Shown here piece by piece: positions 1-64,000 of a stretch of DNA of 64,000 bases. Location of the stretch: positions 50,780,001 to 50,844,000 of the forward strand of contig NC_087436.1 of assembly GCF_036321535.1 (NCBI RefSeq), written 5' to 3'. The notes beneath the pieces are model-generated. The model did no database searches. It saw only the letters and a list, made by a program, of their open reading frames with translations, and had not been told where the DNA came from. Both the position numbers and the translations under genes were made by a program. Source of the DNA: Camelus dromedarius (taxonomy: Eukaryota). How positions within the stretch are numbered: the first letter of the stretch is position 1; every line of letters begins with the position of its first letter.

Positions 1-514
1 TCAGTTTATTTATTCAAACATTTTTAAGGGATAAACGAAGCTTTTTTTAAAAGAGTATTTTTATTTTGGTGCTTGGCATTATGTTATACTTCCCCTTTGT
101 TTATAAGGAACCATGTTTTAACTGCCTTGCCTTACCCACAATGTTAAGAGGAAATGCAACAAACTGGAAATAAAAGCAAAACTAGAGAAAAAAATTGGTA
201 TCTGTAAATTAATAACAAATGGTAAAACTATTTAAAAATAATCTTCGATAATACTTTGTGGTGCTGAAAACAAGCAGTATATAGAATTGCCTAATAGAAA
301 ATTCCTAGAGACTTTCTAAGGTATAATTTTCTTAGGTATTAACAAATCTGTTCAAACTAATTTACTTTGATAACTTAGTACTACTCATTTTATGCCTAGC
401 ATAGCAACGATCTGCCTGATATTTGACTTCTAGCCTCCAACTCTAAAATATCCTATACAAGGCTTTAAAAACAGTTGTTCTAAATGAAGGGTGTTTTTTT
501 GTTTTTGTTTTTGT

Positions 515-925
515 TTTTTGACAGACTTTATTTTTTAGAGAAGTTCTAGGTTTACAGAAAAATTGGGCAGGAAATATAGAGTTCCCATATGTTACTGTAT
601 ACACACATATATACACTCAGTTTCTCCTATTATTAACATCTTGCATTAGTGTGGCACACTTGTTACAGTTGATAAACCAACATTGATTCATTACTATTAA
701 CTGAAGTCCATAGTTTACATTAGGGTTTACTCCTTCTGTTGTACAGTTCTGTAGGTTTTGACAAACACATAATGTCATGTGTCCAGTGTTATAGTGTCGT
801 ACAGAATAGTTTCACGGCCCTAAAAATGCCCTGTGTTCTACCTGTTCACCCCTACTCCCCTCCCACCCCCACCCCAAACCCCTGGCAAAAACTGATCTTT
901 GTATTATCTCTATAATTTGGCCTTT
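515..925 (-). mobile_element. L1 3' end fragment (L1MC/L1MD-like)
   Basis: AGACTTTATTTTTTAGAG...TAGGTTTACAGAAAAATTG, typical antisense L1M 3' UTR. Confidence 0.8.
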
Positions 926-1374
926 TAAATGAATTTTCTACTGTCCTTTAAAACCTCTGTCTCTGGAATAGATCCATATATGTTAAAAAAGCAAGTTGTG
1001 GAAAATATGTATAGTATCCTATTATAAATTTTTAAAACTATACACATACACACATTTGATTGTGCATAGGAAATTTCTGGAAGGGGACACAGAAAAATGA
1101 CTAATTCTGTGGAAAGGAGTATGGGGAAGAGTTAATGAGGTCTTTTACTTTCTGCTTTCATTTTATTTGAATTTCTTACCATGTACGATATTATTTTATA
1201 ATTTAAAATACTTTAATTGTAAAGCTAAAATCTCTGGATGAAGATTTTTTCCCAGATATGAAAGCACTGGAACAACAAAGGAAAGACCCTAGAAATTTTA
1301 AAATTATTTGGTTAGATATTTAGTTGTTTGTATGTTTTTGTCTCTGTTCCCCATGCCATTTCCCATGACTAGAA

Positions 1375-1470
1375 AAGTTCACAAAGATTTTTATCTGTCT
1401 TGTTCACTGATGAATCCTTAGTGCCTGGCACTTGGTAGGTGCTCAGTAAAAATTTGTTTAATGAATAATT
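1375..1470 (+). mobile_element. L2 3' end fragment
   Basis: AGTGCCTGGCACTTGGTAGGTGCTCAGTAAAAATTTGTTTAATGAAT. Confidence 0.75.
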
Positions 1471-2234
1471 GAATTTTTAAAATATTAACTTGTTTTTTTT
1501 TAATTAAATATCTGCTCCTATAATTCTGCTTCAGTTGGCATATGTTGTTTTACTTTGTTGTGTTATATAGTGATTATACTCCTCAGCTGTCTAGGTATTT
1601 TGGTCCACAAGCTCATACTCTCTACCGCTCTTTCTGGTAATGGATGTGGAGGATGAGCAAAAGGGCAGACCCTAGTTCCCTTCCCACAAATTTAAGGAAC
1701 AGAGAGCAGAGGACTCCAGGCACCACAGAAGAGTTTAGTGCTCTCTGTTGGCTCCTGTTTCACTGGACAACTCATCTAGCAAGAATTTGCCTTGAAACTC
1801 ATAATCCAGCAGCAGAAGTCTGTTGTAATCCACCGAAATCCTGGAGGTTTGGGGAAGGAGTGGTGAAGTGAAGGTCCACTGCTCTAGAGTATCTGGTCAG
1901 CCCGCACCATTTTTTTTTAATCAGCAACTCACTTTAACAGACCCTTTATATTATCCTACACTAGGAAGCCTGATCTATTGCTGATGATTTCTGTAGTCAT
2001 CAGTTGTCTGGCACTGATTGTCCCAAAGTAGGCCGTTTGGTGGGGGAGCAGCAGGAACAATACTGAACAACTTACTCTGACCCTAACAAGGGTTTCCTTA
2101 CAGTTTTTGATTTTACTTCTCCAGCCCTTGCTTCCTGTTTCTGTACTTAGCCAGGGTTAATTTGGAGAGTGGAAGCCAACAGCCCTTGATCTCTATTTCC
2201 TCAGGAACCATACATAAGAAAACCACTGTAAAAA

Positions 2235-2670
2235 CACAGATAGGTTAAAAGTAAAAGAATGGACAGAGATTTTATTATGCTAATACTAATCAAAAGAAAA
2301 CTACAGTTGCTATATTCAGGCAAAACAGACTTCAGAACAAGGAAAATTATCAGGGATAGAAAGGGGCATTACATAACGACAAAGAGGTCAATTCGCCGAA
2401 AAGATGTAACAACCTTTAATGTGTGTAGGTCTAACAACAGACCATTAAGGCAGCAAAGACAAAAATGGATAGAACTGCAAGGAGAAACAGGCAAATCCAC
2501 TATTTTAGCTGGAGGCTTAATCAGCCCTCTTTCAGTAATTGATAGATCTAGCAGACAGAAAATCAGTGAGGATATAGTTAAACTCTGTAGTACCGTCAAT
2601 CAACTGGATCTAATTGACATTTACAGAATACTTCACCCAAGAACAGCAGAATACACATTCTGCTCAAAAA
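2235..2670 (+). mobile_element. L1 ORF2 endonuclease-domain fragment
   Basis: ORF 2259-2699 carries IIRDRKGHYI, PLSVIDRSSRQKIS, LDLIDIYRILHP and AEYTF, L1 ORF2 endonuclease motifs. Confidence 0.9.
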
Positions 2671-2769
2671 AGGTAGGCATTTGTCAGTATAAGAAATAAA
2701 ACTTGTATGCAAAAACTTTAACGTAGTTAAAGTTAATAGATATACAATAAATTTTTTAAAATATTTACA

Positions 2770-4450
2770 ATGAGGTTTAACATCTACAATATTAAAAGAG
2801 CTCTTAGAAATTCATGTCAAGGGAACAAGCAATTCAACAGAAAAGTGGGTGGGCTGGGAATATGAATTCAGCAAAGTGTAAATCCAAATGTGAAAAGATG
2901 CTCAAAATCAGAAGAAATCAGGCAAATGCAAATTAAAATAATGAACTGCCAATTAGGCCTACCTAACAGATTGGCACACCATTTTTTTTATTCAACTCAT
3001 GTTTAAGCGCCTATTGTGTGACAGACACTGAGCTGAGCACACATCTAATTTAGTACTCACCAGAGCATTGTGAAGCAGATCTTATCCCGGTTTTACAATT
3101 GAAGAAAGGATCAAATAAGTAAACTGACTTGTCAAAAGTCACATAAAGGAAACTGGGGAATTCACTCCACTGGAACTGTTTTTCATTTTCTTCCCTTTTT
3201 GAGGAGTCATTCATTCAGACGGTATGTGTGGGTGTGCATCTAGATAGATAGATAGGTATTTATGTTTTGAGTTAGTGTCCCCCACATATCTCCCTTCCAC
3301 CCACTTCCCATGCCAATGCCACCCATCTCACAACTATTCTTATTAGTTTCTCATGTATCTTCCCAGAGCTTTTCTATATAAACACAAGTTTATTTCATTC
3401 TCCTTTTTTTTAAAGCAAAGGTTATCATAATATGCACTATGTTCCACAACTCAACTTAGAGTTCTGTAAGTAGCTCTGTAATGAGAGTCCTTATCCTTCA
3501 ACAGCTTCATAGTATTCCACTACAAAAATGCCAGAAATTATTTTACGAGCTCTTATGATGGACATTTGCATTGTTTTCAGTCTTTTGCTTTTAAAAACAA
3601 TGTGGTAATGAATAATACTGTGTATAATTTTGTCTCACACGTACAAGATTTCTCAGAAAGAAGATTGCTAGGTCAAGAGGGATGTGTGATGTGTGATTTG
3701 GACAGATAATGCCAAATTTGCCTCTGTAAGTGTTATATAAACAAGTAAGAGTGCCCCCCACAACATGTCATTAGAGTACGTTATCAAAACTTTTGGATTT
3801 GGGACTAAGTGAAAATTTTTAATCTTAGTATAGTTTTATTGTGCATTTCTCCTATTCTAAGTGAAGTGAAACATCTTTTCAGATTGGGCAAAATGTTAAA
3901 TAACCAATAACACCTACTGCTGGTAGGGATCCAAGTAAAAGGGTATTAAACATTGCTGGTTTAAATGTGAACTTTTTCAACCTATTTGCAAAACAGTCTG
4001 GCAACCTGTGTTAAAATTTTTTAAACTACAGATATGATTTGTCTTAGCTGTATCATTCTTGGGAATCTGTCTTACAGAAATAAATACATAAGGATCTATC
4101 TATAAGAGTATTCATTGCAGCATCATCCATAGTAGCAAAAAACAAGTAACAAAGTATAAGCTCATTAATAGGAAAATGGCTGAGTGGATTACAGTTTATG
4201 CATCCTATCAAAAGGAATAAAATAAAACAATATGAGTTGAATTGTGATTTCCACTAGATACTATGCTAATGAGAAAAAACAAGATAAAGAAAAGTGTGTA
4301 TAATATGATCCCAGTCTATAAAACATCATCATCAACACACATAAATGTTTGCATATTTGTGTGTGCATGTTTACACTGAAAATATTTTTATTTGTAAATA
4401 TATACACACATGTGTATTTGTATATAATTATATGGAGGAAATAATGGAAA
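2770..4450. mobile_element. Old L1ME fragments in both orientations, with a MIR at ~2990-3170
   Basis: AAATGCAAATTAAAATAATGA, GATGGACATTTGCATTGTTTTCAG; MIR core TGACTTGTCAAAAGTCACA. Confidence 0.65.
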
Positions 4451-4464
4451 ATAAATATTACTTG

Positions 4465-5400
4465 GGATATAGGTTTGGTTGCTTTAAGGGCAAAATAATA
4501 ATGACTTAAACAAAATGGAAGTTTATTTTTTTCTCTTCTGAAACAGTCCAGGAATAATCAGTTCAAGACTGACAGCGCAGCCTCAGGTGTTCAGGGCCCA
4601 GGCTCCCTCTGGCTGGTTAATCTGCTGCACTCAATATGTGGCTTCTGTTTCATGGCCCAAGATGGCTGTTCCAGCTCCTGATACATCTGGGAATGGGAAA
4701 TGGAAAAACAGCATACCTCTTCTTTTTAAGGGCATGTCACAGAAGTTTTAGTCATCATTTCCACTTACAGTCCATGGACCAAAATGTAGTCACGTCGCTG
4801 CAGCTCCAGTGGTGGCTCGGAAGTATAGTCCTTGCCTGTGTAACACTGTACCAAGCTAAAAACTTGGGAGTTCTGGTAATAAAGGAAGAATAGAGAAAGG
4901 AGCATTAGCAACAATAGCAGCCTCTGGCACAGCAGACTAGATTAACAGGTGAGCTAGGTAACGAAGGAAAGGGGGCATCTTCCCCCCACAGTTATCTGTT
5001 CCTGCATTACAAATCCACCACAACATTTAATGGCTTACAACAATAATGATTTATTATTTCTCACCATGCTGTTTTGGCTAGAACGTTTTCTGCTGTTTTT
5101 CTCTGGATTCATTCACATAGCCCCCTTCACATGGTCTTTCATCCCAGTCTTACGCAGCATAGTGGCCCAGTGTCCCAAAAGGGGAAAAAAGAAGCTGCAA
5201 AGCCTCTCTAAATCTCTTCCAGAGAAGTTGCCCAAAGTCACTTCTACTGCATTCTGTGGCCGGATAAGTTGCAAGGCTAGCCTAGATTTAAGATGTGGGG
5301 AAATAAACTATCTTTTGATAAACTGGCAAAGGCACATTGCAAAGAGGCATAAAGAAAGGAGGCATGATTCATTGGGATCAAATATTACAGCAATCTAACG
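4465..5400. mobile_element. Two MaLR LTR remnants (MLT1J/K-like ~4465-4925; MLT1H/G-like ~4990-5400)
   Basis: GACTTAAACAAAATGGAAGTTTATTT, CAAGATGGCTG, GTCACTTCTACTGCATTCTGTGGCC motifs. Subfamily by eye. Confidence 0.65.
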
Positions 5401-5779
5401 TGTAATATTTACACTTACATGTAATATGTATGTCAATTTTTATATTTGTCCATACATTCAAAGAAATATAAGTAAAAATAATTAAACAAGTTCATGGTGA
5501 GCAGATACAAATATGACCATGTCACTCTCTTCCTTATTATTGCCTTACAGAATAAAACCCATGTCCTTTAGCCCATACTATTTCTACTATATTACATTAT
5601 CTCCCAAGATATATAATAAAAATCAGGCAGGAAGATAAATCATTTCTAGCTGAAGTAGTTGGGCTTCACACAAGTTGTGGAATCTGAACTAGGCCTGGAA
5701 GGAAAAAGTACTTGAATTGATGGAAGGGGCAAGGAGGCATAAGCCAGTAGTTCCCAAACTTACTAGGACCACCCTTTAA

Positions 5780-6570
5780 AAAAATACAGCATACTGCAGA
5801 AATAAGTGAAGTTATTTATCATAAAGTAAAAGTTCCCCTGTATCTACCACCCAGGAAATAGAATATCACCTGTTACATGGAAATCCTCTGATGTGACCTC
5901 TCAGTAACTGCCCTGCCCCTCCTCTCTAAGTGAACCACTCTTACTAACTTCCACCATAGATTAGTTTTGGCTGATTTTGAATCTTACATGAATGAGATTA
6001 AATGTATATTTCACCATTATATTTGTGAGAGTCATCTGTGTTGTTTGTAAAGTAGTTTGTTCATATCCATTGCTATATTCCATTATAAGGATAAACTACA
6101 TATTTATCCATTCTATTGTGGATATTTGGGTTATTTCTACTTTGGGGCTATTAACCAATAATGGGGCCACAAGCATTCTTTTATATGTCTTTTGCTGTAC
6201 ATGGGCAGACATTTCTATTGAGAGGTAGGATTAAATTTTGTAAAGAATGGCAGTTTTCCAAAGTTATTTATATCCTCACCAGCAGTAAAAGTTTCACGTT
6301 CTCCACACCCTGGGCAGCAGTTGGTATTGTCAGTCTGTTTACTTTAGCCATTCTGATGGGTGTATAGTAGTATCTCATTTGGCATTAATTTGCATTTTCC
6401 CAATGACTATTGAGGTTGAGCATCATTTTATGTTATTTGCCACTTGGAGAGCCTCTTTTTTGAAGTGCTTGTTCAAGTCACTAACCCATATTTCTGTTGA
6501 GTTGTCAATCTTTTTCTTATTAAATTTTAGGACTTCTTAATACATTCTGGATACGAGTTCTTGGTCAAAT
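5780..6570 (-). mobile_element. L1M fragment (3' ORF2/UTR, antisense)
   Basis: TAATTTGCATTTTCCCAATGACTATTGAGGTTGAGCATC and neighbouring L1 signatures. Confidence 0.8.
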
Positions 6571-6934
6571 ATACCCCACAGTGGTAGAGACCGCATGATG
6601 GTATATAACCATCAGAGACAAGGTAGGCACAATTACCATAGTAAACCAAAGAAGACAGTGTTAACCAGAGTGTTTTGACCCACAGGGAGAAGTGATAATG
6701 GATGGCTAAATGATCATGAGGTCCCTAGAAATGAAAGAGATTAACCTATTAAGGTGCTGCTTGACATCTATATAGGTGGAAGAATTCTGTAATGTAAACC
6801 AACTTGTGTTGAATTTGAAGCATCCCATCCAGTTCACAGACTTGGTACTTCTTGATGATGGGGAGAGATTTGATCCCTTTGAGGAAGAACCCTGCAATGC
6901 AGCCACAGCAGTACAACCATGAATGAGTCCTAAT

Positions 6935-7087
6935 CCAGTGGTTCCCAACCTTGTCTGCACATAAGAACACCTTAGAATTCTAACGCCCACCCCAAGCCAA
7001 TTAACTCAACTTCTGGGACGATACCTAGGCATTTGTATTTTTTACTCCCCAGGTAACTCCAGTGAGCAAATTAGGGAATCAGTGCCT
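6935..7087. mobile_element. MER5A-like hAT MITE inside the ERV-L
   Basis: Ends CAGTGGTTCCCAACC ... TAGGGAATCAGTG; internal CTAGGCATTTGTATTTTT. Confidence 0.75.
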
Positions 7088-9975
7088 TAATTCTTCTCCA
7101 GTGGCCATTTATTGGTTAGAATAGGGGGCCTAAGAAAGTCAAATGACAGATGGAGTCTTGGGCTGAGTCTGGCTAACACTGAGCCCAGAGAGACCCATAC
7201 TGAGGTTAGTTCTCCAGTCCCAGATGTATAGTAAGAATAAATATATTTTAATAGCTGAAGCAACCTTCATTTTGGTTTCCTGACCAATGAATGGAGTGAG
7301 TGTTATGGTAGGAAGGACTACTTGGAAGTTCAGAACTGCTTGTCTACCACTCCCTCCCAAGACAGTGAAAGAAATTAGCACCACCATGCTGGCATGATGA
7401 TTCATATCCTATTCCCATTTTAATTCCCTATGTGGTCACCAGATGGGTCATAGAGATGGTAGTGTAAAAAACAGATGGATAGTGAAGAATGACAGTGGAT
7501 TATTGCAAAGCTTAATCAGGTGCGGGGGGATGCCAGTTGTAGTTGTGGTATCCAAGTGTGGTATCTTCATTGGAAGAAATTAATATGGACTTTGACATGA
7601 TATACAGGTATTGATCTGGAAATGTGCCTCGCCCCCACCCCTACCCCATTCCAATCAATAAAGAAAATCAGAAGCAGATTGCATTTAAACGGAAGGGACA
7701 ACAGTAAATCCTAACTGTCTTGTCTCAAAGCTATGTCAACTTTACTGTTGTCTCTTATATGAAGGGACCTTGATTAGCTCACTGTGCCATAGGGTGTCAC
7801 ACTGGTCTATTATAGCAAAGAAATTATATTAAATGAACCTAGTGTACAAGGAGTAGCAAGCATTCTGCATATTTTGGTAAGACATATGCATGCCAGAAGA
7901 TGCAAGATAAACCCTGCAAAACTTCCAGGACCTGCCGTAAGTTTCGAGAGCTGCAGTGGCCTAAGACACATTAGGATATCCTTTCAGGTAAGTGATGGGT
8001 CGTTGTGTTTTCTACCACTACCACAAAGGAAAAGGAGAAAATGTGTAACAGGCCTTTCTGGGTTCTGGAGGCAACAAAATATAGGTTAGAGCAGGTCACC
8101 CTGCACCCTGCTGTTTCCTGGGTAACTATAAGACTACTAGTTTTGAGTGGGGCCCAGAGCAAACTGTCTTGCCAGTTGGGCCTCATGATTGGGCAGATCC
8201 AGTGGTATTGGAAGTTCATGTGGTAGAGATGTTACATGAAACCTTGGATATGCTCCAGTAGGACAATTACAGCATAGACCCTTTGGTTTTGGAATAAGGA
8301 TGTATCTTCCTCAGCAAACAGCATTTAATTTTGTTTCTTTGAACATTTTGTTTTCAAAAAAAAAAAAAAAAACCATTTTGTCTTGTTTATTTGAAAAGCA
8401 GCTCCTGCTACCTGGTAGAGATGGAACACCTAACCATAGGACATCAAATGACCATGTGAATAATAAAACCGCCCATCGTGAACTGGTGTTATCCGGTTCG
8501 CCAAATCATACAGCTGGATGAGCACAGCAGCAGCCCATCCCTGTGAGACTGGGCACACGGCCACAAGTCAACCAGATGCAGGTGACTCAGACTCCTATAG
8601 CCCCTGCCCCTGAAGTCCTTCAGCACTTCTCCCCCAGCCCACATACGCTGGCTTCATAAGGAGTTCCCTCTGACCAGTTAACGGCAGAGAAAGAAGTGTG
8701 AGTCCTGTTCATTCACGAAAGGATGTGCAGTGGGCAGGCAATAGCTGGATGTGAGTGGTCATGACACACCCCACCACTCTTTAGTGGCCCTGACATGTAA
8801 TAGTAAAGGGAAATCCTTCCATGGGGAAGAAGTTTAGGAGATGCAGCCTGAGGTAAGGGTATACACTGGTTCACTGTCAGTGCCTTATGAGTTGACAGGC
8901 TAGACAGGAACTTGGGGAGAACAAATTGGAAAACTGGTTCCATTTATGAGGCCAGCGGGGATACAACGACCTATAAATTGGGGTAGTGACCTAAAGAATG
9001 AAGTATATGCCTAAAATCAGTAATCAATATATACTACCACCTTCCCCAAAAGGTATGCAAAGTGGAGATGAGAGTAGTCCCTCTATTGTCAGTATGACTG
9101 ATTTTGTAAAAAAAAAAAAAAAAAATACCTATGGCATGTTTTCCAAACTTGGTGAAAAGCATAAAGTTAACAAATCCACAAAGCTGAGTAAATCACAAGC
9201 AGGAAAATTATAATGAAAGTTACACCTATGTATGTTATAGTCAAACTGATAAAACTAAGAAAAACAACTTAAAAGCAGAGAAATTATACATTATACACAG
9301 GAGGGCAATTATATTAATTTTTTTAAATAAGCTTTTAAATGGAAACACAATAGACGTATAGAAAAATGCACAAATATAATTGTTCAGCACAACTTGCCAC
9401 AAAGTGAAGATAACTGTGTAATCACCACCCACATCAGTAACTTTGCCCCTGCTTAGTCATTACTCTTCTTCTTTCCCAAAGGTAATCACTATCCTGAATT
9501 CTAACACCAAAGATTAGCTTTGACAATGGTTAACATGTATATGAATTGAATGTATAATGTATTCTTCTGGTGTCTGGCTTCCTTTATCATTGTTTGTGAG
9601 ATCCATCCATGTTGTTACCTGGAGCAGTTGTTCATTCATTTACATTGCTGTATAGTATTCTACTTTGTGAATATGCCATATTTATTTATCCATTCTACTG
9701 CTGATAGATATTGGAGATGTTTCCCCTTTTTTGGCTATTTTGAGGAGAGCTGCAATGAACATTTTTGTGTATGTCTTTTGGTGTACGTATGTATGCACTT
9801 GTGTTGGGTTCTCTTATTATGCTTAATAACCCACTTGAAGAATTTTTTGGTCCCTGAAACTTTGGACTTAGTGGTTTTGGAGGTTTTAGTAATCAAGGGA
9901 GGAATGCTTCCTAGGAAACATGGTTTCAGTGAATTAGAAGTAGATACTGCTTGCTGGCAAGTTTGGGCTTTTTCT

Positions 9976-10218
9976 TTTTCTTTTTTTTTTTTTCTTTTTT
10001 TAAATTTTATTGAGTTATAGTCAGTTTACAATGTTGTGTGTATTTCCGGTGTAGAGCACAATTTTTCAGTCATACATGAATATACATATATTCATTTTCA
10101 TATTCCTTTTCACTGTGAGCTACCATAAGATCTTGTATACATTTCCCTGTGCTATACAGTATAAACTTGTTTATCTATTCTATATATACCTGTCAGTATC
10201 TACCAATTTTGAACTAAA
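9976..10218 (-). mobile_element. Young 5'-truncated lineage-specific L1 3' end with 14-bp TSD
   Basis: Poly(T) head; TSD TTTGGGCTTTTTCT at 9962-9975 and 10219-10232; same family as 51649-52049. Confidence 0.85.
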
Positions 10219-10307
10219 TTTGGGCTTTTTCTATCAATAACCAACAGAAAGAGAAGGGGATCACTACTGGCAGGGGTGAAAGATCCTTTTAGACAGGGAG
10301 AAATTGG

Positions 10308-10416
10308 GGGTTGGGTAGGTACAGCCCAGTGGTAGAGTGCAGTACTTAGTATACATGAGGTCTTGGGTTCAATCCCCAGAACCTCCATTAAAAAATAATA
10401 AAATAAAATAAATGGG
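10308..10416 (+). mobile_element. tRNA-derived SINE (vic-1-like, camelid)
   Basis: A box (AGCCCAGTGGTAGAG), B box (GGTTCAATCCC), (AAAAT)n tail; TSD GAAATTGG at 10300 and 10417. Confidence 0.85.
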
Positions 10417-10829
10417 GAAATTGGATTGCTGCTACACAGTGAAGTAAATAGGACTATATATGGAATGTATGGTATTTACCAAGATGCTTATTAGTATTCT
10501 CTTGGCCAGTAAAAAAAAAAAAAAATAGGATAACTCAGAAAGGACTTCCAGTAGGATTCATCTTATAAGAATATTTTGGTCACCCCATCTGGTAAAGAAT
10601 TCGATTTTTGCTTAGGTGCAGGCGGAGTGAGAGAAAAACCTAGAATAGGTGATGAAAGAAAGCTTATGCTTATGAACTTTGTCCTCATGACCAGCTAAAA
10701 CAGGTCTTATGAAACTATGATTATGTTTTGTTACTTGTTTCTTTTCTCCTCTACCATATATGAAGAATTCTGGGGTATGTATCTGTTTTTGGTTTCAGAT
10801 GAGAGTATAACTGAATTGACACCACCCCA

Positions 10830-11190
10830 TGATGACTTCGTAGCTGATGGGAGGAGACTGTATGGTGGAAAAGAGTGAGGTGAGCATATATATTCCCCCT
10901 GGCTCCCTCCTGTAGAGGTTGCCTTGAACTGGATGTGTCTGTCCCTTGACCAAAGGTCATTGCCTCTCTCATGTGAACTCTTCACAATTCTTTTCCTTCC
11001 AGATTTTGGTTAACTGCTTCCTCTTCTTCTTCTTCCTCTTGGGGCTTAAGAGAGGTACAGTTCCCCTGCAGTTAGCCCTGGGTTACAAGGATACAAGGAT
11101 AGTTACACACATTAGTAATTAGTCCCTCTGTAAGTAAACCTTCCTTAAATGATCCTGTTTGTTCTTTGTTTCCTGTTAGGACTCCTGACA
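10830..11190 (+). mobile_element. ERV-L LTR (LTR33-like), likely the 3' LTR of the adjacent provirus
   Basis: GAGTGAGGTGAGCATATATATTCCCCCTGGCTCCCTCC, AGTAAA poly(A)-like signal, ends TTCCTGTTAGGACTCCTGACA. Confidence 0.6.
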
Positions 11191-11194
11191 CATG

Positions 11195-13340
11195 ACCTTT
11201 TTATCTCTTGTATTAATTCCTGCCTAAAATCTACTTGTATATTAGCATAGCCACAGTCTTTTTCTGTTAGTTTTTGTGTATCTTTTCACTTTAAACTTTT
11301 CTGCATTTTAATATTTAAGATTTGTCTCTTGAAAACAGGTTAAAGGTGTATCTTTATAAATCCAAGGTGATTTGTCTCTGTCTTTCAGTTGGGATAATCA
11401 GTTCATATTTAAGGTAATTACTAATATATAGGGCTCGAAAGCTGCCATCCTACTGTTTGTCTCACATGTTCTTCACTCTTTTTCCTCTAGTTTCTTTGGG
11501 ATAAATCAGGCTTTTTTATTCCATATTTTACTTTTGATTGGCTTTTTAGTTACATGTTCTCTTACTATTCTTTAATTAATTACTCTAGAAATTAGAATGT
11601 GCATCCTTCACATCTAAAAGTCCAGTGTACATTAGCACTGTATCCACTTCTTGGACAATGTGAACACCTTAGACTACTTCATTTATCCTTGCCTCTCAAT
11701 TCATGTGTTGTTTTAAATCTGTGTAACACCATGATATATCAGCATTGCTTTGTAGTTTATATTCATTGATATTTACCCATATAGTTTTCATTTTCATTGT
11801 TCTCCATCCCTTCCAGAATCTGACAGCTTCTATCTGAGATCATCTGCTCTAAGGCAGAGATGCTGGTGATAGATTCTCAGTTTGTTTGTTTGAAAATATC
11901 TTTATACTACCTTAATTTCTGAAAGTTCTATTATTTGAATATGAACTGTAAGTTGGCGGTATTTTCTTTTAGTACTCTGAAGATAGATTCTGTTGCAAAA
12001 CAGTTGTCTTATCATCATTCGATAGAGTGATCTTTTTTATCTATGGATGCTTAACATTTTCCTCTTTTTTGGTTTTCAGCAGCTTTAATATGATGTGCCT
12101 AGGTGTGATTTTCTTTGCCTTTTTCTTAAGGTTTTTAGTGCTTCTTGAATCTGAGGCATGATGCTTTTTATTTGAGACATCTCTTGCAGTGTCACTTTGT
12201 TAGAACCTCTCACTCTTCTCCTTCTTGGTCTTAATTATACCTATATTAGACCTTTTTAAAAAACTCTATATTAAGTATCTTTTCCACTTTAAAATTTTTT
12301 TTCCATTTTTCATCCTTTTGTCTCCTTGTTAATCTGTGTATTTTCTTCTTTTTAAAAATATTTTATTAATTTATTATTTTATTTTTTTAGGGGGGGAGGG
12401 AAGTAATTAGGTTTATTTATTTATTTTTAGAGGAAGTGCTGGGGACTGAACCCAGGACCTTGTGCACGCCAGGCATGTGCTCTACCACTTGAGCTATACC
12501 CTCCCCTTCTACCATATTTTCTTTTGAATTTTCTTCCAGTTCCCTAATTTTGTCTTCTGCTCTGTATAGTTGGCTGCTGTATCCAACCACTTGGTTTTTA
12601 ATTTGTTATATGTTTCAATTATAGAATTCCATTCAGTTGTGTTTCTATTCTCTACAGACTTCTTACTCTTCTATTTTAAGTTCCTGAAAATATTAATCAC
12701 TGTATTTTAAAGTCATCATTTCATAATCCCTGTGGGTCCTGTTTCTGTGGTTTCTTCTCTGTCTTATCATATCTCACACACCCAACTATTGTTTTATATA
12801 TGCTGGATATTGTATATAAAATATTGTAGATGCATTTTGAGGCTCTGGATACCATTATTTTCTTTTTGAGAGGATTTCTTTTACTTCTATTAGGCAGCTA
12901 GACTAGGGCCATTAGCAGACTCAGCTCACTACAGTCCAGTTAGGGCCTGAGATGATTCAGTCCCTGCCAGTTCCAAGCTATCTTCAGTTCACTCTGACTC
13001 CTACGGTACAGTGCATTAGGACCTCAACTGAAAGACTGAGGTGTTTATCTCTTTCTTAGTGAGACCAGTTCCAGTTTTTCTCCCTTTCCATCGCCACTTA
13101 GGCTTGTGAGCTTGCAAAAAGCGCCATTCACCTTCTTTGTTGCTTTTTTAAGAGACAGATTCCTCCAACAGACATGCTGCAAGCACCTCTCCAGCCCACC
13201 TCCTCTACTAGATCTTGGCCCTGCAATCCTCACTGTTTTGGCAACTTTCCAATGCCTTTAAACATGTGTATTTTTGTTTTAGCTCAGCTTTTCTAGTTGT
13301 TCTCAGCAGAAACATAATCAAAACCACCTAATTCTTCATT
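11195..13340 (-). mobile_element. Old L1M 5'/ORF1-region fragment
   Basis: T-rich antisense L1 pattern, e.g. TTTTTGGTTTTCAGCAGCTTTAATATGATGTGCCTAGGTGTG. Confidence 0.7.
12350..12507 (-). mobile_element. tRNA-derived SINE (vic-1-like, camelid)
   Basis: Reverse complement GGGGAGGGTATAGCTCAAGTGGTAGAGC...CCTGGGTTCAGTCCCCAGC...AAACCTAATTACTTCCC; flanking TATTTTCTT repeats. Confidence 0.88.
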
Positions 13341-13371
13341 ACCTGCAGTGGAATTGCAGAAGACTCTTTTT

Positions 13372-13813
13372 TTTTTTTCCCATTGAGGTATAGCTGATGT
13401 TCAATATTTTATCAGTTTCAGGTTTACAACATAGTGATTCAATTTTTAAGTATTATATTCCATTTATAGTTATTATAAAATATTGGCTACATTCTCTGTG
13501 CTATACAATATATCCTTTTAGCTTATTTATTTTATACATAGTAGTTTGTACCTCTTAATCCTTTTTCCTTATCTTACCCCTCTCCTCTTCCTTCTCCCCA
13601 CTGGTAACCACTAGTTTGTTCTCTGTATCTGTGAATCTGTTTCTTTTTTGTTATATTCACTAGTTTGTTTTCTTTTTTAGATACCACATATGAGTGAAAT
13701 CATACAATATTTGTCTTTCTATGTTTGACTTATTTCACTTAGCATAGTACCAAGTCCAACCATGTTGTTGTAAATGGCAAAAATTTCATTCCTTTCATGG
13801 CTGAGTAGTATTC

Positions 13814-13850
<37 letters not shown>

Positions 13851-13945
13851 TTCTTTTTTATGGCTAAGTAGTATTCACACACATATATGTATATTCACAC
13901 ACTACATCTTAATCCATTCATCTGTTGATGAACACTTAGGTTGCA
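13372..13945 (-). mobile_element. L1 3' end (L1MA-type), with TSD and internal (TA)n(CA)n
   Basis: Poly(T) head, CCCCACTGGTAACCACTAGTTTGTTCTCTGTATCTGTG; GACTCTTTTT repeated at both ends. Confidence 0.85.
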
Positions 13946-15975
13946 GGGACTCTTTTTAATGTCAGAAATTTTACTGGATACTCCGTCCCCTCTCCATCAA
14001 AACACATAACGTAGTAGTTGTACATATGTTGAGTCTATATACTATACATAAGTAAGTAATATAATAAATATATTTATGTATTATATAATATATAGTAATG
14101 TCCAGGTTCCCTGCAATTACTGTTACTCAGGGATCTGTAACTCAAAGAAGGGAAACACTGTTAGAGGCAAAGGCAGTCTCAGGAAGTTAAAAGTATATTC
14201 AAAGGAACATGAGGGGCCCGGTATGATTAGAGATTTCACATATAAAGCAGAGATAAAATTCTGGTTTTTATTATCTACATAATAGGAAGCCACTGGAAAA
14301 CTTCTTTATTGAGATATCTTTTAATAAAAGCTATGTTTAACCTGATAGTGATATGCAAGACAGACAGAAGAGTAAAGACCCAGAAACCCACTAGGATATA
14401 CAGTAATGGACCAAATATGAGTTGGTGAGAGGCATCATAGTGTAATGAAACGAATGTTGACATTCGAATCACAGGACTTGTAATGACTCGTCCTGTCACC
14501 CTGGGCAAGTCATGTAACCTGTCTTACTCTGCTTCCTGTTTACATGCCAGTCACCTTGTAGGCCTTCAGCAGAATGATGAAATGTTAACGCCTGCTTAAC
14601 TCACAGAGTGGTCATACAAATATAATGATGACATATTTTTAAATGTATATTATGAAATGGAAGGTCTAAATGTGCATTTGAAGGCCTAAAGTAGAGACTG
14701 ATAAGAAAAGAGTGAAAGAAAAAAAATTACTCCAATATTGAATCTTGATGACTAGAAAATATATTCACCTAAATAGGTCAGTCAGAAGAGGGCCCAATTT
14801 TGGAAATTAGGACAAAGGGAGAAAAATAGTGATTTATTTAATGTTAATTGTAGAAATGTTCAGCAGATGGTTCTCTATTACATTTAATAGTTTCATATAT
14901 TAGGTATTTTTCATCTGATATCATTTCATTCAGTCTCCTTCATCAGATTTTAAGTTCCTAGAAAGAAGTTATCTCCTTTGGAATTAGTATTCCCTCCTCA
15001 TTTTTAACTTAAAAAAGTTTGTACCTATTGATTAAGTTGATAAAGTTTTACCTATTTTGTCCCATTTATTGGTAAAGGGATTATATAGAGCATTGACTGG
15101 TTTAAGGATTATTTGGTCCCTCCAACTTAATACCAAACTGTTATTCTTTATGTGCATCACTCTAAATAGTTGTCCCTACTAGGACCTTACTATAATCCAG
15201 GCAAACATTTCCTCTATTTGAATTTTATGAGAGACATAAAAAATGTCTTATTGAAAGCCGTATGCATATGTTTAGTTTTTTATATTTTAAATTTATATGC
15301 CTTTCATTTAGATCCTGAAATTTAAGATGGTTTCTGTTCCTTTTGAAATCTTTAGTTTCTCCTAGTACTTTTAAAAAATAAACTGTAATGGACCTCAACC
15401 ACAGCAGTCACTTCATCCTTTGTACTAAGAATCTGTCCTCTGCAGTGTGATTGTCTCTAGACTGCTATACTGTGTTACCAAGTCTGTAACTTTAAATTCC
15501 AGATAACATCCAGCATCTCTGCTGAATTTGGACTTCCTCTTGTATCACTGTTTACTCCTTTTCATTTTAGTCTAATTTCCCCTATTCCTACCTGAATTGA
15601 AACTTGGTTATATAGAGCTGTTTGCCTTTCTTATTTTTTTGCCCACTACGACTTTCTGTATTTAACATCCTTTCTAGCTCTACTCCCCCCCCAAAAAAAA
15701 TTTATGTATTTTAAAATTTGAGATCACAGAAATAATGTGTTAGCATCCTCCCTTATCCAGTAGTTAGGCTCTGGCATTCTCAACCTTAGGGAACTTGGAA
15801 GTAAGAAAAAACTGAGCAGCAAGAAAAACAGATGTTGTAAGCTTTATTCTGCAGCAAAAATATTGATGTTTTTGAGGAATTAAATGTTTCATAAAGGTGA
15901 ATTCTCCATGTGACTGAAGCTTCCATTATTCATCACAGACATTAAGTCAGTATAGTTTGAAGGGCTCTGTCTTTA

Positions 15976-16386
15976 CTGGTGTACTAACAACTAGGTCCTC
16001 CCTCACACCCACCTCCAAAAAAAAGCTCTGATTGTGATGTCTGCAAATTTCTCTGGGGTAAATACTCCCACTGTGACCCATTTCAAGCTACCACAAGACA
16101 TCACTGAACACAAGAGTTGGAAAGAGGGGTATACCATCAAATTATAATACTTCCACCATGTAGACACCATAGACATAACCATAAAAACATGGATAATAAA
16201 AAAATATTGTAAAATGACTAGAAAATTAGTTTTGAGTATTTATCTTTCAGTCTCATATATTGGATTTTACTGCCAGTTTATGTAATTTCTGATAATGGCT
16301 ATGTTTAACAGTCAGCCTGCAAAATACCTTAAAATTTTTAAATTGGTACTCAGAAGGCAGCGTAAGCCAGCTCTGGTGTACTACTG
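15976..16386 (-). mobile_element. MER63-like hAT-Blackjack element
   Basis: GTAAATACTCCCAC, ATTTCAAGCTACCA, terminal CCAGCTCTGGTGTACTACTG. Confidence 0.75.
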
Positions 16387-16644
16387 CGTACACTCTCAGT
16401 TTTAGACGTAACTTAGGGACTAACCAATATGGGTTGAGGTGGTTCTGCTAGCTAATAGTGAAAAACACACTTAATACTCAGATTTATATAGTCAGCCCTT
16501 AAATTCCACCGTCTCATAAAGTCATTCAAGCCTTTTTCATACTCCCCCATGCATATTTTATCTTGTTATGACTTTGTTACTTTTTAAAATCCTTTAAGGC
16601 TGCTAAACATGTTTAATCTGTGTTGCCTGTAAATAAATACTGAC

Positions 16645-17535
16645 AAAAGGGACCCAACAAGCAATGAGTGAAAAAATATAGACAGACATTTCTTCAAAGA
16701 AGGTATGTGGATGGCAAAGCAGTACATGGAAGCAGCACATGAAACGATGCTGAATATCATTAGTCACTAGGGAAATGCAAATTAAAATGACAACGAGATA
16801 CCACACATACCTATTAGAATGGCTAAGACTGCGAAGGCTAATCCTAACAAGTCATGAGGAACTGGAACACTCATACACAGCTGGCAGGAATGTAAAAAGG
16901 TATAGCCACCTGGGAGAAGAGTTTGGCAGTGTCTTAAAAGCTAAACATATGCCTGCTATATGATCCAGCCATTCCACTTCTGGCTATTTACTCAAGAGAA
17001 ATGAAAGCACGTGTCCACACAAACACTTGTACAAGAATGTTCACAGCAGCTGTATTTGTAATAGACAACAAGTGGAAACAATCCAAATGTCCACTGACAG
17101 GTGAATGGATAAAGACATTGTGGCATGTCCATCAATTGAACTACTACTCAGCAATTAAACAAAAATAATGAATTATTGAGAGACACAACATAGATAAATC
17201 TCAAGACAATAATGCTGAGTGAAAAAAAGCCAGACAAGAAAATAGGACATACTATATGATTCTATTTAAACAAAATTCTAGAAAATACAAACTAATCTAT
17301 AGTGGCAGAAAACAGATGAGTGGTTTCCTGTGGATAAGGGGAGACGGGGATAGGAAGAACAAGAGGAAGAGTATACAAAGGAGCACAAAGACACTTGTGG
17401 AGATGGATTCGTTCATTATCTTGATTTTGGTGACAGTTTCACGGGTGTATACATATGTCAGCTCATCAAATTGTGAATTTTATGCACAATTTACTGTATG
17501 TCAATTATATTTCAAGAAAGCTGTTGAAAAAACAT
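16645..17535 (+). mobile_element. L1MB/MC 3' end
   Basis: GGGAAATGCAAATTAAAATGACAACGAGATACCAC, CAATCCAAATGTCCACTGACAGGTGAATGGATAAA, A-rich end. Confidence 0.88.
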
Positions 17536-19177
17536 AAATCTATTGTGGTATGACCAGTAGAGATGAGGAAGTGGCAACTGCCTTGCTCTGGACAACTCAT
17601 TCCCATCTTTCAGGGTACAACTGTATAGGTTCTTTGGGCAGCTGTAAGCACATTGCTGGCTTGTACTGAGATGTTGGCCAGTTGAAATTCTGTTGTCTCT
17701 ATCACATGCCTGTCGTGAGGCCAGATTCTCTGAGTGCCTATCTTCATTTATCCCTAATATATTTCACATTATTTGTTTTACATGTGATTATTATTCTTAT
17801 AATGAGGCTTCAGTATTAATATTCTTTAGACCTTTGGTTTTTCAAACTGTGTTTAATAAACACTGGAGATACCCAAAGAACCATCTGAGGTATCCTGAGT
17901 AGAAGTGGGGATTGGAGATCGAAGGAGAGGAGAGCAATAAAGAATCTGAGTGGGCAAGGCTTCAGCTTCCAACCCAAGCAGCTTCTTAGTTTTACAGACT
18001 TAAGGACTCCTGGGGAAAAAAGTATGAAAATCATGTAAATTTTATCCACAAGCTAAGTCAGAGCTTGATGCATAGTAGGTGTTCAATAAATATCTCCTAG
18101 TGAATCTGGATTAAATGTAAAATGCCTCTCATTTCTTTCTACACTCCCTCTCTTTCTCATTTGGCATATAAATTTCTGTTCTGTCATTTCAGTTTCTTGA
18201 GACGTGAACTTCATTTCTGAGAAGAGCTGTTCATTTCACACACACAAAAAGTACCAATATAATATACTGAACTATATACCATTGTTTAAAAGCACTGATT
18301 TTTTATGCACATAGTCACACATCGATTAGGAATGCAAGCCTCTATTAACAAATCCAGTGGGTATTAAACACACACGTGAGAGTTCTAAAAGCTGAGGGAA
18401 AACAATTATACAACCATATGGAAAATTGCCCCTACAAATTCACGATCTATCTTAGGCCCTTAGTAAGGCTTTTTTTTCTTTTCTTTCATTAGTTCTTCAG
18501 TTTCCATCTTTAGTGATTCCACTGTTACCTCCTTTTCACATGCCCAACTCATTGTCATCGCACTGCCCTCCTTCCTATTTTACCAGGTTGAGAACACTGA
18601 ATATTAATGGTCAACCTCCTGCCTCCTCCCACCTAAAATTTATCTTCATTTTTTACCCATTCTAATTTTCTTCCCTCTAGTCCCCTATAGGTTTACCAAC
18701 CTTGTACAGAATCAAATACTTTCTGACCAACAGCCACATCTTGTGAAGGAACTGGTTCCACCCATTAATCCCTCTCCTGTGTATCTCATCACCCTCATGA
18801 CTCTTGCTTGACCATAAACATCCTCAAATCTCTCATTCTAAAAAAAATCCTCCTTTGATCCTAAGTTCTCTAAGCTAATACTCTATCTTCCAGTTTTTTA
18901 AATCATAGCCAAGCTCTCCATTTTTTTCTCTTTCGATTCACTCCCCAACCTACTTTAACTGTGTCAACACCACTTCACTCAGTGACAGATGACTCAGTGA
19001 CAAAATTTAGTTCACAAATTTCTAATCCCTAGTATATTTGAACTTTCTATACCATTTGACACTGGATATTTTGAGTATGTGGTCAAATATTTTTTCAGAT
19101 GAATAAAGTGGGAATCAATGGAGGAAAGGGAAGAAGTTACTCCCCAATTCACGAGTACCCAATGAATTATAAATAGC

Positions 19178-19684
19178 TGTAGTCCCCAGAATAATGTCCT
19201 CCCCTTCTCCCTGCTGCCACCAAAGATGTCCACACCTAGTCCGTGGAACCTGTGAATATGTTATGTTACACAGCAAGGAGGAATTAAATTTGTAGATGGA
19301 GTTCAGGTTGCTAATCATTTGGCCTTCAAGTGGGCAGATTATCCCTGTGGGCCCAATATAATCACAAAGGTCGTTACATAAGTGAGAGGAGGCAGATGAG
19401 TGTGACAGAGTGCTATGATGTGACAAAGACTCAACCAGCCATTGCTGGCTTTGAAGATGGAAGAGGGTCATAAGCCAAGGAATGCTGGTGGCCTCTGGAA
19501 GCTGGAAAGGGCAAGAAAACAGATTCTGCCCTAGAACTTCCAGAAAGGAGTGAACCTGGCTTATACCTTGATTTTAGACCAGTGAGATACATTTCAGAAT
19601 TCTGACCTCCAAATCTGTAAGGTAACTGTGTTGTTTTAAACCACTAAGTTTGTACTGATTTGTTACATCAAAGAAATTATTACA
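19178..19684 (+). mobile_element. MLT1D-like MaLR solo LTR
   Basis: TG...CA ends; AAAGATGTCCAC, GAATATGTTATGTTACA, AGCCAAGGAATGC, GGAAAGGGCAAGAAAACAGATTCT. Confidence 0.85.
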
Positions 19685-22600
19685 ATAATCATTTCTCATT
19701 TTCCGTTAAATAGAGTTGAATCTTGTGACTTTTTCTCTTGGGTCTAGTTTGCTGAGTAGGGGTTTGGGGTGGTGGTAGAAAGGAAACCAGGATCAAGTGA
19801 GAGTTCGTTACCTTCTTCTCACTTTAGCCACTCTCTTGCTGACCTTCATGCCGTCAGCAACTTGCTTATAATCATCTGTAAATACTAAAGTCTTATTATT
19901 AGAAATAAAAACCCTTATGAAAGCTTAACAGGATACATATTTACTTTAGGGACAAAAATATAGGAAAGAAAAAAACCCTGTGAGATTATACTTTCAATAG
20001 GGAACAGGATAGATAGGAAGAAAGTTTGAGGTTCCTGTAAGAAAGCAATTGATACTGGCGGTGGAGAGGAATGTGAGTGAACCAATCTGGTGGTGAAAAA
20101 GAAAAGGGGATCCCAGAGCCAACTCAACCATAAGTGACACCCGAGGTTAAATGTACAGATTCCTTGGCCACATATCTCCAACTTCCTGAAAATTTCATCC
20201 AACCACTAAATATGATTTTTACCCTCAGTCCAATTCTTCCTGTTCTGTTTGAGTATCTGTCCTAAGCCACTGGAAGTAACTAACTCCTGCTGCTTGAAGC
20301 AAGGAGAATTTCTGCTAACTAAACAGAAAGGTAGGAGGCTTCATTCTGATGGGCAGAGGATAGATCATTCTTGCGATACCAATCCGAAACTCTATGGAGC
20401 ATTTTCTCATAAGAACATAGCACATATAAAGGCTGGATTTAGAGAACAGTCCTTTGTGGACTGACCTGGAGACATTAACTACTTGTCTGTAAGAAATTAT
20501 GGTCTGAATTCCACAACAGGAATGAACTTTAAAATGCATCTAAGCCCTTTCTTTCTTCCTTTACCTTCACTTTAGAATCTAGTTTATTAGTTTATCGGTC
20601 CTACCTGCCTAGCATTTCTTGACTCTAGAGAGTCACAAGGTCAGACTCAACAAATTCAACTGTAGGTATGTTACAAACGGGCTTTTATAACCTCTATATC
20701 AGTGTATTTCAAACTAGAATCTTTGATTCTTTATCAGATATTTTTCCTCATGTTGTGATTTATTTCATTAATCTATAATAATTAATATAAATATAGTCTA
20801 GCTCACCTTGGTTCCCACTTACAGCTAAGCATTGACACATGATTCCTGAGCCTGCGTTGCATTTAGGTTATGATCCTGTCGGAACCATGTAATAGTACTT
20901 TGTCTTAGGCAAATGAGCACAGAATAGATAACAATTTGCAGTGAAAGAAAGAACAAAGGTCTCCTAAAGGTTCTAGCAGAGAAAACTGGTCGTTCTATAG
21001 GGAATACAGCAGTTAGTATAGACATGCCAAATTTAAAAGAAACTAAAACTGTAGCAGTCAGCTCTACAACTGTTTCAAGAGGCAACTGAATTTGTAAACA
21101 AATAAAAATCAAGTAGCATATGGATACTAATTTTACTAGTTTACATTTTTCCACATTTAATACATGAACTTTAGTTTCATAGTTCTTTCAGAGTTAAGAG
21201 CATAAGGAGTTCATACCAAGTATTATGTTTATTTTTGTTACAATGTTACCATAATTCAGTCATGTTTTACATGTATATGTGTGTGTATATATACATATGA
21301 TTTTATTGTTATATTCTAATAAGAAATAACTAGAGGGGCGCCTCAAAAATTTTTTATCTTAAGGTCAGTTCGACCCAGTAAATACACAAAATTTACCTCC
21401 TGTACTATGGGTGCAATTACTGCGACTATTTTAGGTCTTCCTTACAATCACAACTCATTCAGATTATTTCAGTAGCATCCCAAGTGGTCTCTTTACCTCT
21501 AATCTCCATCCTAACACATACTTTCATTACATCGTCCACATTGCTATCATAGTTATCTTTTTGTGATTAAAATCTGATCGAGACTTTTTATGCTAAATTC
21601 AATTCCCTTATCTCATACCCTTCAGAATAAAATCTGAACTTAACATGGCATGTTAAGGCCCTCAAGATATCCAGCTTTTTCTTTCAATGTTTTGTCTCTT
21701 AATATCTTCTCTCATTCATTCCCCACCACCCCTGCACACACACACACACACACACACTACTGCAGTCAAAGTACTTTCCAAAGAACCTTAAAAACTTACT
21801 TTGCAAAGTAAGTTCAAGTTCTCTGAGATTGCATATTGTTCCCTCTGCCTAGGAGCATTCCTACCTTTTCTTTTTCCTGGTATGCCTCCTTTTTCATTTG
21901 CTTAGACATAACTCCCTTCTGTAGAGAAACTCTCTAACCACCTCTAGATGACTTGAGTACATTAATATTACCCTGTGCATGCATTTATGTCATTGAACAC
22001 ACTCTACGGTGATTGTCTGATCCTCAGTGGTCTCCGTAGGTAAAAAAATTTTCCTAAAGGTAGCATCTGGCTTTCATCTATGTATCTTCAGCATCTAGCT
22101 CAGTGCCTAGCACATAATAGACATCCAATATTAAAAAAAAAAAAAAAAAGAAAAAAAAAGAAGATGGAAGTGATTCTATCAACAGAGCTCTATTACATTA
22201 ACCTTCAGCCTAAACCTGAAGACCATACTTAGCCAAGTCAGACCTAAGTATCATTGACTGTCACACTGGGTAAGTCTCTTGGTCTTACCCTAACTTACAT
22301 CAAAAGCAGTCACATATTATAAACCCACATTTTAAAAAACTGTTTGTAAACAAGGAAGTTTTTTGGAAGGCAGAATGCATTATATATGAAGTATTAACAG
22401 TAACTAGATTTTAAGCTAGCAAGTACAAAACAGGCAATTAAGTTATGAAAACTGAACCAGCATAATGGTGGTAGCCTGAATTCTGTTCTCTAAGGTAGGA
22501 GACCTTGTAGTGCTTGAATAAAGAAGAAGAAAAAAAAAGGTTTCTTCTTCAGTTCCACTTCGCCCAAGGACAGTTTACCTTTGACATTTTCCTTCCCACT

Positions 22601-23501
22601 TGTTTCTGCACCTAGTCTCCAATGTCCTTACCTTGCTTGTTGTCCCGAATTATAGCCCTATCCAAGCCAGGGGCAGGCATTTAGCCCTACCCTTAAAGTG
22701 GTCCAGAGTAATCATCCTCTTCTCTCCATCAGTGCAGAATAGAAAGAAAGAAAACAAGGAAAAGCTAAATTCACACAAGTCTGTGAATATCTAATCATAT
22801 CTTAATCTTTTTGTTTAAATTGTTGGAGAATTGAATTTCAAGCATTGTAGCACCCAGGGTTCTTTTTTGTATAGGTCTTTTGGTAAGATGGGGAATCTGT
22901 ATCATATCGTTCTTATTAGGTATATATGATAAAGTCCATTCACATCACTTAGTCATTAACTTTGAGATTTACTATGCTTTAATGATGGGATCTCTGCAAC
23001 AGTTGAACACTTCTTCGACACCAAACAAGCCAAATTCTTCAAGATTTTTTTAGATGTAGGGGAGTGTTTCTTAGTAAGTTTCATTGTTTCTTATTGTGCC
23101 ATATGTTAAATCACTGCTTCCTTGCAATGAAAAAATCAACAAGTACTAGATAGTATGTATTAAAAACTAAAAGCCTCACATAAATGTTTCCATTAAGCCA
23201 CTCAGACACTATATAGATCTGACCCTTTAAAACCACTATGTTCAACATTTGGATAATTAATCCTAATTTAAATTCTTTAAAAGCAGAATTTAAAATTTAT
23301 CAGCACTATCTTACTACAGAATTCTCACATATATTTAAAACAATCAAATTCAATATGGGTACAACAACGGTCATTTCTGGTCTCAATCTCTGTTTACTTT
23401 AGATTTTTTAGAATATTATTGAAACAAAGATTATAATTATTGTTGGGAAGTAATTTTAATTTGAATTCCTTATTTTTACTTAAGTACTTTTAAAGTTAAT
23501 T

Positions 23502-23889
23502 TGTATATCAGAACCCAAAAATTGGAAGCCACTCCAGTGGCCCAGCCCAAGCCACAAACCTAAATCTAAGTCAGCCTGCACTTATATGAAACACTTGTCA
23601 AAGAAACCTAACATATAGCAATCACGATCCTGCAGTTCAGCTTAGCTAGCTCACCTGACCCTAGAAAACAGGACTTGCTGGCCTTATAAGGAAATCCCCA
23701 ACCTCCTGGGCAGTCATGCCGTTAAGGCAATACAGCTTCTAACACTGTATAAAACTCACTCTTGACCAAAATCCCTCAGGAAGGGAAAGAGTGTTGCAGT
23801 GCTTATGAGACACTGTAGAAACATCCATAGATTGTTTTCCCTTGAATAAAGAACATCAAACTCATTACTGAGTTGTTTTAGTTTTGTCA
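23502..23889 (+). mobile_element. Solo LTR, ERV1-type
   Basis: TG...CA termini flanked by 4-bp AATT TSD (23498-23501, 23890-23893); TATAAAA and AATAAA in U3-R order. Confidence 0.75.
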
Positions 23890-24354
23890 AATTCTTTATC
23901 TAGATAATCTACCCCCAATTTTCAAACTACCTGATTTTATTTGAAATTGTAAAGAAATGTTTCTATATTTACAGTATATCAAAATCAGATGTATTCTATT
24001 TCTGGTCATAATTATGAACTTTAATTTTCAATAAAATACAATGCTATTTAAAATTAATTTTAATTACTATGTTTCATAAAGCAAGTAATATTGATGAAAA
24101 TGCCTCCAAATTTAAGACTAATTGACAGCAAATGCTTGTTATTATATTAAAACTGAATCTAAATTACATTGTTTGTACTGAAGGAAAAATCTCCTGCTGG
24201 CTGTAAATATTTTACATTTTACAAAGATGCTGTATCTCATGAGGATGCCATATCTCATTTATCATCAGAGACCTGAAAAGTACTATGAGATATTGAAAAT
24301 ATTTGGTAATAAGCTTTCAGGCTGATTTCACATTTTGGTTCTAATTCATTATTT

Positions 24355-24815
24355 TAAAAAAACTACATTAAGGTAATTCACATACCATAAAATTCACTCT
24401 TTTAAAGTGTATAGTTCAGTGGGTTTTAGTATATTCACAGAGTTGTGTAACCATCACCATTATCTCACTTTAGAACGTTTTATCACCCTCCCCCCCAAAA
24501 ACACCCATACTCATTAGCAGTCATTCCCCTTCCCCCTCCTCCTAATTTCTGACAACCAAGTAATCTACTAGTCATTTCATATGAATGGAATTATACATGG
24601 CCTTTAAGTGCCTGGCTTTTTTCATCTAGATACATGTTGTAGCAGGATCAGTATTTTGGTTTTGCTTATTAACTAGTACTATTCCATCATATGGATACAC
24701 CACATTTTATTTATCCATTATCACCTGATGGACATTTGGGTTGTTTCCACTTTTGACTATTATGAATACTACTACTCTGAACATTCATGCATACAATTTT
24801 TCTGTGGAAAATGCT
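24355..24815 (-). mobile_element. L1MB-like 3' end
   Basis: TAATTCACATACCATAAAATTCACTCTTTTAAAGTGTA, GATGGACATTTGGGTTGTTTCCAC. Confidence 0.85.
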
Positions 24816-26433
24816 CAAATTTATTTTTAGCTTCAACATTTTTGCAAGATTCATTATGTGCCAAAACCCATCTTAATTTAAGGTCAAAATGATGCTCTTA
24901 GCATGAAATAAAGTACCATTTCCTAATTTGTACCTTTATTAATTTCTGAATGTAAAATGTTGCTGCAGTATATAAAACCATAATTTTTTTTAGCACATTG
25001 CACACTGCAATATAAAAAAAGATTATTTTCCTTTCTTTTTTCAGATGGAGACATTTCTATCATATAATTCAAATAGGTAAAATGAATGAAAGTCAGCTTT
25101 AACTTTATTTGCAACTAAAATGCATTCCTTATAATACTAGATACGTGAATAGCGTTTTAAAGTTTGAGCTAACCCTAAACTGCCTCCTAAAACATCAAAA
25201 TACTTCTAGACCATGGTCCTTTTAATTTTAACCTTAGCAAAACTGAGTAGAAATGTAAGTTTGCTAGTGTAAATACAAACAAAGCAGAAAGCGTAATCAA
25301 CCAATAAATTCACTTCAGTGCCAAAAAAAGGAATTTGGAATTACATAATCACTTCCCTTCATTAAACATGAATAATCTAGAACTTCATGTATCAGGATTT
25401 ATTTAAACACAGTCATTTCCTCCATAATCCTGATAATGGTAAATATAAAAATATAGCAGCACCATTACAAAACAAAGATTTAATTTCATTTATGAAAGTA
25501 TGTTTGTAGGGTAGAGAAAGGTATGAGTGGATTTCTTCATCTTCTAAGCAAAACTCTATTACAACAACAATTTCTGTAAAAGAAACCATTTTCCAGCCCC
25601 AACTGGTAGCCCACTTATTTTAAAGGTGGCATTGGATATAAACAATACCACAGCAAAGGAAGAATTTAGAAAATTCCTTTCAGACAGTGGGTGGAAATAT
25701 TTTGAGGCAGCGAATATTTATTTGTTACACTAGTGGGCAAATTAATGTTGGCTAATAGTCAAAGGGTAAAAAAATAATCAAACACCTTAGTAGTTACAAG
25801 TGAAAACACCTTAGTAGTTAAGAGTGAGAGCTTTTCAACTACATTTCAATTTAAAAAGAATGAGATCGTTGAGGTCAGACTGCCTAGGGTAAAATCCTGG
25901 CTGTACTACTTAGTAACTGTATGACCTTGAATGTTTCATCTGTATAATGGGGATCTGATGATATAAAGAATTAAAGGGCCCAGCACATAGTACTTCAAAT
26001 AATAATTATTAACACTTGTTATCAAGAATTTTAAATATACAGTATTTTTATTTCTTTCATCTTTAGTTATTATTTTCACTGCAATTCTTCTACATCTTAT
26101 TTGTAAAGACATGTAATAAGAGTGATACAGTAAAACCTAAGTTATCCAGAATGCTTGCGAAATGAATCATTCTGGATAGGTAAATTTTCCATAGGGTACT
26201 ACCTTTATAGGTATCCAAAAAAAAAAAAAAAAAAAATCCAAGAAATCAACAAATGGGGTAAATTTATTTCTTAAATCTATTACACATTTCCATGCCTTCT
26301 TTACAAGAGTATACTGGTGGTAAACGTCTTCTTAATAAATCACTGTTATTATGAGTATCAATTATGTTTCTGTGTTAAAATTTCACAATCCCTTCAGAGC
26401 TTACCAACAGGAATAGGTCTACCTGATTCCACC

Positions 26434-26902
26434 CAAGATTTTTTAACATTAAGTCCATGGATAGAATTCAGGGTGTGTGTGAACTTTAATGGGAAAAAAA
26501 AATTACATCTTTATTTTTACTGATCTCTAACGGAAAATTAGCATTTCCTTCAATTATGAATGTAAAGCCACAAAGAGCTACACCTATGTCTGTATCTCCA
26601 ATAGGAATCACAGATCTCTATATCACATTACAACTGTTGCAAACTCTGGAAATTTTACATTCATCATTATTTCAAAAATTTCGTCTTTATTAGACCCACC
26701 ACTAGATTTTACTGTGTTAATAAAGCTCATATATTCCTATATTAAAATTTTGTTTTTAGTATTTTGAGACTCTATTTCAAAGTTTTTTCCTTTGCAATGC
26801 TATGCATTTTATTGTATACGTTTAAAACACTATCCTGAGAAGAGTCCATGGTTTAATCAGACTGCTAACACGGTTTGTGGTACAAAAAAATAAAGAACTC
26901 TG
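26434..26902 (+). mobile_element. Charlie4a-like hAT element
   Basis: GTCCATGGATAGAATTCAGGG, AAATTACATCTTTATTTTTACT, terminal AAAAAAATAAAGAACTCTG. Confidence 0.8.
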
Positions 26903-27234
26903 ACCTCAAATTTGTCCCAGTCTGCTGTGCTCATTAATTCAAAGCATTAACATGGTCCATTATACTTTCATGCTGAAGCTTGTTTATATTAGGGTAGTAC
27001 AAATTAGCTTCTCTGGGATTTTTCTCTGTGGACCTTCTGGATATTGTAAGTTCCCTTTGAACTGTTTTGTACCATTCTTGTACCTTGGCTCCTGAAAGAG
27101 GAAAACAAATAGAGCGAGAAATAAGTCAAATAAAATTAGATTCAGATAGCATTCAAAGTAGAAATATAAAACATCCTACTTTCCTATTTTCTAAACTAAA
27201 AGACAATAAATACTTCATTCAATAAATACTCTGA

Positions 27235-27920
27235 CATTAACTGCATGTGTTCAAATTCTACTTCTGCTATTTATTATTTCTGTGACCTTGGGAGAGTAAC
27301 TTAGTACCTCTGTGCATCAGTTTCTTTATTTGTAAAAGGACGTTAATAGGCACTGTACCTAGTACATGATAAATGTTTCATAAATATTATTAGTCTTACA
27401 GCTTTGTTTCACACCATGGCCAGTTAATGTTTGACTAGTTCCTTTAATAACATATTTATACAGCATTGTAGTCTACAGTGGCCTTTCACATACATTGTGA
27501 CATTTGAACCACATAACCCTGTGAAAAAGGACAGCTATTATTATGCCTACGTTAGTGTTGAAGAAACTAACCACATTAATTCACACAAATGGGAGCCAAT
27601 GGAGCAAGAACTCAAACCTGGATTTCTTTCTCTACTCCAACTGCCTAATCCTACGTTTCTACTATATTAGACTGGTTAAAAAAGAAAACAAAGGAAAGCT
27701 TATTCAGGGAGGAGTGAGGGGGCAGAGGGGTCCAGTAGGCCACGAAGTGAGCACTTTGGTGCTTTGCTACTCACAGGGTGGTCTTCCGAGTAATCTGTAT
27801 CACCTGGGACCTTTTTAGAGTTACAGACTCTCAGGCTCCACCCCTGGCCTACTAAATCAAATTCAGCGTTTTGAACAAATCCCTAGGTAATTTTAAGATA
27901 CTAGCTTGAGAGGCACTGTT
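27235..27920. mobile_element. Two MIRs (~27235-27390, ~27440-27650) and a MER5A-like element (~27775-27920)
   Basis: TGTGACCTTGGGAGAGTAACTTAGTACCTCTGTGCATCAGTTTC; CTCAGGCTCCACCCCTGGCCTACTAAATCAAA. Confidence 0.7.
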
Positions 27921-28061
27921 TCACTAATTGCTCTAGTGACGCTATTATGGTCACTCGAACGAAACATATTTATCACATACTAAGAAGTTTTTATTAGAAA
28001 ATACTTTCTTGCAGCAGGAAATAGCTTCCTGCTTCCCTTTTTAAAAAGCAAAGTATGTTTA

Positions 28062-28190
28062 GAGGGAGGAGATAGCTCAATGGTAGAGTCTGTGCCAAGG
28101 ATGCACAAGTTCCTGGGTTCAATACCCAGTGCCTCTATTTAAAAAATAAGTAAGTAAATAAGCCTAGTTACCTCTTCCCCTAAAAAAAAT
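28062..28190 (+). mobile_element. tRNA-derived SINE (vic-1-like, camelid)
   Basis: ATAGCTCAATGGTAGAG A box, CCTGGGTTCAATACCC B box, AAGCCTAGTTACCTCTTCCCC tail. Confidence 0.85.
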
Positions 28191-29079
28191 GTTAAGCACA
28201 TTTAAAAACAAATTTATATTTCCAAGTAATTCTTAAAGATATCACTCCCTTAAGTGAGGTCACTAAGGAATGTTAGGAAACTTCAAGCAAATCAGTGCTT
28301 ACCTTTTAATGTCTTACTACCCTTTGCCTGAAGGACATACTAGAAAGCAAAATCACCTTCTTCATTCTTTTCATCGGCAGATTAAAACAGGCAACCCTGT
28401 CCTTATATTTATTCCCCTGGATATTAGTTTTTCTGATCCAAAACTCTGATTTCTTGAGTAAGTTTTGCAACTTTCTGACTCTAAGGACTGAAACAGCAAC
28501 AGAAAGAAAAAGCCTATTCCCACACCTAACCCTGGCGGATGGTGACCGTTGACTACAGAGGCAAGTAAACAGCCTGCCCCAATCTCCCTTTCCTCCACCC
28601 TAATCAATTCACAGTTGAGCTCGGTTTCTAGTCGGCTCTAATTCTGGGGCCTGGTCAGTGGTGGCGCTCTTCCCAGGGTAGACCCTCTAAGCCCCTAGGG
28701 TCAGAATAGCACTAGATTTCCGCACGTGGGAGCGCTGATCAGCGGTCCGCCCGGTACTATTTAAAATGACCGTTCCCATTTAGAGGGGCACCTCCTCCCA
28801 CTGATTAACCAGCCCAGACCCGCAGACGAGTCAATATCATTCACCTGCTCCACCGAAAACTTCAAACTCCCGGGTCAACCTGGACTAAAGGTATCTAGTA
28901 ATTAACCCGTGGCCCTCCCACCACACATTCCTGATTGGACGCGTGAGAGAAGGATGCGTCGGCGCGCGCTCTCACCAGTCCGGGAATTCCATTTCCTCTC
29001 CCTCCCACCAGCATAAGCGTTCGGGGGCGGTGCTTCTCCGGCGAAGGCCCGCCCCAGCTCGAGCCGGTGCTCCATTGCG

Positions 29080-29196
29080 TCTCGCGAGAATTTGTGGGTT
29101 TGGGGGCGGGCCCCCATCAGGAAGAGTGCACAAAACTGCCCTTAAGTCATTGCAGCGCTACAGCTCTGATTAGCCAGCCACGAGGTTCTCGCGAGA
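29080..29196. promoter_or_regulatory. Two perfect TCTCGCGAGA palindromes (BANP / CGCG element) at 29080-29089 and 29187-29196
   Basis: Exact 10-bp palindrome seen twice; a known motif of CpG-island housekeeping promoters. Confidence 0.85.
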
Positions 29197-30609
29197 TCCG
29201 CCTCCTCAATACCAAGTGAGGAAATTGGGGGACGCTGTCGGGAGGGGCTTGGGGCTCGACCGCGCAGCTGCCGCTTCCTCCCATGGTCTCCTTCCGGTTC
29301 TCGATGCTTCTCTGACTCTGAGGGTTTCCGCCGCTCGTCTACCCTTCCCCCAGCCCATGACCCGCCTCCGGCCCCCGCCCTCCCAGTCCAACCTCCGGTC
29401 TGTTTAGTAAGAAGGTGCTGTTCCGAAAAGAAGGAAAAGGGGGTTGGCACAGATTCGCTCGGCCCTGGACGTGGGGAGCAAACCGTCCCCCTTCACCCTT
29501 AGACTCGTCCTGTGCTCGCGACGGCGGCGTTGGCGGACTGATACGCGGCGGTGAAGAGGCAGGAGGAGGGGGGAGGGGCGGAGCGTGGCAGCTGGCAGTA
29601 GTTCCGTCAGAGCGGACATCTTGTGGCTGTGTCGTGCGCGTGAGCCCCGTAGGGCCGGGGAGGCACCAGCTGCCGCGCGGGGAGGAGGCCGAGGCCGCAG
29701 CTTGAGGGAGGCCCCGGCCCCTCTGTGAGCGTGGGTGTGGACGGCTAGGGGAAGGGAAGGGAGGCCGGCCCGCTGGCCGGCCGGGTAAGAGGGGAAATAC
29801 AGGCCCTGGGTGGCTTGAGTGACCAGCCTGTTGGGTGGGGTAGGGTGGGAAGGCTAGAGATGCTGGGGCCTCTCCTGCTTAAAGGGGAGGGGGAATGGGC
29901 GCGTCCTCGCGCCTAAGCCGGAGCTTCAGGGGCCGCACGGGCGCGTGGTGGCGGTGGCTAGGCGGGCGCGCGCGGGAGCGCGCTGGAAGGCGGAGTGTAC
30001 GGTGGCGTCAGGGGCGACTCAGAATAGCTCTAGCTGCGGGGACAGCAGGACACACCGAGCCTCTCTTCTGTTTCTTTCCCCTACCCGGCCGCACCTTCGA
30101 GCAAAAACCGAAAGAACCGCGGCGTCAGTCCGGAGTCGCCTGTTTTCCCCTCCCCCCTTGCCTTTCTTTGCCCTAGTGACGCCGGCATAGCGCCGACTAG
30201 GCCCTGGCTCCTCCTCTGCTGGGCTCCGGACCCTGCCCCGCACCCACCCCTTTCTCCTACGCCTCTTCCTTTCGAGAGGCCGGGAAGTCAAACTTGTAGC
30301 CACCCCTCCGCTCTTCCCGTCACCCTCGCCCCCTCTTCGGGCCGAAGCACGGCATAGAGGCTGTCGGTGGGTTTGCCATCCCACCCACCCGGGCTCGCGA
30401 CCGTTTTTGAGGGACTTGGCTTCTTCGGGGTCTCTGCGGGGCCTGTGCGAGTGCTGACCTGCTCCGTTTTTGCAAAAGGCGCCTGTGTCTGGCAGAGCCG
30501 GTGTGAAACGAAGAGACAATCCTTCCCAGCCGCCAGGATAATCAAGAGTTTTGGCCGGACCTTTGAGCACACACCGAGATAGTGAGGAGCCAGACGAAAA
30601 GCACAGACT

Positions 30610-55559
<24,950 letters not shown>

Positions 55560-57320
55560 TGCTACCTTAAAGTCAGAATAACCTGCATTATAGCTGGAAT
55601 AAACTTTAAATTACTGTTCCTTTTTTGATTTTCTTATCCGGCTGCTCCCCTATCAGACCTCATCTTTTTTAATTTTATTTTTTGTTTACCTCCCTCCATT
55701 CATTCACATGCTCATCTGAGAAGACTTAAGTTCTTCCAGCTTTGGACAATAACTGCTTTTAGAAACTGTAAAGTAGTTACAAGAGAACAGTTGCCCAAGA
55801 TTCAGAATTTTTTAAAAAAATGGAGCATGTGTATTATGTGGCCAATATCTTCACTCTAACTTGGTTATGAGACTAAAACCATTCCTCACTGCTCTAACAT
55901 GCTGAAGAATCATCTGAGGGGGAGGGAGATGGATGCTCAGTTGTCACATCAAAGGAAGCAGCATTATTCTAGCAGCATCCATTCTTGTTTAAGCCTTCCA
56001 CTGTTAGAGATTTGAGGTTACATGATATACTTTATGCTCATAACTGATGTGGCTGGAGAATTGGTATTGAATTTATAGCATCAGCAGAACAGAAAATGTG
56101 ATGTATTTTATGCATGTCAATAAAGGAATGACCTGTTCTTGTTCTACAGAGAATGGAAATTGGAAGTCAAACACCCTTTGTATTCCAAAATAGGGTCTCA
56201 AACATTTTGTAATTTTCATTTAAATTGTTAGGAGGCTTGGAGCTATTAGTTAATCTATCTTCCAATACACTGTTTAATATAGCACTGAATAAATGATGCA
56301 AGTTGTCAATGGATGAGTGATCAACTAATAGCTCTGCTAGGAATTGATTTATTTTTCTTCAATAAAGTTGCATAAACCAATGAGTTAGCTGCCTGGATTA
56401 ATCAGTATGGGAAACAATCTTTTGTAAATGCAAAGCTGTTTTTGTATATACTGTTGGGATTTGCTTCATTGTTTGACATCAAATGATGATGTAAAGTTCA
56501 AAAGAGTGAATATTTTGCCATGTTCAGTTAAAAGTGCGCAGTCTGTTACAGGTTGACACATTGATTGACCTGATTTATGCAGAATTAATAAGCTATTCAG
56601 ATAGTGTAGCTTTAGTATGCTGCACATGATACTGGCAGCCCTGGAGTTCATAGGTGGACTTGGGACCCAGCAGTTTTGAAACGTGTATATCGAGTTTAAG
56701 AAATTTATTTTCCAGGTGAAACCCCCATCTTAAATTTTTCTTCACCTTGTACACTTGACAGCTGAAAAGACCATAACATGGGAGTAATAATGGGTCAAAA
56801 TTTACAAAATAAAGTACTGTTTTGGTGTGGGAGTTGTCATGAGGCTGTGTTGAAGTGACTTAACTATGTGGGATATTGAGGTTTGTTTTTTTTTTAAGGA
56901 TTGAGTATCCATTGAAATGGATTTGTTCAGCCATTTACATTAATGAGCATTTAAATGCAACAGATACCATTTCAGGTGACTTAACATGAATGAATAAAAG
57001 TCAATGCTATTGGATTATTTTTTGTTTGACAAGTGCTATCTGTGCCACTTATTTAACTTCTGTAGTAACAAGGGCATTATCATTCTTCACCTTTCCTTAT
57101 TCTGACCCTATAGTTTTACTACTTTTTTCCTAATTATTTTGATTTGTCCATTTCTTTCTTAACAGTCCTATATATTCGATTTCTAGCACATCTGTGACTT
57201 CCTCCACTTCCACATTTTTGCACTGCTTACACTTAATGTGCAATCTTATTCCTTGTCTGCACACAGATGTGGAAAGCTAGATATAAAATAAATGTTAAAG
57301 CTTGATTTTTATAAACATTT
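55560..57320 (+). other. UBE2D3: UBE2D3 3' UTR with multiple candidate poly(A) signals
   Basis: Repeat-free AT-rich stretch after the stop; AATAAA at 55598, 56119, 56288, 56361, 56808, 56993 and 57287. True end not determinable from sequence. Confidence 0.75.
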
Positions 57321-58737
57321 TAATATGTAGTCTGGACATGATTTATTGACTTAAGGTTCTTCTCTGAACTGAAAGTGAAATGCATGCCTTCCAAAGATGT
57401 TTTGGCTTTGTTAATTCTGTAATAAGCATTTCATTAAGAAATATTAACCCAGTTATACAATTTTCCAATGAGTGAATTTTTCATCTCTTGCTTTAAAAAT
57501 AACTCAAGGGTAGATGTCATACTGCTAAAACTGTTGGATTCAGACTACAAATGAGAAATTAGTAACATACTTCTCCGCAAGGTAAGAAACTGTTGTAACT
57601 ATTTTTAGAATAATTCTGAGACTCCTGTATTCTCTCAAAATAACAGCTTTAGTAGACATCATTTCTTGAAAGCCAACCATGAGTAAAACACACTTGTCAG
57701 AGCTGCTGGATTTTTGATTGGCTTTCAAGTTGATCTTTTCAGCCATAGACAACACATAAGTATTTATAGAGATTACTTCTTAAAACTATTATCATATGAT
57801 GAGTAGATGTGTCCAGTTCTCTGTATCTTCGACTTGATGCTTTCTACGTTTCTTACGTCACTTCTAAGGGAATAAGCCATAAAGGCTTCTCCAGGTTTAA
57901 GAGAACGATAAAGTACCTGGAAAACCAACATTTTTGAATGTATAGACACTGGACTTGAGATTATCTCCAATTGAAACTTTCAAAAGAATCCAAGAATTTG
58001 TCCCCCTCACACTTACATTACTAGTGCCATATATAGGACTGAAGTGAATATTTGCAAGTTAAAAATTGATTTTGGCTTCTCTTGTTCCCTTTATTTTTCA
58101 ATGCATTACTCAGATTTTGAGTGCTTAAGTTGCTCTTCAACTATAAGAATAATAGTCCAGTTGACCAGTTAATGGTAGATTATATTTAAAGTGACTCCTT
58201 TTTTTTCTGGGCAGGTTTGCAATGTGATAATCAGATTTAAAAGTAAAAACAACTTACTAGTTCGCTTTGTTGTGTGGGTGTACTCACAATATTTTTAAAG
58301 TATGAACCACAGTTAACTAGTGGTCTCAGGGGTAGTGAAACACTCACTTTTTTTTTTTAATGGCTTGACATGCTTCAGATGCTGATCATGTTGTGTTAGT
58401 GATTTTGAAAGTGACTCAAATTAGCCATGTTTTATGTTGGCATAACAAAACTGTTAAATGACTGTTGAATACACTTTTAAGTGAATTTGTCTATTTTATG
58501 AGGAACCCAGTGCAAGTCACTAAATATTGTCTAATAGTGACATCTGCATAACACTTGTAATAGCTAAGGTTAATTGAGCTTAATTGTTACCATTAAAGTC
58601 TGTGTTTAAAGACACTCTGGTCTTACTCAGTAATTCCAGCTGACATGAAATCCACACTTTAACCTAATGCCATGTGTGAGTTCTATTTTGAACTTAATAG
58701 CAGTCATAACAAAAGCTATGGTCTATAAAGAATTTAG

Positions 58738-58925
58738 GATGGTGATTCTCAAAATGTGACACCACCCCACCCCCAGCCCCAAGACCAGCAATATCATCAT
58801 TTGGGAAGTTCTTAAAAATGAAAATCATCAGACCCTACTCTAGGCCTACTGATTGAGAAACTATGGGATGACACCCCGCGGCCTATTCAGAAAGCCACCC
58901 AGGTGATTCCAAAGTCTGTTCTAGC
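58738..58925. mobile_element. MER5A-like hAT MITE
   Basis: GATTCTCAAAATGTG, CAGACCCTACTCTAGGCCTACTGATTGAGAAAC. Confidence 0.7.
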
Positions 58926-59974
58926 TCTCCCTTGTAACAGACTTAAGCAGTAATCTTTTGACCCTATGATTATCTTGATGTTTCATGACTGTAAGAGAAC
59001 TTGTTACGTTGTATACCCATGTATTAGATTTCTAGCATCTGACAAATTCATAGTACTTTGAATTATACTGTAGGTTGATTTACATGTTTACTTAAGGTAC
59101 ATTAACATTCCTACAGTGTACTAATTTGAGTAACAATCTAACCCAGGAACGTTGAAATTTATAATTAATAAAAAATTTTTTGAGTATATGTAATTCAACC
59201 AATAGCTGAGTAGTAGTTAAAAAGTAACCAGGTACAAGAGTTCACTGCTAAATGTTGGCTACATAGCTGAACAAGGATCTGAGCCCTGGTCTCATTCAGT
59301 GGCCAAAGCAACTTTTTGGGGGGACAGTGTTGAAAAGGTAAGATGACCAGTTCAGGGTGTTTGTGGTCTCCGCTGAATTTAACAGATACTAAGTATACCC
59401 TAAGGTAGCTATTAAAACCATCTACTCTCGCGGTGTAATGGAAAAGTGACAAAGGTATTTGGATCAGGATTTAAACAACCCCCCCCCCCAAAAAAAAGTG
59501 CTATGGAGGAACTATATTAAAAGGTTAAAAAATACTAGGGAAAGCTAGGAAGTCTGAAATCAGCTGGATGTTTTGTTTTCTTCAGGTCCTTAACAACCAC
59601 TATTTTGCATTCTTTCCTGCTACCCTGTTAACTACTAGTTCCTTTCTTTGCCTCATTTTGAAGGATTTTTTTTATGGTTAACTCTGGTACACAGTGTTCC
59701 TGATAGTTGCTTTTTTACGTGGAATGTGTTTTAATTAACAAACTGCTGTCATTTATCTTCCCAAGTTGTATACTTTCTGGATGAAATGTATTTTAAAAAA
59801 CTTTAAGAGCTGCCTTTTTTTTTTCTGTATTGTATCATTTTCTGATTGTATGAAATAACTACTTTTCGCACATACTATTTTCTGAGCCTCTGTAACTGAT
59901 TCCTTGTTTACCATATCAAATTTGGATATTATCAAGTAAGACCAAACAGTGGAGTACTTCGATGCTCTAGCTGC

Positions 59975-60730
59975 TTGGGAACAGTTAATAACTGTCATAT
60001 GCTGAACTACCAGCCATCTCTTCTGAACTCTTGTGTAGCTTCCTGTTATCCACCTGGCTACCTAAAGGATGACTGCCTTGATTTGTACACACAGACACAC
60101 ATACCCCTACCTCATCTTGGCCTCAGTAAATGTAAACATTCTTTCAGTTGCACTGGCCCAAAACCTAGGCATCAATCTTGATTTCTCACACCCCACTTCC
60201 AAATTAAATAGGAATTCACTTTGCTCCAAGCCTAAGGGTTCTCCTCTTATTCAGAGCAAAAGCCAAAATTCTAAAAGAAGTTTTAGGCTGGAATGACTTC
60301 CCACCACCTGTACTTCATAATCACTTGTTTGCCCCCACCAGCTTCCACAGCTCAGTCACACATGCCTCTGCTGAGACGAACGCAATGGGCTTTTTCTTAC
60401 CTTCAGATGTTTACCCTTGCTCTTCCCTTTACCTAGATTAGCTTATTCCAGGTACAATACGGCTCCTTCCCTAATTGTTAGGTCTCTGATAGAGGTTTTT
60501 CTCAACTATTCTATATAAAATATCGACGCAGTGCTGCCATCATAAAGTATACAATGGCATATTCAGTAATACTGTAATATTTATTACCTCTGCAACCTCA
60601 CCCCAGAATGTAAGCTCTATATGAACAAGGATTTTTGTCTGTTTTGTTCTACATTCCTTAATGACTAGATGACCGACCACCTGGCACATTGTTAGGTGAT
60701 CTGATATTTAATAGATGACTATGAGCTGAA
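59975..60730 (+). mobile_element. L2 fragment
   Basis: GGCCCAAAACCTAGGCATCAATCTTGA, CAGAATGTAAGCTCTAT, CCTGGCACAT. Confidence 0.75.
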
Positions 60731-61499
60731 TGGTAGGTAGGCTTTGTCAAAAGTATTCCTTACTTTAACTACAAAAGTACAAAACCTAAAAATTCCAATA
60801 TACAATAGAAAAATAATTAATGGAGCCTTCGTGATTCTGACTACTATAAAGTACCACCTCAGTGAGTGGTCGGACATTTCAGTTTCTATCAAATGTAGGT
60901 GATGCCACTGTCCAATTCCTGTGAAAAAGCAACTAAACATGCTGGGGGGAAAAACACTTTTTAAAAAATGTGTTATTTATCTATCAAGAAAGAAAACAGT
61001 AGTCTCAAGCCAGAACCAAATTGAAACCATAAACCTAAAAAGAAAGGAGACTATAACCAGAAACCAGCTTTCATCTTGAAGCACTTGAAGAACCAAATGA
61101 AACATACTTTCATTTTCACTGGCAAAGTCCAGAATGCATCCAAAGAGTGGTGTCAAATAGGATAAACCCATCCCTAATACACAGAATGAGGAGTTTGCAT
61201 ATCTTGAATCTTGATGCTCTGTGGCAGGAGAATAGTCTCTCAGAATATGTAATAATAATTTGGCCTTTTTGAGGATTTGCAGCCCTAAATCTTACTACAC
61301 CTCTGAGAAAACCCAAGCAGAAGATTTAATTTTTAAAGTTGTTCCAAATCAGAGTAATCTGTTGCTGGTGGAAACAAATAAATACTCTGCAGGAACTGAA
61401 TAATAGCTCACAGTTAAAAATCAGAAAGAAAGAAGTACAAAGGAACATAGTACCATGAATAGGAATTGACTTACAAAAATTTCAGATATTAAAAACATC

Positions 61500-62062
61500 A
61501 GGTCATCCAAATAGGAAAGGAAGAAGTAAAACTATATTTGCAGATGACATGATATAGAAAATCTTAAAGAAGAATAATATAAATTATTAAAGATAATTCA
61601 GCAAAGTTGCAGGACACAAAAATCACAAGAATCAAGTTGTTTTGATATAAGTAGCAATTAATTCCAAAATGAAATTAAGAAAATTTCATTTATAAAAGTA
61701 TCAAAAAGAATGAAATATTTACAAATAAATTTAACTGAGGAGATGGCAAAACTTGTATATTGAAAACTACAAAATATTTCTGAAAGAAAGAAGTCGTAAG
61801 TAAATGCAAAGACATCCTGTGTTCATGGTGTAGATTTATTATTGTTAAGATGGCAATGATCCCCAAAGCAATCTACAGATTCAATGCAATCCCTATCAAA
61901 ATCCCAATGATTGTTTTTACAGAAATGGAAGCTTTAAAAATTCATATGGAATTGCAAAGGAGCACGAACAGCCAAACAATCTTGAAAAAGAACAAAGAGG
62001 ACTCATACTTCCTGATTTCCAAATTTACTACAAAGCTACAGTAATCAAAACAGTATGGTACT
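61500..62062 (+). mobile_element. Older L1 ORF2 RT fragment (host of a nested L1)
   Basis: TTTGCAGATGACATGAT (FADDM), peptide [16 protein letters not shown]; many indels. Confidence 0.85.
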
Positions 62063-62989
62063 CACCTACAGTCAGTCAATCTTCGACAAAGGAGGCAAGG
62101 ACGTACAATGGAGAAAAGGCAGCCTCTTCAGCAAATGGTGTTAGGAAAGCTGGACAGCTGCATATAAATCAATGAAGTTAAAACACTCTCTCACACCAGA
62201 CACAAAAATAAACTCAAAACGTCTTAAAGACTTAAAACATAACACAATACACTGTATACCTCCTAGAAGAGAACATAGGCAAAAATATTCTCTGATATAA
62301 ATTGTAGCAACGTTCTCTTATGTCAGCCTACTAAGGCAATAGAAACAAAAGAAAAAATAAACAAATGGAACCTAATTAAACTTACAAGCTTTTGCACAGC
62401 AAAGGAAACCTGGGGCAAAAGAGACAACCTACAGAATGGGAGAAAATATTTGCAAACAATGAAAATGACAAGGGATTAATTTCCAGAATATACAAACAGC
62501 TTACATAACTCAATAACAAAAACCAACCCAATCAAAAAAAATGGGTGGAAGACCTAAGAAAACATTTCCCCAATGAAGACATATAAATGGCCAATAGGCA
62601 CATGAAAAAATGCTCAGTAACACTAATTATCAGAGAAATGCAAATCAAAACTACAGTGAGGTATCACCTCATGCTATTCAGAATGGCCATCATTAAAAAG
62701 TCCACAAATAATAAATGCTAGAGAGGATGTAGAGAAAAGAAAACTCTCCTACACTGTTGATGGGAATGTAGTTTGGTGTAGCCACTATGGAAAACAGTAT
62801 GGAGTTTCCTTAAAATACTAAAAATAGACTTACCCTATGATCCCCCACTCCCACTCCTGGGCATATACCCAGAGGAAACTAATTCAAAAAGATACATGCA
62901 GCCCAATGATCATAGCATCATTATTTTAATTGTCAAGACATGGAAGCAAACTAAATGCCCATCAACAGATGACAGGATAAAGAAGTGTG

Positions 62990-63052
<63 letters not shown>

Positions 63053-63528
63053 AAGGAATACTACTCAGCTATAGAAAAGAATGAAATAATGCCATTTGCA
63101 GCAACATGAATGGATCTAGAGATGATCATATTAAGTGAAGTCAGACAGAGAAAGATAAATATCACGCTATCGCTTATATGTGGAATCTAAAAAAAGTGAC
63201 ACAAATGAACTTATCTTCAAACCAGAAATAGACTCACAGATATAGAAAAACAAACTTATGGTTACCATGAGGGAAGTAGGGTGAGAAGGGATAAATTGGG
63301 AGTTTGGGTTTTGCAGATACTACTATATATAAAATAGATAAACAACAAGGTCATACCATATAGGACAGGGAACTATATTCAGTATCTTGCTATAACCTAT
63401 AATGAAAAAGAATATGAAATATGTGTGTGTGTGTGTGTGTGTGTGTAACTGAATCACTATGCTGTATACTGGAAACTAACACAATATTATAAATCAACTA
63501 TACCTCAATTAAAAAATAAAAACAAACA
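62063..63528 (+). mobile_element. Younger 5'-truncated L1 (ORF2 C-terminus, 3' UTR, A-tail) with 16-bp TSD
   Basis: TSD AAAACAGTATGGTACT at 62047-62062 and 63529-63544. Confidence 0.9.
62993..63048. repeat. (TA)n microsatellite; also (TG)n ~63423-63447 and (CA)n ~21736-21756
   Basis: Directly visible dinucleotide runs. Confidence 0.95.
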
Positions 63529-64000
63529 AAAACAGTATGGTACTAGCATAAAGTTCTACATGGCTTGCACACAGTTTCTTGTGGTCTAGAGGGCTACACC
63601 CCTGAAGAGCCTGTGTGCAGCCCACCTATAATCTAGGGGTCCACACAGAGCTGCCATTTCTCCTGCAAATAAAGTAGATTACCTGCACAAAAATAATAGG
63701 CAGATGGTCTGAAGAGCAAAAATGAAACATTTCTCAACAACAAAAGGGAAACAGAAGACAGTGGAATATTAACTTCAATATACTGAGAAGAAATTGCTAT
63801 CACCCTAGAATTCTGTGCCAAGGAAAATATCTTTTAAGAATAAGGATGAATGACATGGATAAATTTGAAAACCATTGTGCTGAGCAAAAGAAATAAAAAG
63901 ACTATAGTGTGTGATTCTATTTGCACAGCATCCAAGAAGAGACAAAATTAAACTATAATGCTGGAAGTCAGAACAGTGGTTACCTAGAAGGGGAGGAGTT

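Follow-up and report, generated by a model that had tools for sequence, protein, structure and literature searches.

A putative UBE2D3-AS1 exon at the upstream edge of the dromedary UBE2D3 CpG island, beside a chance chain of splice-bounded blocks

The CISD2-UBE2D3 interval

The window considered here is a 64,000-nucleotide stretch of the Camelus dromedarius genome (NC_087436.1, positions 50,780,001 to 50,844,000 of the forward strand). In this window, the exons of UBE2D3 are carried by the plus strand; the start codon and the first eight codons of the gene can be read at 30611-30634 (+), where a GT donor follows. A first-pass annotation of the same DNA had named CISD2 as the neighbour on the other side. 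This gene is indeed found further off, outside the window: its exon 1 lies some 5.3 kb ahead of the first window position and is read from the minus strand. In window coordinates, CISD2 exons 1-3 (-) are at about -5292, -13500 and -15064, and a CpG island extends from -5999 to -5000. The interval between CISD2 and the UBE2D3 CpG island, about 34 kb long, contains the region studied here.

The UBE2D3 CpG island (28600-31000) would be common to UBE2D3 (+) and to a putative antisense transcript (-). Between 28601 and 30800, bins of 200 nt have a GC content of 0.50-0.72 and a CpG observed/expected ratio of 0.67-0.95, and no TATAAA occurs between 28700 and 30900. The island contains two exact copies of the palindromic TCTCGCGAGA ('CGCG') element, at 29080-29089 and 29187-29196. 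These are the only two matches in the window, whereas none of 100 dinucleotide-preserving shuffles had any match. This motif is reported to drive transcription in both directions from TATA-less CpG-island promoters (PMC6192621). The dromedary island resembles such promoters, with two exact copies 107 bp apart, which lie just upstream, in the minus-strand sense, of the putative antisense exon and are candidate elements of a bidirectional promoter.

Similarity to the human antisense RNA UBE2D3-AS1

In human, UBE2D3-AS1 (ENSG00000246560) is antisense to UBE2D3 and borders the CpG island of that gene on its upstream side, and the putative dromedary exon occupies the same place. A qPCR primer pair for the human RNA is given in Table 1 of PMC8394133. 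The forward primer has its best match in the window at 29023-29004 (-), with 4 mismatches out of 20, and the reverse primer at 28871-28890 (+), with 5 out of 20; the next best match has 6 mismatches in both cases. These matches point toward each other across 153 bp, have the expected strand and lie directly upstream of the donor CAG|GTGAAT (8.9 bits). This donor, proposed by the first-pass annotation as the first of a chain, is real, 28845 being the final exon base. Primer matches and donor together delimit the minimum extent of a putative UBE2D3-AS1 exon 1, at 28845-29023 (-). Orthology to human UBE2D3-AS1 is likely, as judged from two 20-nt primers with 31 of 40 nt identical. With the TCTCGCGAGA elements beside them, the primer matches suggest that the real feature of this region is likely to be exon 1 of the known divergent lncRNA. 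Its position, at the edge of the UBE2D3 CpG island and on the opposite strand, is that of a divergent lncRNA, although some 1.6 kb separate it from the start codon of UBE2D3, a wider spacing than in a minimal divergent pair. The candidate lncRNA shows no coding potential, as assessed by stop counts, Pfam and library search (see below).

Human UBE2D3-AS1 is a short RNA with a poly(A) tail, and its nanopore direct-RNA reads average 521 nt (PMC9980576, Table 4). The comparison of this RNA with the window covers 40 nt of primer sequence. In the dromedary, no AATAAA or ATTAAA hexamer is found on the minus strand from 29400 down to 28414. The first one is at 28413, so that it is preceded by the donor at 28845, and eleven such hexamers occur from 28413 to 26490. 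When words were sampled from the whole 9.3-kb stretch, a fraction of 0.75-0.91 of them was present in four RNA-labelled sequencing runs, all from one study; this measure carries neither strand nor junctions. Of this stretch, only about one quarter is occupied by the blocks described in the next section.

Splice-bounded blocks of the minus strand

The first-pass annotation had read the region 20223-28900 as the remains of a multi-exon coding gene on the minus strand, head-to-head with UBE2D3. Its seven proposed exons (blocks 1 to 7, numbered from 28487 downwards) are all directly preceded by AG and directly followed by GT on that strand, as claimed, and the lengths of 279 and 264 nt given for two of them are indeed multiples of three. 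The quoted peptides are all found in the sequence, but they represent just the open stretches of the blocks, and block 4, described as fully open, is open in two of the three frames.

Splice sites were scored in bits with a splice matrix. Their quality across the seven blocks is mixed, with acceptor/donor values of 6.3/11.4, 14.1/7.8, 8.7/1.3, -2.9/3.0, 5.8/11.5, -0.3/12.3 and 4.5/4.2 bits for blocks 1 to 7. Splice-like sites of similar quality turn up on either strand at intervals of a few hundred bases: at a threshold of 6 bits, donors number 199 (-) and 168 (+) in the window, and acceptors 275 (-) and 300 (+). The strongest splice-like donor of the region (23655, 13.4 bits) lies within an interspersed repeat of about 400 bp (23485-23889) that has at least 35 copies in the genome (70-76% identity) and also carries acceptors at 23774 (8.5 bits) and 23660 (9.9 bits). 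A modest internal-exon filter (acceptor of at least 6 bits, donor of at least 8 bits, length of 50-300 nt) is passed by one of the seven blocks, 28487-28303. The density of filter-passing candidate exons is 1.67 per kb here, compared with 0.44-2.2 per kb in five control regions, both strands being considered.

Block 1 (28303-28487, -), a candidate lncRNA exon 2 by its sequence features, has a stronger alternative acceptor at 28531 (9.3 bits). It is single copy in the genome, contains the AATAAA at 28413 and holds a 97-aa ORF. Block 2 (26405-27091, -) has the best acceptor of the region and 15-19 stops in each frame. Its positions 203-664 (about 26428-26889) resemble 39 other places in the genome at 66-82% identity, among 40 that were scored out of 258 candidates. 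Hence, about 460 of its 687 nt, or about two thirds, are interspersed repeat, and assignment of blocks to repeats had been named by the first-pass annotation as an observation that would refute the gene. With AATAAA or ATTAAA hexamers at 26857, 26813, 26691 and 26515, block 2 is a possible terminal lncRNA exon ending inside an old repeat, and not a coding exon.

Block 3 (25233-25573, -) is single copy, has 6-9 stops per frame and holds a 68-aa ORF without homologue. Block 4 (24934-25056, -) has a GC content of 25% and block 7 (20223-20486, -) has 2-5 stops per frame; neither has a Pfam match. Block 5 (22632-23120, -) is single copy, with 8-12 stops per frame. These four are chance blocks. Block 6 (20807-21085, -) lies within a 120-aa ORF (20825-21187), which is a chance ORF; ORFs of 146-156 aa are present elsewhere in the non-coding parts of the window. 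Most likely, none of blocks 3 to 7 (25573 to 20223) is an exon of anything. Within the reach of the genome search, which skips very common words and may miss old repeats, five to six of the seven blocks have a single copy, and they are not explained as repeats.

Recognizable repeats also occur between the blocks. A tRNA-derived SINE is found between blocks 1 and 2, at 28064-28189 (+), with a match to the Rfam tRNA family at 28068-28137 (+, 34.8 bits), further copies in the window and genome copies at 90% identity. An interspersed repeat at 27762-27903, with many genome copies at 71-84% identity, overlaps a mir-544-like Rfam match whose 36.9 bits are under the gathering score of 66.5. Another one, at 27242-27361, has genome copies at 77-83% identity; we take it to be MIR-like.

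Coding potential

From block 1 to block 7, the best frames contain 1, 15, 6, 0, 8, 2 and 2 stops, which amounts to 34 stops in 789 codons. As a control, 500 random sets of AG..GT-bounded blocks, with lengths matched to within 15%, were drawn for each of six region/strand combinations. Mean stop counts were 30.3-41.5 (standard deviations 4.2-5.2), so that no residual reading frame, in the sense of a stop count below background, was found over the seven blocks. The share of random sets with 34 stops or fewer was 0.81, 0.55, 0.20, 0.23, 0.37 and 0.07 in the six combinations. The lowest share, 0.07, comes from the control drawn on the same region and the same strand, as would be expected of blocks chosen by eye for openness. 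Since the frames are closed, the matching of junction phases from block to block, to which the first-pass annotation had given weight, is without meaning. Considering this background stop density and how common splice-like sites are, nothing in the chain of blocks goes beyond chance.

Searches for protein homologues lead to the same picture. The Pfam cut-off was reached by none of 14 ORFs, and none of 55 minus-strand ORFs of at least 35 aa (one further ORF was left out) had a Pfam match at E≤0.01. As a control, two of two real UBE2D3 exons, coding for 26 and 35 aa, matched UQ_con at 2.6e-8 and 2.6e-13; this positive control covers the Pfam search. In a library of 5.8 billion proteins, nothing was found for the 68-aa ORF or for a 63-aa ORF. 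In this library, the 120-aa ORF had as its sole match a 98%-identical ORF on a contig of 1840 bases, which we read as this very locus in a close relative. The 97-aa ORF gave three matches among 1.84 billion representatives (E 7e-6 to 1.6e-4); these were rejected as spurious, since all three align in several short pieces with internally repetitive proteins. In the dromedary genome itself, paralogues were found for neither of the two ORFs tested, of 120 and 97 aa.

Possible origins of the antisense transcript and of the blocks

Considering these data, the region 20223-28900 is probably non-coding, without any fossil coding gene, and its promoter end would be the orthologue of UBE2D3-AS1, with exon 1. 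The interval between CISD2 and UBE2D3 would consist of single-copy sequence mixed with old interspersed repeats, where AG..GT-bounded stretches with short open frames would have arisen by chance. The upstream edge of the CpG island, with its two TCTCGCGAGA elements, probably fires both ways. The minus-strand product would be the UBE2D3-AS1 orthologue, whose exon 1 would span at least 29023-28871 and end at the 28845 donor. According to the U1-PAS model, a 5′ splice site ahead of a poly(A) signal protects a transcript from early termination. The antisense transcript would thus escape early termination and be spliced because its donor precedes any poly(A) hexamer. The next exons might most likely be 28487/28531-28303, followed by an exon running from 27091 to a poly(A) signal in the old repeat (26857 or 26813). 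The transcription start, the strand and all junctions of this antisense RNA are putative, as read from the DNA. The earlier suggestion of a divergent lncRNA akin to UBE2D3-AS1 finds support at the promoter-proximal exon, with its primer matches and donor, and not at the other blocks.

Other readings may be envisaged. It is unlikely, though worth considering first, that the dromedary makes no stable RNA from the minus strand and that this DNA is purely intronic or intergenic. The signal in the RNA-labelled runs would then come from plus-strand pre-mRNA, made by long UBE2D3 isoforms starting near CISD2, or from short and unstable upstream antisense transcripts. The human antisense RNA is classed as 'Embedded' in UBE2D3 (PMC8394133), a label that implies UBE2D3 transcripts spanning it. 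The spread of the runs over a stretch of which the blocks are a minor part would also be consistent with such transcripts. However, the primer-matching segment and the donor are kept at the expected place, the donor comes ahead of the first poly(A) hexamer and two CGCG elements are present, all of which argue against this reading.

Somewhat less probable still would be a long multi-exon non-coding RNA using most or all of the seven blocks over about 8.6 kb, which might continue toward CISD2, 34 kb off on the same strand, as an upstream alternative transcript of that gene. In its favour, the sequence offers a likely antisense start with a first donor, the minus strand has several strong splice-like sites, CISD2 lies downstream on the same strand and the runs contain most of the stretch, as judged by sampled words. 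In contrast, the density of candidate exons is within that of the controls, the acceptor or the donor scores below 5 bits in four of the seven blocks, the eleven poly(A) hexamers stand between 28413 and 26490, and the human direct-RNA reads are short in comparison.

Finally, the unitary pseudogene proposed by the first-pass annotation, a coding gene lost in eutherians with the seven blocks as its exon skeleton, is highly improbable: AG/GT edges at all blocks, five single-copy blocks, two lengths divisible by three and strong sites (the 27091 acceptor; donors of 11.4-12.3 bits at 28303, 22632 and 20807) speak for it, but stop density equals background, three acceptors or donors are below 2 bits, two blocks, with 687 and 489 nt, exceed the usual length of an internal coding exon, block 2 is two-thirds repeat, and no real homologue came out of Pfam, of the 5.8-billion library (three ORFs), of the 1.84 billion representatives (one) or of the animal's own genome (two). 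Decay over much more than 100 million years could have erased every detectable trace of a gene but the positions of its splice sites, and there is a very slight chance that the six single-copy blocks are the last skeleton of a gene between UBE2D3 and CISD2 that was dead before the eutherian radiation. If so, the promoter and first donor of the dead gene would survive as UBE2D3-AS1, a second case of the type of Xist, which was born from the dead coding gene Lnx3. Both cases would share a non-coding transcript where a coding gene is proposed to have died. However, Xist exons retain detectable similarity to the Lnx3 exons of other vertebrates, whereas no block here is similar to any protein searched.

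These results dispose of a false candidate for gene death coupled to lncRNA birth, and their importance is otherwise small. In AT-rich mammalian non-coding DNA, one should expect chains of AG..GT blocks that contain short open stretches. The first exon of UBE2D3-AS1, its donor and the CGCG promoter elements appear, from the sequence, to be retained in a distant eutherian, as one would expect if a divergent transcription unit had been conserved at this housekeeping promoter. The lncRNA UBE2D3-AS1 itself is already annotated in human, RP11-10L12.4 being presumably its older clone-based name.

Probable divergent transcription at the edge of the UBE2D3 CpG island

Sequence features and sites matched by human primers co-locate at the promoter end of the interval upstream of UBE2D3. 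The start codon exon of this gene is found at 30611-30634 (+), the CpG island extends over about 28600-31000, and further coding exons are located at about 43425 and 43573, and at 49595-49672 and 50818-50922 (+). On the minus strand, the first donor CAG|GTGAAT was confirmed, with 28845 as the last exon base. qPCR primers for the human antisense lncRNA UBE2D3-AS1 have been published (PMC8394133). In the window, the best match of the forward primer is at 29023-29004 (-), with 4 mismatches out of 20 (next best, 6), and that of the reverse primer at 28871-28890 (+), with 5 out of 20 (next best, 6). The two matches are convergent, 153 bp apart and directly upstream of the 28845 donor. The palindromic 'CGCG' promoter element TCTCGCGAGA occurs in two exact copies, at 29080-29089 and 29187-29196, 107 bp apart, whereas none of 100 shuffles contained a match. 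Both copies are situated some 1.4-1.5 kb from the UBE2D3 start codon, at the edge of the CpG island farthest upstream. In TATA-less CpG-island promoters, this motif is reported to induce bidirectional transcription (PMC6192621).

Neither AATAAA nor ATTAAA is present on the minus strand from 29400 down to 28414. The first poly(A) hexamer, at 28413, is thus reached only after the 28845 donor. According to the U1-PAS model, a 5′ splice site can rescue a transcript from early termination. In the mechanism that may be envisaged here, the edge of the CpG island would fire divergently and the minus-strand transcript would be saved from early termination by its own 5′ splice site. Splicing would then join its first exon to one or two others close by. 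The best candidates for these are 28531/28487-28303, followed by a stretch that starts at 27091 and ends with a poly(A) signal within an old repeat, at 26857 or 26813. The human UBE2D3-AS1 RNA is polyadenylated and short, with a mean of 521 nt in nanopore direct-RNA data (PMC9980576, Table 4).

The first-pass annotation had proposed a divergent lncRNA as a fallback for its seven minus-strand blocks. At the promoter end, where the human primers co-locate, this proposal stands, and a promoter-proximal exon of the already known divergent lncRNA is most likely real. As exons, the last five blocks (25573 to 20223) found no support. Of 24 sequencing runs screened with words sampled from the 9.3-kb stretch, 19 contain half of these words or more, including four labelled as RNA, all from a single study. 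The word shares in these four runs (0.75-0.91) are uninformative on strand or splicing and, as the blocks make up only about a quarter of the stretch, they mean that the RNA-labelled libraries also contain inter-block DNA.

Genomic context of the interval

CISD2 is located outside the window. In the 60 kb upstream in the same assembly, its three coding exons were found on the minus strand at window coordinates of about -5292, -13500 and -15064, and the gene has a separate CpG island from -5999 to -5000. CISD2 shares the strand of the putative antisense RNA, 34 kb beyond it, and the blocks therefore sit in an interval of about 34 kb between two CpG islands. A zf-CDGSH family search of the genome gave matches on two other contigs only and missed CISD2, because an intron splits its domain. 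In human, long UBE2D3 isoforms presumably begin beside CISD2, in which case the CISD2-UBE2D3 interval would be their intron. The class 'Embedded' given to UBE2D3-AS1 in Table 4 of PMC8394133 agrees with this view. At 29783-29791 (+), some 830 bp before the UBE2D3 start codon, the CpG island also contains a strong donor-like site, CGG|GTAAGA, which could mark the end of an alternative non-coding UBE2D3 first exon.

Splice sites of the blocks

The splice-like edges claimed for the blocks were recovered, with AG before and GT after all seven on the minus strand. Strength was scored with a splice-site matrix, on which all the bit scores and counts below depend. Acceptor and donor reach 6.3 and 11.4 bits for 28487-28303, 14.1 and 7.8 for 27091-26405, 8.7 and 1.3 for 25573-25233, -2.9 and 3.0 for 25056-24934, 5.8 and 11.5 for 23120-22632, -0.3 and 12.3 for 21085-20807, and 4.5 and 4.2 for 20486-20223. 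With the same matrix, the window contains 199 donors (-) and 168 (+) of at least 6 bits, and 275 acceptors (-) and 300 (+). A modest internal-exon filter was passed by only one of the seven blocks; filter-passing candidates occur at 1.67 per kb here, as compared with 0.44-2.2 per kb in five regions taken on both strands. An interspersed repeat of about 400 bp carries the region's strongest donor, which scores 13.4 bits at 23655.

Coding potential

The blocks had been read primarily as the exons of a fossil protein-coding gene, head-to-head with UBE2D3. With stops at chance level, no homologue and a largest block made mostly of repeat, it is highly improbable that such a gene is a real feature of the locus. 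All the quoted peptides do exist in the minus-strand sequence, but they are open stretches only, stops being found in the best frame of six of the seven blocks (1, 15, 6, 0, 8, 2 and 2 from 28487-28303 to 20486-20223, that is 34 in 789 codons). Block 27091-26405 contains 15-19 stops whichever frame is read. Since the frames are closed in this way, the phase match between blocks, put forward in favour of the gene, carries no information.

As controls, 500 random sets of AG..GT-bounded blocks, with lengths matched within 15%, were drawn from each of six region and strand combinations within the window. Mean best-frame stops were 30.3-41.5 (sd 4.2-5.2), against 34 in the seven blocks, and the share of sets with 34 stops or fewer was 0.81, 0.55, 0.20, 0.23, 0.37 and 0.07. 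The smallest share, 0.07, comes from the region and strand of the blocks themselves, as expected from blocks picked by eye for openness. Moreover, ORFs of 146-156 aa are present in other non-coding parts of the window, so that an ORF of 120 aa (20825-21187) is unremarkable.

No real homologue emerged from Pfam, from large protein libraries or from searches of the camel genome itself. The Pfam cut-off was reached by none of 14 ORFs and no Pfam match at E<=0.01 was obtained for any of 55 minus-strand stop-to-stop ORFs of at least 35 aa (56 were found, one being omitted), whereas both real UBE2D3 exons used as controls (26 and 35 aa) matched UQ_con, at 2.6e-8 and 2.6e-13. Pfam rows for DUF5305, FTO_CTD and MCEL_GT_NTPase, at 13-14 bits for cut-offs of 27-29, were rejected. 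In a library of 5.8 billion proteins, whose coverage of vertebrate proteomes, like that of the other large library, may be incomplete, the 63-aa and 68-aa ORFs had no match, and the sole match of the 120-aa ORF was a 98%-identical ORF on a contig of 1840 bases, presumed to represent this locus in a close relative. The 97-aa ORF (28306-28599) gave three matches among 1.84 billion representatives (E 7e-6 to 1.6e-4): two internally repetitive bacterial-type proteins and one tandem-repeat product. They were considered spurious, with alignments broken into 4-9 short stretches of internally repetitive proteins. When the 120-aa ORF and the 97-aa ORF were searched in six frames against the 2.3-Gb genome, the query locus alone was recovered. 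A coding ancestor of UBE2D3-AS1 is not mentioned in the article excerpts retrieved under this name, under its Ensembl identifier ENSG00000246560 or under RP11-10L12.4, which we take to be its older clone-based name.

Repeats and other elements

About two thirds of the largest block proposed as an exon, 27091-26405, is an interspersed repeat. Its query positions 203-664 (window about 26889-26428) are repeat-derived, with 39 other places in the genome at 66-82% identity among the 40 scored of 258 candidates. The remaining blocks are single copy in the genome at the sensitivity of the search. Between the blocks are found a tRNA-derived SINE (28064-28189), interspersed repeats at 27762-27903 and 27242-27361, the second of which may be MIR-like, and pieces at about 24000-24810 that we regard as L1-like. 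The repeat of about 400 bp at 23485-23889 has at least 35 genome copies at 70-76% identity. Its ends read TG...CA on the minus strand, a feature from which we assume that it may be a solo LTR. L1-like ORF fragments at 2244-2699 (+), 16754-17168 (+) and 24400-24810 (-) resemble one another within the window; none of the three ORFs matched Pfam.

Over 15000-32000, Rfam returned no lncRNA family; its only rows were SCARNA7 at E 0.78, a SINE resembling a tRNA and a mir-544-like match below threshold. The mir-544-like hairpin, at 27794-27891 (-), scores 36.9 bits for a gathering score of 66.5 and lies inside a multicopy interspersed repeat; in all likelihood, this hairpin is a transposon palindrome and not a miRNA gene. 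Finally, 21735-21757 is occupied by a (TG)n microsatellite and 22131-22162 by a long run rich in T; look-alikes of both occur elsewhere in the window.
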